From: Rhodosorus marinus CCMP1338
Taxonomy: Eukaryota; Plantae; Rhodophyta
Length of the DNA stretch: 64,000 nucleotides
Assembly (NCBI GenBank): GCA_029953675.1
Contig: JAMWBK010000004.1
Span: 1,550,001 to 1,614,000, forward strand
Direction: 5' to 3'
Part shown: positions 1 to 64,000 of the stretch, in pieces
How the letters are laid out: each line of letters starts with the position of its first letter
Position numbering within the stretch: position 1 is the first letter of the stretch
Translations under genes and position numbers: made by a program
The notes under the pieces: generated by a model
The model's input: only the letters and a program-made list of their open reading frames with translations
Database searches by the model: none
Told to the model about the DNA's origin: nothing

Positions 1-704
1 CATCTTCACAGCTAGTGGATCCACCTCGGATGGGAATTTTATTGCCTGTCTGCTCTTCTAAAATCAGAGTCATCATCCACAGAAAAAAAAACAATTCACC
101 TCCCTCCGTCCCATCCCACATCCACAACTCGATAAAAAATTCCACACCAGAAACCCCCTTTTCAAAACCATCGATATTTCTTCATCTAAAAAACACTTCC
201 CTCAACCACTCATCCCTGGTTATTGACCTCTCAGCGCTGCAAAATCATTATCTGTATATAGGGGGGGGTAATTGCTGACCATGCTGATCATCAAACTAAA
301 ATTTTTCAGGGGTATTAAAAAGCTTAAACATAGAATTTAGGATAATAATAATAATATTTTAAAAATATGTATATGGGGGGTTTAGATTACATTGATGTTC
401 CGGAGATATTTCTTTAAGGGTGGGTAGATATTGATCGATCCTGAAAATGGATATTGGGGAATAGCGTGCTTGCTTGCGAAGTTCAGAAGTCTGTTGGTGG
501 GAAGGGTGGGGAGAGGGTGGGGAGGGGGAGGGAGGGGTTTGGAGACCTTGAAATGTATGGAAGGGGATGTAGGAGCAACTATGTGTTTTAGGGATAGCGA
601 AGAAAGTGTATGAGAAAGGAAAGCTTCTGAAATGTGAGGCTGAAGTTTGTTTTTCTGAGGGGGCGGGCGGCGGGAGAGTCTGTCGCTTTTGTTGTTTTTG
701 TTGA

Positions 705-1741
705 ATGGCTTTCTTGAGTAGTCTTAAGCTGGAACCGGCGGCTTTGAAATCTAGGAACCGCTGTGGACATCGGAGGGTTGCAGTAGTTTGTGGGAAGAAG
801 CTTGGTCAGAGCAGTGGTGACAAGCAGGACGGTGATGGTGATAAGAAGGATGCACCCCGTGTGGACGCCAACTCGAGTTTGGGGCTGAAGAGGCAGCTGT
901 GGTTGGTGAAGGAGAATGGAAAGAGAAATTCTGGAGGGCCGTCTCCGGTGATGAGAACTAGCTTTCGAAAAAAGAAGGAGAAGACGAAGACGACGAGTAA
1001 ATCCGCCCTGGACGGTGGCGAGATTGTGGACCTTCCTGACGGAAAATACAACAAACATACCTCTCCAATTCTATTTATTGACGGTTATAATGTTATTGGG
1101 TATTGGCCAAAGTTGAAGAAGAAGCGGGACAAGAACGACCTGTGCGGTGCGAGAAAACTTCTAAACGAGGAAGTGAGTATGTATGGTGGCCTGAGAGGGT
1201 GGGAATGTGTGATTGTTTACGACGCAATGCAGTCTGAGAGTAAGTTTTATCCACTGGAAGTTGTCCGCATGATTTTGTTTTCGATGCTCACTCGGCATTC
1301 AATGTTCAGGAAAGGGTCTGCATATTCAGGTCGAGGACAACATTACCGTAGTGTTCACAGGAAATGACACTGCGGATTCCTATATTGAGTTCAGAACGAA
1401 AGAATGCGCTGAAGAAAATACGCGACAGGTTTGCTCGCAAGAGTACCTTTTGAGCTTGATAAGAACATGGGCTAACCCATAATTTGTACGTCCGCTAGGT
1501 ATGGGCTGCAACAAGTGATTACTTGCAGCAGAAGATGGCTTTCGGAAATGGAGCCCACTTGATGTCTGCGAATCTTCTCGTTCAAGAGCTGAAACGAACG
1601 AAGAAAGAGGCCTCTGTTCAACTTCAGAAGCACAACCAGGATATGGACCGCGACAAAATCGGATTACTCAAGTATGCCTTCAGCGACGAGCAAAGGCAGA
1701 AGTTCCTCGAAGAGTTCGGCGGGGACGAAATCCACTTTTGA
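705..1741 (+). CDS. Plastid-targeted NYN-domain (YacP/Rae1-like) endoribonuclease, 3 exons (705-1239, 1310-1428, 1499-1741)
   Basis: Motifs LFIDGYNVIG, VIVYDA, TADSYIE and VWAATSD join in frame across two 70-nt GT-AG introns; GCTAAC branch site in intron 2; MAFL transit-like N-terminus. Confidence 0.9.
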
Positions 1742-2270
1742 GTTCAGGGTCAACTAACTTAAACATTTCACTTATTTAGTTAACTAAAGAATCGAGTATA
1801 TTGCACAGGCTCCTTCCAGGGCCGTGCTAAAGCAAGCCAATTGCCAAACACCACCTAGAAGCACCTTCAACCGCAGCAGAAAAGACTGTGCTTCCAAGAC
1901 ATTTTGGAAGTCGAGCTCCTGAAAAGCGCTTCCTTGGACTTAGTCACCTATCGCGCTTGAAGGCAGCACGAAACACGCAAACGGGTTTCCTCCTGGCAAA
2001 GGGCATCCTACACGACACCTCGAACTGGGAACAATTTTGCTTTATGTTGCAGATGTGTCAGACAACTGCTTTTAACCTGGGCACCACCTGAAATATGCCT
2101 TCAAATTGAACAAAACTCAAAAAAAGTTAAAAGTCCAGGGCAACCTCTTAATCCCTGGCCTAGAACTCAATGCCATTGAAGAGTACCACAGCCAACTTCA
2201 GATCCGGTGGAACCAGAGCATTCTCTAAGATTCAATATATAATAAATAAAATTCTCCTTCTCTTTCCAGC

Positions 2271-2354
2271 GCAGCGATGGCCGAGTGGTCTAAGGCGGTG
2301 GACTCAAGTTCCACTGGGCGAAAGTCCGCGTGGGTTCGAACCCCACTCGCTGTA
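2271..2354 (+). tRNA. tRNA-Leu(CAA), intronless, long variable arm
   Basis: Acceptor stem GCAGCGA/TCGCTGT; D-loop GCCGAGTGGTCTAAGGC; anticodon arm GTGGA-CTCAAGT-TCCAC; variable arm GGGC-GAAA-GTCC; T-loop GGTTCGAACC; oligo-T about 30 nt downstream. Confidence 0.97.
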
Positions 2355-3415
2355 TACTCTAATATTCCGGAGAATACACCAACACTTTTTTTCGAAAAGA
2401 GAATTTTGACACTCAGAAAATCTTGACTGACTTCAGTCATTCATAGGTTTGGTACGGAAATATTGATAAAAATCTAGTATCCGAGGTGGGACATAGTGCG
2501 GGTTGGATGGAAAACGGCTTGTCCATCGCCATCGACTAAGAAAAGGTTGTCTAGTCCGGTCGGTCATGTGCCTTCTAGCGTAATTTCAACGTATGATTCA
2601 GAACTTTTCATCAGTAGCGGCACCGTTGACGGGACCTGCGGAAGGACGGGATGGCTTGAGCGTTGACTTGGGTCAATCTTCTGCCCTCCGACGAGGAGAC
2701 GTTGCTGCGACAAGAAGTGGAGGGCGAAGCCTTGGATGAAGCCATCAGGGTGTGTACTGATCCTCCCTTTATACTCGTGAAGTGGCCGCAACGCTGCGGA
2801 TTTAGATTAAACCAGAGAACCGCAACCGCGTGGTGCATCAGAGGCATAAAAGAAGTTGGGTCATCTTTCGATAAGGGCCCTCACGAGCACCTGCGTGGCA
2901 GAGATTGGTAATGCTCCCTGCAGTCAGACGCAACGAAACGAAAACGAAAGGCCAATATCGACATCTAGGAGCTTTTCGGATTCTGTAGCGTCGACTGTTT
3001 GCCACTTTGCAAGTAGGCCGAACCGGATGATCACCTTTCAGAACCCGTTCTTGACTCACATACCGTATATCTCAATATATTTTATCAATAATACCGTTTT
3101 CATTCCGAGGCGAAACTAATGTTCATATTGTGGAATAAAATCTAACCACCGATCCGTGTTTACTCGATATACCATGCGGGTATCTTTCTGTAATTCTTTC
3201 TTGAAAAATATACTGTACCTTCAGCCTAAATTATCAATAATACGGCTTTTATTCCCCATGCCAGACGAGTATTCATATTATGAGACGAAATTTGGGAACC
3301 GATCAGTTCTTCAGCGACGTGCATAAGTGCGAAAAAGACGATAAGGTCTAGTTTCTTCGTACTTCAACCAAATCCAGCAAACAAATTCTTATGCCAGGTT
3401 CTTTTTGGAGGGATT

Positions 3416-3479
3416 TTCAGTTTTTTCGAATGATTTGTTCGGAATCTTCATTCCGAACAAATCATTCGAAAAAACTGAA
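3416..3479. repeat. Perfect 30-bp inverted repeat with 4-nt loop
   Basis: TTCAGTTTTTTCGAATGATTTGTTCGGAAT-cttc-ATTCCGAACAAATCATTCGAAAAAACTGAA; arms checked base by base. Confidence 0.97.
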
Positions 3480-5653
3480 TAGTTCTTCAACTATTAAATG
3501 TTCGAGGGGTGAAGGGTTCTTTTTTTAGAAGAATTATTAGGAATTTTGTTAGTTGAACGTGACGGGTAGAATAAAATTACAAAAAAGAGCCCCAATTTCT
3601 CGCGAACTCCTAGCAAAAACGAAAACATTGGCCGTTTCGGGTTGGCCAGAAAATTGGCAAACGTTTTTTTATGTTTTACAGGACCCCCCAAAAAAGCTAT
3701 TTTTCGGTGGACAGGGGTTGAGTCTACACCGATTTAGTCGGGGGGGTAGGATAAGAATTGTTTTCTTCTTGAATTATGCGAGGGGAATAAAGAGATAAGG
3801 AGGAGGAATAGGAGACGGGGGGGGGGGCTACCAAAGAGAACTAATTACCAAACGAGCCCGAACATCGTTTTTGAGTTGAAATGTAGGGGGGGGAGGGGCA
3901 GGGCGACTTTTTAGTTTTCAGAAAAGCACGATTTTTCCCATGAAGAATTTTTATGTGTCGCTTTTTTTTAGGTTGGAATGGATTTTGATGATGCTCACTC
4001 GGATTTCTTCTGGAATTGGAATATGAACTTGCAAAAGGTTTCAAAAAAACAAGCTTGGCATGTATGCCGTCGCCATTGGACAAACTCATTCAGCGTTTCA
4101 ACTCTTTCTTTATCTCTGGAGACGATCGGACCCACAAAACGTATATTTCCAATAAAATCGGGGATCGGGCTGGGCATACCCTAAAATTACTTCGCTATTC
4201 AAAAACATAATTTTGGTCTCATGATTTTTTTAGATTCTTTACTTTAATGATGTTCGTTCTGAAAGTTATTTTAAAAACGAAAAAGGAGAAAACGGAGGAT
4301 ATCTATTGCGGAATACAGATTGCGAACGCCGTTTGGGACGAGTTGGGAGTAAAAAAAATTCCTATCATCTTACGAAAAACTTTCAAGATATTTGTAGGGA
4401 CGGCGTATGTTTGTTTAATAAAATGCAAATAATTAATTATATTGCTGAATATCGCAGGGAGATTCGATCAAATTAAATGCTTCATTGGTGTTTTTTATTC
4501 TTTTTCTTGTAGAAAGTAGTTAATGATTAGTTTGGTAATGCAGCACGAAGGGGGAGTGGGAAAGTCGCTTGGGTGGGTCGAGCTGATCAGATGGGTTAGA
4601 TTCGATTGGCAATTCTTCTGGGGATCGTCGTCGACAAGCTGAATTGAAGAAAGTTTCTGCTCGCATTGGTAGGGATATCCGCATTAGTACCCTGATGATA
4701 CTTTTGAGTTGTGGTTAAGCTAGCCGGCTATTTTATCTCTCCCCAACGTTACTTGGCCTTTTTCACCGGTGCTTATTTCCAGCGAGTGCCTCAATAGCCT
4801 CTGGATTTCGCTCGTACCGAGGTGACCGCTTCTTGTTGCCCACAACAACCGTTGATTCAGAACCCAACTACCCTGAGGAACTATATCATGGAGTTCGATT
4901 TCCGTGTGGACAGTGAATAATTATGTTTCCCTCCAGGTCTGACTTTCTGATGCAACCCACGTCCGTGTCAGCTCTTGATAATCGTCTTTTTGGTCTGTCC
5001 GCACTCTTAAACGCGCAGGCCTCTAGATCGAGATAAGAGCACTGAACTTTCACGCCTAGAGAGCCACTCCAGTTCTTGGTATCGACGGGGTTTTTTGATT
5101 CTGCTGACGGGTGCCAGGAGCTCGCTCGAGTACGCTCACGCGGTCCAACTACGTTTTCGAACTTTTTGCTCATCTTGGCAATGCGGAGCAAACGTGACGA
5201 CGTCCGTGCTTCGTTCAACTTCGGTCCGAAAGGTAGACGAACAAATACATGTCGAGAATTGGAAGAAATGCTGAAAGGCAGCGTTTTCGTGTTGGCTCGA
5301 TAAATCGTTCCCTAACAAGAACCTGCTGGGAGTTGCGACTCTCAGTTGAGAATGTTTCCTGTGAGCCTCAGTGAAGGATTGGATGGATAATGGCAAGTCG
5401 TGTACCTCTTGCTGTAGCTAGTCCAAAAAGCCTTCAGTGAAAAGCCGTTGGTTTTTGACTGCGGGAATCCGGGAGATGTTGAGGAGTGAAATGGTCAGAG
5501 TAGTTCAGATGGATGCTTTCCTTTTAATTCTCGGACGCGAACCCGTCCGAAAAACAGTTATTCGACGTCAACATGCTCCTTGGCTGTACTATACAATACA
5601 TTAAAATACATATATCCCAAATCAGGACTTCTTGTTAGTAATCTCTAGCTACT

Positions 5654-6994
5654 CTACTCAGCCTCAGACGTGTTACGCATAGAAATATCAATAATCGACA
5701 TTGGAGAAGGTGCATCCAATCGAAAAGATCCGGACCCACTCCCCGAGCTGAATTCACACACGCGGCGTTGGAAGGTCATCAAGAACATGGTCCCAAGCTG
5801 CACCTTCCTCCACAGCATTTTCGGCGACTTGGACGGGGACATAACACGGTGAGCATTGGGCGCAAACCACTTATGAAACATCGCGGTCCTGGCGGTCAGC
5901 CTCTTATGCGGACGGCCATTAATTAGGGATCTCACAAGGCTTACGGCTTCTGCAGAAATAAACTTAAACTCTCTCCCAAAGTCAATGTCCACGCTCAGGG
6001 TTTTCGCAATAATCTGCTCATTTGAACCCCAGAACGGCTTCTTGCCGGACAGCAAAATAAATAAGACTACACCGCAAGCCCATAAATCAACGGCATACGT
6101 GTGCGACTGATTCAAAATGATCTCCGGCGCCATGTACCCGACCGTCCCTCCGCTAGCTTTCATTCCTCTATCCGCAACCACAATTTCACCGTCCGAAACC
6201 TCCTCGGCAAGCCCAAAGTCTGTCAAAGCTATGGTGAATTTGTCGCCACCCCGCCTCAAAATATTTTCTGGCTTCACGTCTCGATGAACTATGCCCTGCG
6301 AATGCAAATAATGAAGAGACGCGAAAAGCTGTCTCATCACCGTTCTCGCTTTTTCCTCAGATAGCGGTCCAGATGCATTTATGAAATCCAGCATGTCTCC
6401 TCCGCGAAGTAGTTCCATGACAATTGACACAGTAGACTCCTCCTCATCAATAAAAATGTCATGTACTTTCACAATATTCGGATGAGCTATTCTAGGAAGT
6501 AGCTCAATCTCCTTGAAAATTAAATGCATCTCATGGGGTGCTCTGTTCTTCACATTAATTACTTTCACCGCCACCTCCTCGCCTGAAGTACTTTTCGCTC
6601 TCACTACGGATCCAAAACCACCTCTTCCGATCTCCCGACCCAGAGCATAATGACGGTCAACTTGCCAGTTACAAGCGTAACGCAGCCTCGCCACCCAAAC
6701 CTCATAATCCTCAGTCTTCGGCACCGTAAAGGAAAGCATTTTTTTCCCAGTGTTATTATTATAGATTAGGACGTGCCCGCGCCTCTTTCCCTTCACGCAG
6801 GAATGGTTGAGAAGGTTCAACGCTCCTTTTCCAGGATCGTCTCTGTTCCTCTTACATTCCAGCACGGTTGTCTGCAGAGACAAGAAACGAGCAGTATTCC
6901 CAAGCCTAATACCATCCAGCACAACCTGCCCGTCCATATTCTCCGGTGGCGGATGTCTTAAGACACCCGGTCCACAACTGTGCACGACTGTCAT
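5654..6994 (-). CDS. Intronless CAMK-group Ser/Thr protein kinase with an N-terminal PH-like region
   Basis: 446-aa ORF from ATG with GRGGFGSV, VAVK, HRDVKPEN, DFG, GTVGYMAPE and DLWACGV. N-terminal 'F.....EDYEVWVARL' resembles a PH-domain C-terminal helix. Confidence 0.95.
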   Translation of the reverse strand: MTVVHSCGPGVLRHPPPENMDGQVVLDGIRLGNTARFLSLQTTVLECKRNRDDPGKGALNLLNHSCVKGKRRGHVLIYNNNTGKKMLSFTVPKTEDYEVWVARLRYACNWQVDRHYALGREIGRGGFGSVVRAKSTSGEEVAVKVINVKNRAPHEMHLIFKEIELLPRIAHPNIVKVHDIFIDEEESTVSIVMELLRGGDMLDFINASGPLSEEKARTVMRQLFASLHYLHSQGIVHRDVKPENILRRGGDKFTIALTDFGLAEEVSDGEIVVADRGMKASGGTVGYMAPEIILNQSHTYAVDLWACGVVLFILLSGKKPFWGSNEQIIAKTLSVDIDFGREFKFISAEAVSLVRSLINGRPHKRLTARTAMFHKWFAPNAHRVMSPSKSPKMLWRKVQLGTMFLMTFQRRVCEFSSGSGSGSFRLDAPSPMSIIDISMRNTSEAE

Positions 6995-9900
6995 CGTGCA
7001 CGCTTCCCCTCTTCCCTCACCACTCTAACGCGTTCCAAAGCAACCACCTACCCATTCATTATCATTGTTCCCCGCCATCCCGATTATCTTTTTCTCCTAC
7101 TACTTCCTCACAAACCCATCGCGGAGTAGTAGTATTCCCAGTCCGACAATTAAAGCTTCTTCCGAAAAAATATTCAAAGTCCACAGACACACTCGTCGCT
7201 CTTCTCGGCTTCAATCCAGGAGGGATTCCTCAGCATCTCCCAGCATCCCCACCGATACCCCTCTCCAGGCAGTCTTCGGCGATTCTAAACCCTTCACCTC
7301 CTGAAAACTCCCCGTGAACACAGGCCTTCATTCCTTATTACAGAGACTGGTTTCCAGAAACATACCAAAAACCCCAAATATTGCCGAAACAATCCATACA
7401 GAAGCCCCTCTAAACCTCGATCCTCCCCCTCCCAACCCCCCTTTTTCCGGAAAACCGAATCATCCGCGGAAAAAAATACATGCAAATCCATCGGAAATGC
7501 AACTTTTCAGTTATCAGAGGAGGGGGGCAACTCGTTGCATAGTAGACAACACAATGCGTTTCCCCACCGCCCCCCCCCCGTTCCCTCTTTTCCAGGATCA
7601 AAACATGTTGAAAGTGGAATAAAATTTCAACAATCGAAAATCCGCGCACATTTTTCCCTTGCTTCTGACTTCCGCCCTCCTCCACACCCCCGGGGTTACG
7701 ATACTAGATCTGTAGTTTTCAATAAATTTAACTGAAATTCTGGGTGTTCCTATCATTTTCGCAACAAGAGATCGCACCCCCTTCCACTCCAAAGGAGAAA
7801 AACAATGGGAAACAGGGCTCATCTTGGGCATAACAACAAATTACAAAAAAACGGGGGAAACGTCTAGAATAACAATATAAGGGGGTGAAAAGTTATGACA
7901 GTTTGGATTGTGGGTTGGCAGATGGCGGTAAAAACTATGCCCCAGTCGCTGCACTATAATTTACAACCGCCCGGAAATCAATCCTTTCAACAGCCTCCAG
8001 AATGAGATTTCATTGAAGAATATAAAGGGTGTATGTCTGTGTGCATACGTGTGGAGAGTGGCTGATTTCCACCGAGTAGATCAAAGCTTTGGAGCACGAA
8101 ATCTTTTCAGGGAAGTAGACCGTTTACATTCTCATCAAGTTTATACTAATTTATTCAAATAATTACAGATTTATCAAAGGTCGTTCCTAGGCAGCGGATT
8201 ATTGCCATGAGGGGTGGGAATGGTATATACCACCACTCGCGTCAACCCATATTCCGATGCCGAGTCTAGACCGTCATCGCACCCCCTTCTTTTCCTTTTT
8301 AGTTTGCTGCCGGGTTTCTCTTCCTCTTACCTTGAATCAAATTATTTCCATAAGACATACCTCGGTCTGTCACGTGCATGTTTCTCTTGCACAAAATGAG
8401 TGAGACATTTCTTCGCAAAAGTAAATACACATCGAGAATCCGCACTACTACCCCCCCCCTACCCTTACTTTTTTCCTAGATCCAACAAATCCCCTCAGAG
8501 GATGGCGACCAAAGGGATCGGTAAATTGTGGAAGCCTAATGTTCCGCTGAAATAGCAACCCGAACGACTTGTTTTTTCAAGTGTGCTAGAAGGAGAGGAG
8601 GGTTCATGCGACTTAATGAAAATGAAGAATTTTAGAGGATGCGCAAGACAAAGAAGAAATATGAATAGTGTCCTTCTCTGTCAAAAAAATTTTGGGTTGG
8701 TCCGCAGATGATCATCCAATCAGCATCTCTCAATACTAAGGATAAAAATATTTTCAGAGACGGAAGGTGAACACTCTGAGTGATTGGCCAAGAGACTATT
8801 TTTTCTCTTCCTCTTTTTTTCTTTTTTTCAGGTTTCGTCTTTTTTCAAAGTATTTAGCTTTATTTTTTGGCATTGTCAAAAGTTCTTTATTAGGAGAACG
8901 TAAAGGTGTTTCAGAAGGTGGGAGAACTCGTCCTCAAGTGCGGCCCCAAAATTTTCTTGATGGATCAAATATATGATTGGTTGTTTGAATATATAATTTC
9001 ATAGATTCCAACTGTTTGTTTTTTTTTTAAAAAGCGGATATTCTTGTCCAACGCACAGAGACAAGGTTCCGTCTCGAAACCCCAATCTCTGAATTCACCC
9101 ACAAACCATCCTCTCCGGGCCTCTTTGGGAGTGTATGCAAATCTGCCTCTTTGCGGACGAGTAATCGCATCGCGCCCAGCGGAAAGTATTGGAAATTCAA
9201 CTGAATATCATCTCTCGCAAGAACCAGGTTCCCATAAACTGGATGGAGTCAGATATGGTTGGTCCAAATATTGTAGTTGCACTTCCAGTGCGTTCCCTGA
9301 TATTTCAGAAAAAAGTATTTTTTCGTCGTAATTCTTGTTTGTGAGGCCTAAAGTTGTTTATATATAGCCTTTTTAGGAAACTTCTAGGATTGGAGTCCAT
9401 TTTTGGCAGACAAGCGCCGCAGCTTTTGACTTCCAGGCTAAATACTTTTTTCGCCAAGATGAAGACTTTTGGTTGGTCGGCAGCGTTGGAGGATTTTTTT
9501 TTCCCCTTTTTGATTCGGACACGTGGCCTCTATTATTCTTAAACTTGAAGACGGGGGTGAAAATACTTGTCGTTGAAAATAATTAGAAATATCCGCGGTT
9601 ACTAGGAATTGATTAACTATTCATCCCTTTTCCGGAAAATCTTGGCAATATTGAATTGTTTCCAATCATCAATCAAAAACGTCAGCGGTGTTTCCAAGCC
9701 TCTCTGACCAAATCCAATATAAAGTGGCTTCTTCCTAAGGAAGGCCAACATTTGCTTGTTTTCATTAAAGTATGATTGGTTTTTAAAGACACTTGTTGTC
9801 TGATGTCTTGATGCATACATGATGTTTGCTTGCCTTTGTTTGTCTTATTCCCATTTAGGAGGCGCGAGTTGGCGAAGGTATATGGTGCTTTGCAGGTGGT

Positions 9901-11671
9901 GGTCATGACCCATTTTCGAATTTTGTTTTTTTGGGGGGAGGAGGGGGAAAGGGAAGTTCTTGTTTTGAACATGGTTGCATCAGTTCGTGCCTAATAAATG
10001 TCTCGTGGCTCCTTTTGGCACGAAGGGAGAGGGGAAGGAAATGTATGGTTTGCATGGGGTGCGCCTGGTCAACGGTTATGACCGCAAAAAAAATTAGATA
10101 TCGTCTGCTTCCTCTTAGGATTCAAGTATTTGGGTCCAAAGCCCTTAAAAGACGTTTTGTTCAGTCCACTGATATATTTTTGGTCGTTAATTCTTGCAGT
10201 GTCTCACACGAGCAGCTGTCAGTAATCGGCACGCCCCCTTTCTTTTTTTGAATAGGGTGTGGTGTTGCTCCACTTGTACTCCCGCGCGGACGTGGTCGCC
10301 AATTAGCTCACAAGTATGAATCGTGGATGGCGATTAGTGCGTCTCCGACTAGTGACGCCACTATCAGGGGACTCGGTTCTAGTGGGCGATTCGGCTGGCC
10401 CCGAGCAAAGGAGGCCAACCGGGGGGGTGTTTCCGACGCCCAACGACACTAGACAAGAAAAAGTATTTGGTGACCATTTGCCATGTGGATGTGAAGGGGA
10501 TTCCAAAGCTGTGGGTATTTGCTTCCAATCGAAGGTTATGAAAAGAATACCGTTTCCTTTGAGATGTACCCTGTTGGAACCCCTGCTGGTACAAAGGAAA
10601 CTGCGCTTGTGCAAAGAACAACTTCGGAAACCATCGACTGACACAGTCGCGGAATCCATTTTCATCCTCAATCGCTTGGCTCCCCCTGGCTCCGCTTCCC
10701 GTCTGGACAGAAGTGGTGTGACCTTTTTGAGATTCGAAACACCTCAAACAGACACCGATATGAGTTTCCATGACAACCTCAGCGGTCTGAAGCAGCTTTT
10801 TAGTTTTGATACATGAGGTTTGGAGAAAATATCTTCCTATGCCAAGTTGGTTTCTCGCGACGAACAGCAATATGCGAGTGGAACTGAGCGGGAGCTAATC
10901 CATGTTTCGCGAGCCCGTCATTTAGAGATCGGCGTCCTAGTGCCCCATGTTGCCATCATAAAAAGATCTGTTCTGCCAGAAATGCCGTGTCCTTGGCAAG
11001 GACGAGTTGGACGATGGCGTGGGCAGGGTTGTGTGCAGTCTTTGGTGACAACGGGCCAATCCAGAGACAACCGAGCCAAACCTAACACGCTGTCCCGTCA
11101 CCGCCCTGTAGTGCCTATCTACGCCTAACTTGAGCTTGCACAGTTGCGGTTTTAGCGCAATCATACTTCTCTGACGTCAGGTTTGTCCAGCCTTTATCAG
11201 AGGCGAAAAAAACAAGTCAGAATGAATGGTTTGCTGCATCACCCTTTAATCCCAAATCCCAAGGAAAAACGTTTAACGCTGCTTCCATCCTACCGGACAA
11301 TTCCAAAAAGCGGTGTGCCTATCATACAGCCTTGTGTCAATACACATTTCCAAGTATGTGTTCCGATTCGCTCCACGGAGAAGTTGTCGCCGTTCAACCA
11401 AAAATAATAGAAGATTATATGCTGTTCCTTAAACACGGTCCGATTTTAGGAAAAAACAGCCCTTGCTCATTGTCGTTTCGTCGCTAAGCGCTCGAAATTT
11501 GCGAAACTCTTCCAAAATATGGACATCAATACATTGTTCTCCTAAAATAGGTATCTAGAACCATGAGCGGGCTACATCGTCTTCGTTGGTGAGCGGGGTC
11601 CAGGCAACTTCTTCACTTTGGAAGTGAGCATTGGGCCCGTTGCATGCATCACAATTGCTCTTTTCTCTTAC

Positions 11672-12172
11672 TTCAGCTTTGTCAAGCCAAAAGTTCATGG
11701 AACGGGTCTTCGTGGGACCGTGATTGAGAGAATGACCTCTTCGGGTAGGATCACTGTGAAGTTGGTTCCTAGGCATCGAATTTTTCACTCGCATTTCACG
11801 GCATGAAGCGATTCCGGTGAAAAAGGTTGAATAAATCATATGGGATTGCCTGACGGCCAATGTTAACGGCATGGTGACGCCGGAGAAGAAATGAAACGGA
11901 AATCGTGAGGGGGCAAGCGCCACCACCACCCACAGTACCACTGATTTTGCTTCTCTACCCATTCATTCCACGACGCTGCGACACAATCAAGCTCGTAGAG
12001 CAAATCTCAGATGCTTCACGTGCAGGAGAGAAGCGAGTCCTTCCTTCCGCAGCTGAGAGATGGAGCACTTTGAGATCCAATTGTTCAAATTGCTTCTTGA
12101 GCTCAGTGGGAACGAGAGCAAGATGGGTCACGGGCATGCCCCAATTAAGGTTGGAAGGCCCTCCCGCAATGC
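11672..12172 (-). CDS. Two internal exons of a putative uncharacterised spliced gene (12172-11959, 11849-11672); ends not resolved
   Basis: Acceptor ttttacag, donor gtagag, acceptor gccgtcag and donor gtaaga keep one open frame (IAGGPSNLNWGMPVTHLAL...GQSHMIYSTFFTG...WLDKAE). No recognisable family. Confidence 0.35.
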
Positions 12173-13162
12173 CTGTAAAACTTCAATGTGCCTCGCTTGA
12201 TTTCGAGGCACATTCGGGGCATTATCGCTTTGGGGCATGCCGATTATATAAATTTATTCTGTATATTCATGAAAAAGGCCCCCAGGCTACATCCTTTATA
12301 TTTGAGCTAAAATACAACATATTAGAAATACGACATGCCATCCGGCTAGCTAATTGCAAAGCGTTTTTGACGCGAATGCATGATCCTAGTCAATCTAGAC
12401 AGGTAGTGGTACGATATTCGTTGATTTTCTAAGCAATCCTTACAATTCTGCACCTCGGGTTTGTACCCTCAATTCCAACCTCGAATCGCGTAATCGGCAA
12501 TGGATGGAGAACCCCTCTTGAGGTAGAAAATACGAGGTGTTTCTTCTGGTCGACCCTCGATTCCGTTGCAGAACACCTGTTTTTTTTTATGGCGAGGACC
12601 TCGATTCCACTACAGCCGAGAGAATTCAATTACTGCTTATTACCCCCATGAACACCACCATTTTTATGTAGAAGAATATCAGTGTCTACCTTGCACAATA
12701 TCCTCGATTCCAGCTCGCCTTCCTGGTGGTTATTTTCTGGGTTACTACCCGGTGTTGCTATTTACCAGCGCGGTAATTCTTTCTTCGGGTCCATACCTAA
12801 ATATATCAAAGGTCATTCGTATGGTGAAGAAAACTTGAATCACCCCCATTAAGCATGAATTCTTGGAGCGAAATTCACGGACATAGCAGCAGTCATACAA
12901 CTCCTATAGCATCTACTCGTCGACACCTACCCCCGAAAGGCCACCACCTTGCGAAGCCGCATCTCTGACGAGGTTTGCGCGCCTCAGCAGCAGGATTTTG
13001 GTACATGTAGGGGCCTGTTTGGGGCCTCAGAATCCGGACGAGCCGGTTGGAATCGAGAATATGGCTTGCTGCGGTGGCAATGGGGCCACGCCCCGGCCCT
13101 ACCTTACTTGAACTGAACCATGCAGGAATTTCAAATTTGAAAGCAGCGTTGCGGTGCCCTAT

Positions 13163-13657
13163 AAGGGAGAACTAGTCCGCTTTTTGTATTCACTGGCTTT
13201 ATTAGCATAGCCTACAGCGCTACGCAAACCGTGAAAAGGAACTAAGAACTAGGTAGGGAAGCGTTCAAACCCAGGCGCCGATGGCGCGCCTCGGCAAGCA
13301 TGCTGCTCGAATATCGCCACAGAGAGACACATAAGCGCCGCAAAAGTTCCAAGTATTCAACAGGATGCTCAGTGAAACATTTCCGCAACCACTCCAAACC
13401 CGACTTCTCCACGTGACCAAAGCTTTCCACAATGAAAGGCTGGAACCGGTGGGAGCGACCCTCAGCGCGAGGCAGGCTGGCCATACTCTCAGCATACCGT
13501 CGTTCCTTCACGCGGCGAAGGGCCGAAGCAGCCGCTCCCCGGCGGCGGGCGGCAGCCGTGAGATGGGCGCTTGCCACAGGGCATGTAATCGCGAGGTCAA
13601 CATATGCTGAGCGTCTGGCGGCAGCATCGGAGACGAGGAGATCTGCGATACAGCGGG
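13163..13657 (-). mobile_element. 5'-truncated non-LTR retrotransposon fragment encoding a restriction-like endonuclease (RLE; CRE/NeSL/R2-type)
   Basis: Frame reads IADLLV...YVDLAITCP...A...KERRY...FQPFIVESFG, the PD-(D/E)xK RLE pattern at the C-terminus of RLE-clade ORFs. Stop at 13242, then AATAAA and a short A-run. A 12-bp direct repeat GCGGTGCCCTAT flanks it (13151-13162, 13658-13669). Confidence 0.85.
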
Positions 13658-13720
13658 GCGGTGCCCTATCCGAGACGGATTCACTTGCTTAGGATCTCCC
13701 TATGAATGACAGATGTTCGC

Positions 13721-14180
13721 TTGCAGCGAATCCGAAATGGGAGTAGAGAAGGTAGCATCGACCGCTGACCATGCATGCTTTTCCAGTGCTGGTTTATAGG
13801 CAGAATGAAATAGCGATCAGAGTGTCGATGTCGTTATGCGAATCCATACGTAATCTAAATTCGCAGGACAGCTGGCGATGAGCCTCTCATTCGAGCGGCG
13901 GGCTTCATGCTCGCACGGGTTGTTCCAAGATTCAATAGACGCTTTTATTTGCACTGCCTCAGAATCTCACAATGAATCAACAGATTTTGCAGCGAATCCG
14001 AAATGGAAGTAGACAAGGTAGCAATCGGCCACTGACCATTCATGCTTTTCTAGTGCTCTTTTGCGTAGAGAACGAAGTAGCGATCGGAGTGCCGATATCT
14101 TGGTCTCGACTCCATACGTAATCCAAATTCGCCGGACATCTGGGGGTACTCCCATTCGAGCGGCGGGCTCTATGCTTGCA
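13721..14180. repeat. Diverged tandem duplication of about 195 bp (13721-13915 and 13987-14180)
   Basis: Collinear shared blocks TTGCAGCGAATCCGAAATGG, CATGCTTTTC, TCCATACGTAATC and CATTCGAGCGGCGGGCT. Confidence 0.9.
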
Positions 14181-16006
14181 ATGGATGTGCAAGAGACCAT
14201 CAAAAAGGTCCAGAACAAGTGCAAAGCAAGCACTATTCCCACGCGTGCGCCACTTCCACCACAAAACTGTCAACTAATTCCAAACAAATTGCGGACAAAT
14301 CTCATCCACTCAAGGGGAGATGTACAACGGATAGCACGACTATCCCCAGGGTGGGTTTCGTGCAAGGGGCGCACAAACATGCAGTTTTCATGGGGAAGGC
14401 ATCACATCAACAATCTAGTGATCGTGATTACTTGGAGAGGACGAGTCCTCCGAACAGCCTTGTTCGCAGAACCTAAATTTTCCGAACCAACAATCTCAAG
14501 AATCATGCATGGAAAGAGTCGACGGCGGATTCAAGTTCCCCTTAGTGCCTCAAAAACGGTGGTAATCTAATTTTATTTCCAAAATCAACGGATGAATTCG
14601 AGATATTGAATTTTTGTAATAAACTGTAATCCTCTAGAAAGTTGAAGAAGAAATTCAAATTTGTTTTTGCTTTTCTCTGCACTATCATATCGATGCATAC
14701 GTGGGAGGGGCCTGTGAAAGGCAGCACAGGGGGTCGGGCTTCTGATTGAGGGTTTTTGGAAACTTTATAAGGGGGGATATGATTCTTACGATAGGTCCTA
14801 AATTTTGATTTATTCTATTTAATTTCTTTGTGTCCTTAGCAACCCCTCTTTACCGTCGTCACTATCTTTTTTACGTTTACTACCACGGGGTGCATAACCT
14901 GATTGGAAGGAGCGCACGCCGTTTGTTGGCTTGGGGGATCACTTGATCGCAGTCTCGGCTCGTTTTGCAACACCTTTTCCGCGTGCAGGGCTAATGGTAA
15001 TCAAAAAGAAATCATGGAGATTCCGTTGCGCTCCATGCGGCATTGAAACGAAAGGACAGCACACCGCAGATATGTCCGGTCTCTACTCCTTTGGACGCAC
15101 CCCTACTGAACTGAGGAGATGAAAAAAAGGGAGGTGCTGTCATCATGCTCGGTAATCCACACTCCTCGCTCTTCTAAGTTGATATCGGCCTGGCGGGTAC
15201 CCGGGACGTAGCTAGACCTTTTGTAATGAGATACCAAAATTCAAGTAAACTGGCCGCCGTGACTTCGCCAGGATCTAATCACCATTATAGAAATATATCT
15301 TGGCATTTGTAGGTCGAGTGCTGGCATAGACCAACCCTGAATTGTCGTACCTTTTGGACACCTTCGCTCGTACAGCAAAAACGTTGACGCCTCAGCTGAC
15401 GGTTCTCTGCACCGTTAGCCCTTGTTGCACAGCGAGGGACTGTAAAATACTTGCGAGCTGTGCGAAATAGCGCCAGAATTGTTCAATCCAGATTTAGAAG
15501 CGCAAGCAGTTTGGGTGACTCATACCCATTTCGCGTATGCCCATGATTGATGAAGTGGCAAGACTTCAGAGCTTTTGTCAGGAGCGGAGCGGAACACTGT
15601 ATGATCCCGAGCTATCAATAATCCGTCCGACGTCAGCGGATTGGGTGAGAAAGCCTTCAATTTGGAAAAACCTAGTTCGCATCCGGAGTCGAATTTAACA
15701 ATCTCAGTCATTCTCGCAAATGGAGAAAGATCTCCATGCTGCAGGGGGTTCAAACGAGCCTTTAGACGGTTCCTGGATGGTCGAGAAATTTTGCACTGTT
15801 CCAAGCGTGCTATCCCCTATCTCGCTTCCAATCGGACTGACTTTAAAATCCTGCCTTCAAGATCGCAGAGTATACCAACCACCACTACCACCACAACCAC
15901 GGTATAAAGAGCTTAGCATCTCCACAAGTCGAGGTGGGGCTCTTGTCTGCGCTACCCCTACTTGTGGGCCTTACATATGAGTGCCATCGGCAGCAGCTAC
16001 GCCACA

Positions 16007-17293
16007 ATGACGGGGAAGATCTTGATTTCTGTATTTGCATGCTTGTTTCTGATTATTCAGACAGCCGCGTTCCCAACGCAGCACCGACAGCATTATGCCG
16101 ATCATCAAGAAGGAGAAGGGATTGCGCTTAGGCTGAACAACTCAACAATCGAACGCATGCCTCCCAGGAACGAAACTGGAGGAGGTCACTGGAGACGCCC
16201 AGGGCACAATATCACTACCGACGGCATGCCTCCCAGGAATGAAACTGGAGGAGGTCACTGGAGACGCCCAGGACACAATAGCACTCCCGACGGCATGCCT
16301 CCCAGGAATGAAACTGGAGGAGGTCACTGGAGACGCCCAGGATACAATAGCACTACCGACGGCATGCCTCCCAGGAATGAAACTGGAGGAGGTCACTGGA
16401 GACGCCCAGGACACAATAGCACTACCGACGGCATGCCTCCCAGGAATGAAACTGGAGGAGGTCACTGGAGACGCCCAGGACACAATAGCACTACCGACGG
16501 CATGCCTCCCAGGAATGAAACTGGAGGAGGTCACTGGAGACGCCCAGGATGCAATAGCACTACCGACGGCGTGCCTCCCAGGAATGAAACTGGAGGAGGT
16601 CACTGGAGACGCCCAGGACACAATAGCACTACCGACGGCGTGCCACTCAGGAATGAAACTGGAGGAGGTCACTGGAGACGCCCAGGATGCAATAGCACTA
16701 CCGACGGCGTGCCTCCCAGGAATGAAACTGGAGGAGGTCACTGGAGACGCCCAGGATACAATAGCACTAGCGACGGCATGCCTCCCAGGAATGAAACTGG
16801 AGGAGGTCACTGGAGACGCCCAGGACACAATAGCACTACCGACGGCATGCCTCCCAGGAATGAAACTGGAGGAGGTCACTGGAGACGCCCAGGACACAAT
16901 AGCACTACCGACGGCGTGCCTCCCAGGAATGAAACTGGAGGAGGTCACTGGAGACGCCCAGGATGCAATAGCACTACCGACGGCGTGCCTCCCAGGAATG
17001 AAACTGGAGGAGGTCACTGGAGACGCCCAGGAGACAATAGCACTACCGACGGCATGCCTCCCAGGAATGAAACTGGAGGAGGTCACTGGAGACGCCCAGG
17101 AGACAATAGCACTACCAACGGCATGCACCCTCGAAACGAAACTGACAGATATCCCAGAGGACCAGAGGGTAGGCGGCCCCCATATGCCCCAGGTGCATGG
17201 CGAAGACAAATCTGTGGTGAGATCATATCCCACTCCCCGAGCCTGTGCGAGATCGCGATTGTTAGCAGATTCTGCCCAGCTGAATGCGCTTAA
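16007..17293 (+). CDS. Secreted tandem-repeat glycoprotein (signal peptide plus 14 x 23-aa repeats)
   Basis: ATG at 16007 (gccacaATG) starts MTGKILISVFACLFLIIQTAA-FP, a typical signal peptide; open frame to 17293. The C-terminus may be altered by a short intron near 17217. Confidence 0.8.
   Translation: MTGKILISVFACLFLIIQTAAFPTQHRQHYADHQEGEGIALRLNNSTIERMPPRNETGGGHWRRPGHNITTDGMPPRNETGGGHWRRPGHNSTPDGMPPRNETGGGHWRRPGYNSTTDGMPPRNETGGGHWRRPGHNSTTDGMPPRNETGGGHWRRPGHNSTTDGMPPRNETGGGHWRRPGCNSTTDGVPPRNETGGGHWRRPGHNSTTDGVPLRNETGGGHWRRPGCNSTTDGVPPRNETGGGHWRRPGYNSTSDGMPPRNETGGGHWRRPGHNSTTDGMPPRNETGGGHWRRPGHNSTTDGVPPRNETGGGHWRRPGCNSTTDGVPPRNETGGGHWRRPGDNSTTDGMPPRNETGGGHWRRPGDNSTTNGMHPRNETDRYPRGPEGRRPPYAPGAWRRQICGEIISHSPSLCEIAIVSRFCPAECA
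16151..17143 (+). repeat. Coding minisatellite: 14 full 69-bp units plus a partial unit
   Basis: Unit encodes DG(M/V)PPRNETGGGHWRRPG(H/Y/C/D)NSTT; 16151 + 14 x 69 = 17117, where the partial unit starts. Confidence 0.98.
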
Positions 17294-17350
17294 GACACAA
17301 CTCAGAAGATGATATCGAAGAGAACCTGAAGTGGGTCACCTAGCAAACTG

Positions 17351-17440
17351 GTGCCTCCCAGGAATGAAACTGGAGGAGGTCTCTGGAGACGCCCAGGATA
17401 CGATAGCACTACCAAAGGCATGCCCCCTCGAAACGAAACT
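17351..17440 (+). repeat. Detached copy of the 69-bp unit plus the array's terminal partial unit
   Basis: GTGCCTCCCAGGAATGAAACTGGAGGAGGT...ACTACC followed by the same end variant CCTCGAAACGAAACTGA that closes the main array. Confidence 0.9.
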
Positions 17441-18051
17441 GAAACGAAAAACTTCAAGGAGTTGATATTCAATAGTGAAGAGTACGCACCAGAGACGGGT
17501 GAAAAGAAAAACTCAACAAATTATAATAAACGAACTTTCGTTCTCTTAGTTTCCTTCACAACCACCGGATCCTTCTTTCAGAGTACCTCCCAAACCCGCC
17601 AACCCCCCCTCCCCCGACATTGAAAAAAACCAACAGTTTTCGCTGCTTTTCAAGACCAGGGTTCCACGTCCATAGCTGACAGCACGACTCACCCCAGATT
17701 TCTTAGGTTCAAGAACATGTCTTACAGCTGACGCGCAGTTTTCATCTTTTTCCTTTGTTTCTTGATGGTCAAATGATTGATGCTTAAGACGGCCGATGAT
17801 ACTTTTGAAAGCGATTTAGAGCGGCATTTTAAGATGTTTTCAGGAATCGGTGCCTGGGGAGGGAAGGAGAAGTATCTTCGAGGGTACATGATAAGAGAAT
17901 AGAAGGAGGTAGGCTCCTAGTGTTTGTGGTTAATGGTCACGTGGATTGCCACTGTTTTGTTGGCCCGCTTAGGTTCCTGAAGGACGTGATCTAAGTTTTT
18001 GAGATTTGGACACTGCGCGTCCGCTCGGACGCGCATGCACTTTCCTTCAAA

Positions 18052-21000
18052 ATGGTTGGAACCAGGAGAGGATCAGATGGCTCGAATGGGCATGCTTTTT
18101 TCAACGAAATGATGGTGCTGTTTAATCGAATCTCCGACCAACTCTGAAATACTCACAAGCACAATGCGTGCCTGTCTTCTAGGAGAAGTTCAAGGACAGT
18201 AAATTGAACATTGAGAAGACTACTGCAGTTCTAGAAGAGGTGAAGGTGAGCCGCGGAGACCTCAACGATAGAGCATCTACACGCACGAAAACTCTAATGC
18301 TGTTCTCCGATATCCCGACGCTTCATGAAGAACCGCGCTTCTTCGCTATCGGCAGATCACAGGATTGATTTCGTCAAACGCTGTAAGGTGCAGCTTATGG
18401 ATGTGGCGAAGACTAGCAGATGGGACATCGCAGACGAATTGTTAAAATTCCTGCGAGCATCTCTTGAACCGGATGAAACGTGGCCTGGTACGCGACAACT
18501 TCATGTTGTTTTGGTGCCCGACGGAGACACATCAAAGTTTTTCATTCTAAATACCACGTCTTCTCCAACTTGTCCGATGTGGCAGTAACCGCTGTAGAGG
18601 AAGACCTCTACTCGCTCTACTGCGAAGTTTTATCGCCTGGGAGAAAAAAGCAGGGGAAAGTAGTGCTAAGGCTTTCCGATGCAGTCCTTTCGAATGCCAA
18701 ATGGATGAGTACAATCGCACAGTTGTTAGACCTCTGCATTGACGCAGTCACAACGACTCCATCGGAACAGAGCTTTCGACCATTTGTGAAGGTCACAGCT
18801 GCTCTGCTACTCACTCGGAAGGACAATGAGTCTCATTTCAGGGGAAAATATGAATTAGCGAACAGCTATTGCAAGGTGATAAGATCAGCGGCGTTTTTGT
18901 TCTTTGTACTTCTGGAGGGAAACCGTAGCAATGTGGCAACCGCCCTTAGTCTATTTCACAAGCAAGTTTATTGCGAGCAAATCTGGTCTCAGATCAAGCA
19001 AGCGACTGAGATTAGTATTCAGCTGTCACTTTCTGCGGCTACCAAAATTCTTTGCGAGGATGAATCTGATTCGGGGAAGAACTTTCGAGAGTCGTTCACA
19101 CGCAACTTCTCTACGGCAGAGTCGAAAGCGTTCTTTTCAATGTCCAAAGATAGAGAAGAATCAATCCGGGAATTCGTCTCGAAGATAAACTCGAAGCTTG
19201 ATGCGCAGACTCGCTGTTTCACGACGAACTGCAGGATTACGCCCGACGGGGGGCAATCCTTCGAGGCCCAAGTGGACTGGAATATTAGAGCCCTGTCAAT
19301 TCGAAAACCGAGTATGGATCCTATACGAGTATACTATAGCAGCCTTCGCGATGCGGTGAATTTTGATGACAGGGGCTTCAAGGCCATTTTTATAAAAACT
19401 GCACCAGAGCTGTGCACTGACGAGCTCGAGTTCTCCTTCTCGGACCCAGATGAATACCAAGTAGGTTTTATAGGGAAACTTCTCATCTCCCAGGCTCTTC
19501 GTTATTCTCAAGAGCTGTGACTTTACATGCAGACAGTGAAACAGGCGATTGAAAACCGAACTACAAGTGCGTGTTCTGGGCAGGTGCTGCGAAAGGCTTC
19601 CAGGGCATTCCTACTTTCACATTCCGCTCGCCAACCGGAGGTGCGTTTTACGTTTTCTAAGGAGCACGCGAAAGTGTTCTGATCCGTTTTTCCTCTGCGC
19701 GTAGCAAGCAATAGCGGAAAAAAAGAAAGTCGTCAGTCCCGCCCAAGAACGTGCTTGTGCGCAGAACGGTGAGCATGAATATGGGTCGATGCCCCAAAGA
19801 ATTTCACATATGGGCTTTCTTGGCTGAACGGCGAAGAAAGCAAGAACGATCAGGTTCTCCAGAAGCAGGGGAAAAATTCATGCAGGGTAGAACAGAGTCC
19901 GAAATACCTCACGCGCTCGTGGAACAAAAACGTCTGCAAAGTTCCAGTCCTGCAAAGGCGAGCCATGAGAATATTACTGCTGATGATGCCTATGGAGCTA
20001 AGAACGCGGAAGATGAGCTACCGTCTGAGAACCGGAAGGCTACAGTCCCTGCTCGAAAGAACCCACGACGACAGTCTCGCAAGGAAAAAAATTACAAAGA
20101 AGCCGACCTGACAAGCTTGGACGACGTTGACAGACCAAAAAAAGAGGAACGTAAGTGAAACTTGAACCAGGATACAGCCTAGCCCACGTGGGCACCACTA
20201 GTACGAGTGTACTTTGACGTCGAACATTTTTTTGACACGCACTTCGTAGGCTCCGGTTCAAGTCACGGGCAGCCTAAGGGGGCTCCGGAACCTCCAATGG
20301 AAAAGGCAACTAGAACCAAAACTAAGCTAGTAGAACGTGCTAGCAAAAGAACCCCGGATTCACTGGCTAAGGGCGACCTTTCAGCCCAGGTCAAGCACCA
20401 AAGTGCTCCGACTCGAAAGAAGATGGGGTCTGAGGATGTCTCAAAGAAGCAAAGAACGAATACCGAGAAGCTGCACTCAGGCATGGAGCTTGAGCCCCTT
20501 CAAAGGCTTCTTAAGAGCAGAATCTCTGGCATCCGTGAGGAGAAGATCATACTACCTCATCAAGAGCTTGAACTTGAACGTTCAGAGAAACAAAGGATTG
20601 AAGGCGTCCACCCCTCCCATGATTTCATGGATATTAAGGGAAACTCTGAGGACTCAGAAGCGTCATCAGCTGAACCTGTGATCAACCGAGTCCAACGGAT
20701 TCTCGAAAATGTCAGTGATAAAGATGTGCAAACTCCTGCAGGAGCTGAGTCACTGTCCGAGGAGTCTATCTACCTCAAGAGTTACAAGTCTGGAGAATCT
20801 GGGTCTTCCAACGACGGACTTTGCGCTGAATACACTACCCACTCTTTGCTAGACTTGGACAGAGACTTGTCGAGCGTTGATTACTCGGAAGACTCAGACT
20901 CTAGTGTTCACAGTCCTGCGCAGCATCGGAACCTGTACTCAACGGGATATCTTGTCAATACGGCTTTAAAGGTAGTGGAGCTTTCAACGTATCTATCTGG

Positions 21001-21677
21001 ATGGATACGAACAACTAACTCTTGCTACCGTGCTGGCTTCTCACATTTTAACCAATCGTCAGCTACAAAAATCTCTGGTTAAAAAGCTGTCCGCCAAACA
21101 GGCGAAAAGTAAGTACCCGACTCTTTTATATTGTATTTTCAGTGCCTAAACTACAAACGTTGCCGCGGTTGACAGGGAAGGCCGCTCTCAAGAAGTCCAG
21201 CCATCAATACGCAAGGGGCGTTATTGCCGCGGCTCGAGCATCAGTAAGAAGAGCAGTACAAGAGCACTCCAAGAAACTTGCGGTGCTTGAAAAGCAGCTA
21301 AATGGCATTCAGTCGCATGAGGTCTGTTTTCTTGAGTCTTTCTACACAGTACAGAGAAAGAGTTTCATTTCTTGACACCTTCGTACTAATGTATAGGTGT
21401 TCTCATCCGAGTTGCCATCCAAGGCCCAGGCACTCATGGACAACCTTTCTCGAGCTGCGGATGCAAGTAGCTTGAGGTACAATTAAGCTCCATCTGCCAA
21501 CACGTCTCTAGTTTTCTTAGTGGTGTCCGCGTGGAAACTAGGAAAAAAATGAACGCGATTCTCCTAGAGCTTGAGAAAGGGTGTGCGCAAGACATAAAGG
21601 CGATGACGTTATCCAAGAGGAATCGCTCTGAAGATATTCTCAGGCAGATGTCCGCACTAATTTCAAAGGCGAAGTGA
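18052..21677 (+). CDS. Large multi-exon (about 10 or more exons) hypothetical protein: helical N-terminus, beta-rich domain, long Ser/Glu/Lys-rich disordered region, C-terminal coiled coil
   Basis: ORFs 18325-18588, 18480-19520, 19751-20158, 20207-21082 and 21142-21375, plus exons at about 21397-21477 and 21521-21677, can be joined with phase-compatible GT-AG introns. Start codon tentative. Confidence 0.65.
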
Positions 21678-22717
21678 AAGAAACCGACGCTAATACGACA
21701 CTGGAGCATCCTTCGTGTCGCGCCCTCACTGCATCTAAACAATCAAGTCAGGATTATCTTACACAAGCAATAAACCACCTCTGCCATTGAAAGCTACAAG
21801 CAAATTACCAAGTGGACACGAAGCACCACGCGAACGTCTTGCATCCTGCAAAGACCCAAATAAAACTGCAATCGTTTTTCCACAGTGGTTGCTTGGCTGC
21901 TGTCTAAACTAAAGCTAGAACGCCGCCACGCTGACGGCTAGCATTAGATGCCCTTGAGTCTGCAAGCACAACAGTAGTATTTGTTGACGAGATGATCATG
22001 TTCAACCGACAAGCATCGATTGCTTCAAAAAATAGTTTCCCCATTGGTAGTGACTAGCAACGCAATGGGAAGTTTCGCATGTAGCCGCAAGCACGAAGCG
22101 TTGAGCATCTTCCAACCTATCCACTCGTATAGTCCACCTTCCATCGTGTCTTCTACGAGGGCGCTCAACACTACTCGAACGGGAGGAGCTAAATATTTTG
22201 CTGCTGGAAATCATCCTCTATTCCCTCGCGTAACAGCGTTGCTCTTCTTGAACAGCTCATTCAAATGGCTAGGTATTCTACGTATCATCGCTTTCAAATG
22301 ACCTATCCCCGTCTTGTCGGGTCCAAGAGCAGTACGTACGTCACAAGCAAGCGTGCCAGTTCCCAAGGGCTCTACATTCTGTTCCCCCCTCGAAATCAAG
22401 CAGTAGACCTCCCTCCGTGACATTTGAAAGTCAAAAACTTTTTGAACAAACCTTCATAAAATTAAATTATTTCTTATTCCCCAAGCCAAAGGAAAACACG
22501 TCGTTCAAACAACTGACCCTACCATTGGAGGAAAACGGATCCGTTCCAATCATTTTAAATGTTTCTACAACTTTATTGGCAAAACACTTGTTTTCCTTTG
22601 GTCTATTGGATAGAATTGTCAAAATGTTTTCTAAAACTAATTTAGATACGCTTTGCATGTTGGCTCTTTGTAAGCATATTTTCAACCCCTTTTCTTTTCA
22701 AGGCCAAACAGAGGCAC

Positions 22718-23430
22718 AGTTTCCCATCCAGAAACCGCACGCCACGAAATTCAGGGACCACGTTCAAACCCTTCTCATATTATAAAAGAAAAATACTGCC
22801 CTAAAACTTCTAAAATATTATAAATATCCTGAAGGTGGAACAATTTCTCATTGTTAGGGTGTACTCTAAAACTATGCAATTAATTTTCCATGTATAAAAA
22901 ACTCATCATCGTGTCATCGCTGGAAACCTTAGGACAGCCTGTCACTTTTCAACTGAATTCTGCTGGCTCGTTCAGAAAGAGCGTTGATTTTGATTGAGAA
23001 AAGGACGCGTGGCATTACACCATATGGAAAAGTAATATAACGCCCAAATTTATATATTTTCTGCCCCGCTTTCTTTTCTTGACGAGAGAGAGTTTCCCAT
23101 CCAGAAACCGCACGCCACCAAATCCACAGACCCACCCTCAAATCCTTCTCATATTACAAAAGAAAACATCTTGCTCCTAAAACTTCTAAAATATTGTAAA
23201 TTTCCTGGAGAGGGCACAGTTTCTCACTGCTACGGTACTTTTTAAAACTATACAATTAGTTTTCCATGCCAAAGAAAACTCTACCTCATCGTATCAGCTT
23301 AGGACAGCCTGTCACCTTCAATTGAATTCTGTTGGGCTCCTCCTGCAGGATCGACGATTTTGATGGAGAAAAGGACGCGTGGTATTTCACCATAAGCAAA
23401 AAGAATAAATAGATCAAAAGTATATATTAA
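22718..23430. repeat. Diverged non-coding tandem duplication of about 335 bp (22718-23056 and 23091-23430)
   Basis: Collinear blocks AGTTTCCCATCCAGAAACCGCACGCCAC, CCTAAAACTTCTAAAATATT, CTTAGGACAGCCTGTCAC and GAGAAAAGGACGCGTGG in both copies. Confidence 0.92.
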
Positions 23431-24691
23431 TTCAATATATATAATACAATAATTTTAATAGTTTAACCGCTACCCCGATTCTCGTCAGATTTCGTTGAAA
23501 AGTTTGTTTCGGGGTAGAAAATAGCACATTCTTGTAAGCCGGGAAAGGAAAAAGGCTATATTTTGGTAATTTAATTTGGGGGTTCATTCGGTCTTTTTGG
23601 AAGTTGACTTTTTTTAATTTGGTCTACTAAAGAGGAATTTTTAAATCATAATCGAGTGTTTTTCTTTCGCTTTTTTTTTTTGCAAGGGGGGAGGGGAAAG
23701 GGGGGAGAGGAGGTTGGAGTTTTCCGTCTAAATACCAAAGAAATGATGAAAGGAAACGCGTCAATCGTTTTAGGTGTTGTGGGTGTGTGTCCGCTGGGGA
23801 TTTTGAGATATGGTTTTGTTTTTTTTGTTTTTTTTGTGATGGGGAGAAAAAAGAAGGTGCAGGGAGTTGTTCGGGGATGGGCTTGAAAACTATACAGAAA
23901 GGGGGAAATTTTGCGGGAGAAGGTGTGTTTTGGGAGTCCTGGGGGTGGGTGGGTTAGAGGAGGTGGGGAGGAGGTTAGGGTTTAGTGTTTTTTTTGGGGG
24001 GGAGACGTGTAAGAAAGGAGAGATGTGGACGTGCAGGTGTTGATCCTTGGTGCGATCTCTTTGTTCTCTTCTTTTTGTCATGGTTGTTTTTTTCCTCTGA
24101 AGAAGCCGTGCTAAAGAACTAGAAACCACGTAGGAGAAAACGGGAAAGAGAGAGAAAAAGGGGGGGGGGGACTTGGTTTTTGCGCACGCGACGTTTTTGG
24201 TAGAGAGAGTGGGCGCATGTTGAAAGGGCTCTCAACGCCACGAGGAAGGTAGCCTGTGCTGGGGGGGGACTGGTATTTACGTAGGATTCGTTCGTAGGAA
24301 GTTGGAGTGGAGCGTGGGCGTGTTTCTTTAATTTCTTGGTTTTTAGGGGTAGTGGAAAAACGGAATTTTATTTGGCTTGGCAGGATGATCTGTCTGGTTC
24401 TGGTTTTTGCTCTACTTTGGCGTTTGTGTGTGAAGAAGTTACATACAAAAGTTCAGCACTGAAGGGTTTGGGGGTGTGGAGGTGTTTGACAGGTAGAGGT
24501 TGGGTGGGTAGCGTTGAAGGGGAAGTGCTGGGGAAAGGGGAGGAGTCTTTGTAAAGAGAGTCCCGTTGCTTTGTCCTGCCGGTCAGTGTCTGTGGTGTTC
24601 TCGTTTTTGTGGTATTTTTTGCTTGTGGGGTTTGACTTGGAGGGTAGGAGTGATCGAGATTAGGTATTCTTGAGTTGCGCGGACTGCAGTG

Positions 24692-25830
24692 ATGGGGACG
24701 ATCGAAGATATTGAATCGTCCAGGTCGTCGTCTTTGACAACGGAGACAGAAGAGATTGACGAGAAAGACGAAATCGTTAGATTCGACAATGTACATAAGA
24801 CGTATTTAATTGGTGCTTCGGGGATTGCGGTTCTGCGTGGTATTGATCTTAGGGTTAATAGAGGAGAATTTGTGGCTATTTATGGCCCATCGGGAAGTGG
24901 GAAATCCACTATGCTTTCGGTCATGGGAACAATCGACAGGCACTCGAAGGGTAGGTTGTGGTCTACCTGCAGATGTTTTCCAACATCCAATAGCCCGACA
25001 TTTTTCTTACCGAACGTCATTCTAAATGGCTGTCATGAAATCAGGTGACGTGTTTCTGTTTGGTAAGAAGGCTGGGCTGAATGCCACGGACAAGATCCTA
25101 GCTAACCTGAGGCTGAAGGACATTGGTTTTGTCTTCCAAGCCTTCAACTTGCTTCCATCGTTGACCGCATTCGAGAACGTTGAGCTACCTATGCTCCTCG
25201 CAGGCAAGCCGAAGAAGGAGCGAATTGCTCGAGTATACAAATTGCTTGACAGGGTAAGGTCTTCTGAAGAAAGATACATTAGCTGGGGCGAGTGACTTTC
25301 ATGGAACTGGATACTAATTGTGGCGAGTTTTGGTGGGACTCTTTCGGCACGGTTAGGTTGGAATGTTACATAGAACTAAGAGCTTTCCAGCCCAGCTCTC
25401 TGGAGGCGAGCAGCAGAGGGTCACGATCGCAAGGGCGCTGGCGAACCGTCCAAAGCTGTTGCTCATGGATGAACCCTCGGGAGATCTGGACACGAAGAAC
25501 ACGGACCTCATCATGGATTTCCTTCTCGAGTTGCATGAGAAGCAGAAGATTACCATGATCATGGTTACTCACGACGTAGGGTTGCGGGGCTACGCCGATC
25601 GAGTGATCAACATTCGTGACGGTAGAGTCGCTGGTGACATGAAAATTGACCAGGACCAGCGTATGCGAATGCGGAAAAACCTGAGGCAACAGGTTTTGAG
25701 ATCGCGACGAGAGGAAACGGGGTGGATGTCCTCAACAGACTCGAGCGAATCGTTTGGTGGGGTTAGGACCGAACTTCGAGCACCGACTGACTACGGGACA
25801 GTGTATGCTACACAGGAGTCTTGCAGCTAG
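24692..25830 (+). CDS. Stand-alone ABC ATP-binding protein, LolD/MacB/FtsE-like; 3 exons (24692-24950, 25045-25253, 25357-25830); an upstream exon is possible
   Basis: Walker [11 protein letters not shown]-loop [11 protein letters not shown], signature LSGGEQQRV, Walker [14 protein letters not shown]-loop VTHD; no transmembrane domain. Confidence 0.93.
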
Positions 25831-26013
25831 AAGGATGGCTTGCAAGTAGAATACAAGATATTTATGATTCGTCAGAACTCTATTGCTGCTACTCATGGAG
25901 GCCACAAGGGAGTCTGCGTCTGACGGAGAACAACTTCGGATTCAGCGCAGACAGCAATTATTCGTTCGAAGGGAAATACTTTGATGTTTGAACGAGATCG
26001 ATCAGCGCAAGCC

Positions 26014-27551
26014 CTATGATTCTACAAGCTTGCGCAGTAGCTTGATGACCTCAACCTTGACCTCCTCATTCCCGAAGAGGTTGAGCTGGTTGAGGTAGTG
26101 GTACACCTTGTAGACCTTCGCGCGTTCTTCAAAACCTTCCGCTTTAGGTATTCTTGAGTGGTAGGCGTTGTAAAATTTATCTGTGAATCCACCAAACAAC
26201 TCCATGATCGCCAGGTCCATCTCACTGTGTCCAAAAAAGCAGGCCGGATCGTAAACAACAGCCTTGTCCTTTGTGAAGCCTGCACAAAGTGAAATTAACG
26301 TTCAAACGGGTATGGTAGGAAGAATGACTCTGTCTCTCGTCATCACAGGTTTACAATGTAGAAAAGGATGAACAACTTTAGTCGCTACAGTTTTTGACAT
26401 CTTCCAACCTACCCGCATTACCGATCCATAGATCGCCATGGAGCAACGACGGTTTCACAGGGACATCAGCGAAGCGATCCTTTAAGCTTTCAATGAGTTT
26501 TTGGGTCAAGTTGATCAGCTCGCTGCTCTCGTCCTTCTTAAACGGCGCGCGAGCGTAGACTTTTTGTTCAAAAAGAGACTGGAGAAGCAGCCCCATCCTC
26601 CTAGCTAAGAACTCTGACCAATCGTCCGTCCAGCGGTTATCCATTGGGGTTAAGGACAGGTAGTTATTTATGACAAACCCAAATTTGCCTTCGTGAATTT
26701 CATCCATTGCGCTGCTCACGTGCATCTTTGCGAGCCCATGCCCGAGATTCTGCAAGTGAAGAATAAAAGGGAATCATCTTTTAGATCCGCTGCGTCTGAA
26801 GAACAGTTAGGAGAACAACGTTTCCCTCTTCAGATCACCTCCTGTGCTTCTGGGCGACTAGCACCGAAGGGTACCAAAGGGAGCCACTCGAGGATCATGA
26901 ACGCTCCTGGTCCAAATTCTCCAACCTTTGGCAACGAGCCGACATGAAGAGGCATTGGGCAGTATACTGTCTCCGTCTTCCTGATCGTGGTTAGACCAAC
27001 TGCTTCGCTCATGAATACTGAAGCGTCCTGTTCCGAGACGAACCCCACAAACCATCAGCTGGATCTCCATGACTTGCTCTAGGCCATGAATATCTAAACA
27101 AACCTCCACTCGGTTGACCTTGACGAAGTAGTTGCCTCGATCAGTGTCCGCTCTGATGGCTTCGTTCCCATTCCACCTGGAATCCATCAGCTCAAATCCT
27201 TTCACCTCATTACATCCGCAGACAGCCCTAAGAGCACTCGCGATCGGGTCCTTTTCTGACGTACTGAGTTGATACTTGTCCCCCGTCGGTCCATCCGCCT
27301 GTTGCAAAAGGCCATCAAGTTCCTCATCGCTGACATCTTGACATCCAGAACCAAGGAAATAACCGTCTTCGGTGAGAAATATCCATCCAGTCCACTCCAG
27401 CAGGGAACCGATATGCCCTCCAACAGGAGAAAAGAGGAATCATACCTTCAATACTGTCAACCATACACCGACGACCGCGAACTCGAGAACATGTCGAGAT
27501 CTGACTGTTTCGGCCTAATAGCAGCCCGGATTGTATCAAAAAGCCTATCAT
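26014..27551 (-). CDS. Fructosamine/ketosamine-3-kinase family protein, plastid-targeted, 5 exons
   Basis: Motifs YFVK, ILEWL, LAKMH, KFGF, PSLLHGDLWIGN, YDPACFFGHSEMDLA and FGGF; MIGF transit-like start at 27551. Confidence 0.93.
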
Positions 27552-28390
27552 GTTCTTCTTCACTACCCTAGGAACGTACTTGACAATCAGCAGAGAGAGG
27601 TGTACGCGAATCATCCCGGCTTAGAAATGACTTTCGAGATAAAATCCATCTTCCTCACCGGCCGGAATCGTACTACTATCGTACTAATATTACTATCCAG
27701 TACTATGTGGTGAGGGGGATCAGTGGGTATGGTGACCTGGCCGGGACAGTGTGGAGAGGGGCTGGGCACACGGTAAACGGATGATGATGTTGACCACCAC
27801 ACGTGGTGCGTTAGGAATCTCTTGAGAGGCGTTGACAGACAGGATCCAGCGTGATCAGCGAACGTTGAAATGGAGGATGGTCTTGTAAAGCTCCTTTTTC
27901 CGGGCGTTGCTTTTTTCTTTTTTCTTTGCGTTGGCGCAAGCAATTGCGGGTGTCGAATGCATGTTCTCACCCATCGTCAGTACATCTGGACATAGTAGTA
28001 TGGCATACCTCTACCGTTTGTGGCACTCAACATGGCATAGCATCCGTCTCTCGGTATGTTCCGTGCAGGTAGCAAATAGTCTATACATTTTTGCGCTCGT
28101 TGCTGTGACCTCGGCAAAAATATCCGCATATACTGCCCAAACAAGCTGCTACCGGTCGCCCTCGCCAACATCCTCACCGATTCCAGCTTTCAACATGCCT
28201 GTAGCCGTCTCCAGAGACGACTCCTTCAGTTCTCAGGATGTCCTTGTCTCCAACTTGCAAACGCGCAACTCGGCTGGCCTCCAGCATCAATGTCTGCGGG
28301 CCTAGGATGATTCAGTCTAGCTAGAGATTCTCGAGGCGCACGAGTTGCTGTTCTTGACCGAGAGGGACTAAGGAGTTCCTCTTTTCTTTT

Positions 28391-29482
28391 TTACTGACAA
28401 ACGGCCGCGAAAGGATCGACTTCCCCGAGCAGATACCACAAGGGTGCGACATGGATGCGCTTGATGGGGTACGGGCCAGGTCCGAAACCCTGAGAACAGA
28501 CAATGTTGAGGGTGGCACGCCTCAGTACAGCCGTGGTCATTTGCATGCACTCAGAGGTGGGAACCTCCCACGATTGAATGACACGAGCTGTCGCAAATTT
28601 ATCCGTGCTGTATAAGCGAAGTACTAACTGCGCTGATATCACGTAGAGTTGCTTAAGGTCTTCCTCTCCTTCATCGGTGTAGCCGAAGAGGACACCATCG
28701 AATCCATTTCCAACTAGGTCTGCGTCGAACTCTGTAATTGGGTCAAGTTCCATGCTCAAAAATCGGGTCTGGTACATTAGAGGTGCTAATCCAAACTTCA
28801 AAGGCCGCGCAACTACAATCCTGGATGCTGCTCCGTCTGTAACAGATATTAAAGCTCCCGTCGATTTACTGTAGACAACACCGTTTGGCCCAAATACGTC
28901 TACCTCGAGCAGCGGTCCGGAAGCGAAGATACTTATTTGTGGCCTACGACTCAGAATGTCGTCTATCTTGTAGACCTTTCGCGCGAACGTATCAGTCACG
29001 TACGCTGAGCCTTCTCCTTCATGGTATGCAATGTCGTTGGGAGAAATAGAATTTTCCAAGACAACAGACCGAGCAGTCTTCTTCTGCAGGTTGATGATCG
29101 CAACCCTGCCGTCACGCAGATTTTCAGGAAGCGGTTCTCCGGCTAGCTGGCTCTCGAATGTGGGAAAGACCTCAAGGTTGACAGCTAGAAGCACGGTGCC
29201 CTTGTGTGCTGTATCTAGCCCCAAGGTACTGAACACGTCATCCTCCGTGTCTTCCTCTAGATCAATAGTTTTCGCTTCCCCAGTGTGTCGATTGACGAAC
29301 ACTGGCAGGCCGGGGTCGGCTACGGAGCTTAGAATGAAACCTCCTTCCACATCGACGATTCCTTCTGGAATAAAGTCACCCACAAGCAGCGATCCGCCGT
29401 CAACGGGAACGAGCGATGGCACTTCGTGCGCTGTGACTGTCGCCAGAAGCAACAACAGAACGGCTTTTTTTACGGTTTTCAT
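28391..29482 (-). CDS. Secreted six-bladed beta-propeller protein (SMP-30/gluconolactonase/NHL-like), intronless
   Basis: Signal peptide MKTVKKAVLLLLLATVTAHE at the in-frame ATG 29482 of ORF 28391-29626; blade motifs FIPEGI, SPNDIAY, AYVTD, GPNGVVY and FDGVL. Confidence 0.8.
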   Translation of the reverse strand: MKTVKKAVLLLLLATVTAHEVPSLVPVDGGSLLVGDFIPEGIVDVEGGFILSSVADPGLPVFVNRHTGEAKTIDLEEDTEDDVFSTLGLDTAHKGTVLLAVNLEVFPTFESQLAGEPLPENLRDGRVAIINLQKKTARSVVLENSISPNDIAYHEGEGSAYVTDTFARKVYKIDDILSRRPQISIFASGPLLEVDVFGPNGVVYSKSTGALISVTDGAASRIVVARPLKFGLAPLMYQTRFLSMELDPITEFDADLVGNGFDGVLFGYTDEGEEDLKQLYVISAQLVLRLYSTDKFATARVIQSWEVPTSECMQMTTAVLRRATLNIVCSQGFGPGPYPIKRIHVAPLWYLLGEVDPFAAVCQ

Positions 29483-30558
29483 TTCACCAATGACACTCTG
29501 ATATCCAGAACACCTTCTACAACTCTCGAATGCCCAAGTGGGGGTCCTATCGGCATTGATCGCCAAAGCTTGCTTGAGACTTATACCATTCTGAACGCCG
29601 TCTAACAGCACCATATCGACGTTCACATCAATGGGACTTTCGCCGGAACATCGACAGTCTCAGCACCCTGCTTGAAACGAAGAAATTGACCTCCAGATCC
29701 TTTCCAGGCGGACGTCGCAAGTCGCTGTGGAGAGCCAGTCGAAACAATCCGGGTTGTTTCGCTAATACTTTCTCAAAAATTTCTCTCGTGTTTTTTTCAA
29801 TCTTGAAGGGGTAAAATCTAGATATTCAGAAGCCCGACCTGTTCCCAGCGTCATCAACAAACACAGCCATCTTCAAAAGCCACCAAACCCCCAGAGCATT
29901 AAGCAAAATGTTTCCATTTACCCCATCGACTACAACTGTTTATCAATACAAATTTCTCCTCGGATCCATCTGTTCATATGTGGCCTAAATTATACAATAA
30001 TACAAAATATTAACTATATTTTATTCCAAAAATTATCCATCTTTGCACTATAAAAGGCAAAAATATTCTTAATACAATCTCTGCAAGAATGTTTATTATA
30101 TATTTCTATGCCATAATTAAGACGTACTTTTTTCCAATAAAACATTGCCACGGTCGTTGGTTTCTTTGAAAATATTGAACTTTTAGATTGTATAGGAGCG
30201 AATAGCCAAATGATTTCGTCCTGAATCAGGAAAATTGATAAAATGTATAACAAAACATGGTCACTTGAATAGTAGGCTCGGAGTCCGGGAATGGTGGAGG
30301 ATGGATGTCCTTGGCGTCTGGAAGAATGGAGAAGAGAAAATGGATATGAAAGACTCTTGAAATTTAGTCGTAAGGTCTATTAAAGAACTGGAAATGCCTG
30401 CTTGGGTGGAATGTCCAGTGGTTCGAATCGTGATGACACGGATGTTAAAACTTCCCCACCCCCCCTCCCCTTCTTCGCTGGAAACCGAACTGAGAGGTTC
30501 GTCCCTTCTCTTTGCCTAGAACTAAACTAGCGGATCCGGAGCCGATTCAGAAGGATTC

Positions 30559-30654
30559 TGAGTGCTCATCTTGGCTTTTCTGAACCCGACAGCTGGTAAT
30601 TCATTGAGCGCTCATCTTTGGTTTTCTGAATGTAACAGCTGGTAGCTCACTGAG
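30559..30654. repeat. Two-copy 46-bp tandem repeat
   Basis: TGAG(T/C)GCTCATCTT...TTTTCTGAA...ACAGCTGGTA at 30559-30604 and 30605-30650, plus a further TGAG. Confidence 0.85.
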
Positions 30655-33286
30655 GACTCCAACACTGATTTACAAGACTTCATTCCCGTCGGAATGGCTG
30701 AATTTTTTATGATTCAGTGACAGCAGTACTGTTGTCAGCAGTGCGGGCGTAGACGAGCAGCATGTGAATAAGGAATCGCCGGCACCAGCCTTTGTGCGAA
30801 TCCCGCACACCGAAGCCAGCTTGACCAATCCGATCTCGTCTTTCAGTCGCAAAGCTGAGCTAACAACTCAAAAAACAGACGTTAGGAGGGTGTGCCTTAA
30901 AAACCATTATTTGCAAGACAGATCGCCACGCAGGAGCTCTGGACTAGCCGCTTGCCAATCTTGGTACCCCTCGGAATGAATTTCGAACTCGCACACGATG
31001 AACGTAGATCATCAGACGAATAAAATCCACACGGGCTTTTTCTCTCCCTGCTGGCGGGGCGCATACTATACTTTGGCTGAGCAGGGACTGTGGGCTACTA
31101 CAAGGTGCTACCTTCTAAAGATCCTAACGTTAACCTGAGAACAGCAATGCTTAATCGAATTCGACAGTAGCCTCCTGGGTTCTCATAGTAGGCCCGTGGA
31201 AAGGGATAGGAAGCGAAAACCCTATGACATGAAGGAGCCCTCAAGGGAATCATTTTAGGTCAGTTGTAGACCACGGGGAAAGAGTCCTTAGGCGGGGATC
31301 TTTTGGATCTGTCGAAAACCGCGCAAAGAGTACACAGTTGTTTCGTCGAAGCCATAGAATTAAGGGGTGAATAGTCAGATTCAACTTTGTGAGAGCGGTT
31401 CCGTATAAGTCTTGCCTTCCTGGACTGACTCTTCATGTTCCTACCGTGAAATACCAGGAGCGGACAGACTATCCATACTTTCATCCTCAAGGTGTTTTCC
31501 TCATGAATCGGCTCAAGGCTTCGTTGATGGGGAGGGGCAGGGCTAGCGTGCATCTGTCATATGTGTAGTCAAGTCGTCTCTCAAAGAGCCGACTGCATAC
31601 GAGTTTCGTGCGAGGGCTCGTTCGCAAATGTCTGATCATGAAATTGTATATTGCACCCCCTGTTGGGGAGGGATACGGCGAGGAGGTTGATAATATTTGG
31701 TTCGCCGTTTAGTGTGCTTCCTCTCGGGGCTGTAGACACTCATTCGTAACCCCGCTTGACCCCATATCAATATCTCGCCCTGGGGCACACCAGTGCATCT
31801 GCAAACGGCTTGCCGTTTTGGTGAAGACGTGATTCTCATGTGTCAAGACCAAAAGATGCTGAAACAGGTGAAAGGAGGATTCTTGGACTACCAATCAGGT
31901 CGCCTTGAGACAGTTCGTCCCCCTATATAGGCTGATGAAGTCTCCTTCGCACTCTGACAGTCTCTAGGTATCAGACAAAAACAACAAAACTCATCGTTCC
32001 CGAACCTAATTTTCCTGCCACTGTCTACGCTAAGGACCCGGCAGCGCTCTCCCCCGCCCAAAGACAAGGCGGCTTCCGTCAAAGTAGAAACAAAAACAGC
32101 ACTACATGCTGAGTCTCAGTGTACAGTAGTTCAAAGTTCGGATTTCGTGTCATCCTCGCGTTAGTCAAGGATGATTCTCAGTCCAGGGTAAACAAAGTGA
32201 GACAACCCACCCGGAGAGGAAGAGGAAGCCAGACCAAACATTCACCTGGGAAGTTCCCCGAGGCCGAGACGAAAGAGATATCTACCCTCTAAAACTAAGG
32301 CCAATCGAACCGGCGCCACAGAAGGAATTCACGAAAGACAGAGAAGCTCAGCGAATGCCCTTGGGATCCCTTCATACTGTTCTCCCAAAAGTCTGAACCG
32401 GAAAACACCTTATCCCGTTTCCCCCCCATAATGGTCTACGTCCCCCAGGAACCCCCAAATCCAATCTCATTTATCATTTTCCAATTGAAATAACATTACA
32501 TCGACCGAAGCAGTCAAAACGAAAGTATTTCACCCCCCTTCAATGCAGAATATAAACAATTCGATTAATTTAATATATAATACAAATATCATATTATTCT
32601 ATAACAAAAAATAATTAAATATTCATCTAAAGACTAAATATATTAGTTTAATACAATAAGTCTCCGGATTGAATAGCATGATTATAATTTCATATGATAT
32701 ATTTACGTATTTTATAATAATATAAAACATTTATTAATTTGTATATAATAAATAAATTATTTGCGTCAAGTGAAAATAAATTAGGCTACCAACGTAATAT
32801 TTCAATAATAGATGAGCTAGATACTTAAGTTGATAATGTTTAAATCATTTACAATAAAAATAAAGATATATGTTTTATAACTTTACTGATAGAACACAAA
32901 TAAATTGTATTAATGTAATTAATATGAAACTTATTTTATTGATATTATCATTATTATATGATATATTTGTATCAAACAAAAGAATATTTTTATTATATAT
33001 GGAATATCGTATTTTATTTATGATATTTATGTTTATTGGCATTAGCGGCTCGGGGGGGTAAGGATATTGAGGAATGGGATTGGGAAATTTTCAGGGTTGG
33101 CGGTGTCGGGGGATGTGTTCGGGAGTGTAGGGGACGGTGAATTGGTTTGGGAGTAGTTTGGGGGGTGTTGGGGGGAAGAGTGGGTGGATAATGATGGACA
33201 TGGTAATGTATATGAGGTGACTGAGTACATTTTTGAAGGGTTTGTGAAGGATTTTAGGGAAGGAGAGTAGTTAAAGAGTTTCAAAG

Positions 33287-34798
33287 ATGGAGGGAATCTG
33301 TGGATTTGTGAACAGTGTTTGCGGTGTGAAAGGGAGGACTGAGGGCGGAGTTGTGAAGTGTAGGAGGAGGACGGTTCGGTGTTGTGAGGAGGGTGGGCCC
33401 AAGGCGGAGGGAAAAAAAAAAACTCCTGAGAGTTTGGAATTTGGAAACTGGAATGGCTTGAGTATTGGAACTCATCGAATGAAACTGTACGCTGGTTCGT
33501 CTAATCCGGAGTTGGCGGAGCAGGTGGCTAGGTATGTGGGAAAGGAGAAGACAAACCCTATCAAGAGGAAGAGGTTTGCTGATGGAGAGCTGTACATAAA
33601 ATTGGAGGACTCAGTCAGAGGATGCAACGTATTCCTCATCCAATCTACCAAGTTAGTGTTCTTTAACTCTTGCCCTCCTGTTGTCAAAGCCTCCGAAGGA
33701 GCTCCTGAATCCTAAAGTACTCCGTTCCTTCTCTGTTGCTTCTCTGAAATAGCAACCCTGGTAACGATAATATCATGGAATTGCTTCTGATGATTGATGC
33801 TTGTAGGAGAGCTCACGCTGCTCAGGTGAATGTCGTCATGCCGTACTACGGTAGGTTTCAAGTTCAAGATTCCGGCGAGCTCCCTCAACCGGCTTAGCAA
33901 CAGTTTCCTGCTTTCTCTCCATTCAGGATATGCACGAGCTGACCGTCTTATTGACCCTGCCCAAAAGCGAAGGGAAGCGTTGACTTCAAAGCTGGTCTCG
34001 AATATGATCACCGAGGCCGGTGCGGATAGGATCGTGGTAGTAGACATCCACTCACCGCAAACATGTGGCTTCTTCGATATCCCGCTGGATCACATTTATG
34101 GTTCTCCTGTACTGGTTGAGTATTTGAAGGCCAAGAAATACGACGACGTTGTGGTCGTAGCACCCGACGTTGGTGGAGTCGCTAGAGCTCGCGCCTTTGC
34201 AAAGGTAAGAGGTTCTGTTTGTACTCGACAAGTGGGATTGCGTGTCTTCCTCTGAGAGATGCTCGCACGCCTTTGATGGCTTTCTTGCTTACCTGGCGTT
34301 TTTGTGCTTTGGGAAAATGATATCCAGGCCCTCGATGACGCTCCTCTGGCGATCATTGACAAGCGTCGGGAGGCCCACAATGAGGCAAAGGTACTCAACT
34401 TGGTTGGTGATGTGTCCGGCAAAAGGGCAATCGTTGTGGATGATATGATCGATACGGCTGGAACGATATGTGAATGTAAGGCGGCGTGGGTGCAAAAAGC
34501 TTTTCTCTTCCAGCACAAGTTCGCTTTTGACTGAAGATGTTTCCGTTAAAAAATACACGCCACAGGTGGTAAGACCTTGAGAGAGAACGGCGCCCACGAT
34601 GTGATTGCGGTTGCAACACATGCGGTCTTTTCGGGCCCCGCCGTAGAGCGATTGTCAACTGGAGTTTTCTCTGAAGTCATCGTCTCCAATACCATCGATC
34701 TTGAACCTGAGAAAAGATTCAGGCAACTAACTATACTGTCAATTGCACCGTTGATCGGAGAAACCCTGTGGAGGCTCAACGAGCAGGTCATGAACTAA
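33287..34798 (+). CDS. PRS: Ribose-phosphate pyrophosphokinase (PRPP synthetase), plastid-targeted, 5 exons
   Basis: [65 protein letters not shown] and ATHAVFS joined across GT-AG introns. Confidence 0.97.
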
Positions 34799-35156
34799 TA
34801 TCTTCTACCTGTTTCGAAAAAGGACATTCAAAAACTGCAGACTGGCTCAGCAGCGATATTAACAATTCGAGCGTATTTAGTATAGATAGTAAGACTCAAC
34901 AGGAACGGAAAAATATACGGAAGCTAGAGATAAGATAAGGTTCTCGCCTTTTGACCTCAGGTCTCGTGATGACCAATCGGGCCCGGCAGTGCTAAATACA
35001 GTTTGAGAGCATTGAACAAGAGGCGAGGACAATGATATCTATCCAGGCGACGACGGGTCACAACCGCAAGACGCATTAAGGTTAACCGGCTGTTTTCCGG
35101 TCCCTGCAGGCTCGCCTTCAAGATGCGTCCCACCCGGTTGCGCCTGGAACATTTCT

Positions 35157-37573
35157 CTACTCTTCACTTTCCGCCATCCTTCTCTTGAGGATCTGTTTCA
35201 AAATCGCAGAGTAGAGCTGAGGAACATGGTCCATAAAGCTGCCTGGCCTCATCTTCATCTTCCTGAACTTTTCCGGCTCTCGCTCCATCAGATAGTACGT
35301 CTTATCCACATAGTCCTTGTCTGCGGAATGGGGTGGCGGAGACGATGTCTTTAGGGGTCCATCAGAAGTTGAAAGTAACCCCAGCGGTGAACTTACCCCG
35401 ACAGCACGTGCACCGGCTGTGGTACCAACACTTGGTTACTGTGTTGAAGTTTTTGTCAGTCCTCATGTGCAAAATCCTGCCGCCCAGGACCAGGCGGCTT
35501 GGTTCGAGCTCAGTGAGGTCCGGGAGCTTGAGCTCGATTTCATCCAGCCGCGCACGCTTCCACATCCTCAGATCAATGGCCACTTTTCTCGCTCTGGGGA
35601 GCTTGTGCACAGCCTTGCAGATTTCAAAGTAATTCGCGAGCCCCACGACGGACAGCCTGGGCACAACGTCGTTATTGTTCACGAGCGAAGTGATCACGGT
35701 GCGGTGAACGGAGGCCATTCGTTTGGTCAAGACCGGAGGTGAGCCGACCGCAAAACAACGAACCTAAAGCAATGTGGAGCAATCGTTTTAGGGAAACCTT
35801 GCCCGATAACAGCGAAGTTTCACGGATTCCTCACGTTCTTATTTGCCAGGTCGGCATCGTTTCTCATCATGATCGTTGCGAGAACTGCCGCCCCGGCACC
35901 CAGAGAATGCCCAGTGACCGTGATTGCATATGTCGGGTGCTCGCTAGCTAGACGAAGAAGGACTGGTTTGGACATTGTCGCAATATGCTTGGCGCTGAGG
36001 AACATACCAATATGAGTTGCACCTACTACTGGTTTGTTTCTAGACGAAAAGGCAGCATGGGTTACACGATGAGACGATCCGGGTGCTAGGCGCAATCCAA
36101 TGCTCTTCCAAATGATGCGCGTACCTTCCTCTCGGGTCTCGAGCAACAAACGTGATCGGCGATGCCGCGAGATCCGTCATGACATCGTTGAAGGTAGCAC
36201 TACCTCGAATACTCACAACAACAGACTTGTACGCATGGTCCAAAGCGATATAGAACAAGGGCTGAAACGGTCCTTTGGATGGGAACACTTCCAGGTCCGC
36301 GTCAATCAAATCCAGCTGAAGGATAAGGAGGGAAAGACACGCAAGTAAATGCGGGAAGTAAGTCCGCCTGTTGTCTAACCTTGAGCATCGTTTCCCCTCC
36401 ATGCATACCTTTCCAAGGATTACCGCTCGATCCATATTAAGCGGATTCTCCGGAAGGCGACGGTAAAAGTGTTTCAACTCGTTAAAGTTGCGCCCGTACG
36501 CGGCCTGTGCGTGTTTGGCGAGTCTTACATATGCACGCAACTCTTCGACTGTGAACTTTCGAATATTATAATCCGAAAATCGAATTGTTTCGTTCGGCAA
36601 CTCATCCACGACGCTGGAATGAGATGCAACAGACGTCCGAGGTTCATTCGCTGCCCTTTTCCGGACATAACGTATACGCTTTTGGGCCCTATAGCCTCTG
36701 ATGTAGTCAACAGTATTGAGGTCTGGCGAAGACACGCGGGATGGGAAGACTGTCGTCAGAAACTGGGGCAAGAGATCCTTGCGAAAGGCATGGTTTTCTG
36801 TTTGAGCCGCAAGCCCAGTAGATATAGTCCAACCTACTCTCAAGCCCCGCTCTCCAAAGAATCTGGTCGAATTCTGCAATCGCCAGCTGCCTTGGGTCCT
36901 CTTGGACTTGCTGTTCCGACTGTGGACGACAAGAACATCCGTAGCAGACGCAGCAGCATTTGATATCGGATTTAACCTTGGTTTTCAGTTCGTCCACTTC
37001 GCGTCTGTGTCGATAGTAGTCCACCGCGGCCTTCTCGCTGAGTGCAGCGAAGTCATCAGAAATTTTAGAAGTGAGGAATTCGTTTCTGAACAACTCGCGT
37101 TGGAGTGTAGTATCTGCCAAATCAACTCGAGATATTACGGTGAACCAGTCGAATTCATCTCCTAGACCACAGAAGCAAGCTACGTCAGATTTTCTTCACG
37201 CGCAGTTCCTAGTTGCTATCAGTCCTACTAACCAGAAACATCATTCCGGTCGCGGAATACATTGGTGTCCACCTCGAGCTTCGTATCAACAGCGGAAAGC
37301 GTCAGTCCATCTACACCTGCGCAAGGATGGTTAACACAGACGCGCAAGTAAACATTTGGAAAATCGTTGTAAGAATGAAGCAAGCAGACTGAAAACAAGT
37401 AGAAAGGGAAGAAAAAACAAGAGCCAAAAATCACCTCGCAGGTTGTTGGAATTCCTACATTGAATCTGCGACAAGCCATCACCAAATTCTGGAGGCTCAG
37501 CGTCATCTTGTCTATCCTCGCTCTTCTCCACGAGCATCTGCTCATGCTGCGCGCATTCTGGAACCTCAGGCAT
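35157..37573 (-). CDS. Class-3 lipase (DAG-lipase-like), about 7 exons
   Basis: VVSIRGS, DVMTDL, HIGM, GHSLGAG nucleophile elbow, DVVPRL and FMDHVP catalytic Asp/His motifs. Start and last exon tentative. Confidence 0.9.
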
Positions 37574-40537
37574 CAGTCCATGAACTGTCTCCCACTCATC
37601 TCAAGCGCTGTTCAGCACACCCCGTCCCCCCAAACAAAACACACATGCCCGGTCTCATCCCAACGGGACAGACTCATTGCGAGCAGGAGTTCTCTGGCTT
37701 CTGGCCTCAAGCTTTTTCTCACTGTCTAAACATCATATCGAATGCAAAGTGAGAGAAAAGCTAAAAGCCAAACTAGGAGCCCAGCTCTCCCAGTCAAACC
37801 CCCACCACCCACCCCGATCCAACCCCGGCAGATCATAACGCCATTTTTACAAAAAGCCGTTGCAAAGAGAGGAAAACCGTTTCCCATTCTTCGAAGAGAT
37901 CCAAACGGCAGTGGGGGATGCGCTAGAAGGCAAAAAAACCCAAAAACAGGGGCTTTCCTGATAGAAAAAGAACCTTACATTTAAGAAGAGTGTTTCTCTT
38001 CAAAGACTAGTATGTATACCCAGACCTTGTGCAAACAAAGCCAACCTCTCTTCCTAAAGCCTTTCCTCGAATCCAAGCGTCTCCCCGACACCCAAAGTAA
38101 TATTCGCTACGCAACCACGCACTTGGCCAGATAAATTATTCAACAATTCCAACGTATTCGTGCAGCATAAAATATAGAAGAAAAATCGAAGAAGACTTGG
38201 AATTAATTAGTTAGAAAAGAAAATAGTTCAGTACGAGTTAGAAATATTCTTAATTTGTACTATTTTTCAATGTTGAGGTGGAAAGATTGAATAGTTCATG
38301 TTCTTGGGAGTAGATTGACGGGTGACGCAATGGCTTGACTTTGGCGGATTAGCGAGCCAAATGTGATTTGTCAGTAGCTTTGTTACTGAGTTTCTGGTTG
38401 AGAGCTCTTTGTTTTTGTTTTTTGGTTGTTACTGGATGTCGAAAAGTGGTGTGCTAGCCTGTGAGATAGGAGTTTTCGGCAGGAACGAGTATTGTCCAAA
38501 AACCAGGCGGGCTTAAGAGAGTGCATGCCGCAGACCTGGGCCATCCAAACCGATCTGTTCTGACTGGGCTCAATACTGCGGCTGCGGCACTCGGCCTCAG
38601 GTTTGTTTCCGCCTTCCGGTCTGTATGCTTCGAGAACGGTATGTTTTTGATCGGCACGGGACTGCTATACGTGAGCTTCCACGCAAAGATCAAGAGCTCC
38701 TCACTAGCAACCATCATCTCTCCAGTCTCAGACAAGGAATGAGCTCAACCCTGCGCGTACTCAGGAAGCACCATTCCAGGTCACCTCCTTGGTGATTAAT
38801 CCCGAAATATGTACAGAAGCCCTATCTAGTCTCTGGCAACATCACTCAAAAGCACAGGGGCGGGACTCAAAATAACTGAATATTCGTTCCAGCTCGCTAC
38901 TGTACGGACTGATTTGGAGACCTTGAGGGAGGAGAGGGTTACCTTTTGGTAGTCGACCAAGATCAAGCTGTTGGAACATCTCGTGTCCACTTAATGTCTA
39001 ATCTCTACGGAAGGCGCCCTGGGAGCTGGCCTGGGTGAAAACGCGACTGTTTCAATTCAGCTCCAGAAGGATTTTCGTAGAGCCACAAGCTGAGCGCTTC
39101 TAACCATGTACTTTGCCATGGACATGGACATGACCTATCTTCTAGTCAACACGCGTTGATAACTCAAATTTCCAAGAGGCTCTGTTCTTGCTCGCTGTGC
39201 TGTGGCCGAGGAACTAGCTTTGATCACCTCAGTATACGCTTAACATCAGTGTAAGACGGTCATCACGAGAACTCGCTGGTCCAGAGACAAGTTACCCCAG
39301 GATGAGGGTTTGCAACCGCGTCGCGCTGTGACCGCCGCATCTCCCAATTCCGCGTAGTGAACGGTCTCCATTTCCCTTTTCAAAAAACAACCGCGAGAAT
39401 TGTACCTTTCCTCTGGCACCAAGACGTACCGACCACGATCCATGTCAGCTGAAATCCTTGCGGTTTACCCCATTTCGCATCAGACCCGCTCCAGGTTACA
39501 TCAGCACGTACTGCCTCACCACACATGAGGCTATCATCAAGACGCGGTGCCGTATCCAATTCGACAACTTCGGGGGCGGGGAACAAAACATCAGCGCTAA
39601 TTTGGGTCTTTATAAAGGTTGATAAGAGCTCGAAGTTGTACTAAAAGGGTCAGAAGCTCTCAAATCTCGTGTCTCAGACATCCAACACCAGCCCCAAGCG
39701 TTAAGCTCCACCCGAGATCGACGAGATAGAAAAAGAGTTCGAGATTCCCCACACAGAGCAAACGTAATAAAATTTCCATATTAAAATAAAAACTCTAAGT
39801 ATTAACAAAACATTTCCAGCACGTATCCTAAAATTGTATTATTTTCAAGATTATCTCACCTGAGAAAAACTGAAATTAAAAAATATTATTCTAAAATATA
39901 TTGAATAGTATTATTTATATGAAACACATCGCCATCTCGATCGAACCCCCCAACGTCGACGAAAGCGATCGATCAACAGACAGACGGATGTAAAATTACA
40001 ATTGTACGTGAACAAAAACCAAATAAATAAATAAAACAGATATACGTATTATTATTTATCTTATTAAAATATCGTCGATTGAGGCGATACAAAACTGGGG
40101 TAAAATAAAGAATTTAGCAAATATTTATTGTAATATAGAAATTTTATAATGGTATGTCTTTTTATCTGCTTAGGGTTTTTTTTTTTGGTGGGGAGGATGA
40201 GCCTTTTCTCTCTTTTACTTTTGGAGAAAGAGGAGTTGGGGATGTGTTGGATTTTTTTAGGGTGGAGAGGGGGGAATTGGGAAGGATTACAAGGATAGAA
40301 GGACAGAGGTGAGAGTAGCAAAATTGCAGAGACTGTTATATTCTACATAAGTTTCTGGGTTAGGGGGTGAGAGGAAAAGGGGATCCGGGCGGAAGTAGTG
40401 GAGGAGACCGGGGAATTTCGGGTTGCAAGAATGGCTTGGATGAGGTGAAGCGTGTTTTGGATGGGGAACGAAGTGGGGCAGCTTCTGGAATTTTTTTTTG
40501 TTGGGTTGTTTGAAGAAATTGGTTTGTTTCTGTGACC

Positions 40538-42797
40538 ATGGGGAGTTTGGGTAGAACTGGATTTCAGGTCCAAGTTCGCGATGGGTTCGGCGTAAATTCT
40601 GGAAGTGGGCGGCTGCGGATCTGCGGCAGAGCGAGAAGCCGGGTGGGTATGGTGAAGAAGGGTGGGCGAAGGTTTCAGAGTAATCCTGTGGATTTTGGGG
40701 TGGTGGGAGTCGAGGATGAGGATGGGGATCTCTTGTTAGACGACCTCAAAGATCTGGGCGAGGAGGATGAGGAAATGGTGGAGGAAGGGGAGGAGGAGGA
40801 CGACGACGATGCGCTTGGGGACGATTTGGAGGTGATTGATTTGGGCAGTATGGATCCTGAGGAGTCGATTGAGGGAGATTCTGTCTTCGATGAGCCCAGC
40901 TTGGAGCTTCTCGGAGATGTCTTGGAAGGAGAAATCGATGACGGTGAGGGGTTCGAAGACGACGAGGATCTGATCGATATTAGTGAACAGGAAGATTCGG
41001 ATGGGGAGGATGGTAAGGGCACGCTCAGAGTCCTGATCAAAACACTTTGCCTCAATCAGCGCTCAGTGCTCAGCGCCCAGCTTCTGAAACCCCGTTTTCC
41101 ACAGAACCTCTCTCCTACATGCCCGGCATGCAACGCTTCCGATCGATCTCCCTGGACAGATTCGTAGAGGACAAAGAAGGCGGGTATATTCCAGCCATTG
41201 AGAGCGGTTTTGTTGGTGAGTTTACGAGAGTCTGGTCGGCCGCGATTCATCCAGATGCAAGATTCCGAGAGGCCAAGAACCAGTACGGCAGAGTGGGCGT
41301 GAACTTGGGATACAACTTCTCAGATTTTTTCGCGGACCCGGAAGCTGACCTCAGCGACATTCGACTGGAGGATGAGTCGATGATAAAGGTTTGCGACTGA
41401 AGTATAGTCAGCTCGTGGTGAGAGTAGCGCCTGATAAGCTCATTTTCCAACTCATATCTGAAAATTCAGGCAAAGTTGACGTACTTGGCGACCAGGTTGC
41501 CCTCGTTAAGCATCAGCACGAGCTGGGAGGTTGAAAATCCCGGAGCTCAAGGAACGCAATCATATTTTCACAGAACGATGGTTCCAGCGGATGTGGATGC
41601 GCTGGTTCAGAGACTAAAACCTCGATCGGATAAGAATCGAAAGGTTATTTTCAGGTGCATAGCCGGGTTTTTTGATGGCGAGAAGGAGGTGAGTAGATTC
41701 TGATTCTGCTTTTCAGCGAAGCACCTGCAACGTTTGTGATTACCTTTCGCGCTCTTGGACGTTGTCTCATCTTCCACTGCGATTGTCTTTCTTCTAGCTT
41801 CTGACGGAAGGAATATGCGAGGTCGCCATTCACTTCGCTTCCTCTCGGTATGCAAGTATTGCGGTGGCGAGTGCGCTTGACAATATGTTCAAGGAGCACT
41901 GGAAGAGCCTCAACCTCCAGTTCGTTGACCATGATAATGCCTCCGAATTCGACGAGGAGCTGAAAACGCAGGCCACCAGTAACAAGAGGGTCGGGGGTAC
42001 TTTGCTTAAGCAAAGAATTCTTAGAGAAGGGAAGGTACTCAACGGGGGGATCCTCAAGGTCTCTTCGTTCGTTAATCACATGGTAGGATCCAATGCTCAA
42101 CAGTGACGAGCCAGTCTTGTTTGCCATGTCGTAAGTCAGCAGTGCTTGTGAACATCTGCTCACAACCCTACTCTCTTCCAGGTTGACGTCGACCTCATGG
42201 ATATATGCGGGGAGGACCTCGCTGAGAGATTGCGTGACACAATGCCGAACAAGGTCTTAACAGTAGAGGCGACGGGCTTGATTCCTGCCTTGGCGGTTGG
42301 TAGAAAATTGAGCATCCCGGTTGTTTTCGCAAGGAAGTCGCGTCCAATTACCATCAGCGAGTCCTATCAGACCATGTATCAGAGCAAAACCAAGGGTCAG
42401 CTAAGCGAACTTATCGTCTCGAGAGAGTATCTCAACGGAGGCGACAGAGTGCTCCTCATTGACGACTTTTTGGCCGGCGGGTGAGCTCTACATGTGTTTC
42501 ATTTTATTCAGAGCCTCGGGGGGAGAACAACCCCTCATGGCCCCTTCGAGTTCTCGCTAACGGTTCTTGCTGTGCTTCTTCCTCGCCCGTTGTCACCTGA
42601 AAAATCCAAGGTCCACGTGTGAAGCACTGTTCAAACTCGCAAATATGGCCCAGGCAAGGGTTGTGGGGTTGGGAGTTTTGATTGAGAAGACGAAAGACGG
42701 AGGGAGAGCATTCCTCTCAGGGTATGACGTCCCGGTGGAATCACTGGCAAAAGTGACAATTAACGATGACAACACCTTGAGAGTAGATGACGATTGA
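40538..42797 (+). CDS. xpt: Plastid-targeted fusion: acidic region + degenerate Ham1/ITPase-like domain + xanthine phosphoribosyltransferase; 6 exons (40538-41012, 41105-41388, 41470-41688, 41798-42082, 42182-42480, 42611-42797)
   Basis: C-terminal about 190 aa match Bacillus-type Xpt (LKVSSFVNH, VLTVEATG, PVVFARK, SKTK, RVLLIDDFLAGG, GVLIEK, VESLA). All five introns are GT-AG and phase-compatible, giving one uninterrupted ORF. Confidence 0.88.
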
Positions 42798-43035
42798 TCT
42801 GACAAAGTGCAGAAAACGTTTGGAATGATAGCGCAGGTCCTGTTTTTCGTCGCCACCGCTTTCAAGGCATCCCGGATTGGCCTTGTTTCTTCGGTCACGG
42901 GAACGGCAGAAAAGTCTTAAGTTTCTCAAAATATTTACAACAACGAATAAACATAGTTGAATACACGTAAAATGCTACTCAGTCCTTCCTAGCCGTTCAG
43001 TCATCCCGCACGGGTTCCTCTTGCTCGCCCCGATC

Positions 43036-44298
43036 TCACCAAAGAACATAGTCTTTCGACCCAAACCGTTTAATCTTATTTTCAACGAAGTCCTTGGGAA
43101 CTCTCCGTAGCACCCTCTGCTGCTTCCGCATTCTTTCCTCTCTGTACTTCAGCGCCCCGGTATACATTTCCTTAATACCCTCCTTGCTGTACCAGTAGTC
43201 ATGGTGCAGTTGGAACTCCCGCTTCAAAACGTCTGCTTTTGCTTGTTCTGCTTGGCTCTCCTTAAGCTCAAAGTTCATTAGCGTCTTAAGAGAATCAAAG
43301 CCAAAGGTCTCTTCTGACGCTTTTACGATTTGATCCCAGGAATCGGACATGTCCTCGAGATCAGATTCGGGTACCTGCTCGTAAGGGGTCAACGGATTTG
43401 TTACGCTCGACCACAACAGTTTGAGAACAAAAGCAAAGCTTAGGAAATCGCGGTTACCTTCTCTCCAACGCTCAGTTTTGCTTCCCTTACGAGACGCTCC
43501 ATCATTGTCCCTAAGAACAGCTGGTTTTCGACACCAGAATTGTACCTTCCGGAACTCATCTTCACGATCTCTTTTTCCTTGTTAAACCCCCGGCCCGCGA
43601 TGAGCGCAACCGCATGCTTGGCAACGAAAGAAAGATCGCTTTCTCCAACATGATAAGTTGCAACCGCTATTCTATTTTCAGGATACCCAAGCTTTTCACC
43701 ATCATAGGAGAAGACCTTGAAAGTATCGAATTCAGTATACTTGAATACTTGAAGCAAATGCTTGGTGATTCTGGTGTATTCACTCTGTACATCCGAGTCC
43801 GTCAAGTCCTTCTCGATGTGGGGAGATTTCACGCCAGCGGTGTTCACAAAAATTAGAGACACTCGATCAGCGTTCTTGACCAAACTCTTCAAAATTTCGA
43901 ATCTAAACTAAAAGCAATACACAAAGCTTTTTTACCTTTTGATTTGCTTTTTCGACGACGCCAACTAACTGATCCAAAATACTATCAGCCACAGTTGTCG
44001 ACAACTGGGCTTCCTTCCTCATCCTCTCCTCCTCCTCCTTCTTCCTCGCCGCGATCACATTCTCGTCCATATCGTGTTCCCTCTTTTTCCTTAACGCTTC
44101 ATCTCTTTTTTTCCGTGCCAATTCCTCCTCATCCTCGTCCTCCAAGTTAAACAAATCAAACAACTCATCACCATCATCATCTCCATCTCCCTCCTTCTTT
44201 CCCCCACCTCCTCCGCTACTCACAAACCGCCTAGCTTCCCTACAACCCCTTCCAGCCATACCGTTCCATGACCGTCTTAACATCAATCTTAAAGCCAT
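43036..44298 (-). CDS. Hypothetical protein with a mitochondrial-type presequence and charged/coiled region, 3 exons
   Basis: MALRLMLRRSWNG...RRFVSS is an Arg-rich presequence. ORFs 43903-44403, 43440-43892 and 43036-43416 join through introns gttagt...tttag and gtaacc...gagcag. Confidence 0.7.
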
Positions 44299-44461
44299 AC
44301 CTCCCAATCCTCTTCTCCCGATCTTCAAAATAGAAACACTGTAATTCACCCCGGCAGCCACTCTTCTCCTCGGCCTTCCCTTTCCCCCCACGAACCGAGT
44401 CATCTATTAAATGGGTCACAACCTGATCTCATCGTGCCATCGTCCTCGCTCCTTTGCAAGA

Positions 44462-45792
44462 GTCGTCCATCAAGATTGATGACACTGTTCTGTGGGGAAA
44501 GGGGGTGGAGGGGGAGACTGGTTATCGTCGTCATCCATCGTGATTGATGTCGTCCTGTGGTGTCGCCCGTTCTCGCTGCCTCAGTGTCATCCGTCAAGAT
44601 TGAGGACATAGGTCGTGGGATTGTGTTGTTTTTTTTTGGCGGGGGGGGGTTGTCACCCATCAAGATTGATGACACCGTTCCGGGGGATTGGGATTTAGGG
44701 CTCTAGTTGTCATCCATCGTGATTGGTGACGTCCTGTGCAGTGGAATTGGCTGTCGATCTCAACCCCCGGTTCTCGGTCCCTCAGTGTCACCCATCAGGA
44801 TTGATGACGTCCGCCGTTGGATCTGGATTAGTTCGTATCCATCGTGATTGATGACTTCCTGTGGGGGAGATTGGCTGTAGAACTCATCCCCCGTCCTCGC
44901 TCCCTCAGTTTCATCCGTTAAGATTGATGACACCGTTGGGTGGGTGGGAGTTTGATGACTACTGGCAGATTTTGCCGGATCAACCCCCTTCATTGTATCG
45001 GACCGACCGAGTCGGTCGAAACTTACTTGAGTGGTACGATCAGCTGTTCGCGGCCATCAAGGAGGTGGATGGCGTGGCTGTGCAGAATGAACAGAAAGTA
45101 AGAAGCCTCAGATCGGCAGTCAAACGAGAGGGAGGAGCTCAGAGTCTACTCCTGTAAAACTCTGAGCGAAGCAGCAACCTCGATGTGGTGCGACCTGATC
45201 GTCATCAACTATGATGAGACGTCCGGGTCAAACCAGAGGTGCACAGGGTCGGTGGTCGCGCTCAGGAGGAACAATGGAAGCTGAACAGAATTGGCTATTG
45301 TCATCTCCATCGTGATTGATGGGCGTTCTGTTTGGGGGGGGGGTGAGGATGGTCAGATCCCCACCCCCGTCCTCTCTGTGTGGACTAGGGCTTGCGGGCT
45401 CTAGTTTTCATCTACCATGATTGATGACAAGGTGTGGCGGATACGGAACTGGGAGCTGCAGTCGCGATCTGTTATGATTGATGACAACGGGATCGTTCTT
45501 GGATAAATAGATTGTCGTTATCCCTGAGATGGATGACATCAGACTGTCCTCGTCCTGTTTGCTGTCATCCATCAAGATTGATGACGAAGCTTGATGACAG
45601 CCCAAGAACTCTGCCTGCGGGGTAGTTGAGATGCATGACAACGATAACCCCTCCCGTCCGATCGGTGGATACGATCAAGATCGCGACAACCAGGAGCATT
45701 TTTGGGACGGTGGCTTTGCTTTCATTTGTCAGTAAAAGGGCATCATTCTCATCCGGTCGGCTCGGTTGCTATCTTCCATCGATATTGATGAC
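44462..45792. repeat. Array of about 14 imperfect 22-bp palindromes GTCATCCATC-NN-GATTGATGAC in diverged spacers
   Basis: Copies start at 44462, 44530, 44586, 44652, 44709, 44787, 44834, 44910, ~45300, 45407, 45464, 45516, 45564 and 45771. The first eight and 45564 are close to consensus. Confidence 0.93.
44960..45290 (+). pseudogene. Possible frameshifted LTR-retrotransposon gag remnant inside the palindrome array
   Basis: LLEWYDQLFAAI...KVRSLRSAV...GAQSLL, then in the +1 frame KTLSEAATSMWCDLIVINYDETSGSNQ, resembling the copia gag 'TA..MW..L...Y...S..N' pattern. By-eye similarity only. Confidence 0.4.
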
Positions 45793-47264
45793 TTGATGGA
45801 ACCGCCCTAGGTGACTGCGGCTGTTGTATGCTGTGTTTGTGACATCGTAGGGATTGTTTAAGAAATCTCGGCTTCCGACATAAGGTAGGTAGTCTAAAGG
45901 CGCGCAACGCAAGACTAGCACTCAAGGGTCCCATACCGAAACATGGAAAACATCAGAGTTGGTCCATCAAACATGAAACGTCCCAAAAGCCATGTGTCGA
46001 TTTTACCGGGAATTGGTTGTGACCAGATCTGCTCGTGATGCGCCTCAGGTGTATAGAATCCGGTGAGACGGATTCTTACCCGACATGATTTTTCCGGTTA
46101 TTAACGAATAGATAGATCACCGTTTCAATGACTTACTGCACGGATCGGCCAGCTTTTTAGAAAACGGCGATTCCTTTTCAACTACCCGAAACCTGTATGA
46201 AGAATAAAACTGGGTGAAGGAAGAGCAGAACGTCTTCAGTGAATAACTGCCGTTTCATTCGGGTTCCGTCGCTGAAAGGCAATAAAGATTTTATCTTCTT
46301 CTAGTAACGCAGATAAAACAAGATCAAACCGTTTTCAATCCAACCAATGGTACAGCCTATCACGTCTTTAACTAAATCAATTGGCTTTTAGAAATAGAAC
46401 AAAAGAAATAATTACACGGGATTGTTTAATTATTATATAATTAATTATCAAATAGATCAGCCTGAAACGCAACGACTAATTACTGGTTACTGGTCGAACC
46501 AGAAAATACGTTTCTAAGACCTCCAAAAGATTTATTGTTTACTAAGCACGCACCTGACTAATATTATGTTAATTTCTTGACCAGTCGTATCGTTTAAAAC
46601 TAAAAACATAGAACCGATTTATAAGCCGACCTGATTTCTCTTGTTTTGGAAACAAATTCACATCATCAAGAATATTTTTCTAAAAAAATAGATTGCGCGG
46701 AGAAAGTCATTTTCCTAGTGCAGATATTTGTTATTTAGACGATACATACAGTGAAATTTTGGGTGAACATCGGATATAATTTCAGTTTTTAGAGGAAATG
46801 AGAGAACATAGTGTTTTAATGGACAGAATTTCTGGTGCGTTTTTTGGGTATCTTTCCGCCTTTTTTCGTTTTTTTCTCTTGGATCCCTTTTTTGCACATT
46901 TTGGCGTGCTCGGTTCCCGACGAACAGCAAAAGCCGCTGTGGGAGGAAGGATTTTATGTGAGCAAGGGCTAATAGACCGTTTCAAAGAATGGGAAGAAGG
47001 GTGTGTGCGTATGCCTGTGGGTAGTAGTGGTTACAAGAGTTAGCATATGGCCGTTTACTTGTTGAGAAGAGACTACATATGGACTTCTTCGAGGTTCCAG
47101 GGTGAAGAGGTATTTGGGGGCAGGCGAGGAGGATGAAAGGAACCGGCGAGTCCCCATTTTGTTGAGAAAAAAAGGCCGTTTTTAGGGATCCCTTGAAGTT
47201 TGTTGTTTTTGTTTTAGTGACCAAGAAGGGCGTGTACAAGGCGGAGGTGGGAGGGAGGTTCGGC

Positions 47265-47636
47265 ATGGAGTCCAGAAAAACAAGAGACTCATCAATGAGG
47301 CTGGTGGTGATACCGAAGAGACTGTCGAATGGTGCGCAGGAAAGGAGAAGAAGAACGCCGTCGATATTGCGGAGAAATAGCTCTCACAAAAGTAGCCGCT
47401 CTGACGGGAGCTTTGCGGATATGATGATAGAGGCGTCGAAGTTGTTGGATAGCTCCACACTGCAAGCGTCTTCCCAAGAGTTTGTACGAAACAATTCTTC
47501 AGATGCGTCACTGAATACCGTCATGAGCAGCCCTATCCACGCTGACAGCTGGAAGCAGAAAGATGACGACTCTATTCTAGCGAAAATGCGAGGAGCTATG
47601 CCAATCACACCACTGCCACGAATGGTTAGCTCGTAG
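47265..47636 (+). CDS. Small Ser/Arg-rich hypothetical protein (123 aa)
   Basis: ATG-started part of ORF 47193-47636, preceded by the G-rich leader seen at other genes; no recognised domain. Confidence 0.5.
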   Translation: MESRKTRDSSMRLVVIPKRLSNGAQERRRRTPSILRRNSSHKSSRSDGSFADMMIEASKLLDSSTLQASSQEFVRNNSSDASLNTVMSSPIHADSWKQKDDDSILAKMRGAMPITPLPRMVSS

Positions 47637-48485
47637 TGAAAAACTAACTTCCTCTGTTGAGAAGGTTTCTCATTCAGAATTCGTCAGAGTCGAGGGACCG
47701 TGCAACATTGCACATGTGATGCAGCACCCTTCCATTTCAAACGCAGCAAGTACGGCCTCGAAAAATTCTGGACAACGGATGGGAGCCATCTTGGACTAAT
47801 GTATTTTAAGCAATATAGATCATCGAACACTAAAACTTACAGGACTCGAGAACAACTGCTTTCATCGGGAGATATCCAAACGCATGTCCATAGAAAAAAT
47901 CCTCACCCGGTTCTATGACCTGCCTATCTATCTGACAGGTAGACGGGGTACTAGACCCCGAATACATAAATTGCAGGAGTTTTCAGTTCGTATAAGAAAA
48001 AGCAACTGAAAGAAGGCATAATCATTTGCTAAACATGCACGGTTAGTTCGTGTCAAGCAAACTTTGGCCCTGGTATTGGCTTGTCGGGGTTGTGAGCCTA
48101 GGCTCTACAGATGCACTACAGAGTCACCACTGACTACCGCTACCATGATCATCTCTTCTACCAATTCCCTGGAGAAGATCTAACCGTTCGGATTTCTACA
48201 TCATGCCCCAGCCGCAGTTTACACAATATTTCGGCTTTGCCGTTTTGATAGATGTCTCGACTATTCCAGACCCGGCGCTCCATTCAGAAAAACGCTGAAA
48301 AAAAGGCCTAAATCCGGAGGAAAGGGGTGGGGGGGTTGCCAAGCATCCGTCTTAAGGAGAAGCGTCCCAAACCTCCTTATATGCACGCACACTTTCAACT
48401 CAAGCACCCGCCAGTCCTATCTATACTCAAGAAGCGACCCCCAAACTCCAAGGACACGTACAATACAATAACTGGACATAAAGCG

Positions 48486-48678
48486 ACACGCGCAATAAAC
48501 TTATTGGTTTAAGTTCATCCCGAGGAACACGTGCAAGGTTTTGATTAGATTACAAAAGAAACACGTGCAATATTTTAACTGGTGCATATACAACACGTGG
48601 AATATTTTAACTGGTGAATATTGTTAAATATGACACGTGCAATATATTAAATGGTTAGTAACGAAGAATAGACACGTG
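48486..48678. promoter_or_regulatory. Cluster of five ACACGTG G-box/E-box motifs plus one degenerate copy
   Basis: CACGTG at 48528, 48562, 48594, 48634 and 48673; ACACGCG at 48486; about 410 bp upstream of the ATG at 49088. Confidence 0.7.
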
Positions 48679-49087
48679 CTCTGTTTTTATTAGCTATAGA
48701 AGTTTCCAGCGATGACGTGAAGTTGTCGTGGGAACTCGTTTAAGAGGCTCTGCCAATGTTTGGTGTTGTTGACGAGGAGGGTCTGTGGCTAGACAGAGTA
48801 AAGTAGCTTTTCGTCTGGGCAAGCGTAGGTGGATTTAAGTGAGGAAACGAAGAGGGTTAGTGCTCTTTGGATGTGAGGGAAGGATAGAAGGGGATTGGAG
48901 TAGAGAGAGGGTGGGAGGGGGAGTAAGTTGGGGAATATAGATCGGGCTGTTTTGTGAGGGCGGGGTTGGGTTTGTGTTTTGGTTTTGGAGGGAGGAGGAG
49001 GGAGAGGGGTAAACCGCATTTGGGAGGAGATCTGGGATATCGGTTGGTTTTTTTTCTTGTTTGTGGGGGACGTTGTGACGGTTAAAC

Positions 49088-49354
49088 ATGTCGTTTTTGG
49101 GGAGGTTAATGTCGTATCTTGCGAACGAAGTCGTTGTGAAGTCGCTGGCTAGCAGCCCTGCATTCCAGCGGTGGGCAGTAAAGACTAATCAGAGAATGGT
49201 GAGCAATGCTGAGCAGGCTGCTAAGATCACTCACGGATTGAAACAGCGGGCGCAGTCGGCAGACTTTCAGAATGAAGTCCGGCAGGGTTTGAAAGAGTTT
49301 GCAGATGCTGTCCGGAGGGACTTTTCGGGGGGAAGACCTCCGCGGGCGAAATAG
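49088..49354 (+). CDS. Small conserved protein (plant/algal 'NEVVV..LA.SPAFQR.AV' family, NCBP2AS2-like)
   Basis: 88-aa ATG ORF; the N-terminus LMSYLANEVVVKSLASSPAFQRWAVKT matches a small plant family from memory. Confidence 0.8.
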   Translation: MSFLGRLMSYLANEVVVKSLASSPAFQRWAVKTNQRMVSNAEQAAKITHGLKQRAQSADFQNEVRQGLKEFADAVRRDFSGGRPPRAK

Positions 49355-51604
49355 CTCAGCGATTAGCCATGCGTGAGAAACTTGCGTATGGTTGTATATT
49401 GTAAAATGCTTTGTGGTACTGTATTGATGACTAGGTTGTTGTTTGAAACTAGACTGCCGAGGAGTGATGTCGTTTCAAGAGCTTGATGGCTATCTCTATT
49501 TGAGTTTGAAATATGTAAATGTTATTTTGGTTTGCCAACTGTGTTCGACGCATCGCAAGTTATTTTGCGAGCACCAATACAAAAAAAAACACAGCTCTCA
49601 CGCGCTTAGAGTATCGCGCTGAATCAGAAAACATCTTTTGGGGTAGGGAAGCTGACTACTCTGGAAATAAGAGTGCGACATGGTAGTCCGGATGCATGCC
49701 CAAACTGAATTGTTACCCTGTTGCGCTAAGCGTACATTTCAAATGAGCAGTTCAGGTGTAGACCAGCGTTGAGCCTCATGCAATGAGAAGAAGCTCATCA
49801 CGAGAACCTGGGGCATACCTGTCGCTCATTGTGTCAATGGAGTTTGCCACAAGTCGCACATTCAAGTACAAGGCACTAACCGTCATGCTCTTTTTCGTGG
49901 AGTCCGTACGCTTGAGCCATTTACAAAACCACTCTGTAATCTCGTGCCCATTGGAATACAAGCAAGCGATTGCTGGTAGGCAGCTTCATCAAATGTAGGA
50001 AAGTTTTTCTTGGACGGCGTCTTTGACGGGCCATCACAGCCTACTCTAGATACTATCCCAGCTACTGGAATGTACCAAAGTGTATTCCACCAGACAGTGG
50101 TATGCGAGTGGAAAACTATGGATCAAGAGACGACTCCACCACCACATACCCTCTACAAGGGAGAAAGGTTCAATTTTCTTGGACGCTTACCTCTCAGCTA
50201 ACTAGGGGTCCGGATATGGCGTCTACAGAAGAACCTGTCCCGAAAGCGATTTGCAATTGGAACTGATCCGAAAAGGAGGGTTTCCCAAGAGCAAAAGGAA
50301 AGAAAGCTTGCTGTAAGAAAACCACTGATGTTCAGCAGGGCTGAATACGAGTCAAGAATTACATCCTCTGCTATGACACACACAAGGCTACAAAACACAC
50401 GCTCAGTGCCCAACCCTGAGGTCCTCTTCAGTTGTCAAGCGGTCGCGATCTAAGAACGACCGAAGAAGCGGGAGGTTTCCAGCCAAAACGAAGAAACCTC
50501 TTGGCGATAAAGTACAGTCGGGGGCAGTTAGCGCAGGATAGGGTTCAACAGTCTTATCCTCTCCGCTGGTCAGAGAGCGGCGTATACTGGCGTATACTAC
50601 GCCCAGCCCAACGCTTCCTTAGCCAGCTTCGTGATGTGCCAAAACACCTCGACATGGAAAACGAATCACGAAACATCGATTTTCATTCGCTGTTTCGTTT
50701 TTAAGAACGTTTTTAAGACGTTGAAAATTGTACTAAAACACGATATCCTCGCAGTTTTTTGACGGCCGGGAGGTCTCCTCTTAAGAATATCTTCAATTCA
50801 ATGAATTCTTTGTATAAATTCCTACTTGATTGGCTTATAAAATATTTATTAAAACAAACACAAATACTGTATCAGAAAAATCTACGAAAATAGACGTCCT
50901 AAAATTAAGCGGGCGAACGAATATTCTTGTTTAACAGATCGGAGGGGTTAAACGAATATACTTTTCCCGTTAAGACTGATTATTTTATCACTTAATACGA
51001 ATATTATCTTCTTGTCGATAATTAAGGGGGGTGGTTGGGGATATAGAAACAGATATTATCATTAAGTACTAAGAATTGAATGCTACAGGGTGACGTTGTG
51101 TCCATAATTTCAACTGGAAATTTGTTCCCACCCCCCGCTCCTTTTTTTTGAGCATATCATGATTTTAATTCATCTTGATAGGGGTATTGAAGTAGTATAT
51201 TATACCCCTGGGTGAGGAAGTGGTGGTATCGGAAATAGTAGTTGTTTACCTTTAATATGTTTTATATTTAATGAATATGGACGAAGTATGTTGATGAAAG
51301 AGGGTAAAAAATATTCGACTAGAATGAATTTTGAAATATCCGATTAGGGGTATTTTGTTTGGTGAGTGGCTATGGTGGAACGGGTTGTAAGGGGTGGATG
51401 GATTGATTGTATTTCTGGTGTCGATAGGATTTTGGATCGATCGAGGTGAACGTCGGAAAATAGCAGTGGCCGATGAGCTGGTATAAGACTGAGCTGGTTT
51501 GGGTTGGAGGGGGTTGGGTCAGGAGGAGGCTCTAGAGGAGTGTTCGTTTTGGTCTAGTTCTGTTCGAATCGTTGTTGTTTTTTTGAGCTTAGAATTGAAA
51601 CACG

Positions 51605-52433
51605 ATGGGTTCCAACCGGAACTGCTTTTTCGATATCACGATCGATGGCGTCCCTGCCGGCCGAATCGGGTTTGAGGTGAGATGAATCCTCGATCTGAAT
51701 ATGGAGGTTGGAACGGTCTACTGATTGTTTACTGTGCTGTGTAACGTTTATGCTTTGGGCGTTCTTTACGTGTCTACTCTGGCAATGGACGCCTCCTGTA
51801 GCTTAATGCAGACGTAGTACCGAAGACAGTGAAGAACTTTCACGATCTCTGCACCGGCGTTAATGGATATGGATACAAGGGAAGCAGTTTCCATCGGTAA
51901 GCGCCTAAGGAATACAGTGCAACTTTAGTCCTCCTGCGTCGTCGGCGGTTATAGAAGAATTCTGACAGATGCCTAAACCTGCGACGTATGCCAACGACCT
52001 ACAGTATTATCCCCGACTTCATGCTCCAGGGTGGAGATTTCACCAGAGGCAATGGGACAGGAGGAAAGAGTATCTACGGAGAGAAGTTTGCTGATGAGAA
52101 CTTCAAGTTGCTCCATACCGGCCCGGGTGTCCTGTCCATGGCCAATTCTGGAGCGAACACCAATGGCTCCCAGTTCTTCATCTGCACCGCGAAGACTTCT
52201 TGGTGTAAGTTGTGAGCTTCTCTATACATGGAGAGATTGTTCGCTGCTAAAATTGAGGTCTTCCATCCGTGTGCTTCTCTCCAAATTTTTCTTTGGCAGT
52301 GGATGGAAAGCACGTCGTGTTCGGCAAAGTTGTTCAAGGCATGGATGTTGTGAGGAATATTGAGAAATTGGGAAGCCAAAGCGGCAAACCCAATGCAAAA
52401 GTGACTATCGCTGACTGTGGAGATGGACTTTAA
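51605..52433 (+). CDS. CYP: Cyclophilin A-type peptidyl-prolyl isomerase, 4 exons
   Basis: [70 protein letters not shown] and [10 protein letters not shown]. Confidence 0.98.
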
Positions 52434-53929
52434 AAGCGAGGCGATACTTTTCACAGGAGTCTTTCTTGCTCCTGGATTTAGTACTACGTAGGAGGGCTAG
52501 GAACGCATCAGTTGTCAAGCCGCTAAAAAATCGAAAACCTACACAAGACAGCTAGTGGAGACGAAAAGAAAGAAGCCCCGTTTTCAAGAGACCACTATAA
52601 AGACGGTCGTCTCACATGAAGAAAACTCAACGAGGACGGAGTGGTCGTCTTCGCTTCCTGTAGAGCAGAACCTACGAACAACGAACAAAAAGGTCTGAAA
52701 TCCTCAGCTCCAGTCGTCGCTCGGTCCTCAAGTAGCCGGATGGCCACCTGAAGGTATCTGCTGAACCAGGAGGTTCTGCGGCAACCTGTCAAGAAAACCA
52801 CAGTCGATACTCAGATCGTGCGTTGCTGGTCACGACTCACAGCTTCACTGATCCCCAAACCGAGCTCTCTAGCGACGTCCGAGTCGTTCAAAAATGAACT
52901 TGCCTGCTTGCATTCCGTGAGGATTTTGCTGAAACGAGACCCGCAGCCTTTCCCGCACCAAACGTCAGCGTACTTGAACGGTGAACCCTTTTCGTGCACT
53001 GGCCCAAGCAGAGGAAGGAAAGGGTTGAGCCGACAGGTCACAGAAGATCAGAATCTAGAAAGCAATGGACAAGCTCTCAGGACTGAGTGCGGAGGCGTCT
53101 CCGACATAGTCAGGATTTCAAGCGACCGCTTGAGCCAGGGGGTTGGGCTAGTTGCTCATGACCTCCTAAACCCCTATCAATCCTTAAGGAAGGAACCGAG
53201 AGCGCTGGGAAGGCCACAAACAAGTACCGACCGACCCGGATAACCACAGGTCTGCCTTGAAGAGAGCTTGTTACGGCTTTTCTTTATCGGCGTCTACTTT
53301 TGGTTTCTAGACGCGCTTTCATCCTGCGTTTGAACGTGATACCTCTTCCTATCTCGATCACCACTTCTGTGAGTGTCGATCGAAAACTACTAAGAGTAGT
53401 TTTCGATCGTCCCGCTGGATCAGTCGCTACTGAAGACGACGATTGGGACCGTCCTAGAAAACCAAGTTGATGAAGCAAAGGCCGTCCGAACCAATTCTAC
53501 GAGCTCTTGAAACGAAGTGTAACTGGTCTAGTAGATCTCTAGAATAGTCTATACCGAAACGGAAGCGGACGCTTTGACCGATGCCTACTTCTGCATCCTC
53601 TCCAAGACCTTTGGTGAAACAAGCCTTCCTTCTTGTCGGTAAGGAAGAGACTTGGCTAAGCTATGGAAAGAGACAAGCGTAGATATTCTCACGTTTGAAA
53701 GCGAATGGAATAGGAACATATCCTTTTCGGATTGCCCTTGGATTCAGAACTTTGTTGTTAGTCGGCCAAAGCCTTTTCTAGGTAGAAAGAAGCGCGTGTA
53801 GATCTCTCCGATTGATGTTTGGGTGAAAAAGCAAAGGAGCAGAAGAGGCGATTCAGAACTGCGAGAACAGGAAATTTTTGCAGAGAAATGCCTGTCTTCT
53901 GATATGAAAGCGATTAAAAGAAAAAGAAG

Positions 53930-55465
53930 ATGACAGGCTGGCCTTCGCGTCCATGCGAGCCGGTTGAAAAGTATGAAAAGCTGAACCGGGTGGGTGAAGG
54001 TACCTACGGAGTTGTTTATCGGGCTCGGGATAAGAAGACTGAAGAGATCGTTGCATTGAAGAGGATAAGATTGCGACCTGAGAGTAGCAGAAGGGAAAGA
54101 GGGAGGCGAAAATCCAGTGATGCGAAGAAACAGAGGTTCGATGAGGAGGGCTTTCCCGTCACCTCCCTCCGCGAGATCGTGCTGCTTCAGAAACTCAGCC
54201 ATCGAAACGTTATCAACCTAAGAGAAGTCGTCGTCAAGCGTGGATCCAAGGTAAAACCGAAGATTTGGTCGACAACGTGTTCCTTCCACTTGGACTCTTA
54301 AAAAGCATCCGTCCTGTCGCGCCAGGTTGCGGACGACCGCTATTTCCTCGTTTTCGATTACTGTGACAACGACATTGGCCGTATTCTAGACGATCATCTG
54401 TACACTCGCAAAGAGAGGTTCTCTGAAAGTGAAGTGAAATGTATCATGACTCAAATCCTCTCCGGGCTAAAGTACCTTCATAGTGAATGGGTAAGGAAGT
54501 CAGCAAATTCCACAAACGCCTCCCTCAACATGGCTATAGACCTCTTCCATTTTGCTCATAGCAATTTTCTTTCGAATCTGCACTTCAGATCGTTCATCGA
54601 GACCTTAAAGTAAGCAATTTGCTTTACAATTCTCATGGAGAAGTTAAACTTGCGGACTTTGGCCTTGCGAGGTTTTTCGGATCTCCTCTACGCCCGTACA
54701 CTCCGCGCGTTGTGACTTTGTGGTAAGAGAAGAAAGATTCCCTGTCCACGTGAACGGCCAAATGGGAGCTGTGACAACGACATTGGCCGTATTCTAGACG
54801 ATCATCTGTACACTCGCAAAGAGAGGTTCTCTGAAAGTGAAGTGAAATGTATCACGACTCAAATCCTCTCCGAACCCCTGCGTCTTTGCACCTCGGTTTA
54901 CATCAAGGTATCGGGCTCCGGAGCTTCTACTGAGAGACGAGACTGTAAGTGACTCCCGGACGCTCCCGGAGGACGTGGGGAAGCTGCACTACTCGACGGC
55001 AGTAGATCTTTGGGCGGCTGGATGCATATTTGGCGAACTCTTGCTCGGGAAACCGCTACTTCCCGGCAAGGATGAGATAGACCAGCTCAAGAGAACCTTC
55101 GACCTGCTTGGCGACCCCAATGAAAGGTAAGGGTTGCACGGGCCCGCTGATCCAAGAGCGTGTTGTATTCGAATCAAACACGACGCTGAGGATTCTGCAT
55201 TCGGCGGCGCAGGATTTGGCCGAAGGTGGGAAGATTACTCGACAACATGAAGGTGTCAATAGCAAGTCAACCATACAATCGCCTTCGCCAGGTTTTCCCA
55301 CGGCTCGGAGGTAGCGGTTTGGATCTCCTTGATGGCCTTCTCGCGTACGATCCGCAGCAGAGGTACAGCGCATCGGAGGCACTCAACCATAAGTACTTCT
55401 CAGAAAAACCTTGGCCAGCTAAACCGGAGGAGATGCCAAAGTTCCAGACATCCCCAGACTTCTAG
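53930..55465 (+). CDS. Cyclin-dependent kinase, CDK10/CDK11 (PITSLRE-type) family, 5 exons
   Basis: [52 protein letters not shown] and DLWAAGC. Confidence 0.95.
54769..54872 (+). repeat. 104-bp copy of CDK exon 2 (54361-54464) inside intron 3
   Basis: Identical except one T>C (ATCATGAC vs ATCACGAC). Confidence 0.97.
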
Positions 55466-55963
55466 GTGACCCCTGCGAGTTTGAGACTGTTACCCTCGTC
55501 GCTTTCCAGTAGTGGGAAATGAGGCGCTTTCTAAGACCTTTTCTGCATTGTTCATACCCGTTATATGCACACATGGCCACAGCGGCTTATGGTTCCCGTC
55601 TTCACCAAGATAGTTGCAATGATACAAAGACTAGCTATTAAGAAAACCAAAATACAAGAGTATTATACAAACACGAAGTACACAAAGGCTGAGCATAGAG
55701 GGAAAAGCAGAGAGCAAGATACACACAAACCGTTGATGTAAGAAAGCCGAGCTATACTAACATGTGACAAAAGCAGCACAATACTCTTCTGTCTGGAAAA
55801 CTGTTCGACTGTCCTCAACGGCGGTATTGGGTGCACAGTGGTGATCGAGATCCGTCGCGGTGAGCACGGAGGTGTCGTATGAGACATTGACATCGACCCC
55901 TGTTGCCTTCTGCCGGGCCTCCTCGCCGCGTACCAGAGATCGAGCCCGTTATCTGAACTGCTG

Positions 55964-57814
55964 TTAGTTGATTCCATTTTCAGGATGAGATAGGCTTCTG
56001 TCCGAAAAAGGATTTTCTTCAGCGACGTGAGCTCCGTTCACTCTGAGCCTCAGGTCGTTGTGTCTCGGTGCGAGCTTTTCGTCTTCTGGGGTTTTCTCTC
56101 CGTGCTTCCGCATTAGCGAAATATCAAGATTGTCAACGGAGGCGGACTTGCTTTTGAGCGACATTCGCCGAACCAAGACCTGTCGATGGTACGGGGAAGA
56201 TCGTCAAGATTAGGCTCTATGCCACGAGCTCATAGAATTTTTGGCTACCTGCATACATCAGCCAGCGACTTCTGCCGCTGCTCCATGAACTTGGGACTGA
56301 TTCGATTTCGTTTCAGGAAACCGTCCCAGTTCACGTCGATTAGGTCGGCCTTCTCACATATCTTCTTCTTAACGCGAGCAGCGAATTGAGTAGACGTCTC
56401 CCCCGGCTGCAGCGATTCAGGCGGCAGGTAGTACACGTCAGCGACCACTGCCCAAGAGGTCATAAGGTCCAACAAGTGCCTCTGGAATGAGACTTGAAAG
56501 GAATTATAGTACGGATCCGAAAACTGCTTCTTGTACTTAATCGCAACCTGGCAGACCAGAAAAAGAAGATCTACATTAAGCGTGAATTTCATGAAGGAAA
56601 AAAGTCGAAAAAGCCTAGGACCTTACTGGGTAAACTTTGGCTCCCAGGTCGAAGCAACCCTTTTTGAACATGATGCAGTACTCGTTGTTGACACAGGTTC
56701 CTTCGGGAAACACGAGCATCGGTTCATTCTCCTCATTCTCAGTGTGAGCCTACAAAAACAAATGAGAGCATAGCAAGTTCAAATCCTGGTTTGCATCGTG
56801 ATACCGGAGGCACTCCCTTTGAAACTACCTTCAAAAGAGTATGCGCGACCATCCTATCTCGGCCCTCGGCACGATCAAACCACACATGGCTTTGAATGGT
56901 CAGCATCAGGTCTTGCAGAGCACCGGCGAGCCCAGAGCTCCTGCAAGGATGAAGAACGCGGCAACCGGTGAGACCGCTGGAAAAGTGCAAAGCTCTCTTG
57001 TCTTCTTTCTTACCTCTGTCCAATGAAGCTGAACGAGTAGTCCTTTAACATGACCATCGCGTCAATCAAACTCGTGTGGTTGCTCACGTAAATCTGGTTC
57101 GCTTCACGTTTAGGCCTTTTGCCATGGTAACGAATAATTCCACCAAAGCTGGCAACCCAGGCACTAGCATAGAAGCAGGCGGAGCGCTTGAGCAAGTACG
57201 CCTTCAATTTGCAGGGCGGTATCAGCAGACGAATCGAAAAGAAGATGAAGCAGAACGCCATGGTGCCCCACACGATGATCCCAATTCTCACTGGTAGGAG
57301 CACACAATAACGGACCCAGACGCCCACCGCCCAAAGTGGGAAAAACAAAGGAGGAATTCCAGCCGGACCGGCACTCCTCAACATGAAGTTCCACGGCTCC
57401 GGAGGAACGGAGGAGAAGGCCGCCGTCAGCGAGTCTCCTGCCAGAGCTTCGCCTGCGTCGCTAAAACACGACGCGACTTCCTCTATTGTGCAAAGCTTGG
57501 ATCCATGCGGACTCGTGGTAGCCCTCCGATCTACCAAGCTCTCCCACTCCTTGGGGCCGATCTCAAGCTCGGAGTTTATTCTGCGGATCCTTGTCACCTG
57601 ACAACAAAGGTAATGATGTTTTCATTGAGTCACAGATATCTGCAGTATTTGAGATATGCCTGGACTTGAGAACCCTCCATACCTCGCTTGAATTTAGCAG
57701 CGCATCGCCTCGAACGGGTTCAACAGCTTCCCTCCCATAGATGATCCGCCCACACAAGTTTAGGATGAACAAATAAGTTGTCCGAATTATGGACAAGTTT
57801 CTTATGGAAAGCAT
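55964..57814 (-). CDS. GPAT9: Glycerol-3-phosphate acyltransferase 9 (GPAT9/AGPAT6 family), multi-exon
   Basis: PPEPWN, RYCVLLP, YVSNHTSLID (HX4D), VWFDRAEGRDR, FPKEPVST-antisense/FPEGTCVN, AIKY and VDVYYLPP-like motifs. Start tentative. Confidence 0.93.
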
Positions 57815-60599
57815 GGCATAAGAAAGAGTAAGATAAACAACAAGGGGCAGGGCTCAAGCTTTCGCTTCAAAAGACATTGCCCAGATTGTACAAGTTACAC
57901 GAACTTCGCTCGCCGCGAAATCGCGCTCAGTAGTTCATCTCAATTTTCTCCCCGCGCTACGCAACCAACGAACTTGCGAAGCCAACCATCCGACCCAAAC
58001 TCCCAGCGCGCTGCTGTCCAACCCGCAAACCCCTAAACGTTCTTTTCCAAATCCTGTCACAACCCAATCAGGAACGAAGCGCCAGCTTCCCCTCTAGAAC
58101 CCAGCCAATCCCTCCCAAGCACAGACTCGACCCAGGCCCAACACTTCTCCGGACGCCTCCAAACTCCTCTTTCCGCAATTCAAAACCTCCAGTAACAACC
58201 ACCACCACACCCCCCCGGTCCAAAAAAAAAATCCTACTTTAACAACCAAAACAACACACACAAATACAAACCTCTTCTTCCCCAACCGTGGCTCCAAACC
58301 CACCTCACAAAAGCTAAAAAACCTCCCTTCCAATTCCCTCAACCAACCCCCCCTAAAAAACTATCCACAATCCCCCTCTCCATACAAATTTCCACACCGC
58401 CCTTTTCTTATTCGGTTAAAAAGACACACATACACAAACTACAACCTCTATTCCCTCTTACTCTTTCCTCTCCCACTCCTCCTCCTCCTCCTCCTCCTCC
58501 ATCCCCACCCTCCCACTCATTCTCTCTTCCCGATGTCCTTAAGTACAAACCCTCCTCATCTCCTAAATGTCCATCTCCTTCTCTCTCCCTCTTTCCCACC
58601 CCCCCCACAACCAAAACTCGACTTTGGGGCCTTTCTCTCTTCTTCATATTCTTCATTTTTAAACTGAAAATCAAAAGAACTCGGTCGGTGCTGGTAAGAG
58701 AAGTCTAACCGACATCATCAACCCCGGGGTAGCGAGTCCCACCTCAAGCACTGATTGTATACCTCATCCGAAAAAAAGAATACTTCCGTGTAGAAAATCA
58801 ATTGAAAATAAAGGGCTTGCGTAATATATGTTTTTGATATATATTTTAGGTGTTATTTCTGCCAGATGAAAAAAGACGTCCGATATTGTCTGATAAAAGA
58901 TCGGATTAGAAAAATACGCTATAGTTGCTGGCTGGTAACGAGTCGATTGGAATGTAAAAATGTTGGCGGGGTGGAGACCAAGCGTGAACAGGCTCGACCT
59001 TTCGAAGATGATAAGAATTTAAGAGGTTTGATCCTCGTGAAAATTCGGGATCCCCGTGATTCTACAAGGAGGGGATGAACAGTTCTGACTGGCCCATCAT
59101 GTACCAGTTGGATCAATCACTGATATTGCTACTAGCGTAACCCTCTACTGGGCAGCTGCCTACTGCAGCGCCATCATTATCTAAGGGGACAGGTCCGGGT
59201 ATCACCGCGACGGGGGTCCCCAGACTAAAGCAACCCTAGCTAGTTCAATCACTGATACTTGTCCAATCTTTGGCGGAAACGAGGACGATCCATCCACGCC
59301 ACCTAAAACTCGCGTCGGGCCTAGGGGGGGGTATATAATGTAGCTCTCTGAAAACGCGAACGTAATTCAGTACAAAACAAGAATGTTGGTAAAAATATAC
59401 TAAAAACATGCTTTTGGGACGAGAGAAAGTTAGGATCGATCCAACGGGTTTTTTTGTTGTTTTCTGTATGTTTTGTGTAGAGAGACGCGCAGGCACTGAT
59501 TTGGCAACTTTTCAGAACGATGTGGGGGAGAGCCGATTAGAAGTAGAAGAAGGAATGGGACTGCGGCTGGTTTGGAGGGGGGCGGGCGGGTGGAAGCTTT
59601 GTTTGATTCACTTGTATTGCTTGGATCATAGGGATGTATTAAAGTCTGACCCTCGTATTGCTGAGTATTGTTCTACGTCGAGCTCTGATATGAGTGAAGC
59701 ACGAATAGAGACCTCGCTGATCAGGTCTTCCATACAATATCTCCCGGGCTGATTGCTGACTTCTCTTTTCTGAGTCTTTGGTTCAGAATCATTTGAACTA
59801 ATTGTCCGAAAACCCGCCGATCCGTACCAAGTCCTGACTGGTGCAGCATCATTCGGAGTAATCCGAAGATGGGGCGATCTGTTCTTCCGGGCTAGACCAC
59901 TGGTCTCAGGGGTTTAGGGGCAGCAGCATCCCCTTCAAACCCATAGCCTCTATAACTGCCTGAGCAATCCTTGAAAAACCTCCGTACGTATGAAGAACCT
60001 GTATCTCGCTCCCCCAGACTGTGTTTCGAATTTCTTAAAAGCAAGAGGCATGAGCAAACGTATACACATACACATCTACTTCGTCCGTATACTTCAATGA
60101 GTCTGGATCATAAGGTATGACTAAAATTGAAGAAACGGATTGGGAACACTTCAATCCCCTTTTTTGCAGCTCAGACGACTTCGGCTTCGCTCGGCCTTGT
60201 TTTCGTTTTTTTCTGGGTTGCAGGAGGAGCTACAAGGCTGAATTGTAAACAGGATCTATCGTACTATTTGTACTAATGAAACAGGAGTTTGTCGACTCCT
60301 GAACTTCAGTCCTTGGCAGCTCTTGGGTGGAAGCTTGGAACAGAGGATCAATTTGTGAAGATATCTACAGATTGCTTCAATATATGCTTACGCGTCCTTG
60401 AACATCACTGTAGACTTTTACGACGTGGATGTCGTGATCGTGCGAGGTCTGACTTGTTCGGCTCGTGGCTTTCTGGAATGGTTCTTTTCTCAGTGTTCAA
60501 GTTTTTGGAAGACAGTTGTTCTGTTTAGTGCGTGTCAGAAAAGCCTGCATAGGTGCATTTCCTGTGTTTCGTAGGTCTCAGAATGAAGTTGGTGCCGCT

Positions 60600-61344
60600 C
60601 TATGCCTGGGCAACCAGAGTCTTCTGGTACGGCCCCCTCGCTTGATTTTTCGCCAAATACGCAGCCAGAGCAGGATGTGATTCTTCAAAGTTGGGAAAGC
60701 CTGGAAGCAATTTCCCAAGGGTGCTCAACAAGTACGTAACAGCTACGTCCGCGGCGCTGAACTTGTTAAATGTGCACATGAAATCTCTCGTTTTCAGGAC
60801 GTTTTCAATTATGTCCAGCGACTCATATCCTCGCTCCCTAGTTTTCTCATTAACTACCTACTCAGAGGAAAAGGTGTTAAGAGCCAGTTCTTTAGAACCG
60901 TCCTCATGCAAGGCCCGCATTTTGGTCAAAGTATGGATCACATACCGCAGGTCCGAAAGACGCATTCAACCATATTATCCATGACTCCATCTCTCTTCTC
61001 TGCTCCTCGCTCAGATCCAAACCGTCGAATCTCTTTGCCAAGTACCCTAGAATATTGGCGCTCTCGAAAATGACTGTCTCGTTCGTGTCATCCAGCTTCA
61101 TGCACGGCACTTTAAAGAACGGATGCGCATTCTTCGTAGGATCTCTGTGTTCATCCTGCCCCACGTCCAGCTTCACATAGTTGATCTCATCCTCAATATT
61201 CAGTTCGGCAATAAGCCAGTCCACCTGCGCAGAGCGCGACCTGTTCGTGGAAGCACGATAGTAACTTATCTGGTTACAACAAACGAGGTCCCGTCGAGTC
61301 CCAATAGCTCCTCTAACCAAACCAACATTCTGAAAGCCAATCAT
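60600..61344 (-). CDS. GST: Glutathione S-transferase, plastid-targeted, 2 exons
   Basis: RS..VDWLIAEL, NAHPFFKVPCM, FESANILGYL; exon 2 FSAADVAV...HPALAAY; MIGF transit-like start at 61344; intron gtatgt...gagtag. Confidence 0.92.
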
Positions 61345-61837
61345 GTTTATCAGCACTACACAGACAATCGAGAAAAAAAGGAATCTCGCTAGTAGGATCA
61401 ACTTCGAGTCTCTGAACAGATTCCCAGCATTCATCCCCCTCGCTGCGATCACGCTCTTAACTCAACTCGATGTCGTTCTGACATCCACAAGATCGACCTA
61501 TCAAGAAATAAATCCCTTTCAATATATGTTAGCAAATAATAAATATGCACGTGTCGTACAAAATTCCTTTCTGCTGGGCAATTGGATACCGTTTTTTAGG
61601 CTTTGTTTTATTCTTACTATTCAAATATTTTAGACAAATACAATTTATACATGTGTCTTTCTGGGCATCGGCGGTTTTGGTTGGATACCAGTGGTACGGT
61701 TGAGTGGGTGAGCGGGAGGGGCGAGCCTAGCAACTTGAGTACTATTTCGAGATCTGCCTGGTTTCCTGGTCTCTGACTAACCGGATGTAAGTTTCATTTC
61801 ACCAACGGAGCTGTTAATTTAGCGCGGAGACCCCCCC

Positions 61838-62095
61838 CTAGAGCTCAGGTGTTTGCTGGGTGATCGGAAGTGTTTCGGGAAGGTTCCTCTGGTGGATCGA
61901 TGTCATTTCATCAGGACCTAGGACCGGTATCGCAACCTTAAAGATGGACAGAAAGCTTTCCTCGCCTTTGGGGGTATTCGGGGGGGGGGAAAAAAGGTTC
62001 TTCACATGGTTGTAAAGTTTAATTGCATCCTTGGCTTGATCTTCCTCGTCCTTTTGTTTCAACTCTCTCCGCAATGTCCGCCGTTCACCCTCCCA
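61838..62095 (-). CDS. Possible terminal exon of an unresolved small gene downstream of Tic22
   Basis: Acceptor cttttcag precedes an open frame WEGERRTLRRELKQKDEEDQAKDAIKLY...; upstream exons not established. Confidence 0.3.
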   Translation of the reverse strand, partial: WEGERRTLRRELKQKDEEDQAKDAIKLYNHVKNLFSPPPNTPKGEESFLSIFKVAIPVLGPDEMTSIHQRNLPETLPITQQTPEL

Positions 62096-62377
62096 CTGAA
62101 AGCCCCGCTCTCAAAAGCATAAGTTGTTGGCAGACAGAACGCTGGTTCTCCTTGCGGGCACCACTTGTCGCGATATTGCCACTTCGGCTTTCATGAAAAA
62201 AGGTCTTAGTGCGTTTCTCCTCTAGACCCCAAAAAGATCATGTGGTTCGGTACGCCGAGCAACACCTGTTAGATAGGAGCTCCTTTCCGGATAGCGGGTC
62301 CTTGGTCCGCTCGATAGAGAAATCATTGCTTTGCCCCTGTACTGAAATAGCGTAATGCTGTTTTCTGCTTTTTCAGG

Positions 62378-63602
62378 CTACTCTGGCTGTGCGGTAGTCT
62401 GCATGCTTCGAACTTTCTCAATGCTCTTTCGAGACGGAAAGAAGCCAATGTTATCAAGCTAAGTTCGGACGCGAACGAACATGGAGACATAACTCAATAC
62501 AGTGAAACGAAATTCTCGAAAATTGGGACTGTGAATCTCACCGCTTTGTTCTCCATGCCTTCAAGAACTTTCACGAGGTCAACGACATGTACGGGAGGGG
62601 TTTTGGGCATGTCGGGTGTCTTTTCTCTCACGTTCTGCCAGGTCTTATCCAGATCTTCCTTAGAAAAATACAGTGGCACAACAAACTGCTTCCCAAGTCT
62701 GATTGTGAGTCCCTCAGCCAGGAAAACAGGGACCTGAGGTACTTGGTCCTTCGGGATGCCGTCCCGTTTCAATATTCTCTCAGCTTCTCGGACCTACAGG
62801 GATTGCAGAAGGAAAAGTTGCCGTTAAAAAAGCGTTGTCTGTCCAGATTTTTCGAACGCCTGTATGAAGCATCACAGAGGGCTAGGAGCATACCTCTCTA
62901 GTATCGGCATAGAATCTGAACACGACGAGAATCTCCCGGCCACGCTTGTTCATGATCCCTGACGGCAGAGCTTTGCCCTTCGCCTTTTTGTATGCCTCGT
63001 CCATGGTCAAGACATTGATTTCGGCGTTCTTCGTCATGTCTTGGCTCTTTTTCTTCAGTTTGTCCAGGACTTGCTCCGCGTCTTCGTAAGAGAAGAAAAA
63101 CACTGAGGCCTGCTCACCTTCCTGAACGTTGTCCACCTTTTGTATGTTTGTTTCCGAGAGACACGAATTAGCGAATAATCATTCGGCCCTTGTGGAGCTG
63201 GATGTTGGTCCAGGAGCGACTCACCTCTGCCAAAAACGGCCTTCCATCACGATCTGTAATTGCAAAAACCGGAACGTTCCTCAGCTTCTCCAATACGTTA
63301 TTTTTGGTCGGAAGAGAGACCCCGGTTTCCTTAATAACAAACTGAACCTCAGAGTCCGCTGGCAAAACTTGAGCCTTCACATCCTTCACCACCTCAGGCC
63401 TGAACACCATCCCAAGAGCGAAAGCTGCAGCCCCCAACGCCGCTCTCCGTATCGAAACCTTTCCTTCCCCACCCATTCCCATCTCCAACCGGCAAACAGA
63501 AGACGGCGATAGCGAGGACGAAGGGGACGGCAACCCATTCACGAATCGCCGATGCCTCTTCGCATTCAACTTCACAACACTACTCCCAACAAAACAACTC
63601 AT
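62378..63602 (-). CDS. TIC22: Tic22-family plastid intermembrane-space import chaperone, 4 exons
   Basis: EKLRNVPVFAITDRDGRPFL, FFFSYEDAEQ, VLTMDEAY, VPVFLAEGL, VPLYFSKEDL and IGFFPS; MSCFVG transit-like start. Confidence 0.93.
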
Positions 63603-64000
63603 GCTCTCTCGTTCAATAATCGAAACCAAAATCCAACCAAAAGTACAGATCAAAACCTCAAAAACAGGATCCTCTTCAACCACAAGAGCGCACCGCCCCC
63701 GCCCCCTCCCCCCCCCAAAAAAATGCAACCCCAAAAAACCTTGCCCCGTAGTACTTCCTTCACTTCTAAACCATCCCTTTCAATACCCTCTCATCACTCC
63801 TTCTCCTCACAGCAGCTGAATTGATACCCGATACCTTTTACCTGTTGTATATCACAACCTTCACTTAGAAAACCCAGAATCCAACAAAGCACTCTCCCAT
63901 AGTCGAGTTCCCCCTCTCAGTAGGCAAATCCAGATCGCCATCTTCTAAGATTTACACATCTCAACCTCCCCCCGGCAGGTACCTCTTTAACCCGCACAAC

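What the first reader, a model, noticed from the sequence alone, without database searches (positions are those of the whole stretch)
40538..42797. Plastid-targeted fusion of an apparently dead Ham1/ITPase domain to Bacillus-type xanthine phosphoribosyltransferase
Seen: the ORF track shows separate pieces, but phase-compatible GT-AG introns join them into one ORF (transit peptide, Asp/Glu-rich stretch, about 190-aa middle domain, Xpt). The key intron 41689-41797 puts ...FFDGEKE in frame with LLTEGICEVAI... and on into Xpt. Established: Ham1/ITPase/RdgB enzymes have N-terminal T-x-N-x-x-K-x-x-E, 'DL.E........I...K', a catalytic Asp in (V)EDT/DDS, 'R.A.F...I.Y.D......F.G...G.I', FG(W/Y)DP and SHR. 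The middle domain follows this order and spacing: HPDARFREAK, DLSDIRLEDESMIKAK, RKVIFRCIAGFFDGEKELLTEGICEVAI, SSR. However, the catalytic Asp position reads ISTSW, the FGxDP segment is missing and SHR reads SSR. Inference: a pseudo-ITPase tethered to XPRTase could act as a nucleotide sensor (ITP/XTP/GTP/ppGpp) or scaffold for plastid purine salvage. Bacillus Xpt is a known (p)ppGpp target and plastids make ppGpp. I do not know of a described protein with this architecture.
Basis: partly seen in the sequence, partly recalled or inferred. Interest (0 to 1): 0.85.

Follow-up and report, generated by a model that had tools for sequence, protein, structure and literature searches.

The report
Dead ITPase domain fused to XPRT
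This red-algal nuclear gene makes one protein in which a catalytically dead, shortened copy of the nucleotide-cleaning enzyme ITPase is joined to an intact xanthine-salvage enzyme, and the same unannotated fusion is conserved across algae with red-type plastids.

Summary
Six exons joined by five GT-AG introns (40538-42797, + strand) encode a 582-aa protein. It is identical to Rhodosorus marinus KAJ8905751.1, annotated "hypothetical protein". A 582-aa transcriptome ORF from another strain reads through all five junctions.

Residues 395-577 are a full-length XPRT (TIGR01744, above cutoff) with the catalytic/PRPP/ppGpp pocket intact.

The middle domain (about aa 196-360) is a true Ham1/ITPase homologue:
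- hhalign gives 98.7% probability.
- My own Ham1 HMM gives E 2.6e-11.
- Pfam PF01725 hits 17 of 32 relatives, though not the window's own sequence.
- The top 25 Foldseek hits of the AF2 model (pLDDT 85) are all ITPases.

The domain looks catalytically dead. The catalytic Asp is absent in 45 of 45 relatives aligned at that position. The C-terminal quarter (PRG/FGYDP/SHR) is missing in 47 of 47.

The fusion occurs in red algae, haptophytes, ochrophytes and Vitrella. Homologues from lineages with secondary plastids carry a signal peptide followed by Phe, which supports plastid targeting.

The role of the dead domain is only inferred. I favour a non-catalytic dimerising or regulatory module. The searched literature does not describe this architecture. 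The closest precedent is KomB, a dead-HAM1 dITP sensor.

The parts
40538..40708 (+). Start codon and N-terminal presequence (aa 1-57), a putative plastid transit peptide
   Evidence: The first 50 aa hold 11 K/R and 1 D/E. The NCBI model and the MMETSP ORF use the same start. Targeting is inferred, not shown.
40709..41012 (+). Acidic low-complexity region (aa 58-158, 51% Asp+Glu), to the end of exon 1
   Evidence: Composition. Homologues P0129, P0139, P0141 and P0142 carry a similar acidic stretch. It is the most variable region between the two Rhodosorus strains, with 16 of 101 residues differing.
41013..41104 (+). Intron 1 (92 nt, GT-AG, phase 1)
   Evidence: the junction is read through by P0290.
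41105..41388 (+). Exon 2 (aa 159-253): N-terminal half of the pseudo-Ham1 domain. It includes R211/E214, the equivalents of the Ham1 Lys and Glu of TxNxxKxxE, and K253 of the KA(K/R) helix.
   Evidence: hhalign, Ham1 HMM match over aa 214-338, family alignment.
41389..41469 (+). Intron 2 (81 nt, GT-AG, phase 0)
41470..41688 (+). Exon 3 (aa 254-326): pseudo-Ham1 core. I268-S269 (41512-41517) stand where Ham1 has the Asp-Asp pair that includes the catalytic Asp. R310 and F314 are conserved.
   Evidence: Identity to relative L001 is 71% at the protein level, with pN 0.19 against pS 0.88.
41689..41797 (+). Intron 3 (109 nt, GT-AG, phase 0), the junction the finding depends on
   Evidence: The true Ham1 P0138 reads RFRCIAVFTDGDEETLTEGICHGHIA continuously across the equivalent point. 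Transcript ORF P0290 spans it. Relative L001 has an intron at the same position.
41798..42082 (+). Exon 4 (aa 327-421): last Ham1-like strand (to about aa 338), a long helix (about aa 342-363), a variable linker (aa 361-391) and the start of the Xpt domain from aa 392-395, including N419/H420
42083..42181 (+). Intron 4 (99 nt, GT-AG, phase 0)
42182..42480 (+). Exon 5 (aa 422-520): Xpt core with E450, T452, R472, K473, S489 and the PRPP motif VLLIDDFLAGG (D515, D516, F517, A519)
42481..42610 (+). Intron 5 (130 nt, GT-AG, phase 2). It is retained in one transcript isoform, which then stops after DDFLAGG.
   Evidence: P0140 ends at DDFLAGG.
42611..42797 (+). Exon 6 (aa 521-582 plus stop codon): C-terminal part of Xpt with K547 of the IEK motif

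Best explanation
This is one nuclear gene of the red alga Rhodosorus marinus. Its 582-aa product has five parts: an organellar presequence, a roughly 100-aa acidic tail, a Ham1/ITPase-fold domain that can no longer hydrolyse ITP/XTP, a helical linker, and a complete XPRT of the Bacillus subtilis Xpt family.

Shown: the fusion exists, the middle domain is homologous to Ham1, the catalytic Asp and the C-terminal PRG/FGYDP/SHR part are lost, and both domains are conserved.

Inferred (about 0.8): the XPRT domain is the working enzyme, converting xanthine + PRPP to XMP + PPi. Like bacterial XPRT it is open to competitive inhibition by (p)ppGpp, because the shared PRPP/ppGpp pocket is intact.

Inferred (about 0.7): the protein works in the plastid.

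Inferred (about 0.45): the dead ITPase domain is a non-catalytic accessory module. ITPases are homodimers (my own knowledge). Bacterial XPRT is an unstable dimer whose Arg80 acts across the interface. I therefore propose that the module holds two XPRT domains together and tunes their activity. It may do so while still binding a phosphate-rich ligand through the retained Lys/Arg, Glu and Lys residues of the old triphosphate site.
For: One gene: the model equals KAJ8905751.1 and the transcript ORF P0290.

XPRT: TIGR01744 scores 190 bits against a cutoff of 164 over aa 395-577. The domain aligns end to end with B. subtilis XPRT structures 1Y0B/2FXV. N27, H28, E58, R80, K81, S98, D124, D125, F126, A128 and K156 are all kept; the only changes are S60T and N129G (residue list from bioRxiv 10.1101/2020.03.04.977603).

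Ham1 homology:
- The family profile hits RdgB structures at E 1e-3 and PF01725 proteins at E 1e-5 among 5.8 billion sequences.
- hhalign gives 98.65% probability, E 4.7e-16.
- My own Ham1 HMM gives E 2.6e-11 on the window protein.
- Pfam PF01725 hits 17 of 32 family members, best E 2.3e-9.
- The AF2 model (pLDDT 85, pTM 0.81) has top 25 Foldseek hits that are all ITPase/RdgB/Ham1, followed by Maf proteins.

Dead domain: 0 of 45 aligned members have Asp at the catalytic position, and HMM positions 146-199 are absent in 47 of 47.

Still constrained: pN 0.18 against pS 0.81 for the pseudo-domain core versus relative L001. Only 7 of 165 residues differ between the two Rhodosorus strains, against 16 of 101 in the acidic region. 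K55 is kept in 40 of 44 members, and R116 and F120 are kept.

Plastid: 17 of 19 M-starting members outside the red algae show a signal peptide followed by F/Y/W. The named taxa are exactly the red-plastid lineages.

Dimer rationale: XPRT is an unstable dimer and Arg80 acts in trans.

Precedent for a dead HAM1 acting as a regulatory subunit: KomB.
Against: No experiment or multimer model shows that the pseudo-domain dimerises or touches the XPRT domain. The window sequence alone does not reach any Pfam Ham1 threshold. Foldseek TM-scores are moderate (0.41-0.58), so the fold is remodelled. The N-terminal Thr and Asn of the phosphate loop are lost, and in the ochrophyte clade the Lys is lost too, so ligand binding may be gone altogether. 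Targeting of the red-algal protein itself rests only on composition; a mitochondrial location is not excluded. S60T in the XPRT pocket changes a residue that is invariant in bacteria, with unknown effect.
Confidence: 0.5

Rival explanations
1. The dead ITPase domain is an allosteric sensor. It binds a purine nucleotide or alarmone (ITP/XTP, GTP, (p)ppGpp, PRPP or PPi) and switches the attached XPRT, as the dead HAM1 subunit KomB does for its SIR2 partner.
For: KomB lost the catalytic Asp, kept its binding residues, senses dITP and is sometimes fused to its effector. KomBC structures appear among the Foldseek hits. In the window's clade, the equivalents of the Ham1 Lys (as R211), Glu (E214), the KAR Lys (K253) and the Thr after the lost Asp are kept. 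XMP and PPi are products of both ITPase (from XTP) and XPRT.
Against: The whole segment that holds the base in real ITPases (F149 of FGWDP and R178 of SHR in human ITPA) is missing in 47 of 47 members. KomB, by contrast, retains its binding pocket. Thr and Asn of TxNxxK are lost, and the ochrophyte clade also lost the Lys. No binding data exist.
Confidence: 0.3
2. The Ham1-like domain is still an enzyme, with a changed mechanism or substrate, making the protein bifunctional in purine metabolism.
For: A Glu often precedes the lost Asp (30 of 45 members), as in eukaryotic ITPA (VEDT; my own knowledge of the sequence). The domain is under purifying selection.
Against: The window itself has Ile-Ser at these two positions, so not even the Glu is present. 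No member has the catalytic Asp, and all lack PRG/FGYDP/SHR. The Glu44 equivalent is not conserved.
Confidence: 0.07
3. The domain is an evolutionary leftover that now serves only as a spacer or folding aid, with no specific role.
For: Catalytic and base-binding motifs are lost. The linker and acidic regions evolve fast.
Against: The domain is retained, always with Xpt, in every full-length family member seen, in red algae, haptophytes, ochrophytes and Vitrella. pN/pS is about 0.2. AF2 predicts a confident compact fold.
Confidence: 0.08
4. Two separate genes: an upstream gene ending before 41798, and an independent Xpt starting at an internal Met (MFKEHW..., aa 356).
For: Exon 4 contains an in-frame Met upstream of the Xpt domain. 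Some short database ORFs start inside the protein.
Against: A full-length 582-aa transcript ORF exists. A near-intronless fused gene is seen in L002. All complete homologues carry both domains. A true Ham1 sequence is continuous across the junction.
Confidence: 0.01

Closest known systems
Bacillus subtilis Xpt / XPRT (TIGR01744; PDB 1Y0B, 2FXV, 6W1I)
   Same: The C-terminal 190 aa align end to end. The PRPP motif and the residues that bind xanthine, PRPP and ppGpp are kept.
   Different: Bacterial XPRT is a stand-alone protein of about 190 aa. Here it carries about 390 extra N-terminal residues. S60 is Thr and N129 is Gly. The nearest prokaryotic sequences found are from Anaerolineae (48-57% identity), not Bacilli. 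None of 80 Anaerolineae loci has a Ham1 gene within 3 kb.
Ham1 / ITPA / RdgB non-canonical purine NTP pyrophosphatases (Pfam PF01725)
   Same: The fold and the order of elements match up to the strand ending G-x-I. Conserved features include the KA(R/K) helix, TGLPxxA, R..F and DGE..L.G motifs.
   Different: The catalytic Asp is replaced (Ser in the window). Thr and Asn of the N-terminal loop are lost. About 55 profile positions (PRG, FGYDP, KN..SHR) are missing. The window sequence itself scores below every Pfam threshold.
KomB, the catalytically dead HAM1 subunit of the Kongming anti-phage system (PDB 8ZSG, 9V0G, 9XVC)
   Same: Both are HAM1-fold proteins that lost the catalytic Asp and work with, or fused to, another enzyme. 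This is the precedent for a non-catalytic HAM1 module.
   Different: KomB has Asp to His and keeps the full nucleotide pocket. It is bacterial, pairs with a SIR2 NADase and senses dITP. The algal domain lacks the base-binding part, is eukaryotic and organellar, and pairs with XPRT.
PurR of Bacillus (a PRT-fold pseudoenzyme that binds PRPP and ppGpp)
   Same: Both are purine-metabolism proteins in which an enzyme fold has been turned into a non-catalytic module. PurR's PRT domain is the next-best PDB match to the Xpt domain (PMC8789054 listed).
   Different: In PurR the PRT domain is the dead part and is fused to a DNA-binding domain. Here the PRT domain looks active and the ITPase fold is the dead part.

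Membership tests
XPRT, Xpt type (NCBIfam TIGR01744 / NF006671) | Full-length match above the curated cutoff | tested here: met
   TIGR01744 scores 190.0 bits against a cutoff of 164.45. NF006671 scores 184.9 against 177. The match covers aa 395-577 and profile positions 3-186 of 191.
XPRT, Xpt type | Active-site, PRPP and ppGpp pocket residues (N27, E58, S60, R80, K81, S98, D124, D125, F126, A128, K156 of B. subtilis) | tested here: met
   10 of 11 are identical and S60 is Thr (residue list).
XPRT, Xpt type | Xanthine phosphoribosyltransferase activity | not testable with these tools
   Needs an enzyme assay.
Ham1 / ITPase (Pfam PF01725) | Match to the Pfam model at the gathering threshold | tested here: not met
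   The window protein has no PF01725 hit even at E <= 10 or E <= 1. 17 of 32 relatives do hit it, best E 2.3e-9.
Ham1 / ITPase | Homology by profile-profile comparison | tested here: met
   hhalign gives 98.65% probability, E 4.7e-16, over 122 columns. My own Ham1 HMM gives E 2.6e-11 on aa 214-338.
Ham1 / ITPase | ITPase fold | tested here: met
   The AF2 model has pLDDT 85.1. Foldseek ranks 1-25 are all ITPase/RdgB/Ham1, with E 1e-6 to 4e-4 and TM 0.41-0.58.
Ham1 / ITPase | Catalytic Asp (human D72, second Asp of bacterial ADD[ST]G) | tested here: not met
   The window has S269 there. 0 of 45 aligned family members have Asp.
Ham1 / ITPase | C-terminal base-binding motifs FG(W/Y)DP and SHR (human F149, R178) | tested here: not met
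   No residue aligns to Ham1 HMM positions 146-199 in 47 of 47 members. Importance of these residues from PMC9016069.
KomB-type dead HAM1 sensors | Asp to His at the catalytic site with the binding residues (Asn9, Lys12, Glu15) retained | tested here: not met
   The window has Ser, not His. Asn is lost, Lys is Arg, Glu is kept (KomB features).
KomB-type dead HAM1 sensors | Association with a SIR2 effector | tested here: not met
   The partner here is XPRT in all complete members.
Plastid-targeted nuclear-encoded proteins of the red lineage | Signal peptide followed by an aromatic residue at +1 (ASAFAP-type) in secondary-plastid homologues | tested here: met
   17 of 19 M-starting members outside the red algae show it, for example ASA|F in Triparma P0208 and SQA|F in Heterosigma P0175. 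The motif rule is from my own knowledge of the diatom literature.
Plastid-targeted nuclear-encoded proteins of the red lineage | Transit peptide on the window protein itself | tested here: inconclusive
   The first 50 aa hold 11 K/R and 1 D/E, with Phe at position 9. No predictor or localisation data are available.

The most novel reading that the evidence does not exclude
Red-lineage plastids carry an ancient pseudo-enzyme switch. A dead ITPase fold, conserved since before the secondary endosymbioses, senses a phosphate-rich purine signal (ppGpp, PRPP/PPi, or XTP/ITP through a rebuilt pocket) and gates xanthine salvage into the plastid guanylate pool. It would be a eukaryotic organellar counterpart of the bacterial KomB dead-HAM1 sensor.
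Probability: 0.25. Interest if true: 0.8.

Novelty: new variant of a known kind. Interest (0 to 1): 0.6.

Why it matters
XPRT of the Xpt type is usually treated as a bacterial enzyme. The ppGpp review PMC10107265 lists no Arabidopsis orthologue.

Here it appears as a conserved, apparently plastid-directed protein of red algae, haptophytes, ochrophytes (including a diatom) and a chromerid. In every complete member seen it is tied to an unannotated dead ITPase domain.

This has three consequences:
- It gives about 390 residues of "unknown" sequence in many deposited algal proteins a fold and an evolutionary origin.
- It adds a second case, after KomB, of the HAM1 fold being reused without catalysis.
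- It offers a concrete, testable link between purine salvage and plastid nucleotide or alarmone control in ecologically important algae.

A diatom protein annotated as XPRT was recently reported among the most induced proteins in anoxia (bioRxiv 10.64898/2026.07.20.739533). I did not verify that it belongs to this family.

Tried and rejected
- Pfam on the window protein and on the middle domain alone found nothing for the middle domain, even at E <= 10.
- A single-sequence search of 5.8 billion proteins with the middle domain gave no hits. Homologues were found only by searching from exon 4 plus Xpt and then with profiles.
- The first AF2 run, with a 15-sequence alignment, was poor (pLDDT 63.5), and its Foldseek TM-scores were only 0.3-0.45. 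It was replaced by a 32-sequence run.
- Exons 1-2 could not be found in the 800 nt upstream of exon 3 in relative L001.
- dN/dS could not be computed because synonymous sites are saturated. Only pN and pS are reported.
- A cluster look-up of the nearest bacterial Xpt proteins returned no organism names.
- The genome scan that named Anaerolineae used peptide patterns derived from Chloroflexi-like sequences, so it is biased.
- A search for a Ham1 gene next to xpt in 80 Anaerolineae loci found none, so there is no evidence for an operon origin of the fusion.
- The published version of the XPRT-ppGpp paper was not held; the bioRxiv version was used.
- Literature searches for the fusion or for "ITPase pseudoenzyme" found nothing relevant.
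- The two-gene reading is rejected (see rival explanations).
Full report
**1. What is in the sequence**

Three-frame translation of 40538-42800 shows coding pieces in different frames. Joining them at canonical GT-AG sites gives six exons: 40538-41012, 41105-41388, 41470-41688, 41798-42082, 42182-42480 and 42611-42797. The introns are 92, 81, 109, 99 and 130 nt long. The result is an uninterrupted 1749-nt CDS encoding 582 aa.

This model is identical, residue for residue, to KAJ8905751.1 "hypothetical protein NDN08_002256 [Rhodosorus marinus]" (UniRef100_A0AAV8UT63, "Phosphoribosyltransferase domain-containing protein"). The window is therefore nuclear DNA of the red alga Rhodosorus marinus.

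**2. Is it one gene?**

Four lines of evidence say yes.

- An MMETSP transcriptome ORF of 582 aa from another Rhodosorus strain (P0290) has 35 differences, none in Xpt. It is colinear and identical for eight residues on each side of four of the five junctions, including GFFDGEKE|LLTEGICE. At the first junction it shows ordinary strain substitutions.
- A sister isoform (P0140) stops after DDFLAGG, exactly as expected if intron 5 is retained.
- A related genomic contig (L001, Logan SRR22824290) has exons 3-6 with GT-AG introns at the same positions. DNA similarity is confined to the exons, and the downstream synteny is the same.
- A 73%-GC contig (L002) encodes the same domain order almost without introns. 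A genuine bacterial Ham1 protein (P0138) reads ...RFRCIAVFTDGDEETLTEGICHGHIA..., which is continuous across the point where intron 3 sits in the window.

The two-gene alternative is rejected.

**3. The C-terminal domain**

Residues 395-577 match the XPRT equivalogs TIGR01744 (190 bits, cutoff 164) and NF006671. They align end to end with B. subtilis XPRT structures 1Y0B, 2FXV and 6W1I.

I took the residues that line the active site / ppGpp pocket from bioRxiv 10.1101/2020.03.04.977603. The window keeps N27, H28, E58, R80, K81, S98, D124, D125, F126, A128 and K156. The only changes are S60T and N129G. The same holds for the other Rhodophytina and for the haptophytes. The domain therefore looks catalytically competent, and the pocket where (p)ppGpp competes with PRPP in bacteria is present. 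Both activity and inhibition are inferences.

**4. The middle domain**

The window sequence alone finds nothing in Pfam or among 5.8 billion proteins. A search with exon 4 plus Xpt recovered longer relatives whose N-terminal extensions align with the window across the junction. Profiles of these extensions gave the following results.

- They hit RdgB/ITPase structures 2PYU, 1K7K and 3TQU (E 1e-3 to 4e-3).
- They hit PF01725 proteins (E 1e-5 to 6e-4 for a 5.8-billion-sequence database).
- hhalign against an alignment of true Ham1 proteins gives 98.65% probability, E 4.7e-16, over 122 columns.
- A Ham1 HMM that I built from 34 bacterial Ham1 sequences matches the window protein at E 2.6e-11 (aa 214-338 against HMM positions 17-144 of 199). 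It matches every complete relative over roughly the same HMM range.
- The curated Pfam model PF01725 itself hits 17 of 32 relatives' middle domains (best E 2.3e-9), though not the window's.
- AF2 with the 32-sequence alignment gives pLDDT 85.1 and pTM 0.81. Foldseek ranks 1-25 are all ITPase/RdgB/Ham1 entries (E 1e-6 to 4e-4, TM 0.41-0.58), followed by Maf proteins, the sister family.

**5. Why the domain is dead**

In the hhalign alignment the window's I268-S269 stand at the Ham1 Asp-Asp pair.

Across 47 diverse relatives aligned to the Ham1 HMM:
- The catalytic Asp (human D72) is never Asp (0 of 45 aligned). It is Thr, Arg, Ser, Ala or another residue.
- The preceding position is Glu in 30.
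- Nothing aligns to HMM positions 146-199, which hold PRG, FGYDP and KN..SHR, in 47 of 47.

Several features are retained. The Lys of the KA(R/K) helix is kept in 40 of 44 members. The TGLP motif, the Thr after the lost Asp, R116 and F120 are also kept. In the red-algal and haptophyte clades the Lys/Arg and Glu of the N-terminal TxNxxKxxE motif are kept as well (R211 and E214 in the window). Whether the window's SSR corresponds to SHR cannot be decided from these alignments.

**6. The domain is constrained**

Against relative L001, the pseudo-domain core has pN 0.18 and pS 0.81. Xpt has pN 0.11 and pS 0.80. The linker has pN 0.40. Synonymous sites are saturated, so no dN/dS value is given.

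Between the two Rhodosorus strains, 7 of 165 residues differ in the pseudo-domain. This compares with 16 of 101 in the acidic region and 0 of 191 in Xpt.

**7. Distribution**

An exhaustive profile search of 1.84 billion cluster representatives found 159 proteins at E <= 1e-3 and 54 at E <= 1e-10. All complete members carry both domains in the same order. The weaker hits are ordinary Ham1 proteins of about 200 aa.

Named members:
- Red algae: Rhodosorus, Pyropia vietnamensis, Compsopogon caeruleus, Galdieria phlegrea and Cyanidium caldarium. For Timspurckia only an Xpt-only fragment (186 aa) was recovered.
- Haptophytes: Chrysochromulina tobinii (KOO22743.1, annotated "xanthine phosphoribosyltransferase") and Scyphosphaera apsteinii.
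- Ochrophytes: the diatom Stephanopyxis, Triparma and Heterosigma.
- The chromerid Vitrella.

These are exactly the lineages with red-type plastids.

The nearest prokaryotic Xpt sequences found are from Anaerolineae/Chloroflexota (48-57% identity). The scan is pattern-biased. None of those 80 loci has a Ham1 gene within 3 kb.

**8. Targeting**

The window's first 50 residues have 11 K/R and 1 D/E. A 51% Asp+Glu stretch follows.

In 17 of 19 M-starting members outside the red algae (named ones are haptophytes, ochrophytes and Vitrella), a hydrophobic signal-peptide-like segment is followed by F, Y or W. Examples are ASA|F, SQA|F and ISA|F. This is the known hallmark of import into complex red plastids (my own knowledge of the ASAFAP motif).

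Plastid location is thus well supported for the family and plausible, but not shown, for the red-algal protein.

**9. Mechanism**

Shown: the architecture, the homology, the loss of the catalytic apparatus, and conservation.

Inferred: the XPRT half salvages xanthine to XMP in the plastid.

For the dead half I favour a non-catalytic accessory role, for three reasons.
- Bacterial XPRT is an unstable dimer whose bridging-loop Arg80 completes the neighbour's active site and ppGpp site.
- ITPases are homodimers (my own knowledge).
- A fused dimeric module would therefore be expected to stabilise and tune the XPRT dimer.

A sensor role has a real precedent in KomB. KomB is a HAM1 protein with the catalytic Asp replaced; it binds dITP and activates a SIR2 partner. 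However, KomB keeps its nucleotide pocket, whereas the algal domain has lost the whole base-binding segment. ITP/XTP sensing specifically is therefore less likely than binding of a phosphate-rich ligand, or no ligand at all.

Residual catalysis and pure vestige are minor alternatives.

**10. Novelty**

The proteins are deposited, but they are annotated only as hypothetical, "phosphoribosyltransferase domain-containing" or "XPRT". Their precomputed Pfam content is PF00156 alone.

Full-text searches found no description of a Ham1-XPRT fusion or of an ITPase pseudoenzyme of this type. A 2026 preprint discusses a diatom XPRT that is induced in anoxia and traced to plastid acquisition, without mentioning the N-terminal domain.

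I rate this a new variant of known kinds: XPRT, and the dead-HAM1 module. It is of moderate-to-good interest.

Noticed in passing
L001:1-810 (relative of the window, Logan SRR22824290): Exons 3-6 of the orthologue are present with conserved intron positions. No counterpart of exons 1-2 (presequence, acidic region, N-terminal half of the pseudo-domain) is detectable in the 800 nt upstream. Either intron 2 is much longer there or the 5' part differs.
   Followed up: partly
Family members P0158-P0208 (ochrophytes such as Stephanopyxis, Triparma, Heterosigma); no window coordinates: In this clade the Xpt domain has N27D, H28S, E58A and A128S while keeping R80, K81, D124, D125, F126 and K156. The residues next to the base are changed, so substrate specificity may differ from xanthine. 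This clade also lost the Lys of the Ham1 N-terminal motif.
   Followed up: partly
P0161/P0342 (Cyanidium caldarium KAK4535740.1) and P0184: The XPRT pocket is degenerate in P0161 (for example D124G, R80A, K81D, S98A). In P0184 the Xpt match is only fragmentary and the pocket positions could not be aligned. In these members both halves of the fusion may be non-catalytic.
   Followed up: no
P0340 (Vitrella brassicaformis CEL96734.1, 1146 aa): The chromerid member's cluster includes a 1146-aa protein, much longer than the others. This suggests a further fused domain or a merged gene model.
   Followed up: no
window 40150-40537: The 388 nt before the start codon are strongly C-depleted on the coding strand (8.5% C, 36% G). 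Similar strand-asymmetric stretches recur elsewhere: C-poor at about 32800-33450 and 23700-24050, and G-poor at about 58100-58650 and 44000-44400. This may be a feature of promoters or leaders in this genome.
   Followed up: partly
window 42481-42610 (intron 5): Transcriptome isoform P0140 retains this intron and stops right after the PRPP motif DDFLAGG. The resulting protein would lack the last 62 residues of XPRT, including K547. Several other partial isoforms of the same Trinity gene exist.
   Followed up: partly
window 43036-43892, minus strand: The downstream neighbours are conserved in order in relative L001. The ORF at 43440-43892 corresponds to a gene with a mitochondrial ribosomal protein S28 (PF10213) hit in L001.
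   Followed up: partly
window 2271-2354, plus strand: ARAGORN reports a tRNA-Leu(CAA) gene, the only tRNA in the 64-kb window.
   Followed up: no
N-terminal regions of ochrophyte members (P0165, P0174, P0180, P0183, P0193, P0262): A conserved motif of the form (N)RWY..V...ATPDDVFWEEMERQR lies between the presequence and the acidic region. It has no counterpart in the window protein and no known function.
   Followed up: no

Follow-up and report, generated by a model that had tools for sequence, protein, structure and literature searches.

The DNA analyzed here is nuclear and comes from the unicellular red alga Rhodosorus marinus (JAMWBK010000004.1:1,550,001-1,614,000). We call this whole 64-kb stretch the window, and all coordinates are positions within it. 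Directly upstream of a gene for the mitochondrial ribosomal protein mS35 lies an array of a 22-bp near-palindrome, GTCATCCATC-NN-GATTGATGAC, with 13 direct copies within 44462-45792 and an inverted copy at 44399-44419. The gene is read on the minus strand from an ATG at 44298 and has three exons and two short introns. Its product was identified by a match to Pfam PF10213 (E = 1e-10) and by 91% identity to an R. marinus protein (P0001), and its N-terminus (MALRLMLRR...) resembles a mitochondrial presequence. The R. marinus protein itself was the sole match in a protein search for the orthologous locus. The array adjoins a 3.3-kb stretch without an annotated gene; it also adjoins a gene-free interval of 4.8 kb, the longest in the 21 kb of annotation examined. 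An AT-rich patch beside it has a GC content of 32-36% and is one of about 10 in the window, though not the deepest. The features are listed below with the evidence for each. A-type copies have AA or AG as their central dinucleotide, and B-type copies have GT.

43036-44298, minus strand: mS35 gene (mitochondrial small-subunit ribosomal protein; Pfam MRP-S28), NDN08_002257; annotated coordinates, sequence read
44358-44398, minus strand: 5' leader and core-promoter segment of the mS35 gene; homologous to the G-rich spacer after copy 1, inverted
44399-44419, minus strand: 14th copy, inverted, degenerate, one base deleted, GTGACCCATTTA-ATAGATGAC; alignment, score test, sequence
44421-44461, plus strand: truncated B-type unit (..TCTCATCGTG..CGTCCTCGCTCC..), flanked by the inverted copy and copy 1; read against B-type units
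44462-44483, plus strand: copy 1, A-type (central AA), GTCGTCCATCAAGATTGATGAC; pattern, weight matrix, alignment
44530-44551, plus strand: copy 2, B-type (central GT), GTCATCCATCGTGATTGATGTC; pattern, weight matrix, alignment
44586-44607, plus strand: copy 3, A-type, GTCATCCGTCAAGATTGAGGAC; pattern, weight matrix, alignment
44652-44673, plus strand: copy 4, A-type, GTCACCCATCAAGATTGATGAC; pattern, weight matrix, alignment
44709-44730, plus strand: copy 5, B-type, GTCATCCATCGTGATTGGTGAC; pattern, weight matrix, alignment
44787-44808, plus strand: copy 6, A-type (central AG), GTCACCCATCAGGATTGATGAC; pattern, weight matrix, alignment
44834-44855, plus strand: copy 7, B-type, CGTATCCATCGTGATTGATGAC; pattern, weight matrix, alignment
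44910-44931, plus strand: copy 8, A-type, TTCATCCGTTAAGATTGATGAC; pattern, weight matrix, alignment
44950-44959, plus strand: lone half-site GTTTGATGAC; half-site scan
44960-45290, no strand: unique segment of about 330 bp between the two blocks; sequence, protein and RNA family scans
45201-45208, minus strand: inverted half-site TTGATGAC, inside the unique segment; half-site scan
45302-45323, plus strand: copy 9, the weakest full copy, CATCTCCATCGTGATTGATGGG; weight matrix, alignment
45407-45428, plus strand: copy 10 (central AT), TTCATCTACCATGATTGATGAC; pattern, weight matrix
45464-45485, plus strand: copy 11 (central AT), GCGATCTGTTATGATTGATGAC, left arm decayed, right arm perfect; weight matrix, alignment
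45528-45537, plus strand: lone half-site GATGGATGAC (left-arm sequence, inverted orientation); half-site scan
45564-45585, plus strand: copy 12, exact consensus GTCATCCATCAAGATTGATGAC; pattern, weight matrix
45589-45598, plus strand: lone half-site GCTTGATGAC, just after copy 12; half-site scan
45771-45792, plus strand: copy 13, lying farthest out at 1494 bp from the ATG, ATCTTCCATCGATATTGATGAC; pattern, weight matrix

Layout of the array and its link to the mS35 leader

We scanned the 64-kb window for GTCATCCATCNNGATTGATGAC, allowing up to 3 mismatches. This gave 12 plus-strand sites, all within 44462-45792, against 0.01 expected, and none of 100 shuffles matched the observed number. A position weight matrix found one further site, at 45464. 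All 13 full copies score best on the plus strand. Their central dinucleotides read, in order, AA GT AA AA GT AG GT AA in the first block and GT AT AT AA GA in the second. The array noticed in the first-pass annotation is thus real, and its tally of about 14 copies resolves into 13 full direct copies, one inverted degenerate copy, and four lone half-sites.

The spacers (for example, CCCCGTCCTCGCTCCCTCAGT and ATTGGCTGTAGAACTCA) are 25-56 bp long among the eight copies of the first block, a spacing noted earlier and confirmed by our alignment of units, and 25 to 370 bp long over the whole array. Spacers that belong to one type are homologous to each other, which makes the array an A-B higher-order repeat of a tandem-duplicated two-site unit of about 125-135 bp; its earlier description as a decayed repeat of this kind holds. 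The upstream flank of copy 10, GGGCTCTAGTT, is homologous to that of copy 5. A CRISPR array, which the first-pass annotation had already set aside, is ruled out by the eukaryotic chromosome and by spacers that are homologous to each other and of non-uniform length. No protein or RNA family matched the unique segment between the blocks, which contains two perfect short stem-loops and folds as RNA with z = -2.4; this segment may have been inserted into an older, continuous array.

The array also extends toward the gene. The mS35 leader aligned to an array unit with a local alignment score of 37 (null, 12.5 +/- 2.6), a score reached by none of 2909 random segments of the window. Since the inverted 14th copy and its spacer form the leader of the gene, the array is physically part of the mS35 promoter. 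The gene that it had been reported to lie directly upstream of is mS35, and array-derived sequence covers the region between about 60 and 1494 bp upstream of the ATG rather than beginning at about 165 bp, as first proposed. Transcription of mS35 is predicted to start within 44300-44400. Within the 14th copy, some 110 nt upstream of the ATG, is a TATA-like sequence, TTTAATAG (44411 to 44404), an AT-rich stretch that may serve as the TATA box. The inversion breakpoint probably lies within 44421-44461. Homology reaching into the start codon amounted to an exact 12-mer match only (p about 0.04), and we therefore do not claim it.

Conservation of the motif and its spacers

We aligned the complete units of the array and compared the motif with the spacers. 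The motif is 87.9% identical and the spacers are 66.7% identical (Fisher p = 1e-5, a test that overstates independence here, as the three complete units share common ancestry). Gap columns number 0 in the motif and 86 in the spacers, part of this indel load lying in G-runs, where errors of the nanopore-based assembly are possible. The first-pass annotation had claimed that the motif is far better conserved than its spacers and was ready to drop the claim if a proper alignment of units found the motif no better kept; in that alignment the motif is better kept. Pairwise comparisons gave the same picture, with an identity of 78-86% in the motif against 48-59% in the 22-bp flanks and a background of 43% from random 22-mers; over all pairs it is 78% for the motif and 49% for the flanks.

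Conservation is also structured within the motif. The arms are fixed and the central dinucleotide is free, with an information content of 0.4-0.6 bits at positions 11-12. The right arm has mismatches at 6 of 130 positions and the left arm at 24 of 130, so that the right arm is kept about four times better. In second-block copies with flanks at background identity, the right arm is still perfect. The two arms differ in one consistent way, C on the left and T on the right, as had been noted from the sequence; this pair, 7-16, does not form in any of the 13 copies. The proposal of a dimeric site is only half right, because GATTGATGAC is kept far better than its partner. The site appears to behave as an asymmetric element, roughly CCATC-NN-GATTGATGAC.

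We observed no compensatory changes between the arms, and arm-to-arm covariation was equal to that of shuffled copies. Because of this, and because one position is mismatched in every copy, nothing maintains a hairpin. Together with unremarkable RNA folds and the lack of Rfam hits at gathering score, the absence of covariation places the constraint on the sequence itself and not on pairing. A protein-binding site would fit the fixed 22-bp length, the absence of indels, and the absence of covariation better than an RNA or DNA hairpin would.

Possible function and origin of the array

Our preferred reading, which we hold with moderate confidence, is that the array is a nuclear cis-regulatory element, a cluster of putative sites for one sequence-specific DNA-binding protein in the mS35 promoter. 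In this proposal, the unit of one A-type and one B-type site would have been duplicated in tandem several times, with a second block, older or rearranged, beyond the 330-bp unique segment. One A-type unit would have been inverted beside the gene, and its spacer would now supply the 5' leader. The spacers would since have drifted through substitutions and many indels, and the 22-bp site, above all its better-kept core and right arm, would have been kept under purifying selection for its recognition, as double-stranded DNA, by a protein. The outcome would be a stack of 14 putative binding sites that extends over 1.5 kb upstream and passes into the promoter of the gene. So many close sites could give high local occupancy or cooperative binding and, through it, strong or switch-like control of transcription. 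From the sequence we infer that a protein binds, that its target is mS35 rather than an unannotated plus-strand transcript, and the direction of the effect. Our results partly support the inference of the first-pass annotation that selection preserves a dimeric protein-binding site.

Site clusters near promoters do occur in this genome, as a second small array, of another palindrome (5 x CACGTG) unrelated to the motif, lies upstream of the next gene. An unbiased scan of the window for locally repeated 8-mers returned only CACGTG as comparable, the rest being AT-rich noise or a coding repeat, and the motif was found in no other promoter of the 64-kb window. As counterpoints to a regulatory role, 14 sites in 1.5 kb far exceed the apparent need of a housekeeping mitoribosomal gene, and 13 of the 14 units point away from it.

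A TALE-class homeodomain protein and, in view of the outward-facing ATGAC ends, a bZIP-type factor are candidates only for the putative binding protein. Red algae possess a single KNOX-Red1 together with one PBX-like TALE protein (PBX-Red), which are predicted to heterodimerize (PMC6219170). Among the aligned copies, 10 of 13 right arms close with TGAC and 6 of 13 left arms open with GTCA; 5 copies contain an exact TGATTGAT and 1 contains TGATGGAT. The TALE site proposed in the first-pass annotation stands as far as this TGAC core goes. However, the canonical PBX-MEIS decamer TGATTGACAG is absent from the 13 aligned copies, as is TGATTGAC, and the first T of TGATNNAT, on which the proposal was based, lies within the central dinucleotide, where the motif is least conserved.

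The array could instead have arisen in the mitochondrion. The minicircles of R. marinus (OK643888-OK643898, ON716284, and OP146131) have a noncoding constant region with tandem repeats and, presumably, the replication origin (PMC10250338). Many insertions of this repeat-rich DNA are present in the nucleus, and the NUMT fraction ranks first in a set of 14 red algae (PMC10250338). If the array were such an insertion, its palindromes would be putative sites of a mitochondrial replication or segregation protein, and the mitochondrion would be where their conservation was shaped. Two repeat blocks around a unique segment do resemble the described layout of the constant-region repeats. However, the described constant regions are near-identical, with long exact repeats (PMC10250338), whereas the units here are 60-85% alike and their longest shared stretches are about 20 nt. 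Neutral decay after insertion would also hit motif and spacer equally, and this was not observed. The array has no sharp proximal edge but grades through truncated and inverted units into the mS35 leader, and a six-frame scan found no mitochondrial coding fragment beside it. Among 5.8 billion predicted proteins, including assemblies of R. marinus reads, there was no ORF like any array frame. The motif is not printed in the accessible part of the genome paper's supplements, where the primers target coding regions only. We consider a mitochondrial origin, which was missing from the earlier list of interpretations, to be unlikely. A mobile element is a further candidate. The plant Ac/Ds and En/Spm elements are well known for carrying short motifs that bind transposase in subterminal arrays, and the motif could be a transposase or integrase site, subterminal or LTR-like, in a fragment of such an element or of an "unclassified" interspersed repeat. 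Unclassified repeats make up 4% of the R. marinus genome, and the 3.3 kb next to the array would be compatible with this origin. DNA transposons, however, make up only 0.03% of the genome and are all hAT, with no En/Spm or Mutator. We found no bracketing terminal inverted repeats (43000-50000) or long direct repeats and no mirror-image array at the opposite end (the CACGTG array is unrelated). Neither the array nor the neighboring 3.3 kb occurs a second time in the 64-kb window. There was no transposase, reverse transcriptase, or integrase domain in a six-frame Pfam scan of 44300-49090 (nothing at E <= 1), and no related ORF in the protein collection. With no terminal inverted repeats, no coding remnant in six frames, and so few DNA transposons, the transposase reading of the first-pass annotation loses its footing, and we regard a mobile element as quite unlikely.

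A conserved box within a diverged higher-order repeat, as found here, is also the pattern of the CENP-B box, and the array might be a structural element (centromere-associated, origin-like, or a boundary) with a dedicated protein that reads the box as CENP-B does. The end of copy 13 lies 178 bp away from the exact midpoint of the 3,191,941-bp chromosome-scale contig, and the array borders the longest gene-free interval noted above. The midpoint coincidence was spotted post hoc, however, and the array is just 1.4 kb long and fused to a gene promoter. Its AT-rich surroundings are not distinctive, and centromeres are not discussed in the genome paper. We regard a structural role as very unlikely. 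(A giant-palindrome assembly artifact at the contig midpoint was rejected because there is no long inverted repeat around window position 45970.) The array might also simply be a neutral minisatellite, whose motif seems conserved because G-rich homopolymer spacers mutate or are misassembled faster. Local tandem duplications are common in the intergenic DNA of the window (13.7, 22.7, and 30.5 kb), and the spacers contain long G and T runs prone to slippage and nanopore errors. But substitutions alone, with indels ignored, still differ (88% versus 67% identity, p = 1e-5), and neither perfect right arms beside flanks of random-level identity nor the contrast of fixed arms and free center fits such a bias. 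We find this explanation highly improbable. Least probable of all, and extremely so, is that the array acts as RNA, either as hairpins processed to small RNAs or as a cluster of C/D-box snoRNA-like genes. Every copy can be drawn as a short stem, the right arm holds UGAUGA, matching the C-box core, and the unique segment folds somewhat better than shuffles. Yet pairing between the arms is no better than in shuffles, the hairpins have ordinary energies on either strand, one of eight excepted, and the plus-strand spacers contain no CUGA D-box. No Rfam family reached its gathering score, the best hit of a permissive search having 31.6 bits against a threshold of 230 bits.

We also searched for the array elsewhere. 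A 665-residue concatenation of all stop-free array frames had no match at E <= 1 in a protein search, and exact look-ups of the two longest array ORFs in public assemblies recorded nothing. A blastn search of a plasmid collection with the array gave no match, and a literature search for the motif string returned only primers or unrelated sequences. Two right arms at array spacing were found at at least 120 loci in JGI metagenomes and at 32 in IMG/VR viral contigs, and we rejected them all as chance pairs or unrelated repeats. The extended motif was present in only two of the loci listed: L033, which is a GC-rich bacterial coding repeat, and L056, an AT-rich repeat whose core is different.

Significance and comparison with known systems

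To our knowledge, almost nothing is known about the cis-regulatory DNA of red algae. The array is a clean natural case in which a putative binding site is marked by its survival amid surrounding decay, and the conserved 22-bp site is a ready-made probe for pulling out its putative binder. The mitochondrial genome of R. marinus consists of high-copy minicircles, most of its ribosomal protein genes have moved to the nucleus, and the array adjoins a mitoribosomal gene. If the site were common to other nuclear genes for mitochondrial proteins or to minicircles, it would offer a handle on nucleus-mitochondrion coordination; if it were unique to the mS35 locus, it would be a neat case of a promoter that arose through tandem duplication. 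A bolder idea, and a very improbable one, is that the array is the landing pad of a lineage-specific nucleus-mitochondria system. Either a palindrome that organizes the minicircle constant regions would have been co-opted through a NUMT into the mS35 promoter, or there would be one structural site per chromosome, a version suggested by the position midway along a chromosome-scale contig. In both cases, a new class of red-algal chromosomal element would be defined by a 22-bp box that one protein reads.

As a putative regulatory array, the locus can be set beside several known systems. The yeast GAL1-GAL10 UAS has four 17-bp palindromes bound by Gal4 and, like the array, consists of repeated palindromic sites upstream of a gene, kept while their spacing and spacers are free. 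Here, however, there are 14 sites in 1.5 kb rather than a handful in about 100 bp, the origin by tandem duplication of a two-site unit is plain, and the factor is putative. The 60/81-bp enhancer repeats of the Xenopus rDNA intergenic spacer, which also has spacer promoters, have sequence in common with the promoter and work as stacked modules for factor binding. The homology of the mS35 leader to an array unit is a similar case of upstream tandem repeats sharing promoter sequence. The Xenopus repeats serve Pol I, are near-identical, and are oriented with the promoter, whereas the units here have decayed, the proximal one is inverted, and the polymerase is presumably Pol II.

In alpha satellite, the CENP-B box likewise stays intact as a short protein-binding box in the diverged monomers of a higher-order repeat, but over hundreds of kilobases at centromeres, in contrast to the 1.4 kb fused to a promoter here. 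Iterons and family-of-repeats arrays at plasmid and episome origins, such as that of Epstein-Barr virus oriP, bound by EBNA1 dimers, are direct arrays of dimer-type palindromes with loosely conserved spacers, as is this array. They serve extrachromosomal replication and segregation, whereas the array is on a 3.2-Mb chromosome beside a promoter, and the analogy is relevant only if a minicircle origin is confirmed. The composite sites of TALE proteins (PBX-MEIS TGATTGACAG and PBX-HOX TGATNNAT in animals, and KNOX/BELL TGAC pairs in plants) are alike in that the arms here end in TGAC/GTCA and contain overlapping TGAT/TGAC units; in Chlamydomonas, the TALE-type sites are ZYRE and CGtGACATGaCC (PMC4889651). 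The array differs from them in its missing canonical decamer and in its half-sites of 10-11 bp, two of which face each other. With sites that are clustered, under apparent constraint, and located in a promoter, the array would belong to a kind already known, the homotypic cluster of transcription factor sites or tandem-repeat upstream element.

Constraint on the motif

The product of the gene adjoining the array belongs to the MRP-S28 family (Pfam PF10213). After splicing, it is 91% identical to its sole database match, 'hypothetical protein NDN08_002257 [Rhodosorus marinus]', whose UniRef name is small-subunit mitoribosomal protein. NDN08_002257 (the mS35 gene) is encoded on JAMWBK010000004.1 (3,191,941 bp; assembly GCA_029953675.1). 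Its annotated coordinates place each window position at that value plus 1,550,000 in the record. The window is therefore nuclear DNA from a unicellular member of the Stylonematophyceae, a class of red algae. The R. marinus genome has 31.2 Mb, 8392 genes, 49% GC, and 15% repeats; nearly all of the repeats are LINEs, and DNA transposons make up 0.03% (PMC10250338).

The first-pass annotation had described a recurring palindrome in this region. We searched with its motif, allowing up to three mismatches, and found 12 plus-strand sites, all within 44462-45792, against a chance expectation of 0.01. A weight matrix built from the copies added one site, at 45464, and scored every copy higher on the plus strand than on the minus strand. 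The array consists of direct repeats of a near-palindrome, in one orientation throughout. Scanning the window gave no above-noise matrix score outside the cluster. A scan for just the right arm (TTGATGAC, or GATTGATGAC allowing one mismatch) likewise showed enrichment in the array and nowhere else in the window, and added four lone half-sites inside it. Spacers in the first block (copies 1 to 8) measured 46, 34, 44, 35, 56, 25, and 54 bp, matching the 25-56 bp read earlier. The palindrome array is real and significant.

The motif had also been described as better conserved than its spacers, and this was borne out. Column identity was 87.9% in the motif versus 66.7% in the spacers of three complete units (Fisher p = 1e-5, for aligned units that have common ancestry), with 0 versus 86 gap columns. 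Some spacer indels fall in G-runs, where nanopore-based assembly could be wrong; the difference holds on substitutions alone. Across all 78 copy pairs, the motif was 78% identical, compared with 49% for the 22 bp on each side and 43% for random 22-mers. Constraint acts on the motif and not on the spacers. Mismatches to the consensus occurred at 6 of 130 right-arm positions and 24 of 130 left-arm positions, and information content was lowest at the central dinucleotide and positions 1-5. CCATC-NN-GATTGATGAC is the form that best describes the conserved element.

Duplication history and the mS35 promoter

Copies of like central dinucleotide have homologous flanks. After B-type copies (central GT), the sequence continues with GTCCTGTG...ATTGGCTGT...CCCCGTYCTCGSTCCCTCAGT; after A-type copies (central AA or AG), it continues with ACYGTTC...GGGG... 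and later GGGCTCTAGTT. The array therefore arose by tandem duplication of a two-site unit of ~125-135 bp, and the A-B higher-order repeat proposed in the first pass is upheld. The second block (45302-45792) has recognisable flank pieces in common with the first (families D3 and D8). The ~330 bp between the blocks is unique sequence, and we found no protein or RNA family match in it. Other local tandem duplications are present within the window, and a scan of its locally repeated motifs found no other many-copy duplication with a conserved core.

Two of these duplications are decayed, non-coding, and two-copy: one at 22711-23428 (370-bp unit, 78% identity) and one at 13721-14188 (267-bp unit, ~80-95% identity). 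On this evidence, R. marinus intergenic regions often undergo local tandem duplication. Elsewhere, 14 copies of a 69-bp tandem repeat (16155-17126, 96% identity) lie within long ORFs on both strands (e.g., 15962-17293, plus strand). This is probably a coding repeat, its period equalling 23 codons.

On the minus strand, 44419 to 44399 reads GTGACCCATTTA-ATAGATGAC, a degenerate array copy in inverted orientation, and the ~40 nt after it (TCGGTTCGTGGGGGGAAAGGGAAGG...) align to the spacer following copy 1. The local score of this alignment was 37, against a null of 12.5 +/- 2.6, and 0 of 2909 random segments reached 37. The homology with the copy-1 spacer extends to within ~60 nt of the start codon (44298), so the mS35 leader is made of an inverted array unit. 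The transcription start probably lies within that unit as well. That the array is physically part of the mS35 gene promoter is a new finding. The decayed inverted motif contains an AT-rich TTTAATAG, ~110 nt upstream of the ATG, that may be a TATA-like element. A truncated B unit seems to make up the 41 bp that separate copy 1 from the inverted copy. Further into the gene, roughly one unit length past the inverted copy, codons 3-6 (L-R-L-M) in the mS35 presequence consist of a 12-mer, TTAAGATTGATG (44283-44294, minus strand), that matches copy 8 exactly across its centre and right arm. The start of the coding sequence could also be array-derived on the strength of this match, which is of marginal significance (p ~0.04) and on which we do not build.

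RNA and protein readings of the motif

We rejected a hairpin reading, since pairing and covariation were at the shuffled level and pair 7-16 never formed. In the alignment of 13 copies, the ten arm-to-arm pairs were formed in 77.7% of cells versus 77.4% after shuffling, the covariation score equalled the shuffled mean, and pair 7-16 was mismatched in 13/13 copies. Single-copy RNA folds were no better than shuffles in 7/8 cases. The array had no Rfam match at gathering score, and a permissive scan returned only noise. The right arm contains UGAUGA, and no CUGA D-box was found in the plus-strand spacers. A protein that reads double-stranded DNA would be expected to constrain the letters themselves, at a fixed length of 22 bp.

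TALE homeodomain dimers had been put forward as candidates for such a protein. Red algae have one KNOX-Red1 and one PBX-like TALE protein, predicted to heterodimerise (PMC6219170), and in Chlamydomonas a TGAC/YGAC-containing element depends genetically on the KNOX/BELL pair (PMC4889651). Although each arm does end in TGAC or GTCA, none of the copies has the canonical PBX-MEIS decamer. Since the T completing TGATNNAT falls in the unconstrained central dinucleotide, exact TGATTGAT is found in only 5/13 aligned copies and TGATGGAT in 1/13. We take the TALE resemblance as a lead, not as membership. The outward-facing ATGAC ends, together with ATGACGTC (present in two copies), would be just as compatible with a bZIP half-site.

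The surrounding interval and the origin of the array

No gene is annotated from the mS35 ATG (44298) to position 49088, where an annotated 88-residue protein has its ATG, and this whole 4.8-kb interval had no Pfam match at E <= 1 in six frames. Features of the interval, and two from elsewhere in the window, are as follows.

44926-45098, plus strand: 57-codon frame opened by an ATG inside copy 8, of protein-like composition (…LLEWYDQLFAAIKEVDG…), ending at a good splice-donor sequence, CAGAAA/GTAAGA; no homologue in the protein collection
45800-48500: ~2.7 kb free of annotated genes and of sequence repeated elsewhere in the window; none of its frames matches Pfam
46798-47043, plus strand: ORF of 81 residues
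47193-47636, plus strand: ORF of 147 residues
48528-48678: second array, five CACGTG (G-box/E-box) palindromes 32-40 bp apart in a decayed ~32-bp unit (AACACGTGCAATATTTTAACTGGTG)
2271-2354: tRNA-Leu (CAA) gene, the sole Rfam or ARAGORN match in the window
32400-32900: deepest AT-rich island of the window, GC 19-25% over ~500 bp versus a window mean of 47%

The CACGTG array lies ~415-560 bp upstream of the 49088 ATG and is unrelated to the 22-bp palindrome array. Both genes bounding the interval have clusters of palindromic sites near their promoters, with a different motif for each. An unannotated transcript could lie at 45800-48500, and 13 of the 14 array units are oriented towards it.

The mitochondrial genome of R. 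marinus comprises 13 minicircles, each carrying many tandem repeats in its non-coding constant region, and GC content reaches 62% in the class (PMC10250338). Protein-binding palindromes in an origin-type array would fit well into such a region, and R. marinus has the highest fraction of nuclear mitochondrial copies (NUMTs) among 14 red algae (PMC10250338). That the array is a NUMT of minicircle DNA nevertheless has a small, if real, chance of being true. Several points count against a recent NUMT. The array units share 60-85% of their sequence and so are old, in contrast to constant regions that are described as nearly identical and as having long exact matches between repeats. Once inserted, a copy decaying neutrally would not keep its motif intact, and the proximal border is not sharp but grades into the gene leader. 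No mitochondrial coding fragment is adjacent, and no ORF like any array frame was found among 5.8 billion predicted proteins.

The 'unclassified' repeats, 4% of the genome (PMC10250338), leave some room for a mobile-element fragment. However, the array has no terminal inverted repeats or long direct repeats, no transposase or reverse transcriptase was found in six frames of the 4.8-kb interval, there is no second copy in the window and no related ORF among the predicted proteins, and DNA transposons are almost absent from the genome. A chromosomal structural element would suit an array that borders a gene-free stretch and whose last copy ends 178 bp before the exact contig midpoint (window 45970, record 1,595,970), but the array spans no more than 1.4 kb, the window has ~ten AT-rich patches of which the adjacent one is not the deepest, and centromeres are not mentioned in the genome paper (PMC10250338). 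The midpoint position, noticed after the fact, is probably a coincidence. There is no long inverted repeat around 45970, and a fold-back assembly artefact there was rejected on that ground.

The most likely reading, with about an even chance, is that the array is a homotypic cluster of putative sites for one sequence-specific DNA-binding protein, of tandem-duplication origin, under selection mainly on the right arm, and integrated in the promoter of a nuclear mitoribosomal gene. Elements of this kind are already known; the array would rise above that if it proved to be linked to the minicircles or to occur once per chromosome.
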